Shown here in pieces: positions 1 to 64,000 of a stretch of DNA of 64,000 nucleotides (its first letter is position 1; every line of letters starts with the position of its first letter). The notes below the pieces were generated by a model, which saw nothing but the letters and a program-made list of their open reading frames with translations, ran no database searches and had not been told where the DNA came from. The DNA lies in NCBI GenBank assembly GCA_021613535.1, contig CP075495.1, positions 6,758,001 to 6,822,000 on the forward strand. Reading direction: 5' to 3'. The DNA comes from Adineta vaga (lineage: Eukaryota > Animalia > Rotifera). The translations under genes were made by a program, and so were the position numbers.

Positions 1-881
1 GACTTCACTAGAGAAAGACTATTCCAATTTAAATCTACAATTAGAAACAGAAAATAGTTATTTGTCAGATCATGAATTAAGACATAAACGAGAAGTGTAA
101 ACGAACGAAAAACTGAAAATGATTGTTCTTAATAAAACCCCCGCATGTTTGTTTCATTTAGTGAACTTGTTAAACAACGACAAGCTTCACCGACTGGTAC
201 AGCTACATCCGTGAATATTGTTGAAACAGCTGTTGATTTAGAAGATCGTTTAGCTAAAGAATTTTCTAATTTTCAATTTATGTCAAGAGAAACAGGTATG
301 TAACATGTGTTTCTTTTTCTTGATTTTCATTTATTTCAATATTTATTCTTCTAGAGGATGATAAAACAAATAATCTTCGTAGTCATAATCGTAAACTTGA
401 TGATAATTTGTTATTGATTGTTCAACAAAAAGATAATCAAATAGATAAAGATGAATGGATTTTTCCGGAGAAAAACTATGATGGTGAACCATCTTTACGA
501 GCAGTATGTCATTGATATATTCAACAATCATGTGAAATATATTTCTATTGGTATTAGGTTATTGAACAACTGATTCCTACATGTGGAAATCTTCATGTTC
601 AAATAGCAGGTAATGCACCATTAGCATGCTATAAAAATGATGCAGATACATCTTCGAAAAAAGTAAGACAAATATCAGAAAATATTTCGTTTCATTAAAT
701 ATGTTCTCTTACATAGATTTTCTTCTACAAAGCTGAATATCTAGCTGGTGTTGTGAAACAATTTTCTACTTTGAAATCATCTCCATATAAAGATCATGCA
801 TGGGTAACTCATGCAGATCTTCCCAAATATTTGTCACCATCATATTATAAAGCTGTCAAAGATATGTTGTTTGTGTTCTAA
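1..881 (+). CDS. MRPL46: Mitochondrial ribosomal protein L46, 3' part (5 exons visible, 5'-truncated by window)
   Basis: Spliced reading gives ENSYLSDHELRHKRE...RETEDDKTNNLRSHNRKLDDNLLLIV...WIFPE...GEPSLR...GNAP...IFFYKA...DHAWVT, matching recalled mL46 motifs; GT-AG introns of ~55-65 nt; TAA at 879-881. Confidence 0.85.
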
Positions 882-1233
882 GGAAGAAAAACGTTCTCTC
901 TAGGATAAATAAATATATTATTAGAAAACAATTATGTTTTATTTTAGTATATACACAAGAAGGATCCAGAAGCACTCGTATCTCTCTTTGAGATCATTTA
1001 TAAATAGAATGATAGATTCACTGAATATTGGTGGTTTTAAATCATAGTACAGATTTACCTTTGGTAGTATTCTTTCTTCTAACTATGCTATACGAAATGA
1101 AATAAACAAGATTGATATTTATACATGTTCATACTCTCTCAAGATGATATCTTCATCAAAAATTGTATAACATATAACAATTAAATTTTGTAACTTTCTT
1201 TTATTACAGAAGTCTTTAGAATAGAAGAAAGAT

Positions 1234-2544
1234 TTAAATACTAAATATACTACAGATAGCAAAAAGCATCATGGATATAAAGTATTTATTACCATTGCCA
1301 GTAGCTCGATCATATTGTACTTGATACAATCGATTATTTCCATCTTCACTAAATAGTAAACTTCCATCCTTTAATACTAATAATCCAACAGGTCTTCCAA
1401 ATGTTTTTGGTCCTGATGGTTCTGTCAGAAATCCATAGACGAAATCTTCGTAATATCCCATTGGACGATTGGTGTCTTTGTTAAATGGAATAAAAACAAT
1501 CTTATAACCGGTTCCTTCATTTTTATTCCATGATCCATGTAATGCAGCGAATGCACCATTTCTATATCGATCAGGAAATTGTGAACCATTATAGAAAAGC
1601 ATATCGAGAACTGCTGAATGAGCTTGAAAAAGAACATCTGGTGTTTGTGTTTTTGATACTAGATCCGGTCGTTCACTTGTTCCATTTGGAAAACGTCGTC
1701 GTGGATCGATCAAAGTTGAGCTAAGATACGCATAAGGCCAACCAAAAAATTGATTTTCTTGTACGCGTGTAAAAAAATCCGGTACAAGATCATCACCGAG
1801 AAGATCACGTTCTTGACAAGCAACATATAAATCATTTGTTACTGGATGATATGCCAATGCTGTAGGATTACGAAGCCCATCAGCGAATGTTCTCTGGTTT
1901 CTTCCATCGAGATTTGCTTGTTGAATCGATGCTCGTGGTGAATCTTCGATATTAACATTCGATCCTGAACCAATACCAACCAAAAGTTCATTGAGAGATC
2001 TTGTTAATACAAGCGATCGTGTCCAATGACCAGTTCTAGCATAAGTCATGATTACATCACCGGTGCCTTCAATTTTTCGACTACCAGTTGTCCATGAATA
2101 ACGACGTAGTGCGTCTCGATTACCAACATAAAAGAAATTGTTAAGAAAAGCCATTCCATAAGGTCGACTCAGATTATTTGAAGCGTTAGCAAATGTCATT
2201 CGTTGATCTGGATATCCATCATTATCTGTATCGATCAAACAGGAGATGCGATCAATAGATGATTCAGCCACGATTATATCACCAGAAGGTGTATAGATCA
2301 AAGTTCGTGGCTGTATGAGATCTTGAAAGTAAGGTTTGACCGAAAATCCAGTTGGTACAAGAAGTTCAGGATCTGTTGGTATAGGAATAACAATTGCATT
2401 CTTGTTAGCCGATTCATTAGCATTAGGCAATGGGAGATTGTTTACTGTGATTTTAATTGCTTGCGGTACAAATGTAACGTTTCGCGTATGAATTTGTTTG
2501 AAACAAATGATAAATATAACGTAGAAGTACATGAAAACCTGCAT
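1234..2544 (-). CDS. Glucose/sorbosone dehydrogenase-family (PQQ-dependent beta-propeller) protein, bacterial type, intronless, with signal peptide and C-terminal hydrophobic tail
   Basis: Single ORF; first ATG at 2544 (the track start 2601 is TTG). Motifs HWTR, GSGSNV, GLRNP, ERDLLGDDLVPDF, FGWPY, FQAHSA, HGSWN, GRPVGL, DGSLL are characteristic of bacterial L-sorbosone dehydrogenase-like proteins. Confidence 0.85.
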   Translation of the reverse strand: MQVFMYFYVIFIICFKQIHTRNVTFVPQAIKITVNNLPLPNANESANKNAIVIPIPTDPELLVPTGFSVKPYFQDLIQPRTLIYTPSGDIIVAESSIDRISCLIDTDNDGYPDQRMTFANASNNLSRPYGMAFLNNFFYVGNRDALRRYSWTTGSRKIEGTGDVIMTYARTGHWTRSLVLTRSLNELLVGIGSGSNVNIEDSPRASIQQANLDGRNQRTFADGLRNPTALAYHPVTNDLYVACQERDLLGDDLVPDFFTRVQENQFFGWPYAYLSSTLIDPRRRFPNGTSERPDLVSKTQTPDVLFQAHSAVLDMLFYNGSQFPDRYRNGAFAALHGSWNKNEGTGYKIVFIPFNKDTNRPMGYYEDFVYGFLTEPSGPKTFGRPVGLLVLKDGSLLFSEDGNNRLYQVQYDRATGNGNKYFISMMLFAICSIFSI

Positions 2545-4357
2545 TTCTTGTCTTATGTTTCTTCTATAAATTTCAACGGAAAAAGGACAAAATATTTTCA
2601 ATGCAGTACTTTATAAATGTTAAAAAAAGAACAAAATACGTACTCAAATAGTGAATGACTAAGCAAATTTAATCCTTATCATGCTGTATGCAAGTATGTT
2701 CTGTTAGTAATAGAACTTCACCTTGATATTAAAGAACAAACTTCGTTCGTTTTCTTATTTTAACGACTGTTCTATTTTGTTTTCAATCGATTAAAGTTAA
2801 AGTAATCGTATTATTTCTATATCTAATAATAAAGAACTATATTTATTTTCAAATGTCAAGTAGAATTCTCTAAGATTTTTCATCCTAGGAGAGTGAGAGA
2901 GAGAGAGATGATCTCTTACCACATAAGTGAAATGTGTTTTCGAGTGAAGTACAACAAAAGAATAGGATTGATCAAAATGATATTAGAAATATACATATAC
3001 GTTGTATTTATCTCGTCTCATTTACTTTTTGAAAAACAATATACTTTTTTTGCTTCACTATTTCCATCATTTATAGCTCTATAAATGGCAAAAGATAATA
3101 AAGCTTTTTAATTTGAAAAATGATAAACTTTGTCTTTTACTAAAATAGAATCGATCGTTTGTTCGATACATAGTTTTCCTAGTTTATGCTTCAAATTAAA
3201 AGTTTAGTCTTTCATATGTATTGAATAATACTTTGCATTGATTTTTCTATTTTTGTTAAAAAATAAATACGACGATTCATATAAACCAGTAGTATAGCTT
3301 ACTCTCATTCCATTATTATGGACAAAGTTCGTATCACAATCTGTTGTTGAAATTTCATATTCAATTTGTTTATATAAAGAGGCGGAGTTGAAACGTTTGT
3401 GTGGTAAGGCTTGCTATTTATTCCAGTCGTCTGCTCTTCTGATTCATTTGTTTTGATTTAAAATCACATCTTTGTTTTCTAAATTCACATTGAAATTAAA
3501 TAGACCATTGTATGAACACAATTAAGGGCATTGACCGTAAAAAATAATATACTAACACATGATGTTCGACTTATTTCGATCCAAGAGTTCATTTTGATCA
3601 CAATATACCTTCACTATCTAGATATACGTATATTACTAACATAATTTATTAACAATCTATTTTGTAGTTTATTTATTTTGACATTCTACCTTACTTATTA
3701 AACCTAATCATATTTATTCAGAAAAGAAAATCTTATCGAAGAATCTCAATTGTATTATGTAATAATACAAATCGATCTCTCGTTTATGGTCATCGGAGAG
3801 TTAATAAACAGAACAACGATAATTAAAATTCATATCGAAGAAACTTGAACGTTAGGTAATCGTCCAGATCACTAAATTTATCAAGATTGAAAAAGAAATC
3901 ATTTGCAGATTGTTGAACATGACGAATTATGTATATGTATTGCCAAATAGAACGGAAGAATGGAACATTTAACTCTTTGTGATAGTAAAGATGTGATGGC
4001 TTTCATCTATATGGTAATCATTAAAAGTTAAATTGAACATTAACAAAACGTTTTTGATTATATTTCATGCTTATAATAATTTTCATACATAAACATTTTA
4101 ACACATTGTCTATTCAGTTAAACTATGTTGATATCTAAGTCGGAGAAATCGATACAGAAATTTTTCCTTTTGTTCTCTATGTCGTTTTATACTTCACGCT
4201 TTCATTGAAAATCATGCATTCGTCTTGTATAATCGATATACTATTTTTAGGGATGCATTTTTTTTTCTAAAATATTTAATCACAGCATATACAGCAAAGT
4301 AAAAGAAACAACTAACGACATGAGTGGCTTATTCCAGCCTCCGATAACATATTTCTG

Positions 4358-4548
4358 ATTGGTCAAGCTATTTGATTGATATAAAGAAGTTTAAATGAGT
4401 CACTCAGGTGTGTAAGAAATAGTCATTCATTCTTTCGTTCGTGTTTTGTCAGCATATTGTATCTTTATATACGTCATCATTGTTTATGTTTTATAAATCA
4501 TCGTAAATTAATCAGGATTTGAATGAACAATATATTCTTTCTTATCAG
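4358..4548 (+). promoter_or_regulatory. Possible upstream promoter / non-coding first exon of the moesin gene
   Basis: ATTGG (CCAAT box) 4358-4362, AP-1-like TGAGTCA 4396-4402 and a donor-like CAG|GTTTGT at 4548/4549 in a long ORF-free region upstream of moesin; acceptor-like tracts at ~6790-6812. Motifs are short and could be chance. Confidence 0.25.
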
Positions 4549-6928
4549 GTTTGTGTTTTATTTTGTAATGTTTCTTAATTAAAACATGACTGTTTATCTC
4601 AGTAAATCATCCATTTTCCTATTTTCTCTTTTATAACTTGTCAAAAATATGTCTTTATACATCGTTTGTGTATCTACATATATTTTATTGTATTTACACC
4701 TTCAAGGCATATACATACGTATTTGTCTCAAGTTGTGACAAGAGCCAAACCAATTCATGCTTTGTTTTCTCTGTCTGTCCTCAAGATCGGTCATTCATTA
4801 TTTTTCTTTTGTCTCGTTTTTCTGTCGCAGACGACACTGAATAAATTAGTTCGATCGATACCATTTATTTATTTCAATTTTCTTTTTATCTTGAATAGTC
4901 GAATAGAAAGATAAAATTGTACAAAAATGACACGTTATCATCAAATAGGTACACACAAAGACACGTTCCTTCGTACTCGACCTCATTAGAAGGAGAAGAA
5001 GAAGAAACAACGTATACTTCTAGTATCGTTTGTCCGTTCATTCTTCTCATTCTTTTCTCTTTCTCCTTCATCGTACAATATAGGTACACAAAATTCTCTC
5101 TTTCGTTGTAGTAAATTAATGGTTGAAATCTTACGAGCCCTCATCGACGCCGCTGTTCGTCTGTATTATTTGTTGTGTATCTGTCTGCTGCTTCTCTTTC
5201 GTTTTCTCTCTTTCTCACACATAATTGACTTTCGTCTTATCTCTCTTTTTTCCTCGCTCGAACTCTCTCTCTCCCTCTTTTTTTCTTCCCTTCTTTTTAG
5301 TTGTTTGTTCACCCTATTGCTTTTGTTAAAACGGCGGCAATAGTGGATACTACTGTCTTAAGATAAATGCGAAACAACATGCGTGAGACTTAATCCTCGA
5401 TACATGTAAAAAAAAAGAAAGAAGATCACTGCTATTTATTTAGAATGGTGAATTATTTTTTCTTTTTTCGTTAATTTTTATCGTCGATGTTTTTTTTCGA
5501 TTTTCGTAAGAAAACAACAACAACAAAATGTTTTCGTGTACATATATTTTACTTATGCATTTATATGTAATTGAGTAAGTTTAATATTTATTATGTAATG
5601 TTTACATGGAGTTGAATAGATGAATACTGTGAACATAATTCGATAGTCTGTGTATTCGCGTGTTATACTTTAATTACATATTGCACTGGCAGTAACTACA
5701 CAATTGACCTGAATATAAAACAAGGAAAAAGAATAATGGGTCATAAAATCGATGAGAAATGCAAGACGATGATACGGTTGTAGTGATACTATCGATTTAA
5801 AACAACGTTTAATTTCATCGATTTCACATCGATAAAAATTGAACATTTGCATTCATATGGATGCACGAGTAGGTCAAGATGATGCACACGTTTTTTGTTC
5901 TCTAATTAATCTTTTTATTTTGATTTGTTTTTTTTTACTTTTTGAAAAATGAATCACTAAGAAGTATTGAGTAGAAAAGGATTATTTGAGAAAATTTTAT
6001 TGATAAAATGCATAATAAACATTTTTATCTAATGAATCAAAGGTTATATGAAATCCTTTAGTATGTTACAAAGAATGACAGGAATATGGCCTTCAACCTT
6101 CTTTTTTTCACACGCGATCACGTCTTAAGTGAGTTTCTTACCAAAAAATATTTTACATTTTTGTCGTTATATTCACTTTGTTTTAACAATCATCTCATTC
6201 TTTTCGCGTTTTTTCTTCTAGTTTTATTATTCAGCAGATATTGAGATATCTGCGACAGATTATATGTGTACGTATGTCTCGAAACGAGTACTAAAACAAA
6301 AATTCTCTCTCTAGTTATATTCTTCTTCTATTCACATGATAAATTTAAGATAATCTTCATTTTTCTCTCTTATGTCTTCAAGAATTTGTACATTTTTTGA
6401 TGTACTAGCACGTGCGTTATGTTCGAAAATTATATCTCATGATCCTTTTCTGCTAACAATCAGTCGATCGGTCGGCCACACACGAACCTGGTCATGGTTA
6501 CTCCGTGTTATGTCATATTTGTTCATATGTTGTACGCCCATTTTTTTATTCGTCGTCTTAGCTCATATAACGAAACACATCTTCTATTCACTGAGATTTG
6601 TCTTTAGGCAATATTACTATTGCACTGTGATGTTAGTCAGCGAAATATTATACTTCAGAATATGACCACGACAATGAATCACCGTTGTTTTTCTTTTAGT
6701 GAATTAAACAGCAGCAACAGCACTGTTGATATACATTGCATTTCTTTTCCTCCTTCTCCTCCTCCTTCAAGCTCCTTTTTTTCTCTTTTCTCTATTCAGT
6801 CATTCGTTTCAGATAAACGCACATATACATTGTGGACGACGACGGATAGACGATATCTCTATGTATAAAATATTGTAAAACAATAACGATTCAACTTTCA
6901 AATAGAATATACAAACAAAACTTCAACA

Positions 6929-9900
6929 ATGTCACCAAAAGCCGTAAGTTGATTTATTAAAATTATTATTTTTTGTTGTCATCGTTGTTGCTGTTATCGG
7001 TTTTTTAATACAGGATGAAAATAATGTTTGAAAAAAAGTTAATTTTCTCCTTTGCGATGATGTTTGTTGATTAAGAATTCGTTGATCATTTTGTCGATTA
7101 ATTAGATGAATTTGAATTTTCGATTTTTTTTCTTGAGTTATATTTTCTATTGAACTAAACGATTCCGTTTCATCTAAAGGTGTAGGATTTGATGAGTCAA
7201 TTTGATTGATATTCGGATATATTTTTGTCATGACTCGTAGTTGTAATTTGATATAGAGTTTAGTATTCATCGAATTTTTTAATGGATAGGCTCGATTAAC
7301 AGACCAATCTTTTTCTTCGAGAAGTGTTTTGATCGAAAATTCGATTGTACCAATGAGATGATTCTTATTATTTGAATCGTTGATATTAATTTGTAATAAT
7401 GATTGTTCAGGATTAACAAGCATAAACATGAAACTTTTCATCCAACATGGATTGGTTGAATTTTTAATTATTGAAGTTTTCTCTTCATAATTATCGATCT
7501 TAATTGAACAAAATGGATAAGGTTGAAGAGCTTTTCCATGTTGAGTTGATGGTAATTGTTCGGCTCGTTCAATATAAACGATTAGTAATGATGTAGATAA
7601 TGTATGAGACGTTTTTGATAGCATCATTTGAATATGTTCTTGATTTATTTGTTGAATTTGTTGGAAATAATCACGATTTGTTGAGAGATAAAACCAATTC
7701 ATACGAATATGTATAGTCGAATTATTCGTACCAGCTAAATCATACCATTGATCGAGTAGATCATTTTTATCTTTAATACTTTCAATAGGAATATTTATTG
7801 TACCAATATAATCATCCGAACCAAGATCAGCATCGAATATAGATATCTATAGCTCTCAAAAATATCGATTGTAATGAGTTCATTACTACTATTTCATTCT
7901 TTCCGGACCCGTTAGCTGTTAATGAAGACTATCAATTAGATGAAAGATCTAGATCAATCTTATATGTACAACTATGGTCGTTTACTAGAATAAGTAACTT
8001 ATCTTCCTGTACCATAGATTAATAGTATTAGATAGAAGAACGATTCGTGTTTGATTGAGAATAAAACACATACCTGAAGTTGTTGTGTGTTGGATTCTTC
8101 AATAGGTATTTCAAATGTTTCATACCATTTGGGATTGTTATGCCTTTGTTTATGTGTTTTTAATTTATATTGTCCAACACTAATTGTAACAAAAGCATCA
8201 ATAGTATGTTTTGTTAGAACTAATGAATTATCAAGTTTTGGAAGATGTTTTGCTTCAATAATATCGATTCGTAGTATTCCATCAGGTCGAGGAATTTTCA
8301 ATTGATTAATATCGATTTCATTCATAAAGGCAATGATTAATCGATTAGGTATAACAATACTTGATTGTAAGATACGTTCTAATGATAACATCAGTAAATT
8401 ATGTAAACCTGGAATTTCAATAATATTTGCGATATCAGTTAAATCAAAATCGATTGTTGGTGTACGTAGAAAAAAGACTTCTAAAGCACCAACAAACGGG
8501 ATTTTTGATACAATTGATTTAAGAATAATTCGTAATTCTCCATGTAGATACAATGATTTTATGCCAGCTTTTAAACTATGGTACTTCATTTTAATTTGCA
8601 TATCACCACCATAGAAAAATTCCGTATCAAGAATAATTTCATCCGATCGAATATTCTCTGTATAAATCTTAATTCCACCTAAGCGCGGTGGAAAATCGCC
8701 GAAATCAATACGTTCAAATGAAAGACTGGAGATTTGTTTTTTAATTTCTGGTTCAATCGTATTTTTAACAAGTTTTTGTACATAATCAGAGATTGTCGGC
8801 CATAATTGTGCAATAAATTTATTTAACCATTCACATCGATCAAAATCCGGATAGGAAATCCATGATGGGAATTCATTTAGACGTTTTTCAATTGCTGGAC
8901 GTACATCAGTTGTTAATTCTTCGAAGAAGTTTATACGTTCAAGACGTAATAAATGAAATCGCCGTTCGATTGTTTCTAGAAAAGCAAATAGAATTAACCA
9001 AATCAATGAAAGACCATATCGACCAAAGAACCAAAATAGAATTGAATAGATTAAACATCGTAGAAATATTTTCACTAGATTATAAATATCAAATAGAATC
9101 GTTTTAAGATCATGTTGAATTGTTGTCTTCAATTTTTTTCGATTGATTTTTTTCATTTACGAAAAATATGTTTCATAGGAAAAAATAAAAGCGCTTTTCT
9201 TTTCAGGTCAATGTACGAGTACTTACTATGGACTCGGAACTCGAGTTTGCCATTCAACCAAATACTACCGGCAAACAACTTTTTGATCAAGTAAGTTCGA
9301 TCTAGTCAAGCGGGATAAAATGAAAGATAGAAAAGGTTCGATACTGATTCTTATCATTCAATGCAGACTGTTATTTCCGACTGTTCTTTTAACTAACATA
9401 TGGAGAGTTCGTCTGCTAGAATAAATTTTGAAGAGATCTTCTTTTCTATAAATATTTGATTTTCAAATGTTTAGTTTCTAAATCTCTTCTACATCTAAAT
9501 GTTTTTATTTAGGTCGTTAAAACGATTGCTCTTCGTGAAATCTGGTTTTTTGGCCTTCAATATACTGATTCAAAAGACTTTCCATGTTGGTTAAAATTAA
9601 ACAAAAAAGTTCTAGGTCAAGATATCAAAAAGAGTTCATCGCAACCATTAACATTTAAATTTCGTGCTCGTTTCTTTCCTGAAGAAGTCTCTGAAGAACT
9701 TATTCAAGAAATAACACAAGTAGGAAGGAAATTCTATTTATTGAAGAAAACAAACATTTCTATATCATTTTTGTGTTTGTCTTTTAAATAGAAACTTTTC
9801 TTTCTTCAAGTAAAAGAATCGATTCTTACGGATGAAATCTATTGTCCACCTGAAACATGTGTTCTTCTTGCATCTTATGCAATGCAAGCAAAACATGGAG

Positions 9901-12158
9901 ATTTTAATGAAGAAATACATCGACCAGGATCATTAGTTAATGAACGTCTGTTACCTAAACGTGTTATGGAACAATTTCAATTATCACCTGAAGAATGGGA
10001 AAAACGAGTAGTTAATTGGTGGAAGGAACATCGAGGAATGCTCAAGTAAATGATTTTCATTGTTGAATTAATTTAAATTCGTGGATTTTATTTTAGAGAA
10101 GAAGCAATGCTTGAATATCTTAAAATTGCTCAAGATTTGGAAATGTATGGTGTTAATTATTTTGATATTCGTAATAAGAAAGGAACTGAACTTTATCTTG
10201 GTGTTGATGCTCTTGGCCTTAATATTTATGACAAACAAGACAAGTATAAAACAATAAAAAAAAAAGTTCTTCTTCGTTCTATTCTACTTGTCTCCAATTT
10301 AGATTAACACCTAAAATTGGTTTTCCATGGAGTGAAATACGAAATATTTCATTTAATGACAAGAAATTCGTAATTAAACCAATGGAAAAAAAATCACCCG
10401 ATTTCATTTTCTATGCACCAAGACTTCGTATCAATCGACGAATTTTATCACTTTGTATGGGCAATCATGAATTATATATGCGTCGTCGAAAGACTGATTC
10501 AATTGAAGTACAACAAATGAAAGCACAAGCACAAGAAGAAAAATTAGCTCGTCTTCAAGAACGGTAGATTTTCTTGTTTAATTTTTCTTTCAAATATATT
10601 GTTTTGATCTATGTAGAGAACGAATTCAAGCTGAAATTGATCGTCGTAAACAGGCTGAACAAGAACGTGAAGCAATGAGAAGAAAAGTTGAAGATCTTGA
10701 ACGAAATGCAGCTGAAGCTAGACGAGGTAAGAAGGATTTCTGATCTATCTTAGTGTTTTAATTTAATTTAGAAATCTATCAAGATGATTTATAACTAAGA
10801 GTGTATGTGAGATGCTATATTTCAAAAAAAATCTTTGATTTCGGTTATAAGTTTCCTCTTTTCTATTTCACATTGTTTGAATATTTGCTGATGATTTTTG
10901 TTTGGTTTTTATTTTCCATTGAATTGATTTCGAAAACTTTAATAGATAAAATGATGTGTTTTTGTTGTTTATAGCTTTGGAAGATCAAAGTCGAATAACC
11001 AAAGAATTAGAAGAAAAACGAAAACAAGCGGAAGATGCACAATCACGTTTGAAACAAGAACGAGAAGAAGCGGAAAAAGAACATGAAAGAATGATGGAAC
11101 GTGTTCGATATGAACAAGAAGAAAAGGATAAAATTGTACGTTTAACAAATTAAGAATGAAATCCTTGTTATTCATTAACACGTTTTCATTGCCGTAACAC
11201 ATAATCTTGACGATTTGTTCATTTGTTTTAGGTTCAAGAAATTGAAGAAGCTCGCCGATTAGCCGAACAAAAAGCTATAGAAGCTCAACAAAAAGAGAAT
11301 GAAGCACGAGAGCTTGAAGAACAATTACGTGAAGCAAAAATGAGAGTAAGTCAAAACGATTTTATATTGAATAGAAAAGACATTTTTTTATTCGATTACA
11401 GAAATTGGTAATTTATACATTTTCTTGTAAACTAATATGAGCAAATGAAAGCATTATCTCCTTTTCTGCATGAGATATGCATCTATACGTATATAAATGA
11501 TCTTCTTATTCTTCTTTTAGTATCGTCATAAAAAACGAGGACATTCTCGTCCTTGGGTAGGCTTTTGTTTTTCGAATAAATAAAAGGGAAAAGGAAAATG
11601 TTCACACCATAACCTATCTAGAATTTTCTTGTAAAGATCAATTCTCATCACTATTGTGCATTTTAGGTACTTCAAAGTCAACAACAACAACCGAATAATA
11701 ATCATCATTATATGGAACATCCCGGCGAATACGGTAATCCTATAGAAGATGAAGAAAGTGATGAAGAAGATAACAGTACAACTCGTAATGGACGAGGTAA
11801 TACAAGAATAATATCAATTTTTAAGTCTTCTCTTTCATTTCCTAGGCGTTGAACTTCGTACTAATGAATATGCTTCACGTCATGAAGAAAATCGTTTAAC
11901 TGCAACAACAAAAGATCATAATATGAAACGAAAACTTGAAGTAGGAAATAGTTCTTCTTATCATTTCATTATACGTTTGTTTTCTATCTTTAGGCACTCA
12001 AAGATGAATTGGGTTCTGTTCAAAATTCCAACAAGGTCACTGAAAATGATCGTTTACATCAACAAAATGTTGCATCAGGTCGAGATAAATACAAAACATT
12101 GAAAATGATACGACAGGGCAATACGAAAAAACGTATCGACGAATTTGAATCTATGTAA
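6929..12158 (+). CDS. Moe: Ezrin/radixin/moesin (ERM) protein, ~12 coding exons
   Basis: Exon 6929-6943 (MSPKA|gtaagt) splices in phase to 9207 ([28 protein letters not shown]); FERM motifs [17 protein letters not shown] and [12 protein letters not shown]; coiled coil; C-terminus [26 protein letters not shown], stop 12156-12158. Confidence 0.95.
6932..9156 (-). CDS. ESYT: Extended synaptotagmin-like protein (TM-SMP-C2A-C2B), 2 exons, nested antisense in the moesin intron
   Basis: Exons 9156-8074 and 7846-6932 joined by a 227-nt GT-AG intron give ~665 aa: hydrophobic hairpin, [17 protein letters not shown] (SMP start), C2A with Asp ligands ([10 protein letters not shown]), second C2, basic tail. 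Confidence 0.9.
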
Positions 12159-12971
12159 AAAAAAGCATCCGAAAAACTTACTTCTTATCATTTCTTCTTC
12201 GTCCATTTTTATTATTATTATATCAATGGTCATTCCACGAAAGTTCATTTCATCTTTCTCTTTTTTCTCTGCGTGCATGTTTGGGCTGCTGTTATTTTCT
12301 TTTTTCTGTGTTTTCTCTCTTTCTTTCTGTTTATTCTTCTAAACTGTAAGCAGCACAATCGAACAATCATATGATTATTATTATCATTATTATGAATATC
12401 ATTCCAAAAAAAACCAAGTCGTCATAACCGTTTGATTCCATTAATTGACCATCTTATTTGATATGTTTCTTTCATTGATAACGTATAGTTAACTAAAAGT
12501 TATCGTATGTTTATTCTTGAAGAAACAAAAACTTCTCTTTTTTCGTCTCTTTTCCGTCTTTGAAAGTGTGCTTGTGTGTGTGTATGTAGTTAAGACAACT
12601 AAGAATTTCATCGTGTTCGTTATTTCCTTTATTTCGTCTTGTTCTTCTTTCTTCTTGTGGTCTATTAGTTCCTATTTTTTCCGTGCTTTCTTGCTCGTTG
12701 ATCTTGAAAATAAACACCCATTCGCACACGTATGCACATATTCAACTTCAGACTATCCTTATTTTAGTTGCATGATTAGAGTAAAATCAAAATCAGTCGA
12801 TGATATGGAAGAAAACTACTTTTCAATATAAAATACATTAAAAAAAAGATTGGATGTAGAAGAAGAGAATAACTTATTTTCTTCTTTTTAGAGTGGTTTT
12901 AAATTTATAAGTATCAGCTACTAAGACATTCTATGTGTTTTTTGATGAAACTGTGTCTTTTGTAGATATTC

Positions 12972-14712
12972 ATGTCTTCGAAAGCTGTCACTAGTGCCAC
13001 AACTGATGAACCATTCACAATTGTACTTATTTCTGCAATACCGAAATCATTTCGTTCATCTGATTTAAGAAATTTCTTTTCATTATTTGTTGAAACACAA
13101 GCTTTTCGATGCTTCCATTTTCGTCATCGACCAATGCCACCATCATCAGCAAATGCTGTGAGTGTATCTCAAATGTGTTTTGTACAAGTTTATAATAAAC
13201 GTTTAAATGAGTTCATGCGTCTTTATCATCGAAAACATTGGATTAATTTAAAAGGCAATTATCTATCAACGCTCTGTCTTATTAGTAAAGTAACAAACGA
13301 AGATAATGGTAGGTAGATTATGATAAAAGAGACACTGTTATACTGTTTTTATTTTATTTTAAGATCCTTCGATAACGAATAATTTAATTGAATTAAAACC
13401 TCCAAAACAGCTCTATCCTCAAGGTAATGTTGGAACACCTACTTCTTATTTTCTCAATGAAATTAATGCATGTCGATTACCATCAACAATTATTAGTAAG
13501 GATTGATATCTTTTGAATGCCAGAAAAGCAATTATTTTATATTTTTATTTAGAAAAACTAGGACTTGTATTTCCAAAATGTCGATCGAAACGAAAATATG
13601 GATGTGTTGGTTTTGATTATGGTACCATTGTTGAACAAGATGACGATGATAGTGACGAAGAAAGGGAGAAAAAAGAGAGCGTTGATGATATGGAATTAAA
13701 AACTGGTCAAGGTCATGAAATTCTTTCGGAACAGGATAAAGTTACACTTGATAAGTTAAATCAACAGTCGGTAAGAGAAATTCTCGTTAAGTTTCGTACT
13801 CTACGCATGTAAGTTTAATTTTTAGGAAGAAGCTGAACGTAAAGAAGATGATATTACAACATCGGCGGAAGATAAGCGACTTGATGAAGAAGAAGATGAA
13901 CTTGAAGAATGGGATCGACATGAAGCTCAATATGATGATGTAACAAAACAAGATCGAACATCACCTTATTTTTTCGAACATAAAATTGAATTGAAATGGG
14001 AGAAAGGTGGTAGTGGTTTAGTATTTTATACAGATGATGTATTTTGGAAAGAACACGAAGGTCGAGACTTTGATAATTTGGATATGGCTGATGATATAGA
14101 TATTGATATGCGTATATATCATGAAAGCGCAGGTAGGTTTGAAGAAAAAAAAGATTAATTCTCATTGAATTTATATAATTTTGATATGATAGGATCGGCC
14201 GATCGAGATGGAAATGAATTACAAAGTATACGTCGAGAAGAAGATCTTCGTCAAGGTCGTATATCAAATGAAACTGATTCAGAACATAAACGAATTGGTG
14301 TTTTCGAAAAACATACAAAGGTAACTTTTTTCTTCGATATTTTTATAGTTTTTATTATGAAATAATCGAATTCAAGGGTATTGGACGTCGACTATTGGAA
14401 CGCTCCGGATGGCGTGATGGTCAAGGCCTTGGATCTTCGGTGATGGGTATGGCAGAAGCATTGACTGCTGATGGTGGAAAGTTATCAGTAAAAGACAAAA
14501 CCGGTCTAGGGTATACAGGCGAGAAGATAGAACGAAATCCATACAAACGAATGACTACGTCTAGTAGTAATCAACAACAAGATGTACGTATCACAACAGC
14601 GTATGATAATACAGAAGAAACTGATCCAGCAGAAGCACATGATCGTCGATGGGATCCGACGCGAAATAAAAATCGTTCGCGTCATATTAAGAATGTTTTC
14701 ATGAAACCATAA
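12972..14712 (+). CDS. GPATCH3: G-patch domain-containing protein 3 (6 exons)
   Basis: FRSSDLRNFFS..FRCFHFRHRP, PQGNVGTP, EEWDRHEA, KWEKGGSGLVFYTD and a C-terminal G-patch (FEKHTKGIGRRLLERSGWRDGQGLG); exons join in frame. Confidence 0.9.
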
Positions 14713-15126
14713 ATATTATCAAATTTTTTGTAATAAATTTTATATACAAGATTATCTATTCTCATAATATTCTACAGTTGATAAAGATCATTCAAAAAGT
14801 TTTCTCCTAATCTTTCTAACTGAGTCAATCATTATGTTAAGAAATACTTTATTTTTATATGAAAACGTCTGCGAAATTATATAAATCATCTAGATCTTAC
14901 TTTATGTACACGCAAAAAAAAAGATTACATGAAGTCAACTGTTTCTTTGTTAAACAATCATCCGCAAATGACAAACGAAAAAGAAAGAAAATATACAAAT
15001 TTTGTCTTCTCTGTTCTCTTTTAACATTCTCAACTTTGTATGATAAGAAACGACAAAATGCGCATGTTAAATTAGATGTAAATGAACAAAAGAAAAACTT
15101 CACCGGCGATAACAGTATACATATGA

Positions 15127-16112
15127 TCATTGGGATGTTGTTACTACAGATGGAGATCGTTTATACTTGAGCAAATCGAATAGACGACTTGTTAAACGAA
15201 TGCATCCAGCAAAAATATTCAGTGGTACAATAGCTGTTTGTGATGGTTGTAATTTAATACGTTCATTAAAATTGACGGATGTTGCAGCAACAATAGCAAA
15301 TGGAAATAAAATCGAAAAGATACATTCATTAACAATAATTGATTTAAAAAGTTGCGTTGAAAGAATTGTTAATGGAAGGCCAAAACCAAGAAAATATGGC
15401 CAATATAATTCAATACGTTCAATACGTTGTTTAACACTTAAATTGGCATATATCCATGCATATTCGAATGCATAAAATGAATAGAGTAAACAAAGACACA
15501 TATTACCAATGATTGTGTTCAGAATTGGAATTGGTATAAGTAATACCAATGTTGATTGAACGAGAAAGAATATTTGCATTACTATACTAAATAAAACATC
15601 ACTAATAGAACGTGCAAGTGATAATGCCGGTAAAGGACGATTATTTTTTGTTAATTTCTTAAAGACAACATCAGCAATATCACGAAACCAATATGAATTC
15701 ACAAATTTCGATATAATAAATGCTGGTATGAGCCATAAAGAATTGAATGTGTAAGTTAATATATGTTGAATGATTAATAATGGTCGAGATGTTGATGAGG
15801 AATCTAATCCAGCTAATGTATAGAATAATCGACGAAAGATAGGTAAGAAAAGATAATTAAAACAAAGCATGCCACTAGAAGTATTCCACCATTGAATAAA
15901 CATAAAAGTGCTAAATTTGATTTAACACGTTTTGTATCCGATGTTGAAGATTGTTTCGGTTTTGGTTGATGTGGATGCAATTTCGTAGATTGTTTCTCCG
16001 ATGGTTTCTTACTGAAATCATCATCAATTGTTAATACATTGAATGAATTTCGAACAGAATCATATAGACCTCGACGAAATAAATCAATATAGGATGAAAG
16101 ACGAGAAGTCAT
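15127..16112 (-). CDS. EI24: EI24 autophagy-associated transmembrane protein, intronless, with one apparent 1-nt frameshift near 15860
   Basis: CLFNGG..., LWLIPAFIISKFVNSYWFRDIAD, ISDVLFS, LLYSFYAFEYAW, WPYFLGFGLPL, IFSILFP; N- and C-terminal ORFs join if one T is added to the T-run at 15859-15862. Confidence 0.88.
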
Positions 16113-16631
16113 ATCTAAAACTAAATACACTATTCAACAATCTAGAATCATCAGCGAAATAGTTCTATTATATATCAGATATATAGCCCACGTATAATGT
16201 CACTGGTTACTTGCTATTATTTAATGGATAAGTCTCGTGCCTAGGTTATATGATATCATATGATATGACTTCATGACAAATATTCTACTAAAATCGAAGG
16301 ATATGTACTATTTGTAAAAGAAATATGTATGACATTGAAAAATGAAGTAAAGAAATGTAAATTAGATTTTAGTTGAAAATTTCCAATAGATATAATATCC
16401 ATTCATTATCTCAAAGAATAATAGTAAGGTAACGTGGTAGATATAGATGTATAAAGTAGATTCGCATTTGATTAGCTATTGGTTGTTATTTAGCTCCAAT
16501 TAAAATCTTTAATACATTCTACTTTTTATTCTTATATATATATATGAAAGAAATGATTTTAATTGATGATTTATCTATGGAATAAAATTTTCTAAAATGA
16601 AATAAACATTTCAACGACGAGTGACCTCTTC

Positions 16632-16647
16632 GTAACTATCTAGCAAC
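16632..16647 (+). promoter_or_regulatory. RFX X-box-like element upstream of CFAP65
   Basis: GTAACTATCTAGCAAC ~80 nt upstream of the ATG of a ciliary gene; good TAGCAAC half-site but non-canonical spacing. Confidence 0.3.
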
Positions 16648-16728
16648 ATGGTTGTTACAAGTAATAAAGAATCTGTGACAACCAAACGAAGAGATTTTGC
16701 TTTCTAACAAATCATAGAACGAGACAAA

Positions 16729-19700
16729 ATGCCTGGTCTTATTCGTTTGAAACAATCAGGACTTGCTCCATTAGAATCGAACAATGGAGTTACACAGAGT
16801 CTTATCTATCGAGATTCCAATGCACGAGTAACATGGGATGGTATTGAAACATATAAACGATGTCTCTATCGTAATTGGATACCAGGTGAAGAATATACAG
16901 AAGTTTTAACGTTTAAAAATTTATCTGGAAAAAATGTGACATTCACATATGAAGTACCTAAAACACAATATTTTCAAACAATTTATCCTCGACGTTTAAC
17001 ATTAAGTCAAGGTATATAGATAAATACGTTGTTTTTCTTCAAATGTTTTTCATTATATTAATTTAATTATAGGTGTGACATTTAGTTTACCAATTCAATT
17101 TAGTCCTTTAGAAAAAATTCCATATGTTGATGAACTTGTTGTTTATATTAATCAAATACCACGTCGTATAACTCTTGCTGGTCTTCTACCACAATATCGT
17201 TTAAGTGTTGAACCTAAAGAAATTAATTTTGGTTATTGTGCTGTTCAAGATATACAATCTCGTTCATTTAAATTACGTAATACAGGTGATTTAGAAACAA
17301 ATATCGAATGGAATTCAAATGAACCATTTACTATTGAACCACGTGAATGTATTTTGTCTGTCGGTGGTATACAAACATTTACCTGTACATTTCAACCACA
17401 ATGGGCATTGATTTATGTCGGTACAGCAACGTGTATCTATGGAAATCAATCTGTATGTGAATTACGTCTACATGGAACTGGAAAATTTCCACATATTGTT
17501 GTACAATCGGATGATGGAGCTTGTGATCAAAATAGTGGGAATGTTTTAGTACGTTTTGGAGATATGCCAATGAATGGTTCATTAAAACGCGAATTAATTC
17601 TTATTAATCAATCAGCATTTCGTGTACCTTTTCGAATTGAATCATTACCAGGTGTAGCTAAATTTGATACAGCTTTTCGTTTTAATAGAATGGAAGGAAT
17701 AGTAGAAGCAGGAAAACGACAAACAATTGCTGTTAAATTTCAACCAAGAGCATGTGAACAAAGTTATAAAGATTATTTCAATATTAATACTCAACACGGA
17801 AATCTTATAGCAGCTGTTGTAGAATGCAGTGGTCATGCAATAGAAAACTATATTCAAATTAATCATCAAAAAATTATTTTTGGACAAGTGTTAACGGTAA
17901 GATATGATAAAAAAAACTTCTTTTTTTGCTCCAAGTAAAGTATACCTAATCGATGCAAATAGAGTTTATAAAACACAGTAGTTTGTTTAACTAAATAATT
18001 ATCGAGAAGAAACAATTAATCGGATAGATAATATCATTTGATCAAATATTGAAAACTATTCTAGAACAGTAAATCAAGTCGTATCATCGAAATCTTCAAT
18101 GAAAAAGGCAGAACTCCGGCACGTTTTCAAATCTATACATCTTCTGATAGTCCATTTCAATTTTCTGTTCAAAATGGTTTGTTACCTGGTGATGGAACAA
18201 AACAAACAATTATCGTTACATTTGTTCCTGTTCATCCAATGGGTTATTATAAAGTTGTTCCAATTCTTATTGAATATCAATCACCCATTCTTCTCGAACT
18301 GATTGGTACATGTCATTCTGATACAGGCAAACCACCCGTATTAAATGATCGTTATCTCTCAAATTTTAAACGACATGTTTCACGTCATTTAGCATTGTAT
18401 CCATTTGAAATGCTTGGCGATTATTTACAGCGAGGAAAATTAACTTCCGATGAATATGGTTCACTTGTCGAAGTATCTGATTCACCTTTAAGTAATGATA
18501 GTAAAGCAATAAAAGATGAACGTGAATATCTTCTTCCACCATTTCCGAATCCATTAAAAGATAATTATTTCTATTGGTTTTCTCATGAAGATAATACAAG
18601 ATTTGAATATGTAACGTTAAGTGAAACATGTTTCTTATTTGATCATTGTATATTAGATACAACAAATGAATGGCAACAAAGTTTGACAGTTACTAATATA
18701 ACTCGAGGAAAATTAACGTTAGTATGGCTTCCAACAGATGCAACAACTTTTTCGATATTACCAGTCGAAGCAGAAATTTTACCATTAAAATCTACGGCAT
18801 TTCGAATTATATTTCGACCAACAGTGATAGATACATTCTATACAAAACATTTCGAAGGTTATGTTTCATATAAAAATCAACGTGATTTTACACTTGTACC
18901 TGATTATGGTATTTCATTACCTGTACAATTAGATATTGCTTGTATTGGTAATACATTACGAATGAATCATGAAGTTGTTCCATCATATCAATTCGATCGT
19001 GATATTATTATCTTTCCACCCATTGGTGAACAAACATCAAATTATCAAACATTAACACTAACAAATAATGGTACAACACCATTAATTTATCGTTTTCTTT
19101 CGACAAATGATGATAGTACAAGTCAATTTACATTTAAACCATGCAATGGTTTTATTAAACAAGGTGACTATACGATAATCATTGTTCGTTATAAACCCAA
19201 TCATTCCAATATAAATACTGATATTCATCAAGAACGTATAATAGTACGTTTGAATGAACGTGAAAAATTCGATAAAATTTTACATGTTTTTGCTACACAA
19301 GAAAAAGCTCGATTATCAATACCGAATAATGGTCAAATTCATGCTTTAACAACATGTGTTGGTTTAAGTTCTGAAACACATATTCAATTAAAATCATTAA
19401 CTCGTTCTCCATTAGAATTTAATTGGACGTTAGATAAAAATATTCCATTCATACGTATTGAGCCATCAAGTGGAACTTTTAATCCATACGAAGAAAAAGA
19501 TTTTCTTGTCACATATTCACCAACAGAAGAAGGAAAAACTGCAATGGCTGCTAAATTAACTTGTTGGGTGGGTGATCGAATAAAACAAGGTGCTGAAAAT
19601 TATCATATTACTATTCATGCATCGACACGTGAAGGCTTTCTTCGTGCTAGTGAGACACATCATGATATTGGTCCAGTTGAATTAGGTACATCAACTACTT

Positions 19701-22668
19701 ATGATCTGTACTTTACAAATGGTGGTGATTGTTTACTTCGATATCGTCTTTCGATTAAACAATCAATATTAAATAATACGAATAATAATAATAAATCAAC
19801 TGATGAAGAAGAAGAAGAAATGCCTATATTAGAATTTCTTTCGAATCAAGATAGACAAGGTGAAATCGATGGTAAAGCAAAAGTTTGTATACCATGTCGT
19901 ATTCATCCATTTAGTCGTTCAAATTATCAACTTGACTTCTACTATGATTTATTAGATGATAATAATCAAAATTTAAATGAACATAGTCATCATTTATGTA
20001 CATTAACTGTACATGGTGTGTATCCACATTTAGCATTCATTGATATTCTTGGTTCACAACAAGCAGCAACATTAAGCAAAGGTCTCCTATCACAAGCATT
20101 TAATTTAACAAAAATCAATGCTCTTTTAGCAAAAGAACCAACAGCGGAAGAATTAACCTATGCAATTAATTCTCATAATGAAAATATTACTGATTTAACA
20201 AAGAAAAAGAAATTAAATAGTGAAATAACACCAATACCACCTGATGATCAACCTGAAGCAATTACATTCAATTTTAATGCAGCACCTATTGACTCACCGC
20301 CATCAGAAGTTCATTTATTATTAGAAAATTGTAGTGATCTCGATACAACATGGACATTTCTTTTTCCAAAAGATCTTCAATGTGAATTAGAATATTGGTC
20401 ACGAACAGGAGAATTTTCTGAAGAAGAATTAAATGATATGAAATTACAGGATAATAAAATCTTTAATATTACACCGAGAAAAGGTTTTCTAAAGAAAGGT
20501 TCAAATGTTACTGTAACAATTTCCTATAAGCATATCTTTTCTGGTCAACATACATTACCAGCTATATTTAAAGTTGGAAGAAGTCGAAAAATTATGTTGA
20601 ATCTTGTTGGAATAAGTGTAGAACCTGAAGAAGTTTATATTCAATTTTATTCCACTCTACATCATTTATTACCTGTTGAATTGGGTGCACAAGGAGCACC
20701 TGTACAACAATATGAATTATACAATGGTGGTACAATACCCATTCATTTTCAGGTATGAATACTAGTCAGATGCGAATGGATCTTATTATAATTCTAATGA
20801 ATCTATGGCGTGTAATATCTTTCGTATTTTATAGGTTGATATGAGCCAATTAGAACAAGTATCTATTGCTAATTATGGTTTTTGGGTTCTCGATTGTCTT
20901 ACTCCAGAAGGTATCATCGCTCCAAATAAAAGTTTCATAACTCAATGGGTATTCAATCCACTTGAAGCACGTGAATATACATTTAATATCAAGATTGATT
21001 TGGAAAATTGTGATCCAGCATTAATTACATTTATTGGCCATGGTTTTGATAAACGTAATATACCAGTTGATATTGCCAAATCTTTAACAACTCATCTTGA
21101 AACAACAAAACAATTGAATTTAAACGAACGTTTAGCATCATTAACAGCAGATCGTATGAATTTTGGTAATCTACCATTATTTACGAAACAACGTCATGTT
21201 ACATTCTTGAAAAATCAATCGAATAAAGATGCTATTTCATTTATTTGGCATGTCACGAATCCTGAACAAGTTCGACATATACGAATTCAACCAGGTTTGT
21301 TTTGTTTTCTGTTCTCTTTTTATATCAATTCATAATCTTTTTTATGAATAGTTCGTGGAAAAATTCAACCTCGACAATCATTACCAATCAAAGTTACATT
21401 TATGGCGATTGAAGCACCTGCTTTTCATGATATTGATCTTGTTTGCGAAATATACAATGAAACAACACTTGAACAATACAATCTTGATGTGAAAAAATGG
21501 GAACGTAATATTCAACAAAGATGGGAACATTTTGAAATCGACGATGAAGAATATGAACGATGTTTACGTAGTGGCGTCATTAATGAGAATGAAAAACCAT
21601 TACCAGTCAAAAGTCGTTCATTACAAGGTTCAACATTAGAAATGTGTCAAACATTACCACCCGTTGTTGTTAATCATGAGCTCGAAGAAACGAATATTGA
21701 TCGTGTAAGACGTCAACGTTCACTTACGAAAAAACAAATGAATACAAGACCACAGATGCCTGCACCAGAATTATTACATTTAGCTTTCACAGCACGTACT
21801 TTAGTTTATAATGAATATGTTGATCTATGTAATGATACAAGTCAATTAGAGAAATTCTTTATTGATACATGTTTAGGTAAGAAAAAAAAATCATTTCTAA
21901 TATGAGTTTGTTTCGATTTTATCAATCGATTTTTTTCTAGGTGGTGATTATCGAAATGTAAATCCTAAGAAACGTTCGAAACCAATTGAAAGAAACAATG
22001 ATGGAAATAATCAATCCGATGATAATAATAACGATGATGATGATAGATTATTAGTCAAAGGTGAAGAAGCTGATTTACTTCGTACAACATTATCTGATCT
22101 TTTACGAAATCTTTTATGTGATCGTGTTTTTGCTGATACTTTACCTGAAATGATAGCTGAATCAATTCCTTTCTTTGCACAATTACAATACACACCATCA
22201 TCGAAAACAAACAACGAACAACGACTAAATAGTGGATCATCAAAAGATTATGTCAATGTTGTCGAAGGTGAACAAAGTCTAGTTTGGTCAAGTGTTGATC
22301 AAGAAAATACATCCATGCATACAAAAACAATCCAATCCAATGTACACCAACATCCAAAATCTATTCTTTCAGTATCATCATCATTATCTGATTTCGAACA
22401 CAAACAAACGATGGTTGTATCTGAACATGTATCTAGTAATCCTAATATGACATCATTAACAGAAGATATCTTAGAAAATACGCTATGGAATATCTTACAG
22501 GAAGCATATCATGATGAATTTAGTTTAACAGCTCGACCACGTTTAATTGCTTTACCACCAAAACGTCAATCTCCTTTAATACCACAAGTTCATATTCAAC
22601 AACCTGATTCTAATCAATCAAGTTTTATGGCACCACCTCCTCTCATTATGACAGAATGTTTTGATTAA
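16729..22668 (+). CDS. CFAP65: Cilia- and flagella-associated protein 65 (CCDC108), 6 exons
   Basis: N-terminal WxPGEE..LTFKN..Y..PKT.YF.T..P...LS.G....LP..F.P; repeated Ig-like/ASH segments; C-terminal ILENTLWNILQEA...LTARPRLIALPP; exons ~16729-17011, 17073-17896, 18065-20752, 20835-21294, 21351-21876, 21941-22668. Confidence 0.88.
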
Positions 22669-22848
22669 CAGTGATTGTATTTAGCAACGTTGGTTTTCTT
22701 TTTCTATTCATAATAATAATAACAATATTATTTTTTTTCTTTTCTGCTTTAAATAAAAAATAAAAGAAAAATCGTATTGGAATTGATTCATTTCATCAAC
22801 TATACACTCATTACAAATAATCAGTAGAATAACAAATATTATTAAAAA

Positions 22849-24355
22849 TCAAAACATTCGAAATTCTTCTTCATGTAGATTATGTCTTGACACACGAATT
22901 GGTTCTTCTGCTTGATTAAGTGATGAGGGATCTAATGGATCTTTTTTCGCTGGTTTATCTAATTGATACAAGAAAAAACATATACTCATGTCGATTCTTT
23001 CGATAATACATTTACATGGTATACTATTTGGATTTTCTGTTTGATGATAGATTTTAACAAAATTAATACTATCAAAAAACGGATGATTTTGTATATCTTT
23101 ATTTCCATTTGCCATACATCCAAGTCGTGTTGTAACATCAATAACAAGAATTTTTTTTATCAGATCAGTTAATTCATTTGAAAATGATGACGGACATGTA
23201 TAACGTTGATTAACAATAGCTCTTTTGTTTTCGACATATATATATATATATATTTCATTTTAAAGAGCAAAAGAAAAACATATATCCAGACATACTCATA
23301 TAATTGAATATGATCTTTGCCGGAAAATGGTGGTTGACCAGCAGCCATTTCAAAACATAAAACAGCAAATGTCCACCTACGATTAAATAATCGAAGAATC
23401 AAGTTTATTTTCTTCCATTTTACAAACCAATCAACAGATTTTCCATAACCTTTATGTTTAATAATTTCCGGCTATAGAAAACAAATTAACAATTCTAAAT
23501 TTTTTATCATCATTGTTAATTTACTGGTAGATAATCCGGTGTACCACATAATGTATATGTTCTGCCGGTAACATGTTTTGCAAAACCAAAATCTGTCACT
23601 TTCAAATAACCATTTTCTGCTATTAAAATATTTTCTGGTCTAAATTATCAGACAAATCAACGGAACTGTATCTACAAATGTTAGAACAAACTTACTTCAA
23701 ATCGCGATATCTAACAGAAATAAAACATCTTTTCTCTTTCAATATTTTAAAATGAACTTACAACACATCAAAATGATGTAAATATTCGAAGACAAGAAAT
23801 ATTTGAGCTGCATAAAATTTCACATGTTTTTCATTAAATTTTCCTGTATGTCTTAAATAAGTAAATAAATCACCACCTAAAGCAAAATATTCACAATTTT
23901 TCTGCACAACAAAAAAAACAAATTCAATCATCTTTACCACTAATATATTCCAAAGATAAGTAGAAAAATGAATTATCTTTAAATGAAAAGAAATATCGAA
24001 CTGTATTCGGATGTTGTAAAGCATATAACACTCGACGTTCATTTAATGTATGATCAATTTGTTTATAACGAATTAATTTTCGTTTATCCATGACTTTTAT
24101 TGCATAAAATTTATTACTCTCCATTTTATTGTGATTCTCATTTTTTAATAGAGCTAGGACAACTCGACCAAATGAACCTCGACCAAGTGTACGTATCAAT
24201 TGAAATTTATCTAATGTTATCGTTGCATCACATGGTGATACACGAGACCAACGTTGTTTGAAATGATCTATTAATTCGACATCTTCATTTGTATTTGCAT
24301 AGGAAATATATTGATAAAGTTCATTTTTAGCACCACGAATTAATGATGATGACAT
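22849..24355 (-). CDS. cAMP-dependent protein kinase catalytic subunit-like kinase (divergent), 8 exons
   Basis: [72 protein letters not shown]-terminal FRMF* (FxxF) reconstructed across 7 short introns. Confidence 0.88.
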
Positions 24356-25776
24356 TCGAGAATATATTTTATTCGAAAAAATGCTTTATGGAATGATCGT
24401 ATCATTCATCAATATTAAAGAAAAACATGAAATTATTCGAATCAATTTCGTAGATATAACGCGCCTTTTAGATATTATTTGATTGATCAATGTTTAGATG
24501 TACTTGAAAAAGTTTCAATCCATACAAAATGATTTAAGAAAAGACTCGCTCCAGCTCTTGAAATAGTTAAGCACTTTGAGCAAAATGAGTGTCTTTGTAT
24601 GATAAAATAAATAGTTGCGTGTTCAATGTTTATTTGATTCAATCTTTTTGAATCAGAACCTTTTTTTTGACACAAGCTTATATTGACAATTAGATTGAAC
24701 TTGATGAAGAAATAACATTCTTAAGAGAATGGAAGCTCAACGCCAAGAATTTGGACTAACGAAACAAAAATGAACAATTTTTTTTTCATTAGTAGAAAAA
24801 AAAGTAGGTGAAAATCATAGAATTCATTATAAAGAATCTTTACGAACAAAATCTAGAAACCTGTTATACAAATTATTTTATCAAAGAATTCTTATCAAAT
24901 CGAAAGAAAAATCTAACGAACAGATGAACAACCTTCACATTCTTCTCACTATTTGTCAAGTGAAGCCGAATAAAGTTACTTAATCTGATTGATTCACTAT
25001 TGGCACAGTTCAATTCAAAAATGATTTCTCACTGTACGTCTTAGATTTTCTAAGATTTCTTTTCATGCATCAATCCTCTATCAAAACCTATTTCTCTTTA
25101 CACCAGTCCTTCTAGAAATACTTTCAATTACTAATAGCAACTTTTTTTTCATCTTTTGATATGTTCATTTTTTTTATCTCCTATTAAAAAGATCCTTACA
25201 TTTTCTGTTCTCACTTCTTTTTCTCTAACACTAATTTGGCTTTTTTTTCGTATTTCAATGGCAACGTACAACATGTCAGAGTTTCAAATTTCTTTTCAAC
25301 ATTCGCAATTTCAATCAGCAAGTACATTCACAATGGGGTTTTTTCTTGTCCTACCATTCTATTTAATAAAACGTAATTCATTATTTATAACAATGACTCA
25401 AATAATCTTCCATAATACTTTGTTTTGATTGATGCTTAAAAGAAACTAACGATAATGATGTGTTGCTAAAGAAATAATAAGATATATTTCTTGGAAAGAA
25501 AAACGACGAAAGATATCTTCTCTTTTCATTTCTTTCCTTCTCAATAGATCAGAATACAATCAGTCCAATTTCTCATATTATACACCCACAAGTCTTCTGC
25601 TTCCATAGTAAAACGAACAACAGTTACAAATCAAGTGCTATGATCAGTTTACGTTTTGTTAGACCAAAATCAGAATGAAAGAATAAGAAAAAGAATCGAA
25701 AAGGTAGCAATAACATTATTAACAATAGGTTAAGACGTTTATTGAAAGAGACAATAGAAAAAGAAAACAGTTCGTA

Positions 25777-28700
25777 ATGAGACGAACGAATCGTGTCGAG
25801 CCGGTCAATACCGGTAATAACGCAAATGATTTAGCACGAGCAACTATGACAACAACAACGCGTATGGAATTTGTTCGACGAGTTCAAGTACTTCCAATGG
25901 TACGTAAATGTAAACACTCGATATTAAGTCTTGAATTTAATTGTTGCATGTCGATGAGGATTTTCTTTTTCTTACTGATTTTCACTTGATTATGAGGAAG
26001 AGAGAAAATTGAATGAAAAAAAAAGAAAAAAGAAAAAGATTGACTTATAGTTCAACAAGTAACCTTGTTTCGAAGATTTCTCTTCATAAAAGTGTCTCAA
26101 TAGGAAGAAGCAGTTGCTCAATTGCACGGTGATCTGAATCAATCACTCGCTGGTGAAGCAACAATTTCACCCAGAATTTGGACTGGAATGCAACGTCCTA
26201 CAACACCCATAGCTATTAGGTAATGCATAAATCATGGAACTTTCTAAAACAAAATCGTCTATCTATCTTTTACTTCGATAGAGGAACACGCCGAGCAGTA
26301 TGGTGCATCGGTTGTGTATTTATTACAGTTGGACTACTTGCTCTTCTTGCTCTAGTTGTTGGTTTAACAATTGCCTTTGGAGGTTTGTATTTCTAGATGG
26401 AAGATTCTATTCAGTTGATTTTCTTTTCTTTATTGTTATAGCAACAAATGCGATCGGCGAAAGTGATATCGAAAGTTTGTACAATTTTTTATTATTGTAT
26501 ATTGAAAAAAAACTTTGTATAATTGTGTATACTAGGATATGATGTCGGTGATTTGCATTATGGAGTTGATAATGTTGATGCTGAAAAATTTCCATCAAAT
26601 ACATATCTATCGGTTGAAAATAAAGCTGCTGTTCAAACATATGTTTGTTGATTAAATTCCATTAGATATGTCGGATTTATGTAGTTTATTTTAGCTTTCC
26701 GATCAATTATCTAGTGAACCTGGATATCGTGGTCTTGTTATTGATGGAGTACTTGTGCAACAACAAACGAGAACAGGTCGAAAACGCCGGTAAATTTTTA
26801 TTTCGACTGATTGGAATCAAAACTTGAAACATTGTCTTTGTTTTTAGAGATACATCATGCGATGCAATTTTTGTTGTTCGAAATATTCAAATATACTTTG
26901 ATCATTGTTCAACATGTGCCGGTTCACGTAATCTTGCTTTACGACGCGTATTTTCTAATATAACAGCCTTTCAGCAACCCTTGGAATTACTCTTAAACAG
27001 TAATGGTAGCACATCAAAGGTAGCTGCAGAAATCTGTTCAGCACCAACAATTTCACGTTTAAGTAAGCATAGGATAGTATAGATTTTGAAAAAGAAAGGA
27101 GGACATTTTATTTTATTCATTTCCAGTCATACCAGTTCGATTAAGTATTTTACAAGCACGAGAAATTAATTCAAGTCTTGTATTAACAACGACGCATTCT
27201 ACAACAACCGAAATACGAACCGATTATCCTACATATACTTATACCGTACGACCATCAACGATTCGTTCTTCGTATATTTTTACATCACGAAGTCTTACTA
27301 CTCAAAAAGTTACCTCGATGAGAAAAGCATCAACTATGAAAACTAGTACTATTCGACCGATCGAAACAACTTTATCACTTGTAACAACAATAGCTAGTCA
27401 TATTAGTTCCGAATTGTCGACGATTTCACCTGGAAGAACAACAGATTTAATGTTGACCAGTGAAATGACAATTACTGAAGGAATAACACAACGAACAGAT
27501 GCATCCACACTATTGAATGAAATTGATAAGACGACAGCAGAACAATCTGAAGATACAACAATAGTTAAAGAACTCGAATCTACCTCCTCCTCCGTCTCCT
27601 CTTTATCATCATCTTCGTTGTCATCGATCGAAGGAATTTCAACAACAGAAACATCTGACAATGTTTCAGAGCACACCACATTAGACGCAATCGACGATAC
27701 TACATACATGACAGATTTCACTTCACTCTCAACTGATACTTCAACGTTTGAAGCAAATTCAACAATCGAATTTGAAGAAATTGCTACATCTTCATCGTCA
27801 TTAATCGATTTTACTAGTGAAGAAACGTCCACGATTGATTTTATGGAAAATACAACAACAGCAGCTATCGAGGAATTTGAAACAACTTCTTCTGATGATT
27901 TTACTGATATGACTAAGTCTGCAACGACTGATTTGTTAACAATAAACGATACTACAACAGAATCGGATCTATTCGAAACAACAAGTAATTCAGAAGATAT
28001 AGATTCAAATTCGACATCTGAAATATTATCAACTACGGTTGTTGATGATTATCCCACTGAAACTACATTTGTATCAGATTCGACTACAGATGAGATTGCA
28101 ACTGATTTAACAACTGACATACAATCAAGTACTATGTCAAGTTATAAAGAAGAAACAAGTCTATTACCTGTATATATTCCAACTACAATGAAACAAACTA
28201 CCAGTTTGTCGCGTCAAACAACGAAAAAGATTTCACCATTTCTACCCTATAAACCATCATCGTTCACTAGTGCTAGACGAGATACATCACGCCAACAAGC
28301 TACACAAGCAACATCTTTATTGCCATCAGTGAAACCAAGTCGTACGCGTAAACAAACATATTATTCTACAGTATTCGTTTCTCCAACAACACAACACCAA
28401 AGTATTTCACGAATTATAACATCTACAAACACTTATCGACCTACAACAGCAACCTTTCCAATGACAACCGCAACTCGACAACGTGGTCGATCTAAAGTTA
28501 CAACAAACAAATTAAAACAAACAAGTATGAATTCAATTACTATTATTATATTATTTTTGAGAAAAGCATCTCCTACTGTAGTAAATTAAATCGTAACATG
28601 TTGTACAGTCTCACTAGAATAAACCGGTTATTGGTTAATCTGCTGTATAAAACATCACTTTTGATTTCTTTTGTAGCTAACTATCCAACAACTATTCGTC

Positions 28701-31700
28701 CGCAAACAACAACAACAAGAACTACTATGGAAGAAGACTATACATCCATATCAAGTACAGATATGATGGCTACTGGTATATTTTTATTGATAGGCTTTAC
28801 TTCTTTTCTATAAACAGTTTCTTATTTAGATGGAACAATTACAACAGATAGAAACATTGAGATGTCGTCGATATCTACATCTAGTGAAATACAGATAGAT
28901 GATCTTGAAACGACGTCATTTACTTTAAATGAAGAACAAGCAACTGAACGATTATTGAAAACAGATTTAACATCAACAACTTTCGATGAATTATCTACAG
29001 ATGAAACGTATACAACAGTTCTTCAATTAAATTCAACAATTACAACGACTGTAAGTACTTCTGGCATGATATTAACAAGTAGTTTGCTTGATGATTTAAC
29101 TGAACAACCAAGCTTGTATTCATTATCTTTCACTACTATAATGCCATTCACAAATGCTTATATAGAAAGTAGTTCTATCACTTCTACATCTACAACTTAT
29201 TTTTCATTCTCATCAAGAGAACATTCAGATAAAAAATCAACTGAAATATTACGTACACTTTTTGATACATCTGTATCAACAGTAGTTTCAAGTCGGACTT
29301 CCTCTCAATCGTTAACGGAAACAACAACAACAACAGTATCGACTATCGTTGATCAAATACAAGACACTACTCTGATCATTCAAAACGGTTTGAGTCAATG
29401 GATAACTACGCATACGAATACTGATATAACATCGTTACGTACGGAAGAAACAATTGTTGATCTTACTGTATCATCCGTTTCTTCTTCTCTGTATGAAGAT
29501 GAATTCAAGTCAACACATGATACAACCTATGATATTTTGTCGTCAACTGTTTTCAAATCAAGTTCAGATACAATTGAGACTCAGACGAATAGTTTTTCGA
29601 TGGATGAAACTACAACAAATAATAATATGATTACAGTCATGTCAGACTCATCAACAGTAACCTATTCAAGCTCAAATAAGAAACTGTTCAGTACGGTGAC
29701 AGATTTCGCGACAAACTCAGAATCGATGCAATCCGTTACAGATGCATTGTCGAACTTAAATGAAATAACTCCAAATTTATCTGATCAATCTTCATCTTCC
29801 TCATCATCTTCAGTTTCTATTGCAAGTAGTACAAGTAGCGAATCGATCGACGTTACATCTAGTACGGATACATCAGTATATCAAACTTATTCTTCAATAG
29901 TGAATGACGATAATATATTTACCGTATCTCCAGTTGTAACAGATCACAATTTCATAACATCAACATCTACCATATCTGTGTCTTCCAATTATGATAATAT
30001 ACTAACTGCTGTTACCGATACAACATATCCAAGTGATTACTCAACGATTTTACTTTCGTTAATATCATCAGAAGAGGCCACTCGTGATAATCCATTTACA
30101 TCCACATTATTTAACAATATTGATTATTCTTCCCATTCGAATTCAGAAGTAGATGAAATATCAACGCCTTCCACAGCGAATATCAATGGCGATCAAACAT
30201 CATCAATTTTATCAACTAGTAGCATCCAATCTGTTTCTCAAACAAGTATTTCGATGGATACGGTAATAAATTCTGACGCAACTACCATTGATTCATCAAT
30301 CTCTAGCAATTATTCATTACTTACTGATGATACTCTCAGTATATTATTACGATCATCAGTAACTCCGTCTAGTGCACACCAGTCGTCAATTGAACATGCT
30401 CTAGAGACATATTCAACCGCAGCACAGAATTCGAAAATGATGTCGTCTCACCCATCATCAACAAGTATTTTGCCATTTATTCACGCCGACACAGTTACCT
30501 CTGGTATTAGTACGAGATCAATCGATAGTATTTTTTCATCAATAATGATTTCAACTCCTAGTTCGGATTTAGTTACAAGTGTATCTGATACAACTACTAA
30601 TCGAATGACTAATAAACCTTTATTAATACATATTTCTACTGATACTAACAGCGATCTAATTTCAACGACGTTATCGTCACAAGCATCACTACTCGAACAG
30701 ACAAATGACGATCAATTTAGTACTTTGTCTTCTCTTACAGATGACACTAATCTAACATCATCTTCGGTTTCTCATCTACTAACAACACTTCAAGGTTCGG
30801 GTATCGATACATTCACTTCTGACATTTTTCAGGATGAACAAAATACTAATCATCTATCAACAATTGCTCAAACTGTTCCAGATTTCAGTGAAAGTTCTGT
30901 TTCAACACCTATAGCGATAAATGTCAGTCATTTTGCGCCTGATACGATACCTACAGACAAATACGAACTCGATTCTACAATTACTGTAACAAGTTTTGAA
31001 ATATTTCATGATATTAGCTCAAATAATGACGCTATCCACAAGTATCGTACACGACTTAAGTTCGACCGAAAGTACTTCCTTCGAACATTCAGAATATTTC
31101 GATAAAACTACGAGCAATACTATAACGCAATCTACAACTATCGATAATAGCTATCAAACGTCATCACAGACCACTATGGAAGGCTTAGAAACCGATGTAA
31201 TAGAAACAAATGGCATAACATTAAGTACAACAAACGAGAACAATGTATTTACTACCTCTACAATACCTGTGTTATCAACATCTATGCTCCATACAAATGT
31301 TATACAAGAAACATCACTTTTACCAGTGATTATATCAACTATAGATTATGAATCTGCATCCACCCCTACATCTATTATTAATGATGATTATTCGACTGTT
31401 TTAGAGAATGTTATTGAAACTTCACAGTCACTCCTTACTCAAAACCCGTATCCCACTCCATCAACAATAATCGAGACATTTGACGATACTTCGAGCACAA
31501 TTGATATACATACAGAAAACATACCACCAATGACTAATATCATTACAAAACACTTTACTTCAACTTCTCCGTCTACAAATCTTCGAGATGCATTCAGTTC
31601 ATCAGCATCGACTGCGACATCTCCGACTATTAATGAAACGTTCCATGAAACTAATCCAATGACATCTGAACGAGATACGGATTTACCAGAAAATAATGTC

Positions 31701-34700
31701 ACAATTCTTTCCACTATTGTCAATGAAGTTACTCATGAAACATCTACCATTGATCTTGCCACCACAGAAGACTCAAATATCGATACAACTGATTTCTATT
31801 CGAACATAAGTCTTTTCCCATTTACATCAAAAACGACAGACGAATCATCGATATCAACATCTACTTCCTCACTTACAGAAAAAAAAGACAGTTTCTCAAC
31901 AAATTCGATTAGTACTCAAACAGTAAAATCCACCAACAACGTTTCTATTACAGAGTCGACGAGTTCCACAACAAAATTGAATACTGAATCGTCCAATCTG
32001 TTAAAATCCACTGATCGACTTTCGATACTTCAAGATACCACCAATCCCGCAATACATTCGACCAGTACCTCGTCACAATCAACCACTCAACGTTTGATTC
32101 TCCAAGACTCCAGTACCATGTCACCATCCACTGATCAACCTTCACTTCTTCTTGATTCTACCATTGATACATCGCAGTTTACTAGTGAACGTTTGGTTCT
32201 TCTAGACTCAACTAGTACCACGTCACATTCGACTCATCAACAGCCAATTCTTCCAGATTCTACCAGTACCATGTTACCATCCACTGATGAACCTTCGCTT
32301 CTTTTAGATTTTACTAGTACTACAATACATTCGACCAGTACCACGTCACATTCAACTCATGAACAGTCAATTCTTCCAGACTCCACCAGTACCGTATTGC
32401 CATCCACTACGGAACGTTTGGTTCTTCTAGACTCAACCAGTATCATATCACCATCCACTGATCAACCTTCGGTTCTTCTATATTCTACCATCAGTACATC
32501 GCAATCAACAGCTGAACGTTCGATACTACAAGATACGACTAGTACCACACCAAAGTCAAATACTCAAAGTTCGATTCTCCCAGATTCTACTAGCACTACA
32601 TTATATTCGACCAGTACCTCGTCACATTCAACTACTGAACGTTTGGTTCTCCAAGACTCCAGTACCATGTCACCATCCACTGATCAACCTTCACTTCTTC
32701 TAGATTCTACCATTGATACATCGCAACCAACTAGTGAACATTCGATTCTTCAAGATACGACAATTAACACATCAAAGTCGACTACTCAAAGTTTGATTCA
32801 TCCAGATCCCACTAGTACAACACTACATTCGACCAGTACCACGTCACATTCAACTACTGAACGCAATTCTTCCAGACTCCACCAGTATCATATCACCATC
32901 CACTGATCAACCTTCGATTCTTCTAGATTCTACCAGTGGTACATCGCAGTCTACTAGTGAACGTTTGGTTCTTCTAGACTCCACCAGTACCATATCGCAA
33001 CCAACTACTGAACGTTCGATACTACAAGATACGATCAGTACCACACGAAAGTCAACCACTCAACGTTTGGTTCATCCAGATCCCACTAGTACCACACTGC
33101 ATTCGACCAGTACCACGTCACATTCAACTCACGCACAGTCAACTCTTCTAGATTACACCAGTACGACATCGCCATCCACTACGGAACGTTTGGTTCTTCT
33201 AGACTCCACCGGTACCATGTCACGATTCGCTGATCAACCTTCGGTTCTTCTAGATTTTACCAGCCGTACATTGCAGTTTACCAATGAACGTTTGATTCTT
33301 CTAGATTCTACCGGCACCAAATCGCAGCCGACTACCCAACATTCCGTTCTCCCAGATTCTACTAGCACCACATTCCATTCGACCAGTAAAACGTTCCATG
33401 CCATTGCTCAACAGTCAATTCTTCCAGATTCCACCGGTACTACATCGCCATCCACTACCGAACATTTGGTTCTCCTAGACTCCACCAGTATCATGTCACC
33501 ATCTACTGATCAACCTTCAGTTCTTCTAGATTCTAACAGTGGTACACCGCAGTCTACTAGTGAACGTTTGGTTCTTCTAGACTCCACCAGTATCTTCTCA
33601 CCATCGACTGATGAACCTTCGGTTCTTCTAGATTCTACCAGCACCCAATCGCAGCCGATTACCCATCATTCCGTTCTCCCGGATTCTACTAGTACCACAT
33701 TCCATTCGACCAGTACCACGTTCCATGCCACTGCTCAACAGTCAATTCTTCCAGATTCCACCAGTACCATATTGTCATCAACTACGCAACGTTTGGTTCT
33801 TCCAGACACCAGTACCACGTCACCGTCCACTAATCAACCTTCGGTTCTTTTACATTCTACCAGTGGTACATCGCAACCAGCTAGTGAAAGTTCGATTCTT
33901 CAAGATACGACCATTAACACATCACAGTTGACTACTGAACGTATGGTTCATCCAGATCCCACTATTACCACATTACATTTGACCAGTAACACGTCACATT
34001 CAACTACTGAACAGTCAATTCTTCCAGACTCCACCAGTACCATATTGCCATCCACTACGGAACGTTTGGTTCTTCGAGAATCCACCAGTATCATGTCACC
34101 ATCTACGGATCAACCTTCGATTCTTCTACATTCTACCAGTGGTACATTGGAGTCTACTAACGGACGTTTGGTTCCTCTACATTCAACCAGTACCACGTCG
34201 CATTCGACTCATCAACAGTCAATTCTACCAGATTCCACCAGTATTATGTCACGAGCCACTGATGAACCTTCGATTCTTTTAGACTTTACTAGTACTACAA
34301 TACATTCGACCGGTAGGTCGTCACATTCGACTGATCGACGATCAATTGTTCCAGATTCGACGACTACCACCAATGTTATGTCACAGTGGACTGATGAACC
34401 TTCGATTCTCCCAGATTCCAACAATAGTACATCACAGTTGACCAGTACCAGCTCGCAATTGACTACTCAACGTTTGATTCTTCCAGATGACACCGGTACC
34501 ATGTCACCGTCCACTGAGAAACATTTGATTGTTCTAGATTCCACTAGTTCTATATTGCAATCAACTACTGCAACTACTGAACGTCTGATTCTCCAAGATG
34601 CGACCGATACGGCTTTACATTCGACCAGTACTAAGTGGCAATTCACTACTGAACCGTTGGTTGTTCTAGATTCTAGTGATATTTCATCCAGTTCAATCGT

Positions 34701-36076
34701 GATGTTTCAAGATCTTCTCGCTACTACAAAAATCACTGAAGTCAAAGAACCAAGTGAATCGTCAACGAACCACGAATACCTACAGAAACTAGCTCTAGTA
34801 TTCTTTTGGATACTATTACTCCGAAATTATCTGCAAGTCCTCCATTTACCGATTCAGATACCACCACTGATCGATTGTTAGCATCAACTTTTGGTGGGAA
34901 TAACGTTGACACAATGATTTCTCACATGACCAGCACAGGTTCATCGGGTATATCTAACAATCCTATACAAGAAATATCAATATCTACTAATTATCTTACT
35001 GAATCTACACAAATTACGAGAGATATAGAAGTCTCGACTTTGGATGCAAAACAGTTGACATCAAGTATTGAAATACTCGCGACTTACTCGACATCATTAT
35101 CGGAATCACGTCAGCCTACAGATGAACAGAAAAGCTCTGATATAAATACTTTGGAACAGTCGACTACTTCGATTGATTACACAACAGATATATCAGAACA
35201 AACAAAATCTTCTTCTTCTTCTATTCCCTCTATCGTTATGTCACCGACAACAGCTACTGATTCAATTGTCAACAGTATCACTGATTCGTTTACAATAACA
35301 CAGGAAGCGTCTATATCAGACATATCAAATGATAAAATAAATTCAACAGTTCTCAATTCTGATAACGAGGTCACTTCTTCTGATGGATTACTCGTCGATG
35401 ACTTATCATCTGATCGAACAAATGATATCATTTTGAGTACAACTCAACCAAATCACTCTTCTACTTTATCGGTCAGTTCAACAGCAGAACTAAATTTTCA
35501 CGACACTACACAACAACAAAACCACGATGTGACATCGAAAGACCTCGATTATACGACTATAGAAACTGAACTACCGATTTCATTCACTGTTGATCGAACA
35601 AACAAACAAGGCATCAATGATATTTCATCAACGGCATCAACTACAATCGAGCAGATGTCAACTAATAGTAAAACATCTTCTATAATATTAAATATACTAA
35701 CAACAAACCGTATATCAAATGTCGAATTTATTACGAACAGTGATAATATCTTGTCATCAACCAATTCTATATCATCATCTCTGATTAATAATCAACAAAC
35801 AGGTATCTATATTTTGATGTCTTATGTGACCAAAACTCGTCTTGTTTCTCTTTTCAATATTTAGATAAATTAACTGAACATTCAACAAAACCTTTTTCTT
35901 CTTCAACTATTGCTACATCATTGAAAGATCTACTACGCACTACTCAAAATTCGATTCAATCGACAATAACATCATCCAATCAAACTTCAACTATTTCAAT
36001 AATACACACTGAACAGAATCTCAGCACAAGAGAATCTTCTACTGATATTTTAAATATCACTTCTCTATCACCATAG
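25777..36076 (+). CDS. Very large Ser/Thr-rich mucin-like type II membrane protein (~3,000 aa); three apparent frameshifts
   Basis: Short exons 25777-27061 give a cytoplasmic N-terminus, TM helix (AVWCIGCVFITVGLLALLALVVGLTIAFG), RKRR and a 4-Cys segment; then huge S/T-rich exons; final in-frame TAG 36074-36076. The exact 3' end is uncertain. Confidence 0.75.
32030..34670 (+). repeat. Degenerate coding tandem repeat, 51-nt (17-aa) unit with 72-nt (24-aa) variants
   Basis: Units such as LLDSTSIISPSTDQPSV / LQDTTSTTPKSNTQSSI / LPDSTSTTLYSTSTSSHSTTERLV recur; DNA motifs ccatccactgatcaaccttc and gaacgtttggttcttctagactc repeat many times. Confidence 0.9.
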
Positions 36077-37066
36077 ATATACTGCATGGAAACACAGCTT
36101 GCACATAGTTCTAAAATTGACTTTAAATGTTAAATATTTTTCTTATTCTTTCTATATTCTAGCCCAAAATTGACGAGAATAATAACAATGATCAGTACGA
36201 TTATGAAGACTAATCCAGATCTAGTTATATAGACAATTAAGAAAATAGAGAAAAAAAAATACCCTTATGTCCGGTGTGTATACGAACTTCATATAAAAAG
36301 AACTCAATTTTTCTTTCTTTTTCTCCAATAAAATAATAACAACTTTTCTTGCATATGTAATTCTTTGATTCATTATCATCATCATTGAAATCTATCGTTT
36401 GTAGATATGTCAACGTTCATTCAAATCTATTTGCCAATAAAACGATTCAATTTCAATTGTGTTTTGATTCACACTTTAGTCACCTGACCATTTTTTCCAC
36501 TTTACTCTTCATCAATTTGTTGATGATGATGAATATGTACAATGGTGTGAACATGCACAAACGACAATATACATATAAACGTTTAATTGTGCTCGAGGCT
36601 TTCGACAATTGACAATTGATATGAGACAGAAAAAAAAAGTGAAATAAAGAGTTGTGTTTAATTTCGCAGGAAATGAAGTGTTCAATTATCGACACGGTTC
36701 TCTAGCGAAAAGAAAAAGCAAATTTCCTAATTCGCAAATAATTATATCAATTCTTTTGTTCAAGACTTTTCTATTGATCAATCAGATTGGCATCGTAACA
36801 CAGACAGAAAGAAAAAAAAAGTAGAGAAAAGTCGATTAAATGGAAAAAAACCGATAAATATTAAATGACTTGTATGATGACGTCAGTCAATCTTCTGCGT
36901 TCTTTAAATAGTAACATCAAATGGCTATGAAATCATCCCGCAAGCTTTCTTTTGATCATCAGATTTCATTTCGTTTGATTAATTTAACAATCATCATCAT
37001 CTTTTCAATATTGATACTTCGATTAAATTTTACACATGTCTCTAATTACAAGCTCAATTGAATCAT

Positions 37067-37429
37067 TTAGATAATTGTTTTCATTTCACTTTTAACATTA
37101 TAATCTGTAAATTCACTTGGTTCACCAATCGTTTGAATTGTATCCGTTTCTTGAAGATTATATGGAACAATTGGCATATGATAATCTTTCATGTGTCGTT
37201 TGATTTGTTCATTTTTATTGTTTATTCGTTTACGGATAATAAATATATATAATAGAATTAAAATAAAAACGATCACAAGTACTATTCCAATAGAAATAAT
37301 TAAACTTAACCAAGATTTGAAAAAATTCTTTGATGAAGAAGTTTTTTTCGTATGATGATTTTTTTTACAATGAACTATGATTAACAAGGAAAATACTAAG
37401 AATAGATGAAAAATAATTAGACTGTTCAT
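37067..37429 (-). CDS. Small orphan single-pass membrane protein (120 aa)
   Basis: ATG-started ORF with a signal-peptide-like N-terminus, a ~24-aa hydrophobic helix, a basic stop-transfer (RKR) and a Tyr-containing tail ending KTII. Confidence 0.6.
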   Translation of the reverse strand: MNSLIIFHLFLVFSLLIIVHCKKNHHTKKTSSSKNFFKSWLSLIISIGIVLVIVFILILLYIFIIRKRINNKNEQIKRHMKDYHMPIVPYNLQETDTIQTIGEPSEFTDYNVKSEMKTII

Positions 37430-38137
37430 AACATAAGTATTAAATTGAATAGAATAGATGAAGAATTTCTCTCGTTACCGAGGTAATTCATCAATTGAAG
37501 TAAAGAAGAGAAAAAAAACAAAAGCAATACATTTTGAATTTTATTTAATATATTTCTTCTCCAATCAGAGATATGTATCTATTAATTTTCTTTTATTCTT
37601 CCATATTCGATGAGAAAATTAAACAGCAGTCAAACGTCGTTGTTAGTTAATTCATATATTATTAAATATAGTCATCATTTCAGACAAATTAGAATGTCGT
37701 CAAGCAGTCACCGAAACGAACACATACAGAAGCTTGAAGGGGAAAAAACGTCGAGTATGGTTTCTCCTCTTTTTCTCTTGTTTCATGTACAATATGCACG
37801 CGCGTGAAATGATTATATTGGTTTGTTGATTACAGCATACGAAACGTCCCTTTTTATTAATGCACCAATAGAATATCTAGATGCACTATTTTTTTTCCTC
37901 CCTAGGCAAAAGAAAGAGAAAGAGAGAGAGAGAGAAATAAAGAGAGGAAAAGAGAATATAATTATCATCGAACACATAGTCACAACTAAGGTTTTTTCTG
38001 TTCCTCAGTGTGCACTTACGATCAAATCATCCACTACATTTAATAATTGAATAAAAACACTGACATATTCATATTCATATTTGTATACATTATATATATA
38101 TATATAAATATTATATAAATCAACAACGAATTTTTCA

Positions 38138-39335
38138 ATGCGAGGTTTTACAATTGCTTGTATACTTGGAAGTACGAATTCGTCAACAACAACGAATAAG
38201 TTAAAACGAAAAAATTCTGATGACGATAATGAAGATCATCAACCTAATAAACGACAAACAACGGAAGGTAAGGACAAATACTTTTTTTTCTTTTATTAAG
38301 ATATCATTTCAATTAGTTTTTCAATACATCTTTATTAAATATATAATAAGACTTAATCAATACAATCTAGTTCTATTGTTCGGAAACTAAGAAAAGAATG
38401 TTTTGTCAATTACTTCATTAAGATACAGAGAGAGAAAGAAAGAAAGAATATTATCATCAATAAAAGAAGAAAAAGAGTCTAAATTCCTTTGGATTTTCTT
38501 TTTCTTTAGCACATGAAATCTTATCACCATCATCTGCTCTACTTCTTCCAAGTTCATCATCGGACAATAGCAATCATAAATTGTCAATCAATGATGAAGA
38601 ACGTGATTCATCAACGGAACATCATAGTTGTGATGAACGACCACGAAAAGTACGACGTAGTCGAACAACATTTTCTACATATCAATTACATCAATTAGAA
38701 CGTTCATTTGAAAAAACACAATATCCAGATGTATTTACACGTGAAGAACTTGCGATGAGATTAGATTTAAGTGAAGCACGTGTACAAGTTTGGTAAGTTG
38801 AATTGAAATCAAAAGAAAATGTTTCTCTTTATTTATCAAATAAATTATTTTCTCAAGGTTTCAAAATCGTCGTGCTAAATGGCGTAAACGTGAAAAAGCT
38901 CTCGGTCGTGAAAGTCCAAATTTCATGGGTCCACATGATTTAGAAACATTTCGTCATCAAATGTCAGCTTATTTAACAAATGCTTTAACTGGAAATGTTC
39001 CAGCAACTAATGATCGACCACAATTACCTGTACCTCCACCACATTATCTTCCATTTCTAATGGGTCATCTTGACGAAAAAGTTTTAGCACGTTTACCAAC
39101 AAATGTAACATCATCAACGGCAGTAACAAACATTCCACCAAATCTTGGTCTACTCTATCATCATCCTCATCATTCGACACAATTATCGAATATTAATATC
39201 TCATCAGCATCGCCAACATCATCATCATCATCGAATTCATCGACATCAGATATTCCCGAACAATCATCATCCTATTTAACAACATTTGATCATCATAGAC
39301 GTGTTAAATTAGAACTCCAAGATGCTTCTGCTTAA
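38138..39335 (+). CDS. hbn: Homeobrain PRD-class homeobox protein (3 exons)
   Basis: eh1/octapeptide-like FTIACILG; homeodomain [62 protein letters not shown] followed by ALGRESPNF, diagnostic for Hbn; exons 38138-38267, 38510-38792, 38858-39335. Confidence 0.9.
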
Positions 39336-40945
39336 ACGTCGTTTTGTTTTTCGTTTTGCTTCTATTTACAGTGCTTGTACAGTTTGATGTGTATGTCTTA
39401 TTTTTTAAATACGAGAAAAAAAAACGTTTCAAAGAAAACATAATTATATTTTAATTTCTACATTGTATAGAAAAAAATCATTGCATTTTTCAACATAAAT
39501 CAGTTAACGATTGGTTGAATCTTGCGAACATGAAAATGTCTCCCCTGGGACGAATGAATAGAAAACAAAGAGAAAAAGAAAAAGAAATCTATATTCATTG
39601 GTTCTTTGTCAATAAGAAGAGAAAAAAAAGAGAGTTGATTTGATTAAGTCTATTAAAAATAGATTTCATGATTTTCTTATTCATTTCGATATTTATGATG
39701 TTGATAACAATATAGAGAAAATTAGATGAGATATAAACGGAAATGTAAGAAAGAAGGTCGAACTTGTAATTTAGACAAAGATAGACGGAAATGCATCATC
39801 AAAGGAGAAAAGAAAGAGAAAAGAAAGAAAGTTCACATTTGCTATACTTTAGATTGATATTGTTAAAGAATACAGTATAGTTTGCATGTCTAAGAAGAAA
39901 GAGTCTCAAACTAATCAAATAATCCGTTCTAATCTGTTGCTATGAAAGACCTAATCGTTTTTCCGCTTCATTTCATTTCTATTGGTATATGAATAAAAAA
40001 AGCGTAACTATATATTTATATGACAAGGATTTTGATTCACACCATCATCAGTAGTACCACCTGGCGTGTTATTATTGAATGAATAGAGCTACTCGAGTTA
40101 ATTGTGGACGACTTGAGCTTGTTTGCAACATACATACATACATATATACACTCTTATTCTTATATACAAGTGGCTCAATATATAATTGTTCTCTAGTTAC
40201 ATATTCTTGTCTCTTTATCCATACACATACTTAGATCGTTAATACCCATAATTAGATTCGAGGTTGTTTCGTATAATTTCTCATTCTTCATAAAAAAAAC
40301 TCTACTTATCGAAATAATAGAAGAAATAAAAGAAGATGTGACTGTCGATGAAGTGAAGTTCAACACAAGCAGAAAACTATTAGAAATGAATAATTACAAT
40401 ATAAATATATGCGTTCTTTATCTGTAATAATATGCTTGTTTGTGAATAATTTAAAAGAAAATAACAGCAATGTGGACATTAATGATGAGGATAATGTCGT
40501 TCAAAGAAGAAGCAATTTGAAGCCTGATTACATCTGATGATGACGAGAGTAAGAGCAAGTGCCCGATGCCGATGAATTGCTCATATCCGGCTTGCTTTTT
40601 ATTCTTTAATCATCTCCATCTGCATTTTGCTGTCGTCATCATCAACACATTGATGACAATAAAACAAAAAAGAAAGAGAAACTGAATGAACATCATCATC
40701 ATGAGCAATTGCTGATTTCAATTGCAATATCCTGTTGTATGTGCATATCACACGATACTCTTCACATCTCTAATTTTGTTTCATTTCCGTTCGAAATGTT
40801 CGCTTTGCTTATCGAGGTGTATATCCTCTTATGTATGTCTCTTCTAATCAAACTATTCTCTTCAGAAAGAAAATTCAAATCAATATAATATATATATGTA
40901 ATTTTTTTTTAGATACAAAAGAAAACATAACGTACATATATAAAG

Positions 40946-43900
40946 TCACAGAAAATAGCGAGTAAAAGCAAGTGAAACATTAATAATCAAAAGACAAGTA
41001 CCAAAAATTAAACCAAATAAAAGACTGGCACGACGACGTTTAAATAAACTTGGTGATAAATATTCAACAAATGAAGAAAGTATATATTGACCATCCAATG
41101 CATAGCATGGTACAGCATTAAAAAAAGCTAATGCAAACGAAAATGCGCCGAGATATCTAGATTATGAAAACGAAAGATCAGAAACTGACAAGCATTTTCT
41201 AATAATTAGCTTACTGGAAAAACAGTGGAATGTCATGAATAAGCATAGTTGGAAAATAACGATAATTTGGTTTGTAAGATTGAATACTAACTAAAAAGAA
41301 AGATCATATGCGATTGATTTTAAAGTATTCTTAATTCTTAGTTCAATTCGTTTATATTTCCTTTTTATAGAAAGGAAATAAGTTTTTATACTAGTCGACC
41401 TTAATGCATAGAAAATATGATGAGATGTCAATAACCTTCGAATTTGATTATTGAAGAAAGAAAACTATAATATGTCAATCTAAATTATATATCTTAATTA
41501 CCTTTTCCAGAGAAAAAGAAAAAAACAAGTAAAAAAGGATACACTTGTTCAATGTCATTAATTAACATTATCATATTCTACAAATTTTCCAGTGATTAAC
41601 AATGGTGCATCCGACTTCTTATACAATGGAAAAGAACGAAAGATTAATTAGTAGTATTTCAATTTAATAGTTCATTGTGTATATGAGTCTATTCGTTTAT
41701 TTTTATCTTCTCTCTATTCAAGTATAATATTATTTACGATTGAAGACGATGGAAATATCAATTCATGAGTTTTCTAATCATATCACTAATTCATATTTTA
41801 TTTTCTTGATTTATTCTATAATTGTATAGTATCACTATTTTCTTCAATGAATAAATTCAGATAACGGAAATTTAATGTAACTGAAATAACGGCTTACCAG
41901 TTCGATAGATTTCATGAATTGAACCAACAAAAAGTATTGGTAAACCATTATTATGAGTAATACGTATTAAACGTGTAATATTGTCTGAGGAAAATGGATG
42001 AAGACATGATGAATCACTATTATAACTTTGACAATCACTATTTAAGAAACAGGATGGATGTTTAATAACAACCCGAGCTTCTATACATGCACCATTCTAT
42101 GAGAATAGCAATAAAAATTGTTGTTTACAATTGAAAATAAAAGTTTACTTGATCGGGATACTGTTTCGAATGATAGAGAAAACAATAATTTTTCTGCGAT
42201 AAATTTTGACAACAATCATAATGACTTGTTTGATTTAATTCTAAAAATAAATTCAATTAGTTCTTCTTGAAAGATGTAAATCAGTTAAGAAGAATATATC
42301 GTCTAGAAAATAATAGTTAATAAAAGAAGATTGATAAGAATAAAAATAGCATCAATTTAATAGAAGAAATCAAGCTGAAAAAAATCGTTTTGTTTGTAAT
42401 ATATGTTCTTTTCATGGGTGAAATGGTAGAAACTTTGTTGTTGTATTGAGAAAAACAAGTAGAAAATAATTTTTTTGAAAAATAAATTAAGTTTTAGGCT
42501 TCCTGATCTTTGAATAATATGTAATAGTGCATCATAAGATTGTATCACACTTTTTCCTTTCAACATCTTTATTCTAATGAAGTCATAGCTCAAAAAAAGT
42601 AACAGCTGATAATGATCTTGGAATATTTATGAATATAGCTGAGTTTTCTATCAAGAATACTTTACATAATCTTACCAATATGACTTGAATGACGTTGTAT
42701 TTCAGTTTGTGTCAAACAATAGCCACTACTCTGTTGTGGATGTCGATCATTAATTGTACGTAAACATTGATACCAATCTTTGGATGTATTCACAGTACAT
42801 ACATCAATTGATTGAATTATCGAATGAACGGGTAAGAGATCACGGATTGGTGAATCCTCAAAAAAGAAATTCAACAAGATTATTGTAGAGATAAACTTAC
42901 TTTCGACACACGGTATACAGTTGCTGCTTCTGTATAAAAATATCGAAGAAAAATGGGATTGAAAAGGAGAAAAATAAGAGCAATAACAACTAAAACCATA
43001 TTATGAAATACACCGGCACAATAAATTCTTTTTTTTTTGTATAAAGAAAAAGAATGAAGTTTTCAATAGTCTATTGAATTCTTTCAATTTATAATATTTA
43101 CCTCAATTGTCTCACAGCAGATATCATTTGTAACTGTTCTTGATGTAGATCAACATAAGCACCTGGATAGACAAGAAATAAAAAATATCCACAACCATTG
43201 ACACGAATTTGTTCACTACCAAAGAATACTATCAATGAATAGAATACAAGAGATAAATTACTAACGCTGATGCTGCTACAGCATGACCAAATTCATGAAA
43301 TACAGTACATAGAAGTAATGCTAGAAAAAAATGTGGAATCTGTTCTAAAGGTACATTAATACCAGGAATCTAAATAAAATCATGTTGTTGTTTTCTCTCG
43401 ATTTTCAATCCATTCTTTCTACGAACTATTGGTTGTATCAATAATTTATCACGATCGTTTTCGTTTGCATTATTTTGATTATTTGAACTTTCTATCAACG
43501 ATCGTGCACCACCGTTCGTATTGATTGAAAGATCTATATTTGATGGTATTCTTCTTTGTAATTCATAAATATATTTGATTGGTAAAATCAGTAATGTAAT
43601 ACAAGCGGTTACAGCTGTTCCAAAGGCAACAAGTATACCGATTGTAAACCAGATCTTCCAGAGACGAGCATTTGTTGTGCCAATTCGATAGAAAACACGA
43701 TTAAATGATGTGGTATAAAATCCAATATTAAATATAGAGATATGACAACCCAATGATCGAAGTAAACGAATATAGGGTCGTTTTGTCATTCGAAGACGCT
43801 AAAGATTTAGATAAGTTTTGGTTTTGGAAAAAGTTCAGAATAAGTAAATGCCTACTAGGAAAACATGATTGATAAAATAGACGCACACCAGATAACAAGA

Positions 43901-43950
43901 ACTTGAAGAAGAAAACGAACAAATATCATTGATGATGCATTGAATCGCAT
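40946..43950 (-). CDS. MBTPS2: Site-2 protease (membrane-bound transcription factor peptidase), multi-exon; apparent 1-nt frameshift in exon 1
   Basis: IPGINVP, FHELGHA zinc motif, [16 protein letters not shown], Cys-rich loop, [12 protein letters not shown]; TGA at 40946-40948; start at 43950 or 43929. Confidence 0.9.
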
Positions 43951-44561
43951 CTTGGAATGATCACGTTCCTTTAAATGGATAAAAAAATAATGAGACAAAG
44001 AAAAAAGGATACATTAGCGAACTTTCGTTTGATCTCTACTATACACATAATATGCGAAATGAAAAATTGAAATGTGATGTGTGCTGTACTACTCTAATGT
44101 ACGACGTTTCTAAACGCATTGAACAGATACACTAATGCATATGTATATATATATATATATAAATATGGAAAGTTCATCAATGAAAATCTTTTTATTCGAT
44201 TGTATTGATAGATTTTTAGAATAGTGAATTGTCACTTACGACTATACTCGGCATGTTGATAATCAAGGTAAGATTTTAAATAAGTCACTTTGGTTGTTGA
44301 TAAATAATGCTTAATTGATGAAGAAATAATACATCTTTTCTTCTAATCATTATAAATAAGTATTGTATTTCTGAAGAAATGATTAATAGATTAGTATGTG
44401 TGTGTGTTTTTGTTTAATAGGAATGGAAAATTTATTTATTCATATATGAAAAATTAAATAAAACATTTGAAGAAAACCGGTTTCTTAATAATAAAAACTT
44501 ATTGCCAGGAAAGAATAGAAACAAAACAAATGAGCAATGAAAGTGATGAAAGAAGATATTA

Positions 44562-47500
44562 TTATTTTTGTTGTTCTTCTTCAAGTGATGTATCAGGAAA
44601 ACGATGACTTTTATAAACGCCAGATGATGCTGATGATTGTTGCATATTTGAAGTTAGAAACTGTGGCATATTTGATGTGATAAGATGTTTAATAGGAGAA
44701 TTTAATTGTTCACTTTTTCTGTATGATGACGAAGGTGAACGACGTGAAAACAATGAATCATCATCATTTGATGGCGAACTTGAAGATAGGAAAGTACTTT
44801 TAGTCATAGGAATGGGTAGAGTTGATGCATGAACAGATATATACAATGGAGCAGTATGACCGATAGCAGATGAATTTTGTTGTGATGATGAAGAATTACT
44901 TGAGGGTGAAAAAGGTTCAGGTTGAAAAATGGGTGATAATGGATCTTCGGAAAATGAATTCGGTCGATCAAAACAATAACTTGTGGAACGAGATGATGAT
45001 AAAGAAAGTTCTTCATCACCAACAAGAAAAAGACTGTTTTCTGAAGGTCGTTGAGATGATGATCTGCTAAATGAGGGAGAAAACGATGAAGTTTTATCAC
45101 TGGATGCGGACGATATAACAGCTGTTGGAGTTGAAAAGCCACCTGAGGAATTGAGCATCAATGGCGGATGATCACGTAAAGATTGAATGCGCTAAAGAAA
45201 AAGATCAATAAGAATTGTAAAAAACTTTTCTCTTCAATCAAATAGTAACTATAGATTTAAATCTATTCAAACGATTAAGACTATTTTTTCCTTCTCATAT
45301 CTTACTTCTTGTCGATAATTATTAGTCAATATTTGACTATTAACAAACATGCGTTGATGTGGATGTTCACTTGATGAATCTGAATCAGATAATCTCGATG
45401 CTGCATTGACATAAGCATTTTCATCATCATTTTCATATGCTGGTGGAAATCGTATAGGTGAACTACATGTCCGATGATGACCTTTGCTTAATGGTGTTTT
45501 CATTGAGCTTTCAGATAGATCATTAGTTGATTTCAATGAACTAGTATGTGTTGTCGGTAATGATAATATCGATGTTGATGATGCTGATCGTATATGACGA
45601 GCAGCTGATGATGTATTCATTCGTTTATCATCTCGCAAAACATTCTATAAATAATAACAATGAGAACTTGATTAAATATTCAAAAAATTGAAAGTTTACT
45701 CTATCTTTTGTTGACTCCAAATCTGATATACTACTATGATATGAGACAGATTTTTGCGATGATACAACTGATTCTCTATCGGAATCATTTTCACTATCAC
45801 CAGCTGAACTTGTTTGTTTCGTTCGGGATTGTTTTTTCTTTGATGATGAATGAGAATCAAAAATCGGTGTAGTTGCTGGTGATCCTTCGCGTGAATCAAC
45901 AAAACCTTTATTAAAACCAGCAATTTTCGAATCATCAATATTGAAATTAATCGCTGCTAAACCCATTTTATTCATCCATTTAGCCATTTCATCACGTGAT
46001 GTACAATGAAAATATTCGCCATCTTTACTATTTTCATCCGTAATACGAAATGCACTATATTTAATAGAAAAAGAACTTATTTACAAACGGAATGAATGAA
46101 ACTTTTCCACTTACTATTTCCTTTTTTCCGGTGCTGGTGAAACATTTTTCCCTTCTAGTTTTATTTCAATTTCTTGATTTTTCTCCTAAATTAACAATGT
46201 ACTTCATACGTTTGTTATTCTACATGAAACTTACATGTTGAGATTTAAATACATATAAAGTACCCCCTTTTAATACACACCAATAAAGTCGCCATTGTAC
46301 AAATGATATAGTTCCTTTGGGTGAATAACGAAATAAAGACCCTTCACAATCACCTTTACCCAAATCATTACAGGAAATATTTTTATATGATGCTACAATA
46401 AAGACATACATTTTCAATGACAAAATTCTATTGAATTATTTTTGAAATTTCTTTCTTCCCAAATATAACTAACACTACTCCCGCGATACAAAAATTACCT
46501 TTAAATAGAATTTTTCTGTTAAATGCTTACTAGAAATTTTGTTTTGTAATATTAATCTTTAATAAAAGTTTGAACAAAATGACTTACATGTTCGTTTTAG
46601 ATAACGTCGTTCCGTTGAACAAGAACTCTACAGAGAAAAAAAATAGATTAATTATTTGATGAGGAATCAACTGACTTTTCGACTATCACTATGATTCAAT
46701 GGTGGTTTGTTCGTGACTATAGTAGAATTGTTACTAAATATAGAACAAATTTCCATTTTCATTTCATTACGGAATCTAAAAAATAAAGCTTGAAATTAAA
46801 TTTTCATTTTCTTCAAAAACAAATAAATTACGTCATGTTCTTTCCAGTGTCTTCAGGTGATCGTTTATGACGATTTTTATCTGATTGATCAGATGACTTG
46901 AAAGAAGACAAATGATACATAATGTGCAGAGAATCAAATAAAATGTATTATAATTTACTTTAAATATACTTGAAAGTGATGAACGTGTTGATGATGCTGT
47001 TTGTAAACTTGTTTGACTACCATTTTTATCGATCGATGAAGATGGTAAGATTGGCGGAGAGGATGATATTGAATCATTATTTAATGATATGGAAGAATTT
47101 TGTTTATGTATGGAATGAAGTCGTTTTATATTCACTAATTGTGGATGATCTTTATTTGTATGATCATTCATATCAGCAATGACTGATTTAGTGTCTTGTC
47201 GAGGACGAAATATTGTTGGAATGTAAGATTCAAAACCCTAGAAAAGTTTAGATAAAAAATGATGATGACGAAGAGGAAAATATAGATATTTTTCTTACTG
47301 TTTTTCTCGGACTTTTTGGTGTAGCATTTGGTGACGGATGTTGACTACTACCAGCAGATGGTGCACGTTCATTGACTAGAATATCAATAAAAGAGATTTG
47401 CATTTCAAAATCTTTCACTCGTTCTCCATCATCAATCATACTTTTTTGGTTCAAATTAGGTACTGTTGGAGATGTAGGTGATGCTAATGCAGTTGTTGAA

Positions 47501-49484
47501 ACAGATGAGTTCGTTGATGATGGTACTGTATGATCTGAATTTTCACTGTTACTGTATGTCGTAATAGTATTATTTGCAAGTGGTTCAGTAAGATCAGGCA
47601 ATGATGAATGTTGATCGCGTTTAATTTGTGAAGAACGTTTACTTTGATATAAAGTTTCATCATCACTTTCAACTTCAATTTCCCTAAAAACAAAAACAGA
47701 TCGACCTCATCAATGATGTTAGCAAAAGTATTGATTCAATGATTTAATAAAATAAGACAACATTGAGATAGAGAACAGAACAATAGAGACACATTCAATA
47801 TGTATATAATAGATATTATTTATCTACCTGTTCTTCCTCTTGGATACTATGATGATAGAAAGATGAAATTTAACGACAAAAAATCAGATTAGTTACCCAT
47901 CTTGTTCTAATAACATTGTTCGATTTTCTTCTGTTTGTTGATTTCTTCGTTCAAGAGCACCACGTGCATGTGATCGACGAGGATTTTGTGGACCATCAGC
48001 AAGACGTTTTGTATATACTTCATCATCATTATGTCGAGGCATCTTTTTCACCAATAAACATATTTCATTCGAATGCGAAGATGTACGAAGTAATTCATTA
48101 AAATGTATTGGATCCCAACCAATCTGTTAAAACATAAGAGAAGGTTAAAATTTATATATTCAAGTTAAAGTTAATCAGACATGAGAAACTTCGTTACATT
48201 CTTTACATTTTTTCAATGATAGTCAGAAACCTTGATGTACATTTATATCGCATAGTTCTATCTATGATTTGAAAACGATATACTTACAATGACTTGATTG
48301 TTAATTTCTATGATTTCATCTCCGATATTAATTGCACTAAAACCTGATCCCATAGAACTCATGGCCTGAAATAAAATATTATTAATCAATGAATTTATTC
48401 ATCAATATCACATTACTTCGGTTTCGATACTGGATATTACATGTGAATAATCAGGCATGGTTGTATATTCAATATTCTAAACATCCAGAATGTTGTTATC
48501 TTTTCAATACGAAAGTTTTTCTATATTTACCACATCATCTTTTAATGGGCGTCGTAAATGAACGCGTGTTAAATAGCAATCCGATGAGAACAATGAATCT
48601 TTATTTTGGCGAATTAGAGAAATCGCTATTGTACGTAATTCACCGATCTATCTCATAATTGACATAGTGAATAAAAATGATATTTTCAAAGTGAAAAAAA
48701 AATCTTTACATTTATGATTAATTTCGTTTTTGGCATATTAATTTGATCGATAATTCGTAAATTACGAACTAAAACACGTATCTGAACTAAATCTTTAATT
48801 ATCTTTCGACGTAAATCAATATATTCGATGTTTTCAATGAATGGTAATCTAATTCGAAGAAAAAGTTACTTAAAAACATGTTCATTATTTAGAATCTACC
48901 TTCCCAACCAATGGCAAGCAGTAACAATTGCATCTGATAAACTGCTAATTGCTGTATAAAATTCAGGTGAATTTATCATATTACTATTATCGTTCATGGA
49001 GTCTTTATCTTCTTGTCGTTTCAATAGATTGTAACATGTTGTTGCCGTACAGTGAATACGCATAAAAAGTACTGCAAGCGTTTCACTACGTAAACGACTG
49101 GCCTGAAATATGAATTACGCACTTGAAATAGAACATTAGAAAATTGTTAACATACAAGAATGAGAAGAAGATCAATTGATTGCATTAAAATAAGTTGTTG
49201 ATCAAGTTTATTAATACCCATTCGAATAAGATCTTCTCGCAGCAGCAGACTCAAAGCAATTCCATCAATATTATGCTCACGAAATATATCACTTATGTCG
49301 CTTTGTATACCAGCAAGGCCTGAATAGATTCGAATAAAAAAATAATAAGAATAATTTCGATAAATTTTATTCCATAATAACCTCCAATCCATCTGGCTAC
49401 TTCATTTGCTTCCCAACGAGAGACCATAGTGGATCGTTCTCGTGTTAATTTGATTGAACCACTATTATAGTGCAAGGATTGCAT
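44562..49484 (-). CDS. CNKSR: Connector enhancer of KSR (CNK) scaffold: SAM-CRIC-PDZ-PH plus S-rich tail
   Basis: SAM (WEANEVARWI..FREHNIDGIALSLL), CRIC region (WLG|RLPF), PDZ (GDEIIEINNQVI|IGW), ISCNDLGKGDCEG followed by PH (WRLYWCVLKG...EMAKWMNKMGLAAI). Confidence 0.88.
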
Positions 49485-49909
49485 CGCTCAAGAAAATCTC
49501 TCTTTCCCTTTTCTTTTCTTAATCAATATAAAAACATCCGTCACTGTATGAATGATTCTTTTCGTTTCTTTTCTTTTCGTTTCGTTTCTTTCTTTTTTTC
49601 TAACAATAAATAAACAAAATATTTTTACTGATAGATGATTTATCTAATCAAAATTCAAGCTGTCATTTTGCATATTTCTGATTAGTAAAACTAATAAATC
49701 AATCAATGAACAAAAATTTCTTCTAAAGAATCGAAAAAATTCTACTTTTTTAACTTTTAAATTCATTTTCTCGTGACAATACAAGTAAGAAAAAGATCTA
49801 TAGAGGGCGCTTCTTTATTTTCTTGACATGAGTATATATGTATACAGCATGGTAGATTATTTGTGTAATTTCATTCTCGATCTACTTGCGTTCATCTATC
49901 AATACTAAG

Positions 49910-51244
49910 ATGGTAAATAATATCTATTGACTTCTTATTATTAACATTTTTTCTTTGTTCTAATTTGTAGGGTGAACGGAAAGGTCAAAATAAATATTAT
50001 CCACCAGATTTCGACTGGCGAAAACATTCATCTTTAAATGCTTACCAAGGTGTTCATGCTCTCCGTGAGCGTGCACGGAAACTTGATCGTGGCATTCTTA
50101 TTATTCGGTATGAAAATATTTTATAATTGAATAATATCTATCGATTAATTTAATTAGATTTGAAATGCCATACAATATCTGGTGTAATACATGTGGAAAT
50201 CATATTGGTATGGGTGTACGTTATAATGCTGAAAAAACGAAAATTGGAAATTATTTTACAACACCAATACTTCAATTTCGAATGAAATGTCATCTATGTG
50301 ATGGACATTTTGAAATAAAGACTGATCCAAAAGTAAGTTCTTCTAGATAGGAAGATATTGAATGTTTTGATTGAATAGCTCTGAGTTAATCGAATCGATA
50401 TATTATTCAGGCTCGTGATTATGTTATTGTTAGTGGAGCTCGTCGTGAAGAACAACGATGGGATGCAGCAGAAAATGGTCAAATTGTTATGGAATGTAAG
50501 TTTTTACAATTTCATTCTTAAGTTATTTTATTGGTACAAATGATTATTTCTAGCAAAAGAAGAAATGAAAAAACTTGCAACAGATGCTATGTTCAAATTA
50601 GAATATGAAGGAAAAGATCTATCAAAGAAGACAAGTAAAGCAGCACCTGATTTAAATGAACTTGAAATGCATCAATCAGCATGGAAAGATGATTATATTA
50701 TTAATTATGTGTTAAGAAAAGATCTACGTGTAAGTTATAGATATCAATGCCGATTTTTTTTTATATTGTTGATTTTGATTATTTGAATTAATTTAGCAAG
50801 CTAAACGTGAAGAACGTTCACAAAAAGAAGCTGATGATCGTGTACGAACGAAAGCATCAATTGATATTCCTCTTTTACCTTCCAGTCGACATGATGATCG
50901 ATTAGCAAAACTTTATCGATCGGAACCTGTTCGATGTAAGAACAAATGATCAATTTTGACAAAAAGATAATATTTGTTTTTTTTTCTATACTTCAGCTGC
51001 TCAACAGACAGATCTTGATCGACGTCTAACCATTGATAAACAACAAGTTCTAAAAGGAACATCATCAACTCCATCCGAAATCAACTGGAAACCAAGTACA
51101 CTTACTGCTAATAAAAAAAAACTTTCATCTACTTTTGGCATTGTACGGAACGTTGATAAACCTCCATCAGTATCTCAAACAACGACAACAAAATCTCTTG
51201 TTTCTTATACTGCAGATGACGATGATGATGAAGATTCTTCTTAG
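49910..51244 (+). CDS. YJU2B: CCDC130/YJU2B splicing factor; first coding exon is ATG only
   Basis: ATG|gtaaat..tag|GGT gives MGERKGQNKYYPPDFD; HALRERARKLDRGILIIRFEMPYNIWCNTC..HIGMGVRYNAEK..FRMKCHLC..TDP; stop 51242-51244. Confidence 0.92.
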
Positions 51245-51346
51245 CGTGTTTTGTTTCTTTCTTTTGTTTATGTTCTGTACATTTTAAATAATTCCATCTG
51301 TTTTGAAAAGAAAAACCAAGATTGATTATTTATTTCTAGATTTTCG

Positions 51347-52379
51347 ATGTCATCAACTGCTTCTTCATCCGGCATCGAAAGTGACACTGATAGTTCGCCG
51401 AATGTAAGTCAAAATCTATTCATAAAAGTCTTTTCCTTATATCATATATTTCATTTTAGCTCAATGAAGAAAAAAATAATCGTTCAATGTCTGATACTAT
51501 CAACGAATCAACTGATACATTAATTAGTGATAATATTGATGAAGGTTTTATTAATATGAATTTTGAAGAGAAAAAGTCAAACATTATGTCTGATATTCAG
51601 AGCCAGTGTAATCCTAATGAACAGTGCACATATTCAACATCGAAATCTTGTCATTTCCAATATTCATCGCGAAATCCATATGATGATGGTTAGTATTAAT
51701 TTATCCAAAGAAACAAAAATAAAAGAAATTATTCGAGAAAAATACCGCCATATGGCAGCATATTTGGCTAATCAAGGTCATCCATGCTGATAGACAAACT
51801 AAGTGCTAGTACATTCCTGGAGAGCAGAAGAATAGATATTAGATTGGATATGTTCGCATTCAGAAATAAATCAATATTTTCTTCGTCTTCAAACGATGTA
51901 CATTCTTTGAGTAATTGCATTATTATCAACTAAGGTCACACGTTTTGTAAATAATATCGAGATTTTGTCACTGGGATAGATAAGATAAATGTCAGTATGA
52001 TTCTTTTGTTCTTATTTAATAAGAACCAATCAATTATGTTTGAAAAAAGAAATACGAAGAAAAGTTTCTTTTTCAGATACATCTTCTTCTGTTGTCGAAG
52101 ATTGGGACGAAGAATGCAAACTTATTGAACCGTATTGTAAGTGAATTTACTTTTGAATACTCTATTCTAATATGAAATTTCATAGATTTTCCTAGTTACA
52201 TACGTCGAGCACAATGGCCGAATCATTGGCGCTGGACGCCACCACTCGGTATTCGTCGTACTTGTACACAACAATTACATCGTAATCTTGGTTTTGAGCC
52301 AACTGGTCTCTACGATGATGAAAGTGATAATTTATCATTCTATGCCAATCGTCGTAATTTTACATTTGATTTTCGTTAA
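51347..52379 (+). CDS. Uncharacterised acidic protein (4 exons), weak COPRS-like motifs
   Basis: Four exons join in frame via GT-AG introns: MSSTASSSGIESDTDSSPN...VEDWDEECKLIEPY...WRWTPPLG...GFEPTGLYDDESD...FDFR*. Confidence 0.65.
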
Positions 52380-52670
52380 GAAATTTTATTTTTTTTCTGT
52401 TACGTTCTATTATAGTATTTAATTGTTTTTCTTCCTTTTGTTTCCGTCTATTTTTTCTTGTCGAAAAAAAGGCGAAGTTCATTTGTCAAATATTTTCTGT
52501 TTTGTTATCTTTTTTTCTTGTTGTGTTGATGAAATATTCTTTTTTGCTTGTTAGCCGAAGCAATGAAACCTGAAACTGCTTATATATATATATTGAAGAA
52601 GGAAAAATACAGACGACACTTATGTCAAAAAAATTCTTTGTTTTTTAATTTCATTTGTTTTTGTACATAA

Positions 52671-53267
52671 TTAGAATGTAAATAATGCGCGTATTGTTTC
52701 GTCCTTCAGCCATCCATCAACAAATTCTGAAACACCGATTACTCCCGATTTATCTTCATCTAATTTGGCTAGAATAACATTGGCTGCTGGCTTTACACCA
52801 TTACTCATAACACTTGTAATTGAACCATTCGAAGAAGTTTTATGATAATCTTCCAAACATTCTAAGATATGAATAATTTCTTTCTTTGTAACAAGATTAT
52901 CACCATTTTTATCAATTATACGAAAGATAAAATCAGCTTTTTCAATAGGCGATTCCGTTTGAAAGAATTTTATACTCATTAAATATTCCAAAAAATCAAT
53001 ATAACCATCATTATTCGTATCAATCGCCGAAAATATGGAATTCGTTAAATATCTCAAACGTTTTTCTCTTGCTTGTGGTATATAATCACCCAATAATTCT
53101 TCCATATAATTCTTCTTTAAACGTCCATCTTCAGCAACATCAAAAAATTTTGCATGTTCTTTTCGAATAAGTTCTGGAGTAAAACCAGTGACAGAACAAC
53201 ATCGATTTAATACATCATCAGTTAATGTTTTATAAAGTTCACCGTGTTTGCGTAGAATATTTCCCAT
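52671..53267 (-). CDS. Neuronal calcium sensor/recoverin-family EF-hand protein, intronless CDS
   Basis: MG N-myristoylation start, TGFT..I...FF, EF loops DTNNDGYIDFLE, DKNGDNLVTKKE, DEDKSGVIGVSE; 198 aa. Confidence 0.85.
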   Translation of the reverse strand: MGNILRKHGELYKTLTDDVLNRCCSVTGFTPELIRKEHAKFFDVAEDGRLKKNYMEELLGDYIPQAREKRLRYLTNSIFSAIDTNNDGYIDFLEYLMSIKFFQTESPIEKADFIFRIIDKNGDNLVTKKEIIHILECLEDYHKTSSNGSITSVMSNGVKPAANVILAKLDEDKSGVIGVSEFVDGWLKDETIRALFTF

Positions 53268-54603
53268 CTAAAATAGAAAATGTGTTTATCTATAAAAAAA
53301 AAAGAACCTTTTTCCTTCTAGATGTATATATAAATGAAGATATGGTTCGTTTCTACAATACTTTCGATGGACTACATAGTCGACGTTAAGAAACGTATGT
53401 TGCCTCTTGTAACATATTATCACTATTTCTCGTTATTATGTCTGCACACACACATGCATGCATAGTAAAGAGTTATTTTTCTTTTTCTTCTTTTTTCGTC
53501 CTGTCTTTCATTTCTAATGAGAAGAAACAATGTTGTTCTTGTTTGCTTACTAATGTAAAATTGAATTAACAGTACAAATAGGGTAAACGAATAGGCAGTC
53601 AATTCGAAATGAAAAGAAGAAAAAAAGAAGAGAAAAAATAAAACACTAGCAGGTCAAAAGTATTCAAGTGCATTAGGTATGAATCATTCATATCGTCGAG
53701 TAAATTTCTTCGGAATGAAACAATTCTTATTTGAAACTATAAGAAGTCTATCTTTGTTATTTAATGAAAATTTCAGATAATTTGTTATAGTACAAATATT
53801 TAACACATAGCATATGACATTAAGATAACATTCGTAAAATGTATTAATATGCCTAAAAGAGAAAAACATAGAACAGTTTGAGAAATAGTTGTTGTACTTA
53901 TTGCGAAAAAAAACACGCAATCTCTATATCTTGTTTCGGCAATTCACCTGTCCTTGACATCTATCATTTTGTATTATCGAACATCATTTTATATATCAAA
54001 TTCAAACGTTATCGATGCTTTGCATGTAGTATGGTCTACATCATTAGTTCTTTGACTGAGTTTCTTCTAGTCGTATGAAATCAATCAATATATATTTAAG
54101 AATGCAATTCAAATTACTTGTTTTTTTCGATCAATTTTAATAAATTCTCTATAACTTTGTAATTCCATCGCGTCGTTGATTAAGTATCGTTAAAAGATAT
54201 ACGCTTATTGTACATGAATGATATGGTTAAACAGAAAAACAATTGTGCTTCTACTAAAATCATAGATTGAACTTCTTGATCATCTATTGCAAATCAATCA
54301 CCGTTAAAAGTAATTATTATTGCAAGTGATTCATTATGAAATTTTAAATGTAACTGATGTATGGTAAAATCAATGTAGTAAACCAAAGTACGCATTCGAT
54401 TGATTGCATGTTTATATAACCGACCATGAAATATATTCCTAGTAAAAAACATCATTGAAGAAACTTTTCGTTCTACACACAACCATATCCGTTCTTGGAT
54501 GCAACGTTTTTTTTCTTTCCTTTCGTGTTTTTTTTTTCATAATATTAGAACGAGAGTTATAAAATATATTTCATTATTATTCATTTTTTTTCTGTTTAGA
54601 GTA

Positions 54604-57191
54604 ATGACAGACGAAACGTCTGAGTTGATATCAAAAGCAGCGGACACTAATATTCGTCGTCGTCCTCAAAAGAAAAAGAAAACACCAACTACTGTCGTGT
54701 CACAATCGAAACATCCAGTTTCTCGACAATCAGTAGTACAATGGTTTGCATCTTTTTTTACATATACACCATCAGATAAAATAGATATTGTTTCAAATGA
54801 TGAAAATAAAAAATATCGTCGTATATATTCACCAATACACTCATGTATCTGTAAACGTTTGTTATGCAAATTAATTTTACTTTTTTGTGTGATGTATCTT
54901 GTGATTTATTTTCGACCGGATTATTCGATTTATATGCGAAATTCTTTGGAAAATATGTTAAAGAGATTCAATTTAACATCTGAAGAATATCGATTACGTC
55001 CTGGTCAACGTTTATCTCAATATCGACAACCATCTATGCCAATTATTATCATACCTGGAATTATTTCAACTGGACTTGAATTATGGCAAGGAACTGAATG
55101 TGCATCAGGAAAATTCCGTCATCGATTTTGGACATCAATGCAAATGGTTAATAATATTGGTCGTGATCATCAATGTTGGCTCAAACATATCTCACTTAAT
55201 CTTTCAACTTGGTATGAAAATTGAGATATCACGAATTTCAAATTGTTTACTTTTCAAATAGGAACGATCCTGAATCTATTCGTCTCCGACCAGTACTCGG
55301 GTGGGCTGCTGCAGATTATGTGTATGTAATTGATTCATTTTTGTTAAACTCAATTTACTAGTTCTTCGGGATAGATAGCTTTCCTGGCTATTGGTTATGG
55401 AGTAAAGTTATACATAATCTAGCAGATATTGGTTATGATCCAACGAATTTAGTAACACTAGGTTATGATTGGAGATTAACACCAGCATCTCTTGAAGAAC
55501 GTGATGGTTATTTTACACAATTGAAATTCTATACAGAATTTCTTCGGTAAATTGACTGAATGCCGTTTTGATGTTATGTTTTGCATTTTGTTTTTTTTTG
55601 TAGAAAAAAACATGGCGAAAAAGTAGCATTATTAACACATTCAATGGGAGCTAATTATGTTCTTTATTTTCTTCGATGGGTTGCAGAAAATGCAGGTGAT
55701 CAATGGATTGATGACAAGTAAATGAATATTATATGTAAGAATTCGAATCATGGTAAATGTATTGTCTCTTAGTGTTGCAACATTTCTAAATGTTGGTGGA
55801 CCATTATTGGGTACTCCAAAAGCATTTAGTGCTGTTCTATCTGGTGAAATGAAAGATACATCAGTCTTAGGTGATTTGGGACGAAATATTCTTGGAAAAG
55901 TAGTAGGAAAACTTGTCGTATTTCCACGATTTTTTCGTGCTTTGGGTAGTGTACCATCGATGTTTCCACGAGGTAAATGGTTTGATTGAAGATTTATTTT
56001 TCTAGTCAATCTATGTTTAGGCGGAAGTGATGTATGGAACGAATGTTATGGCGTTGATAAAGATCCAATGAAACATATGCTTATATTTCCAAAAGATCGT
56101 TACAAAGGTTTTGCCAAGAAATTAATTGCATTACGAGAAAAATGTGGAGAAGAAGAAGATTATAGTAAAGGATTCGATGCTGTGTTAGAAGAAATTTATG
56201 CAAAACCAGAATTAGTCGAAGAGATTATGACAAAAAATCATACAATAGAAGAATTCTATGATGTTTTAAAGATACTTGCACCACGCTATATGGATTTAGT
56301 GAATAAATATTATAACTTAGATGGAACTATCCGAACGAAGAAAGATGAAGATGCAAAAAAGAAATGGAAAACTGATTCAAGATATTGGACAGATCCACTT
56401 TCAACACCGTTGCCTAATGTCACAAATCTCAAAATTTATTGCAGTAAGACCGGTTTTTGTCTCGTCAAACACAATTGTATCTTAATTTCCTATGATAGAT
56501 ATATAGTTAGAGTAAAAAGAATTCTTCGTCCTCATCAGTAAATTAGTAGAATATCTATTGAGAAAATGATACATCTGAACATTCAAGTTTAATTAGTTGT
56601 CAACTTTTTTTTCTAGTGTATGGTTATATCAAAGAACCAATGACGGAATGGTAAAACCGTTTTCTTATATATTTTCAATTATTCTCGATCTATTTCTTGC
56701 ATTTTAGTGGATACTCTTATGGTTTCTCTTCTCATACAGATCATTGTTCAAGTGCTTTACTTCTATTTAATACTTCTCATACTGTTTCTCCACACCTTAA
56801 ATCAGGTGTCTTTCTTGGTCCTGGTGATGCAACTGTTCCATTAGTTTCACTGGGTCATATGTGCGCAGGACCTTGGAAAACATCGAAAAGCTATCATAAT
56901 CCTGGTGAAGTCAAAACAATTATTCGTGAATATATACATAAGACAACAACATTTGATATTCTAACAACACGTCTTGAAGATGCTCTGCGTGGTGGAGAAT
57001 ATGCTGTAACACATGTTGAACTTCTTGGTAATCGAGAATTTTTAACTGATTTACTTATGATTGTATCCAAACCAATTATTGGTACGAATCAAAGTCGATT
57101 ACTAGTCAATGATGACAATATAAATCAAGATAAAATCTATTCAAATATACGTCAAATAAGTGATAGAATAATGAAGCGTCAAAAGAAGTAG
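54604..57191 (+). CDS. Phospholipid:diacylglycerol acyltransferase (PDAT/LRO1-type, LCAT superfamily), 8 exons
   Basis: Basic N-terminus plus TM, IIIPGIISTGLELW..C...FRHRFW, CWLKHISL, AADYVFPGYWLW, GYDWRL, LEERDGYFTQLK, THSMG nucleophile elbow, VLSGEMKDT, GDATVPLVSLGHMC, HVELLG. Confidence 0.88.
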
Positions 57192-57670
57192 AAGTCAATG
57201 AGAAAAACATTGAGCAAACTATTTATAAATTGTTTTTCTGTTCTCACATGGTGAAACTATTTATTTCTTAATCACCTTTCTTTTGTGTATTAGTATCATT
57301 ATCCTCATTTAGTTGTTAATAAGAAACAACGTTGTTGTTCATTGTCATGGTTTTTTTCTCTTACAAATAACTTTGGTTTATTGTATAATAATTAAAATGT
57401 GATTGCAGATGATACATGAAGATCCAATATAAAACGATGTCATCAATACTATTTAGAATTTTCAGAGGTCGAACAATATTATGTAAACATCAAGTCATAT
57501 GTCGACTTCACTTCAACCTATATACACAGTGTAACATCGATCATGGTTTGTCCTCGATTTAAAATAAAAGCAAAATGCACTTCTTCTATTCTTCTATATA
57601 TAGAAGTATTCGTTACGAATAACTATGACTTTTCATTCTATCTTTATTGTTATACATATTCTTATTTCGA

Positions 57671-59977
<2,307 letters not shown>

Positions 59978-60472
59978 ATAACTTCTCTTTTTATTCTTTC
60001 TATTCAAAAACTTCCTACTATTTATTAGTTTGTCTTTTGTAGATTATTTAAATTCTAGTATAATTGCAAGAAAATATTTCATAACTTAACGCTGACTAGA
60101 AGTTCATCTTCGATTAGTATGTTACTCATCAACAATAATTTCAATATATTGAAAAAGTATTATTTCACAATACACTTGTAACCTATTCCTTTTGCATTCA
60201 CTTCTTTGTAAGAAAAAAAAACAACATGTTTTTTTTCTATTTATTCTGTACGTAATGAGAAAAAAGAACAGACGTAATATATACAGCAAGCCGAGAAGGA
60301 GAAAAGGATAGTAGCTATGTATTTCGTCGTCTTGGAAAGAGAATCCGAGGGTAAATATAAGAGAGCGTATATAACTTTAGTCTTATCATTACATGGATGA
60401 CGACGACACCGTCATTCTGTTGTTCTATGCACATGCACACACACCTTGTTTTTCCTCTATTAACTATTTCAG

Positions 60473-62729
<2,257 letters not shown>

Positions 62730-63786
62730 GTGAAAAATATTATATTTTAAGTGCGAACTTTTTCATTCGGATTTGCTTATTTGATCTTTTAACCTTTATG
62801 TAGTTCAACTATTTCAGTAAAGAATACAGTATAAATCATGAAATTAGTTTGAACTTTTTCATTGTATCATTGCACGAACTTTCATAGAAAACACAAATAT
62901 CTTTAGTATTCAGAAGGACAGTTCGATATTTCATATTTAGTTTCAAAAGCGAAATGAACATAAAGTCGTTACCTTTTTTCAGGACACTTTTGATGTAATT
63001 ATCGATAGTATCAGTCTAATATATAAAAATCAAATATATTTACAAGTTCAATTGTAACAAAGAAGAAACGATGACAACCGGAAAACACTTTAAGTATCGT
63101 TTCTCTCTCTCTCACTCTCGAACAAGAAGAAGTCCTTTCCGATAAAATGAAACAATAGAGAAAGTATGATTAGAATGAAAAAATTTTCTTTTTTCTACAT
63201 CATTTCGAACACTTCTAAAGGATCACTATCGTTATTAAACGAACGTATTTTATATTTCACTACTGTCGGCATCTACCGCATATAAGATGTTAACGCATGT
63301 AAGATCTAGGTCAAAAACATATAGTATCATAGACTATAGTGATTAATCTAGCACAATATTTTTCAATACCAATTGTATAGTTAAATATTTTGAATTGTAA
63401 TAACACAGCAACTGCCTTCATAGCACGTGAGGAAATATTCAGAATGGAAATGGTTTTATTATATTTCCTACATTCTCAATAATAGTATCTACTATGAATG
63501 GCTTTTTTTATGTATTACATTGAATCTTTCAATACCCTCTCAAAGATATTTATTAAGCCTAGCTACCTTGTGGGTAAGAAGAAAAAGAAGAAACTTTTCA
63601 TCTGTATATATTTACTCTTCGCCCGATCGTCCACCGACAAAAACAAGAGAACGAACGATATATGTAAAACAAAAAAATATATAACGTGTGTTTAAAACAA
63701 CATAGCGATTTCTATCTGCAGCTTTATCTTTGCATGCTGATGATGATATCGTTATTTTGTTATTTTTCACTTCTCTACTGTTTCAG

Positions 63787-64000
63787 ATGTCATCCACTGA
63801 CTTCAAAGCATCAAATGTCGAAATTAAATACACTCAAATCTTCATCAACAATGAGTGGCACAAAGCTATAAAAGGAAAAACATTCCCTGTCATCAATCCA
63901 AGTACAGGCGAAGAAATTTGTCAAGTAGAAGAAGGCACCAGAGTCTGTTTAACTAAATAGTCACATATATATGTTTACAAGTGTTTTTTTTGCTTTTAGG
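63787..64000 (+). CDS. Third tandem ALDH1/2 copy, exon 1 only (truncated by window)
   Basis: [52 protein letters not shown]|gtctgt, nearly identical to 60473-60687 including the intron. Confidence 0.9.

Follow-up and report, generated by a model that had tools for sequence, protein, structure and literature searches.

A candidate PQQ-dependent dehydrogenase of bacterial ancestry in the bdelloid rotifer Adineta vaga, predicted to be secreted and bearing a candidate GPI-type tail

Introduction

Whether PQQ serves as an enzyme cofactor in any animal is an old and unsettled question, and we know of no animal PQQ enzyme—unlike massive gene transfer into bdelloid rotifers, which is a well-established phenomenon. 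Both subjects meet at a locus of Adineta vaga, analyzed here within a window of 64,000 nucleotides on a 16.3-Mb chromosome-scale contig, in which a gene for a bacterial-family dehydrogenase lies among animal genes. The locus raises the questions of whether the gene is genuinely part of the rotifer genome, which enzyme family it belongs to, where it came from, and how its product has been altered for life in an animal cell. We put the probability at roughly 0.72 that it is a functional rotifer gene derived from a bacterial AA12-like PQQ dehydrogenase and refitted with a signal peptide and a GPI-type tail to yield a PQQ-using ectoenzyme.

Gene structure and genomic setting

The reading frame runs uninterrupted on the minus strand of the window from an ATG (2542-2544) to a TAA (1234-1236) and encodes 436 amino acids (Table 1), with the coding sequence matching P0001 at 100%. 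No in-frame ATG was found 5′ of this start, and the start Met is common to the orthologues in A. ricciae and A. steineri. An initial annotation, made from the sequence of the locus, had described an intronless frame with a hydrophobic N-terminus, an extension past the last propeller blade, and host-like base composition, and each of these features was seen again here: the gene has a GC content of 0.37 and a GC3 of 0.206, with GC3 values of 0.18-0.19 in the adjoining extended-synaptotagmin (E-Syt) exons. The dN/dS ratio relative to the A. ricciae and A. steineri orthologues is 0.15-0.24, and the gene is under purifying selection. An Rfam search of window positions 1-12000 gave no match.

Table 1. 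Positions of the dehydrogenase gene, its parts, and its neighbors in the window
Feature	Position	Strand	Remarks
MRPL46 exons	~8..888	plus	converging on dehydrogenase 3′ end; tblastn with A. steineri MRP-L46 gene region
AATAAA polyadenylation signal	1200..1205	minus	29 nt past dehydrogenase stop
Dehydrogenase coding sequence, AA12-like PQQ-type	1234..2544	minus	436 codons + TAA, intronless
C-terminal extension, 25 residues (412-436)	1237..1311	minus	missing in bacterial relatives
Six-bladed beta-propeller catalytic domain (predicted)	1312..2484	minus	residues 21-411; AlphaFold2 model, Foldseek, profile match
H-G-S-W-N loop: His336, Trp339, Asn340; putative AA12-specific PQQ carboxylate binding	1525..1539	minus	alignment
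Glu245-Arg246-Asp247, aligned with AA12 active-site Ca ligands	1804..1812	minus	via TrAA12 alignment
Arg225-Asn226, counterpart of Arg430/Asn431 of CcPDH, holding PQQ quinone oxygens	1867..1872	minus	alignment
His173, counterpart of catalytic base His363 (CcPDH), His144 (sGDH)	2026..2028	minus	alignment
Predicted signal peptide, residues 1-20	2485..2544	minus	rule of thumb
E-Syt gene	6932..9290	minus	SMP_LBD + C2 domains

The animal neighbors proposed by that annotation, MRPL46 and moesin, are real: MRPL46 exons were located by tblastn, and moesin (FERM/ERM) was found past E-Syt in the syntenic A. steineri locus. The gene order moesin, E-Syt, dehydrogenase, MRPL46, and FGGY kinase is common to A. 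steineri on both flanks, and synteny with A. ricciae covers the MRPL46 flank. Linkage to the same animal genes in both of these assemblies speaks against a break separating the dehydrogenase from its flanking genes.

Fold and family assignment

The AlphaFold2 model of the dehydrogenase (pLDDT 85.7) was matched by Foldseek to 6i1t, 6jt5, 6i1q, and 6h7t at ranks 1-4 (E 1e-19 to 3e-20)—that is, with TrAA12 (6i1t, E 3e-20) at the top and CcPDH (6jt5) close to it—followed, after the AA12 structures, by sGDH/Asd. The family profile aligned with TrAA12 6h7t over its full length (E 1e-15). Scanned as a single sequence, the protein fell just under the gathering cut-off of Pfam PF22807.2 (TrAA12; 29.2 bits, cut-off 30.9) and just below that of PF07995 (GSDH; 24.5 bits, cut-off 25). 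The precomputed annotation lists PF22807.3 for the dehydrogenase and all its relatives. The cyanobacterial sister P0122 clears the GSDH cut-off at 57.8 bits, so that the superfamily link is sound. A protein-atlas search returned generic sorbosone-dehydrogenase/AA12 clusters only. The initial label of a sorbosone dehydrogenase needs correction: AA12-type proteins, rather than classical sGDH or sorbosone dehydrogenases, are the closest structural kin, and the PQQ contacts follow the AA12 pattern. The modeled fold and the sequence place the protein within the soluble glucose dehydrogenase superfamily, in its AA12/TrAA12-like branch.

The AA12 domain of Coprinopsis cinerea pyranose dehydrogenase (CcPDH; 6JT5/6JWF) has the six-bladed propeller in common with the rotifer protein, as well as the catalytic His, an Asp-type Ca ligand, and identical PQQ ligands, including the AA12-specific H-G-S-W-N loop and an N-terminal Arg; CcPDH is extracellular, and the rotifer protein is predicted to be so. 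CcPDH differs in its sequence (18% identity), carries a fused AA8 cytochrome as well as a CBM1 module, and is freely secreted. A search of the rotifer genome for an AA8 cytochrome (PF16010) gave no match, nor did any control give a signal. TrAA12 of Trichoderma reesei (6H7T/6I1Q/6I1T), which matched best in both the structural and the profile comparison, is a secreted protein of a single domain, but it too is only 18% identical, and it has long fungal insertions, weak L-fucose activity, and no membrane anchor. GdhB of Acinetobacter and Asd/YliI of E. coli, at 13-15% identity, share with the rotifer protein the superfamily, fold, catalytic His, and Arg-Asn pair, whereas the Lys377 and Arg406/Arg408-type PQQ contacts and the two-carbonyl Ca site of sGDH were not found in the rotifer protein, in which the AA12 arrangement occurs instead. 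Hedgehog-interacting protein (HHIP) is the known extracellular animal protein with a six-bladed GSDH-like propeller, is non-enzymatic, and is of vertical animal descent; it shows 12% identity to the rotifer dehydrogenase (TM 0.48), which is not derived from it. Pa2KGDH, the characterized bacterial homologue of CcPDH, is described as membrane-bound, and the Microcoleus genes have been likened to it (PMC6881789, PMC7367855).

The PQQ and Ca2+ site

The ligands of CcPDH are R273, H363, R430, N431, S449/D451, H539, H560, W563, N564, and R621 (PMC6881789). Their rotifer counterparts—R80, H173, R225, N226, E245/D247, H309, H336, W339, N340, and R384—were read off an HMMER alignment with the chain numbering checked, and thus reflect sequence alignment rather than a cofactor-bound structure. 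By this alignment, Arg80, His309, and Arg384 match the AA12-type PQQ carboxylate contacts Arg273, His539, and Arg621, and the residues of the H-G-S-W-N loop correspond to His560, Trp563, and Asn564. The equivalence of Glu245 to Ser449 (backbone) and of Asp247 to Asp451 (side chain), drawn through the E-N-S-V-D segment of TrAA12, is moderately certain. These eleven PQQ, Ca, and catalytic positions are kept in 95-120 of 120 rotifer-clade proteins, with position 173 being His in 115, the Arg225-Asn226 pair conserved in 119, and position 247 being Asp in 113 of them. Loss of cofactor ligands, looked for because it would have spoken against the proposed enzyme, was not seen: alignment to CcPDH and TrAA12 indicates that the complete PQQ/Ca ligand set is conserved.

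Bacterial origin and expansion in bdelloids

The best 120 word-search matches of the dehydrogenase are sequences from Adineta, Rotaria, Didymodactylos, or metagenomes, other named animals being absent among them. Outside the rotifers, its closest kin are lipoprotein-type enzymes from filamentous cyanobacteria. Bacterial relatives were found by scanning genomes with a family alignment (A1), whereas a scan with the single rotifer protein as query yielded none. Cyanobacteriota account for 70 of the 80 best bacterial loci (50-55% identity, E 1e-120 to 1e-147). The nearest by sequence are the uncharacterized "PQQ-dependent sugar dehydrogenase" lipoproteins of Microcoleus, Nostoc, Coleofasciculaceae, Leptolyngbya, and others, which are 50-55% identical to the rotifer protein across residues 21-411 and have the same motifs and the same propeller end; some cyanobacterial relatives bear RTX repeats or other extra domains. 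A fungal origin, hinted at by the best PDB matches, was rejected because identity to fungal AA12 is only 18%, as against 50-55% to the cyanobacterial proteins.

In quick trees, the rotifer sequences form one clade (SH-aLRT 100) within a mostly cyanobacterial radiation, sharing a polytomy with a few sequences of Planctomycetota, Bacteroidota, and Pseudomonadota. The bacterial ancestry and genomic integration of the gene are plain, and sequence comparison suggests that the bacterial donor was most likely a cyanobacterium. The single clade holds all copies from Adineta, Rotaria, and Didymodactylos, with at least six copies in A. vaga, which fits one old transfer followed by expansion. The horizontal acquisition claimed by the initial annotation is thus upheld in its bacterial descent but not as a lone event, the gene being a member of an old, expanded bdelloid family. 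Three paralogues (L004, L005, and L006), judged from exon matches and junctions, carry GT-AG introns at shared positions, which they acquired after the transfer. The transfer itself is unsurprising, since such events are well established in bdelloids.

The N-terminal leader and the C-terminal tail

In the predicted signal peptide, residues 3-15 (13 residues) form the hydrophobic core, and a rule of thumb puts the cleavage site where Ile occupies position -3 and Thr position -1, just ahead of a conserved N-V-T-F mature start; almost all of the 120 family members share this leader layout. In about 70 of 78 bacterial relatives, the leader is instead a hydrophobic stretch that closes with Cys and leads into a linker of ~30 residues. 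Comparison of these N-termini indicates that the cyanobacterial lipobox has been replaced by a predicted eukaryotic signal peptide. N-glycosylation sequons are also more numerous in the rotifer protein than in its cyanobacterial relatives. Proteins of the donor type are themselves already lipid-anchored, as lipoproteins.

The last propeller strand of the rotifer dehydrogenase ends at Y411 and is followed by small and polar residues, then hydrophobic ones. By a rule of thumb, Ala414, Gly416, Asn417, and Gly418 are candidate attachment residues, after which come a short spacer and a hydrophobic end, Phe422-Ile436 (15 residues, nt 1237-1281), running up to the stop; the same rule of thumb recognizes in this sequence the C-terminal layout of a GPI signal—small residues, a spacer, and a hydrophobic end without cytosolic residues. 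The bacterial homologues had been said to end just past R-I-Y-R-x-Q-Y, and 75 of 80 indeed stop at most 7 residues past the end of the aligned match, which is the end of the last blade; the tail, looked for in them, is absent in all 80 examined. Four Microcoleus-type loci seemed to match the tail in tblastn, but these alignments cross the stop codon into unrelated sequence and were rejected. The tail is a rotifer-specific addition. A Ser/Thr/Asn-rich linker with a terminal hydrophobic stretch occurs in 73 of 117 rotifer-clade proteins, 48 of these 73 lacking a charged residue in the last 15 positions. The GPI transamidase subunit PIG-T (Gpi16, PF04113) was found above cut-off as a multi-exon rotifer gene (G000:C3:13.18 Mb). 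From its residue pattern, the tail is a candidate GPI-type anchor signal.

Cofactor supply

Family searches of the rotifer genome, insensitive exon by exon, gave no match for pqqC, with no positive control, and for pqqE only a weak generic radical-SAM match. A whole-genome family search for MRP-L46 (PF11788) likewise gave no match, although MRPL46 exons are present in the window; such exon-by-exon searches are therefore insensitive, and the absence of pqqC and pqqE is weak. In five donor-type cyanobacterial genomes, no pqqC was found above cut-off in a search without a positive control, and none was found in the four non-cyanobacterial, homologue-bearing genomes in which such a control was sought. 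Microcoleus has been reported to lack a pqq operon and to rely on its neighbors' PQQ, which other mat bacteria are proposed to provide as a public good, and its mats are grazed by bdelloid rotifers (PMC7367855).

Alternative explanations

That the gene stems from contaminating bacteria or an assembly error, or that it descends vertically from an early eukaryote and disappeared from other lineages, is scarcely credible. Its bacterial-like lack of introns would suit contamination, but its linkage to MRPL46, E-Syt, and moesin is kept in independent Adineta assemblies, its GC3 is that of the host, a eukaryotic leader occupies the position of the lipobox, a polyadenylation signal is present, and paralogues carry spliceosomal introns; the far higher identity to cyanobacteria than to fungal AA12 and the nesting of the rotifer clade among bacteria in the trees also stand against this explanation. 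Considerably less remote, though unlikely, is the possibility that the hydrophobic end is something other than a GPI signal: a tail anchor or transmembrane segment, a signal for ER retention or degradation, or the product of neutral read-through into the AT-rich DNA 3′ of the gene. Peptides rich in Phe, Ile, Leu, and Tyr are readily encoded by AT-rich DNA, and conservation is lower in the tail than in the propeller: of its 25 residues, 11-13 agree with those of the A. ricciae and A. steineri orthologues. Furthermore, the family tree shows at least 19 changes of tail state (part of which may be gene-model error), and in some members the hydrophobic stretch is followed by 5-12 polar residues. 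However, 15 residues with nothing after them are too few to cross a membrane, and a signal peptide, small residues, a Ser/Thr/Asn stalk, and a C-terminal hydrophobic end make up the classical GPI layout. The orthologues of A. ricciae and A. steineri, along with many metagenome relatives, retain the length of the tail, the position of its stop, and its Y-F-x-S-hydrophobic pattern, which argues for selection rather than accident.

It is somewhat less probable still that the rotifer propeller is inactive or PQQ-independent, with a binding role like that of HHIP, or that it works with another cofactor or none. HHIP has the same fold and is among the Foldseek matches, and pqq genes were not found in the rotifer genome; the HHIP match, however, is far weaker than the AA12 matches, and the donor cyanobacteria, which are thought to scavenge PQQ, also show no pqqC above cut-off. 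Retention of all eleven positions in most or all of the 120 relatives, despite an overall divergence of 25-45%, is hard to explain without the cofactor. TrAA12 is nevertheless a very poor enzyme in vitro, its activity being very low and its affinity for PQQ weak (PMC6881810), so that conserved ligands are no guarantee of a robust enzyme.

Proposed history and biological meaning

From the refitted bacterial gene we infer secretion, GPI anchoring, and PQQ use, together with the substrate class, electron acceptor, and tissue of the rotifer enzyme. The history would have begun with a bacterial, most likely cyanobacterial, gene encoding an AA12-like, PQQ-dependent sugar dehydrogenase anchored in the periplasm as a lipoprotein, acquired once by the ancestor of all living bdelloids and then multiplied. 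After the transfer, a eukaryotic signal peptide would have supplanted the lipoprotein signal and its Pro/Thr/Ser/Gln linker, codon usage would have shifted toward that of the host, and a short C-terminal extension with the layout for GPI attachment would have arisen in the copy in the window and in most others. Given the leader swap and the GPI-type tail, the mature protein would most likely be N-glycosylated and lipid-tethered to the outer face of the rotifer cell membrane, with soluble secreted paralogues coexisting with it. The enzyme may bind Ca2+ together with PQQ, the latter obtained from bacteria in the diet or from the surroundings, much as the donor cyanobacteria are believed to acquire theirs. 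With His173 as its base, it may oxidize a sugar or sugar-like aldose, the hydride passing to PQQ.

We propose only tentatively that bdelloids run a family of true PQQ-dependent ectoenzymes, GPI-anchored and soluble, with the cofactor drawn from bacterial food. If true, PQQ would be a genuine, vitamin-like enzyme cofactor in an animal, and a eukaryotic GPI anchor at the C-terminus would have taken over the function of the bacterial lipoprotein anchor at the N-terminus. Fungal AA12 enzymes donate electrons to LPMO-type oxidases; by analogy, a further possibility is that the rotifer enzymes feed electrons to the animals' own LPMO-type oxidases in polysaccharide digestion.

Mat-forming cyanobacteria, as the likely donors, and grazing bdelloids, as the recipients, live in one habitat (PMC7367855). 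The gene family offers an example of a periplasmic lipoprotein refitted for the animal secretory pathway through an exchanged leader, sites for glycosylation, a C-terminal tail of the GPI type, and, at a later stage, introns. Because all PQQ-binding residues are kept, alongside a predicted secretion signal and the GPI-type tail, the rotifer dehydrogenase is a testable candidate for the first animal PQQ enzyme; with at least six copies per genome and a PQQ/Ca site apparently preserved since before the bdelloid families split, it provides a concrete, clonable test case.

Origin of the Gene Family

The 120 best word-search matches to the dehydrogenase were all Adineta, Rotaria, Didymodactylos, or metagenome proteins (53–77% identity), and an exhaustive search of 50%-identity representatives gave best matches at 46–54% identity, with those that could be named or placed being cyanobacterial (Thermosynechococcaceae, Cyanobacteria bacterium SID2) or lying on compact prokaryotic contigs. 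Scanning bacteria (one genome per species) with the family alignment A1 confirmed 593 relatives; among the best 80 are 70 from Cyanobacteriota, 50–55% identical to the window protein (E = 1e-120 to 1e-147). The cyanobacterial relatives are mostly filamentous and mat- or crust-forming, namely Microcoleus, Nostoc, Coleofasciculaceae, Leptolyngbya, Scytonema, and Tolypothrix. Fungal AA12, in contrast, shows only 18% identity. Each of three trees unites the rotifer sequences in a single clade (SH-aLRT 100) with a long stem; rooted with an outgroup, this clade falls within a radiation made up mainly of cyanobacteria, in a polytomy with a few Planctomycetota, Bacteroidota, and Pseudomonadota sequences. 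The bacterial ancestry and cyanobacterial resemblance proposed in the initial annotation were thus upheld, bdelloid matches coming first and cyanobacteria next. Because the family is present in Didymodactylos, Rotaria, and Adineta, the transfer happened before these bdelloid genera diverged from one another.

Gene Model, Genomic Context, and Paralogues

The dehydrogenase ORF begins at an upstream TTG in a mechanical ORF list; its start Met is that of the orthologues in two other species, an in-frame upstream ATG is absent, and an AATAAA lies 29 nt past the stop. The ORF, its hydrophobic N-terminus, and its C-terminal extension had all been described accurately. The ORF encodes 436 residues, the N-terminal hydrophobic core comprises 13, and the extension of 25 (residues 412–436) follows the final propeller strand and consists of small or polar residues and then 15 hydrophobic ones up to the stop. 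The asserted linkage to animal genes and host-like composition were likewise borne out: E-Syt and MRPL46 flank the gene, GC3 is 0.206 vs. 0.18–0.19 in the E-Syt exons, and the gene order around the A. steineri orthologue (75% identity) is moesin (FERM/ERM), E-Syt, dehydrogenase, MRP-L46, FGGY kinase, and TANC1-like. The MRPL46 side of the locus is retained in A. ricciae. In the A. ricciae locus L016, a clear MRPL46 homologue without a gene call in that record (forward, ~11368–12190; 76% nucleotide identity to window 44–877) adjoins the orthologue. Against two orthologues, dN/dS is 0.15–0.24 (NG86), with dS close to saturation.

Coordinates of the dehydrogenase and associated features (unprefixed positions are within the window; L, loci with homologues; G000, A. 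vaga genome)
Feature	Location	Strand	Remark
Dehydrogenase ORF	ATG 2542–2544 to TAA 1234–1236	minus	uninterrupted, 436 aa
MRPL46 exons	about 8–888		
E-Syt	6932–9290		
Downstream cupin, Nostocales	L026:2913–3407; L040:2717–3115; L072:2758–3165	same as dehydrogenase	
Secretin gene upstream of dehydrogenase, Leptolyngbyaceae	L053:3–1136; L049:2–1171		
LPMO_10 matches	G000 C6:2399136, C1:4688523, C4:4384990, C4:9632406, C4:8540276, C4:8541744, C1:8190898, C2:6903648		

The A. vaga assembly searched for paralogues (100.8 Mb, 6 contigs; the window is C2:6758001–6822000) contains at least six intact family copies and one fragment. The products of two paralogous loci match A. vaga hypothetical proteins in NCBI (P0037 and P0048) at every residue. 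Family proteins of A. ricciae, A. steineri, and Rotaria already carry an automatic annotation as PQQ-dependent pyranose dehydrogenase domain proteins. Inspection of exon matches and junctions revealed GT–AG introns at shared positions in loci L004, L005, and L006—one of them within the G-W-P-F/A-Y-L motif—and L006, an A. vaga copy, is both intron-bearing and tailed. The second intron, at this motif (L004 1181–1504), measures ~320 nt in L004 vs. ~50 nt in L005 and L006. The fragment (L011, G000:C5:16424735–16424974) spans residues ~310–426 only, has a TGA within the match, and is probably a pseudogene remnant. The initial observation was confirmed, and its interpretation as a horizontally acquired enzyme is supported at the level of a gene family rather than of this gene alone: the dehydrogenase is one of the cyanobacterial-type AA12-like quinoproteins in a bdelloid family that is old and has expanded.

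Upstream, window 4302–6958 (~2.6 kb lying between the dehydrogenase start and the E-Syt stop) contains no long ORF and gave no Pfam or Rfam match. It shares 76–81% identity with the DNA preceding both orthologues (A. steineri and A. ricciae), being conserved as strongly as the coding exons while neighbouring stretches fail to align. Its six-frame pieces match equally in every frame on either strand, and the conservation thus looks non-coding, as of a regulatory block, an lncRNA, or a long UTR. The block remains beside the dehydrogenase in A. ricciae although E-Syt and moesin are not adjacent there. Strong strand asymmetry was observed at window 5001–5500.

Fold and Cofactor Site

The window protein alone scores 29.2 for TrAA12 (Trichoderma reesei AA12; cut-off 30.9) and 24.5 for GSDH (cut-off 25) in Pfam, and the family profile from A1 matched the TrAA12 structure over its full length (E = 1e-15) as well as the AA12 domain of Coprinopsis cinerea pyranose dehydrogenase (CcPDH). 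The AlphaFold2 model is a six-bladed propeller (pLDDT 85.7, pTM 0.85), for which Foldseek ranked TrAA12 and CcPDH first (E = 1e-19 to 3e-20), bacterial soluble glucose and aldose sugar dehydrogenases next, and then Hedgehog-interacting protein.

In CcPDH, the PQQ ligands are Arg273, His363 (base), Arg430, Asn431, His539, His560, Trp563/Asn564, and Arg621; Ca is bound by Ser449 (backbone) and Asp451 (PMC6881789). Each listed ligand has an aligned counterpart in the window protein: Arg80, His173, Arg225, Asn226, His309, His336, Trp339/Asn340, and Arg384 for PQQ (HMMER alignment), and Glu245/Asp247 for Ca (aligned via the TrAA12 segment). With a chain offset of 239, counting reproduced R273, H363, R430/N431, H539, H560, and W563/N564, and R621 was located by the F-R-P-V-G-L motif rather than by counting through the alignment. 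The window protein and CcPDH are identical in the H-G-S-W-N loop, which is described as specific to AA12. Retention of the ligand positions in 95–120 of 120 rotifer-clade proteins suggests that the window protein, judged by its sequence, is an intact AA12-type quinoprotein rather than a relic.

Proposed Membrane Anchoring and Glycosylation Sequons

That bacterial homologues end near the last blade without a rotifer-type tail was confirmed, 75 of the best 80 of 593 stopping no more than 7 residues past the point where the aligned match finishes, at the end of that blade. Tail matches in four bacterial loci were rejected because the alignments read through a stop codon. A C-terminal extension is present in 73 of 117 rotifer-clade proteins (22–102 residues, median 31), comprising a linker rich in Thr/Ser/Asn and then a hydrophobic stretch at the terminus, which usually leaves no more than 5 residues before the stop; the last 15 residues are uncharged in 48 of the 73. 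The closest orthologues share a polar stretch, Y-F-x-S, and 11–12 hydrophobic residues. The candidate attachment residues of the window protein are Ala414–Gly418. Its hydrophobic end (Phe422–Ile436), 15 residues with nothing beyond, is not long enough to cross a membrane; by rule of thumb, the tail fits a candidate GPI signal. The A. vaga genome contains a PIG-T gene. Parsimony places at least 19 changes of tail state on the family tree, a count that gene-model errors may inflate, and anchored and soluble forms thus seem to interconvert within the rotifer family.

At the other terminus, the leader of ~70 of 78 bacterial relatives terminates in a lipobox-like Cys, and a ~30-residue Pro/Thr/Ser/Gln linker comes next (a strict pattern caught 52, most others being visibly of the same kind), whereas the rotifer leader is plain and eukaryotic-type and ends directly before the conserved N-V-T-F propeller start. 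Together with the C-terminal tail, this difference suggests that the bacterial N-terminal lipid anchor was exchanged for a eukaryotic C-terminal one. Cyanobacterial relatives (among L019–L098, e.g., L020, L026, L040, L053, and L072) are predicted lipoproteins; a minority (L075, L077, L084, L089, L097, L098, P0121, and P0123) instead have RTX repeats or other added N-terminal domains. N-glycosylation sequons, six of which occur in the window protein, number 1.46 per 100 aa in the rotifer proteins and 0.34 in bacterial representatives, a ~4-fold difference in density to which an Asn-rich, AT-biased composition contributes. The dehydrogenase gene of Nostocales is immediately followed by one for a small cupin (mannose-6-phosphate-isomerase C-terminal type). 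No cytochrome partner adjoins the dehydrogenase in these Nostocales loci or in those of Leptolyngbyaceae.

Cofactor Supply and Function

In the A. vaga genome, pqqC gave no match and pqqE only a generic radical-SAM match, both weak negatives (the pqqC search had no positive control, and a similar search missed MRPL46); pqqC was likewise not found above the cut-off in five cyanobacterial genomes with the nearest relatives, again a weak negative with no positive control. An exon-by-exon genome search with PF11788 missed MRP-L46 though it is present in the window, and negatives on intron-rich genes need care. In mats, Microcoleus reportedly lacks the pqq operon and probably uses PQQ from neighbouring Proteobacteria for 2-ketoglucose-dehydrogenase-like genes, and bdelloid rotifers graze Microcoleus there (PMC7367855). 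From these weak negatives and the mat study, PQQ scavenging is therefore expected for donor and recipient alike.

Characterised relatives oxidise L-fucose, D-glucosone (2-keto-D-glucose), and D-arabinose. The A. vaga genome contains at least eight LPMO_10-type (AA10/AA15-type lytic polysaccharide monooxygenase) matches, one of them ~80 kb past the window end, and an AA8 cytochrome was not detected in it. Fungal AA12 is reported to act as a reductant for LPMOs (PMC5960967); by analogy, such a role for the rotifer enzyme, with LPMO_10 proteins as redox partners, is possible but speculative. No link between rotifers and PQQ enzymes was found in the literature searched. Overall, the bdelloid quinoprotein family does not amount to a new kind of system but is a well-defined variant in animals, and through it the use of PQQ by an animal can be tested directly.

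Follow-up and report, generated by a model that had tools for sequence, protein, structure and literature searches.

An E-Syt-like gene lies antisense in the first intron of a moesin gene of the rotifer Adineta vaga, and we consider the arrangement to be, in all probability, an ordinary and old nested-gene pair. On sequence comparison, the host is best explained as one of two ohnologous ERM genes, the other of which lies on contig C5. Both genes were analyzed within a 64,000-nt stretch of genomic DNA at positions 6758001-6822000 of contig C2, referred to here as the window. A first-pass annotation of the window had placed the moesin ATG at 6929, intron 1 at 6944-9206 and exon 2 at 9207-9290, and had described an antisense E-Syt-like coding sequence filling intron 1. 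All of these coordinates hold, with an RNA joint at 6943>9207, and the filling of the intron is borne out by the gene model, by 98% occupancy and by Pfam matches to SMP_LBD and C2 (Table 1).

Table 1. Coordinates of the host ERM/moesin gene and of the nested E-Syt-like gene in the window.
Feature	Position	Strand	Description
ERM/moesin 5'UTR	6813-6928	+	116 nt, from SL trans-splice acceptor cag at 6810-6812
ERM/moesin exon 1	6813..6943	+	131 nt; RNA contigs, conserved in other loci
ERM/moesin exon 1 CDS	6929-6943	+	ATG TCA CCA AAA GCC = MSPKA, 5 codons
Dual-coding 12 nt	6932..6943	both	Plus: moesin codons 2-5 (SPKA); minus: GFW + TGA
ERM/moesin intron 1	6944..9206	+	2,263 nt, GT..AG; donor GTAAGT at 6944, acceptor ...ttttcag at 9206
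ERM/moesin exon 2	9207..9290	+	28 codons, FERM_N start; Pfam FERM_N 8e-4 on 28 aa
ERM/moesin exon 3	9513..9719	+	69 codons, FERM_N; Pfam FERM_N 3.7e-9
ERM/moesin stop	12156-12158	+	Protein end …EFESM
Nested E-Syt-like exon 1	8074..9156	-	361 codons: predicted hydrophobic hairpin, SMP, first two thirds of C2A
Nested gene intron	7847..8073	-	227 nt, GT..AG, phase 0; from sequence and orthologue comparison
Nested gene exon 2	6932..7846	-	304 codons + TGA (6934-6932): C2A end, C2B, ~125-aa tail

Moesin mRNA is spliced from a five-codon mini-exon and carries a spliced leader

Four sequencing runs were compared across the locus: X1, X2 and X5, which represent at least two studies, and X6, a DNA run. 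Contigs of X1, X2 and X5 contain the joints 6943>9207 (skipping 2263 nt) and 9290>9513, both GT..AG, and the three runs are therefore RNA-derived; in X6 the entire moesin stretch was covered without joints. The 5' ends of the moesin contigs fall at 6811 in X1 and X2 and at 6837 in X5, and all of them reach 6943 and then continue at 9207 (depth 287 in X1, 41 in X2 and 25 in X5). The five-codon moesin mini-exon is thus real and is joined from 6943 to 9207, and the earlier proposal that moesin mRNA uses the 6929-6943 exon is upheld in each of these runs. Exon-by-exon Pfam searches of the downstream exons recovered FERM_M and FERM_C (weak matches on short pieces), ERM_helical (2.4e-6) and ERM_C (2.2e-21), and the complete set of FERM N/M/C, helical and ERM C-terminal domains was found by Pfam in the A. 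steineri orthologue model.

The X2 moesin contig bears nine loose letters, CTTACCAAG, ahead of 6811. Read together with the AG at 6811-6812 these give CTTACCAAGAG, the 3' end of the bdelloid spliced leader (SL). When the SL exon end was searched along with its donor (CTTACCAAGAGGT, that is, CTTACCAAGAG then GT), the genome returned 54 matches and the reversed control 2; most of the 54 form inverted pairs ~168 nt apart, a pattern that SL RNA genes would be expected to give. Given the SL tag at the contig 5' end and the SL RNA gene matches in the genome, we conclude that moesin mRNA is trans-spliced at 6812/6813, between cag and ATAAAC. A 23-nt spliced leader is carried by more than half of bdelloid transcripts, according to the statement in PMC1925144 that cites Pouchkina-Stantcheva and Tunnacliffe (2005).

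The nested gene is predicted to encode a two-C2 E-Syt paralogue

The nested gene spans 6932-9156, which amounts to 2,213 of the 2,263 nt of moesin intron 1 plus 12 nt in exon 1, and its frame is open for 665 codons across both exons with the phase correct. This span agrees with the earlier layout of the coding sequence, but the internal 227-nt intron had been missed. The ATG at 9156, 50 nt from the moesin acceptor as had been noted before, was confirmed in the sequence. A stop codon lies immediately upstream of the ATG, and a 7-codon upstream ORF (minus strand, 9176..9153) overlaps it.

Domain searches were performed with single-exon window references or with natural full-length orthologue proteins. 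Pfam placed an SMP_LBD domain in exon 1 (5.9e-41, residues 104-276, profile positions 1-178 of 180) and found two C2 domains in the gene (4.7e-11 and 9.4e-19, the latter in exon 2). Pfam found no third C2, either in the window or in P0017, P0018 and P0019, which are full-length orthologues. Animal E-Syts have three to five C2 domains, and P0020, the canonical bdelloid paralogue, has three. The earlier identification as E-Syt therefore stands insofar as this is an SMP/C2 gene that groups with bdelloid E-Syt, but needs amendment in the number of C2 domains. An Rfam scan of positions 2500-13500 detected no non-coding RNA.

Ahead of the SMP domain, residues ~27-60 form a hydrophobic stretch centered on GRYG, which reaches a 19-residue Kyte-Doolittle mean of 1.8, and at the level of sequence alone it would be compatible with a membrane hairpin. 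The exon boundary (…QQLQ/ISIFDADLG…) restores a normal C2 strand and coincides with the boundary in the NCBI model P0018. Acidic Ca-binding residues are retained in C2A (…LD…, …IDAF…, DADLGSDD). C2B is without them and in this resembles Ca-independent C2 domains, with E-Syt2 as the comparison. The tail holds a motif, IQIHLIN…FxxxFSSC(I/L)KK, that is common to four of the five aligned orthologues.

Compared with A. steineri P0018, exon 1 showed 83% identity over residues 1-361, with the same exon boundary, and exon 2 showed 78% identity over residues 362-665; the length of P0018 (665 aa) equals that of the summed window exons, and the ends also match. The nested protein is 27-32% identical to E-Syts outside its clade. 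In a tree that is small, unrooted and thin in taxon sampling, the nested clade (100/100) joined the three-C2 P0020 with a support of 93/94, which suggests a lineage-specific E-Syt duplicate with C2C lost. The nested gene is best explained as a shortened E-Syt paralogue, specific to bdelloids and with two C2 domains, built from a predicted ER hairpin, SMP, C2A, C2B and, where C2C would be, a conserved basic, Cys-containing tail.

Nesting is shared among bdelloids and is absent from the C5 ohnologue

Nesting in the homoeologue and in other rotifers had been put forward as a check on the pair; it proved absent on C5 and present in other bdelloids, where at least eight contigs show it, those of Adineta steineri and Rotaria among them. 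We saw the arrangement in L015 (Rotaria sp.) as well as in L010, L011, L012, L013, L014, L016, L029 and L030/L031 (A. steineri). In the latter group, the SMP ATG is preceded at 24-64 nt by moesin exon 2 in antisense orientation, and exon 2 of the other loci had 92-100% amino acid identity. Moesin exon 1 (MSPKA or MSPKT, followed by GTAAG) was likewise found antisense at the SMP 3' end wherever a contig extends there, L015 included. Orthologues of the nested gene, among them those of A. steineri, A. ricciae and Rotaria sp., were 50-84% identical to it. Since the nesting occurs in both Adineta and Rotaria contigs, it predates the Adinetidae/Philodinidae split.

The intron of the nested gene keeps the same position throughout, and is 48-65 nt long in most orthologues, 185 nt in A. 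steineri and 227 nt in the window; in L029, a continuous ORF reads through a 54-nt in-frame stretch at that position. Within the spacer from the ATG to the moesin acceptor, an AGCGC motif is shared and the AG sites vary between loci. Because these AG sites are not conserved, we claim no trans-splice acceptor for the nested gene.

We searched the whole genome, a 100.8-Mb assembly of six contigs. A second moesin copy is present on C5, with 88% amino acid identity in exon 3. Its exon 1 reads ATG CCA CCA AAA CCA (MPPKP) followed by GTAAGT, its intron 1 is ~240 nt long, and alignment to the window is at ~78-80% in its 5'UTR and in two blocks upstream; exon 1 and the upstream motif are conserved in this ohnologue and in all orthologous loci. 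No SMP relic was found in the C5 moesin intron 1 by a six-frame whole-genome search or by blastn at word size 7. The C5 copy is expressed (depth 154 vs 287 in X1), with record 3 of X1 and record 6 of X5 entering C5-type sequence. Apart from the nested gene, SMP matches in the genome were limited to a distant pair at C2:6654k and C5:11447k (38-43% identity), which we take from their sequence to be the canonical E-Syt ohnologues.

The nested reading frame is constrained, and its transcript is missing from the RNA contigs

A dN/dS check that had been proposed for the nested gene returned 0.11-0.31. Pairwise Nei-Gojobori estimates spanned 0.11-0.23 over exon 1 and 0.16-0.31 over exon 2, at dS values that range from 0.7 up to saturation. 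With A. steineri as the partner (dS 0.5-0.6), exon 1 gave 0.14; within exon 2, the C2 part gave 0.19 and the tail 0.46. Judged by these substitution ratios, the nested gene is under purifying selection.

No nested-gene transcript was present on 6944-9206 in X1, X2 or X5, runs in which moesin was abundant. X1 retains a depth-2 contig at 6405-6554. Because contigs drop rare RNAs, the missing nested contig indicates low abundance in those samples and is a weak sign of silence. Matches in protein collections were considered as possible transcripts and rejected: P0017 and P0018 are genome-annotation models, and P0019 (L029) and P0015 (L014) are genomic contigs. As all four carry the flanking moesin exons, they provide no evidence of transcription.

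The two coding sequences overlap by 12 nt in some lineages

The last codons of the nested gene, GFW and the stop (6943-6932), had been described as the reverse complement of moesin SPKA; this was confirmed, with TGA as the stop. The identical 12-nt overlap exists in A. steineri, and both lineages end in TYGFW and the stop. In L014 the frame ends differently and overlaps all 15 coding bases of moesin exon 1. The overlap is absent in L010 (stop 17 nt short of moesin exon 1), L011 (23 nt), L012 (16 nt) and L029 (32 nt), and in L016, whose stop is short of that exon by ~100 nt. Since the coding overlap is missing in these five loci, it is not a conserved feature.

The other orthologues stop close to the FSSCIKK motif; the window frame continues ~24 codons beyond it, and the nested protein thereby gains a lineage-specific extension of ~24 aa. 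Its final T-Y-G-F-W-stop is the antisense of GTAAGT plus GCC AAA CCA TCA, the moesin donor and exon 1 sequence. Dual-strand coding is accordingly real yet incidental, because TYGFW and the stop are antisense to sequence that moesin constrains.

The first-pass annotation had also supposed a long nested 3'UTR running over the moesin start codon and 5'UTR. We found AATAAA or ATTAAA hexamers at -24 to +13 of the nested stop in six of eight loci, and since these poly(A) signal-like hexamers adjoin the stop, they point instead to a short 3' end. Nested mRNA ending a few tens of bases from the stop, with a brief overlap with moesin exon 1, is what this suggests.

Discussion

We favor the view that this is an ordinary nested pair. 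Transcription of the host pre-mRNA would pass through the nested gene, with intron 1 spliced out. The nested gene would start from a region of its own that lies inside, or adjoins, moesin exon 2 or intron 2, its transcript would end at the poly(A) signal adjoining the stop codon, and its expression may be weak or confined to certain cells, stages or conditions. The predicted protein would act as a lipid-transfer tether of the ER membrane. The 12-nt overlap may be a by-product, arising when the frame in A. vaga and A. steineri passed the ancestral stop and halted inside moesin exon 1. The missing nested contig in X1, X2 and X5, a weak sign as it is, and the unusually long intron of the nested gene in the window count against a simple nested pair.

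So close a fit could also be regulatory, the reading put forward in the first-pass annotation: moesin transcription would repress the nested gene, the nested transcript would mask or interfere with the moesin start exon and donor, and cortex linkage and ER-PM tethering would be set reciprocally. ERM and E-Syt proteins share a PI(4,5)P2 theme, which is not in itself evidence of coupling. In favor of regulation, three runs show strong expression of the host and no sign of the nested gene, every bdelloid lineage sampled has preserved the arrangement with a very tight fit (ATG 24-64 nt from the acceptor; 3' end abutting or overlapping exon 1), and transcriptional interference by nested genes occurs in other systems (PMC3192792). 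Yet only the host transcript was seen among the X1, X2 and X5 contigs, which are unstranded, the C5 ohnologue is expressed without a nested gene, and the coding overlap is not conserved; tight packing is also expected in a compact genome, and retention of a nested gene is the usual neutral outcome. We consider such regulation unlikely. Improbable as well is a conserved, mutually exclusive switch, in which high moesin transcription would silence the tether gene, and in certain cells or states (such as embryos, or entry into and exit from desiccation) a nested promoter located in moesin exon 2 or intron 2 would fire and, combined with an antisense 3' end covering the start exon, would lower this moesin copy, the C5 copy being constitutive.

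The missing transcript would also fit a nested gene that is silent and becoming a pseudogene, intact merely because too little time has elapsed. RNA contigs of three runs leave the gene uncovered, its intron has expanded to 227 nt, it has a C-terminal read-on extension and a fast tail (dN/dS 0.46), and the 7-codon upstream ORF overlaps its ATG. However, the 665-codon frame is open, with GT..AG intact and the phase correct, dN/dS against A. steineri is 0.14-0.19 at a dS of ~0.5-0.6, the Ca-binding aspartates of C2A are retained, and length and ends agree with A. steineri, which makes decay a highly improbable account. Least credible of all is a model in which the two genes are only head-to-head neighbors, with exon 2 supplying the moesin start codon (the M of MDSELEF) and the 6929 mini-exon a chance match. 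The NCBI A. steineri ERM model (566 aa, L030 3091-5916) does start in exon 2, but contigs of three runs join 6943 to 9207, one of them SL-tagged at 6811, and both the C5 ohnologue and all orthologous loci conserve exon 1 and its upstream region. The spliced RNA contigs refute this model, and we give it next to no weight.

As an old nested pair, the two genes resemble opposite-strand intronic genes of other animals, in which a complete antisense gene sits in a host intron spliced out whole and the arrangement is stable over long periods. Such nesting is common among animals: in D. melanogaster, intronic genes make up ~6% of genes, by a figure quoted in PMC3786989. The window pair differs in its extreme fit, with 98% of the intron occupied and the nested stop 12 nt into the first coding exon of the host. 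Because the stop reaches that exon, the pair is strictly both nested and overlapping in this lineage. A literature search found no paper on a moesin/E-Syt-like nested pair. Its geometry would allow polymerase collision and an RNA duplex over host exon 1, as in cis-natural antisense pairs and transcriptional interference by nested genes (PMC3192792); unlike in those systems, only the host transcript was seen among the contigs examined.

Each gene also departs from its relatives. In its predicted architecture the nested protein is like E-Syt1-3, the tricalbins and plant SYT1, with an N-terminal hydrophobic hairpin, an SMP (TULIP) domain, an acidic C2A and a C2B. Animal E-Syts have a PI(4,5)P2-binding C-terminal C2 (C2C/C2E), whereas the nested protein has in its place the tail of ~125 aa with FxxxFSSC(I/L)KK. 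The host shares with ERM proteins the FERM_N/M/C domains, the helical region and an ERM C-terminal domain ending in …EFESM. Its tiny first coding exon is followed by a long first intron, as is also the case in vertebrate ERM genes. It differs in bdelloid SL trans-splicing and in having two ohnologues, only one of which contains a nested gene.

The arrangement has consequences for annotation. A 5-codon moesin exon situated beyond another gene has escaped at least one public annotation of a bdelloid, that of A. steineri, where the pair is filed as head-to-head neighbors and the ERM protein is left without its true N-terminus. The nested gene itself would add a new subfamily of E-Syt paralogue, specific to bdelloids, in which two C2 domains are followed by a conserved non-C2 tail. 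Finally, the presence of the nested gene in one moesin ohnologue and not in the other offers a natural comparison, suited to tests of transcriptional interference.

Start and intron of the nested gene

We identified a 7-codon upstream ORF on the minus strand (window 9153-9176) that overlaps the ATG of the E-Syt-like SMP/C2 gene at 9156. Unlike this overlapping ORF, the upstream ATG in two other bdelloid contigs (L012 and L016) is in frame with the SMP gene. In all loci, an AGCGC motif lies in the spacer that separates the moesin acceptor from the SMP ATG. The single intron of the nested gene measures 227 nt in the window and 185 nt in A. steineri, versus 48-65 nt in four other bdelloid contigs (L010, L011, L012 and L016); at this intron position in L029, the called ORF reads in frame through 54 nt.

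Coordinates of the features described (window positions unless a contig is given; G000, A. vaga genome)
Feature	Location	Strand	Details
Upstream ORF, 7 codons	9153-9176	minus	ATG 9176, TGA 9155-9153
Sole intron of nested gene	7847-8073	minus	227 nt
C5 moesin intron 1	L009 (G000:C5:11369000-11378999) 9108-9362	reverse	~240 nt
Distant SMP-domain gene pair	G000:C2:6654111-6654655; G000:C5:11447620-11448170		38-43% identity to nested gene
A. steineri ERM, GCA_905332015.1	L030:3091-5916 (public model); L030:8172-8186 (5-codon exon 1)		566 aa (public model)
CTTACCAAGAGGT matches, examples	C5:9884354-9925971; C2:8684671-8691981; C1:1639465-1639645		G000

Ohnologues and the upstream region

At ~240 nt, the first intron of the moesin ohnologue on C5 is several-fold longer than a typical bdelloid intron, and no similarity to the nested gene was found in it (L009 9108-9362, reverse). 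A second pair of SMP genes lies ~112 kb from moesin on C2 and ~78 kb from it on C5; we interpret them as the canonical E-Syt ohnologues with three C2 domains, in synteny with moesin on each of the two chromosomes.

The ~4.2 kb 5' of the moesin gene (window 2600-6800) contained no ORF >100 aa and no Rfam match. Two blocks within it (6506-6545 and 6711-6754) share ~80% similarity with the region upstream of the C5 ohnologue, where a CACGTG motif seen at ~6411 in the window is also present, and an RNA-like contig of depth 2 from the RNA-derived run X1 was placed at 6405-6554. This stretch may be a moesin promoter or outron.

Spliced-leader loci and annotation of the pair

A search of genome G000 with CTTACCAAGAGGT, the SL 3' end plus donor, returned 54 matches vs 2 for the reversed control string. 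Because the majority are clustered inverted pairs spaced ~168 nt apart, these loci resemble SL RNA genes in a head-to-head arrangement.

The public A. steineri ERM model takes exon 2 as its first exon and omits the 5-codon exon 1, which we located on the far side of the SMP gene. As a result, the annotation presents the two genes as divergent neighbours, not as a nested pair.
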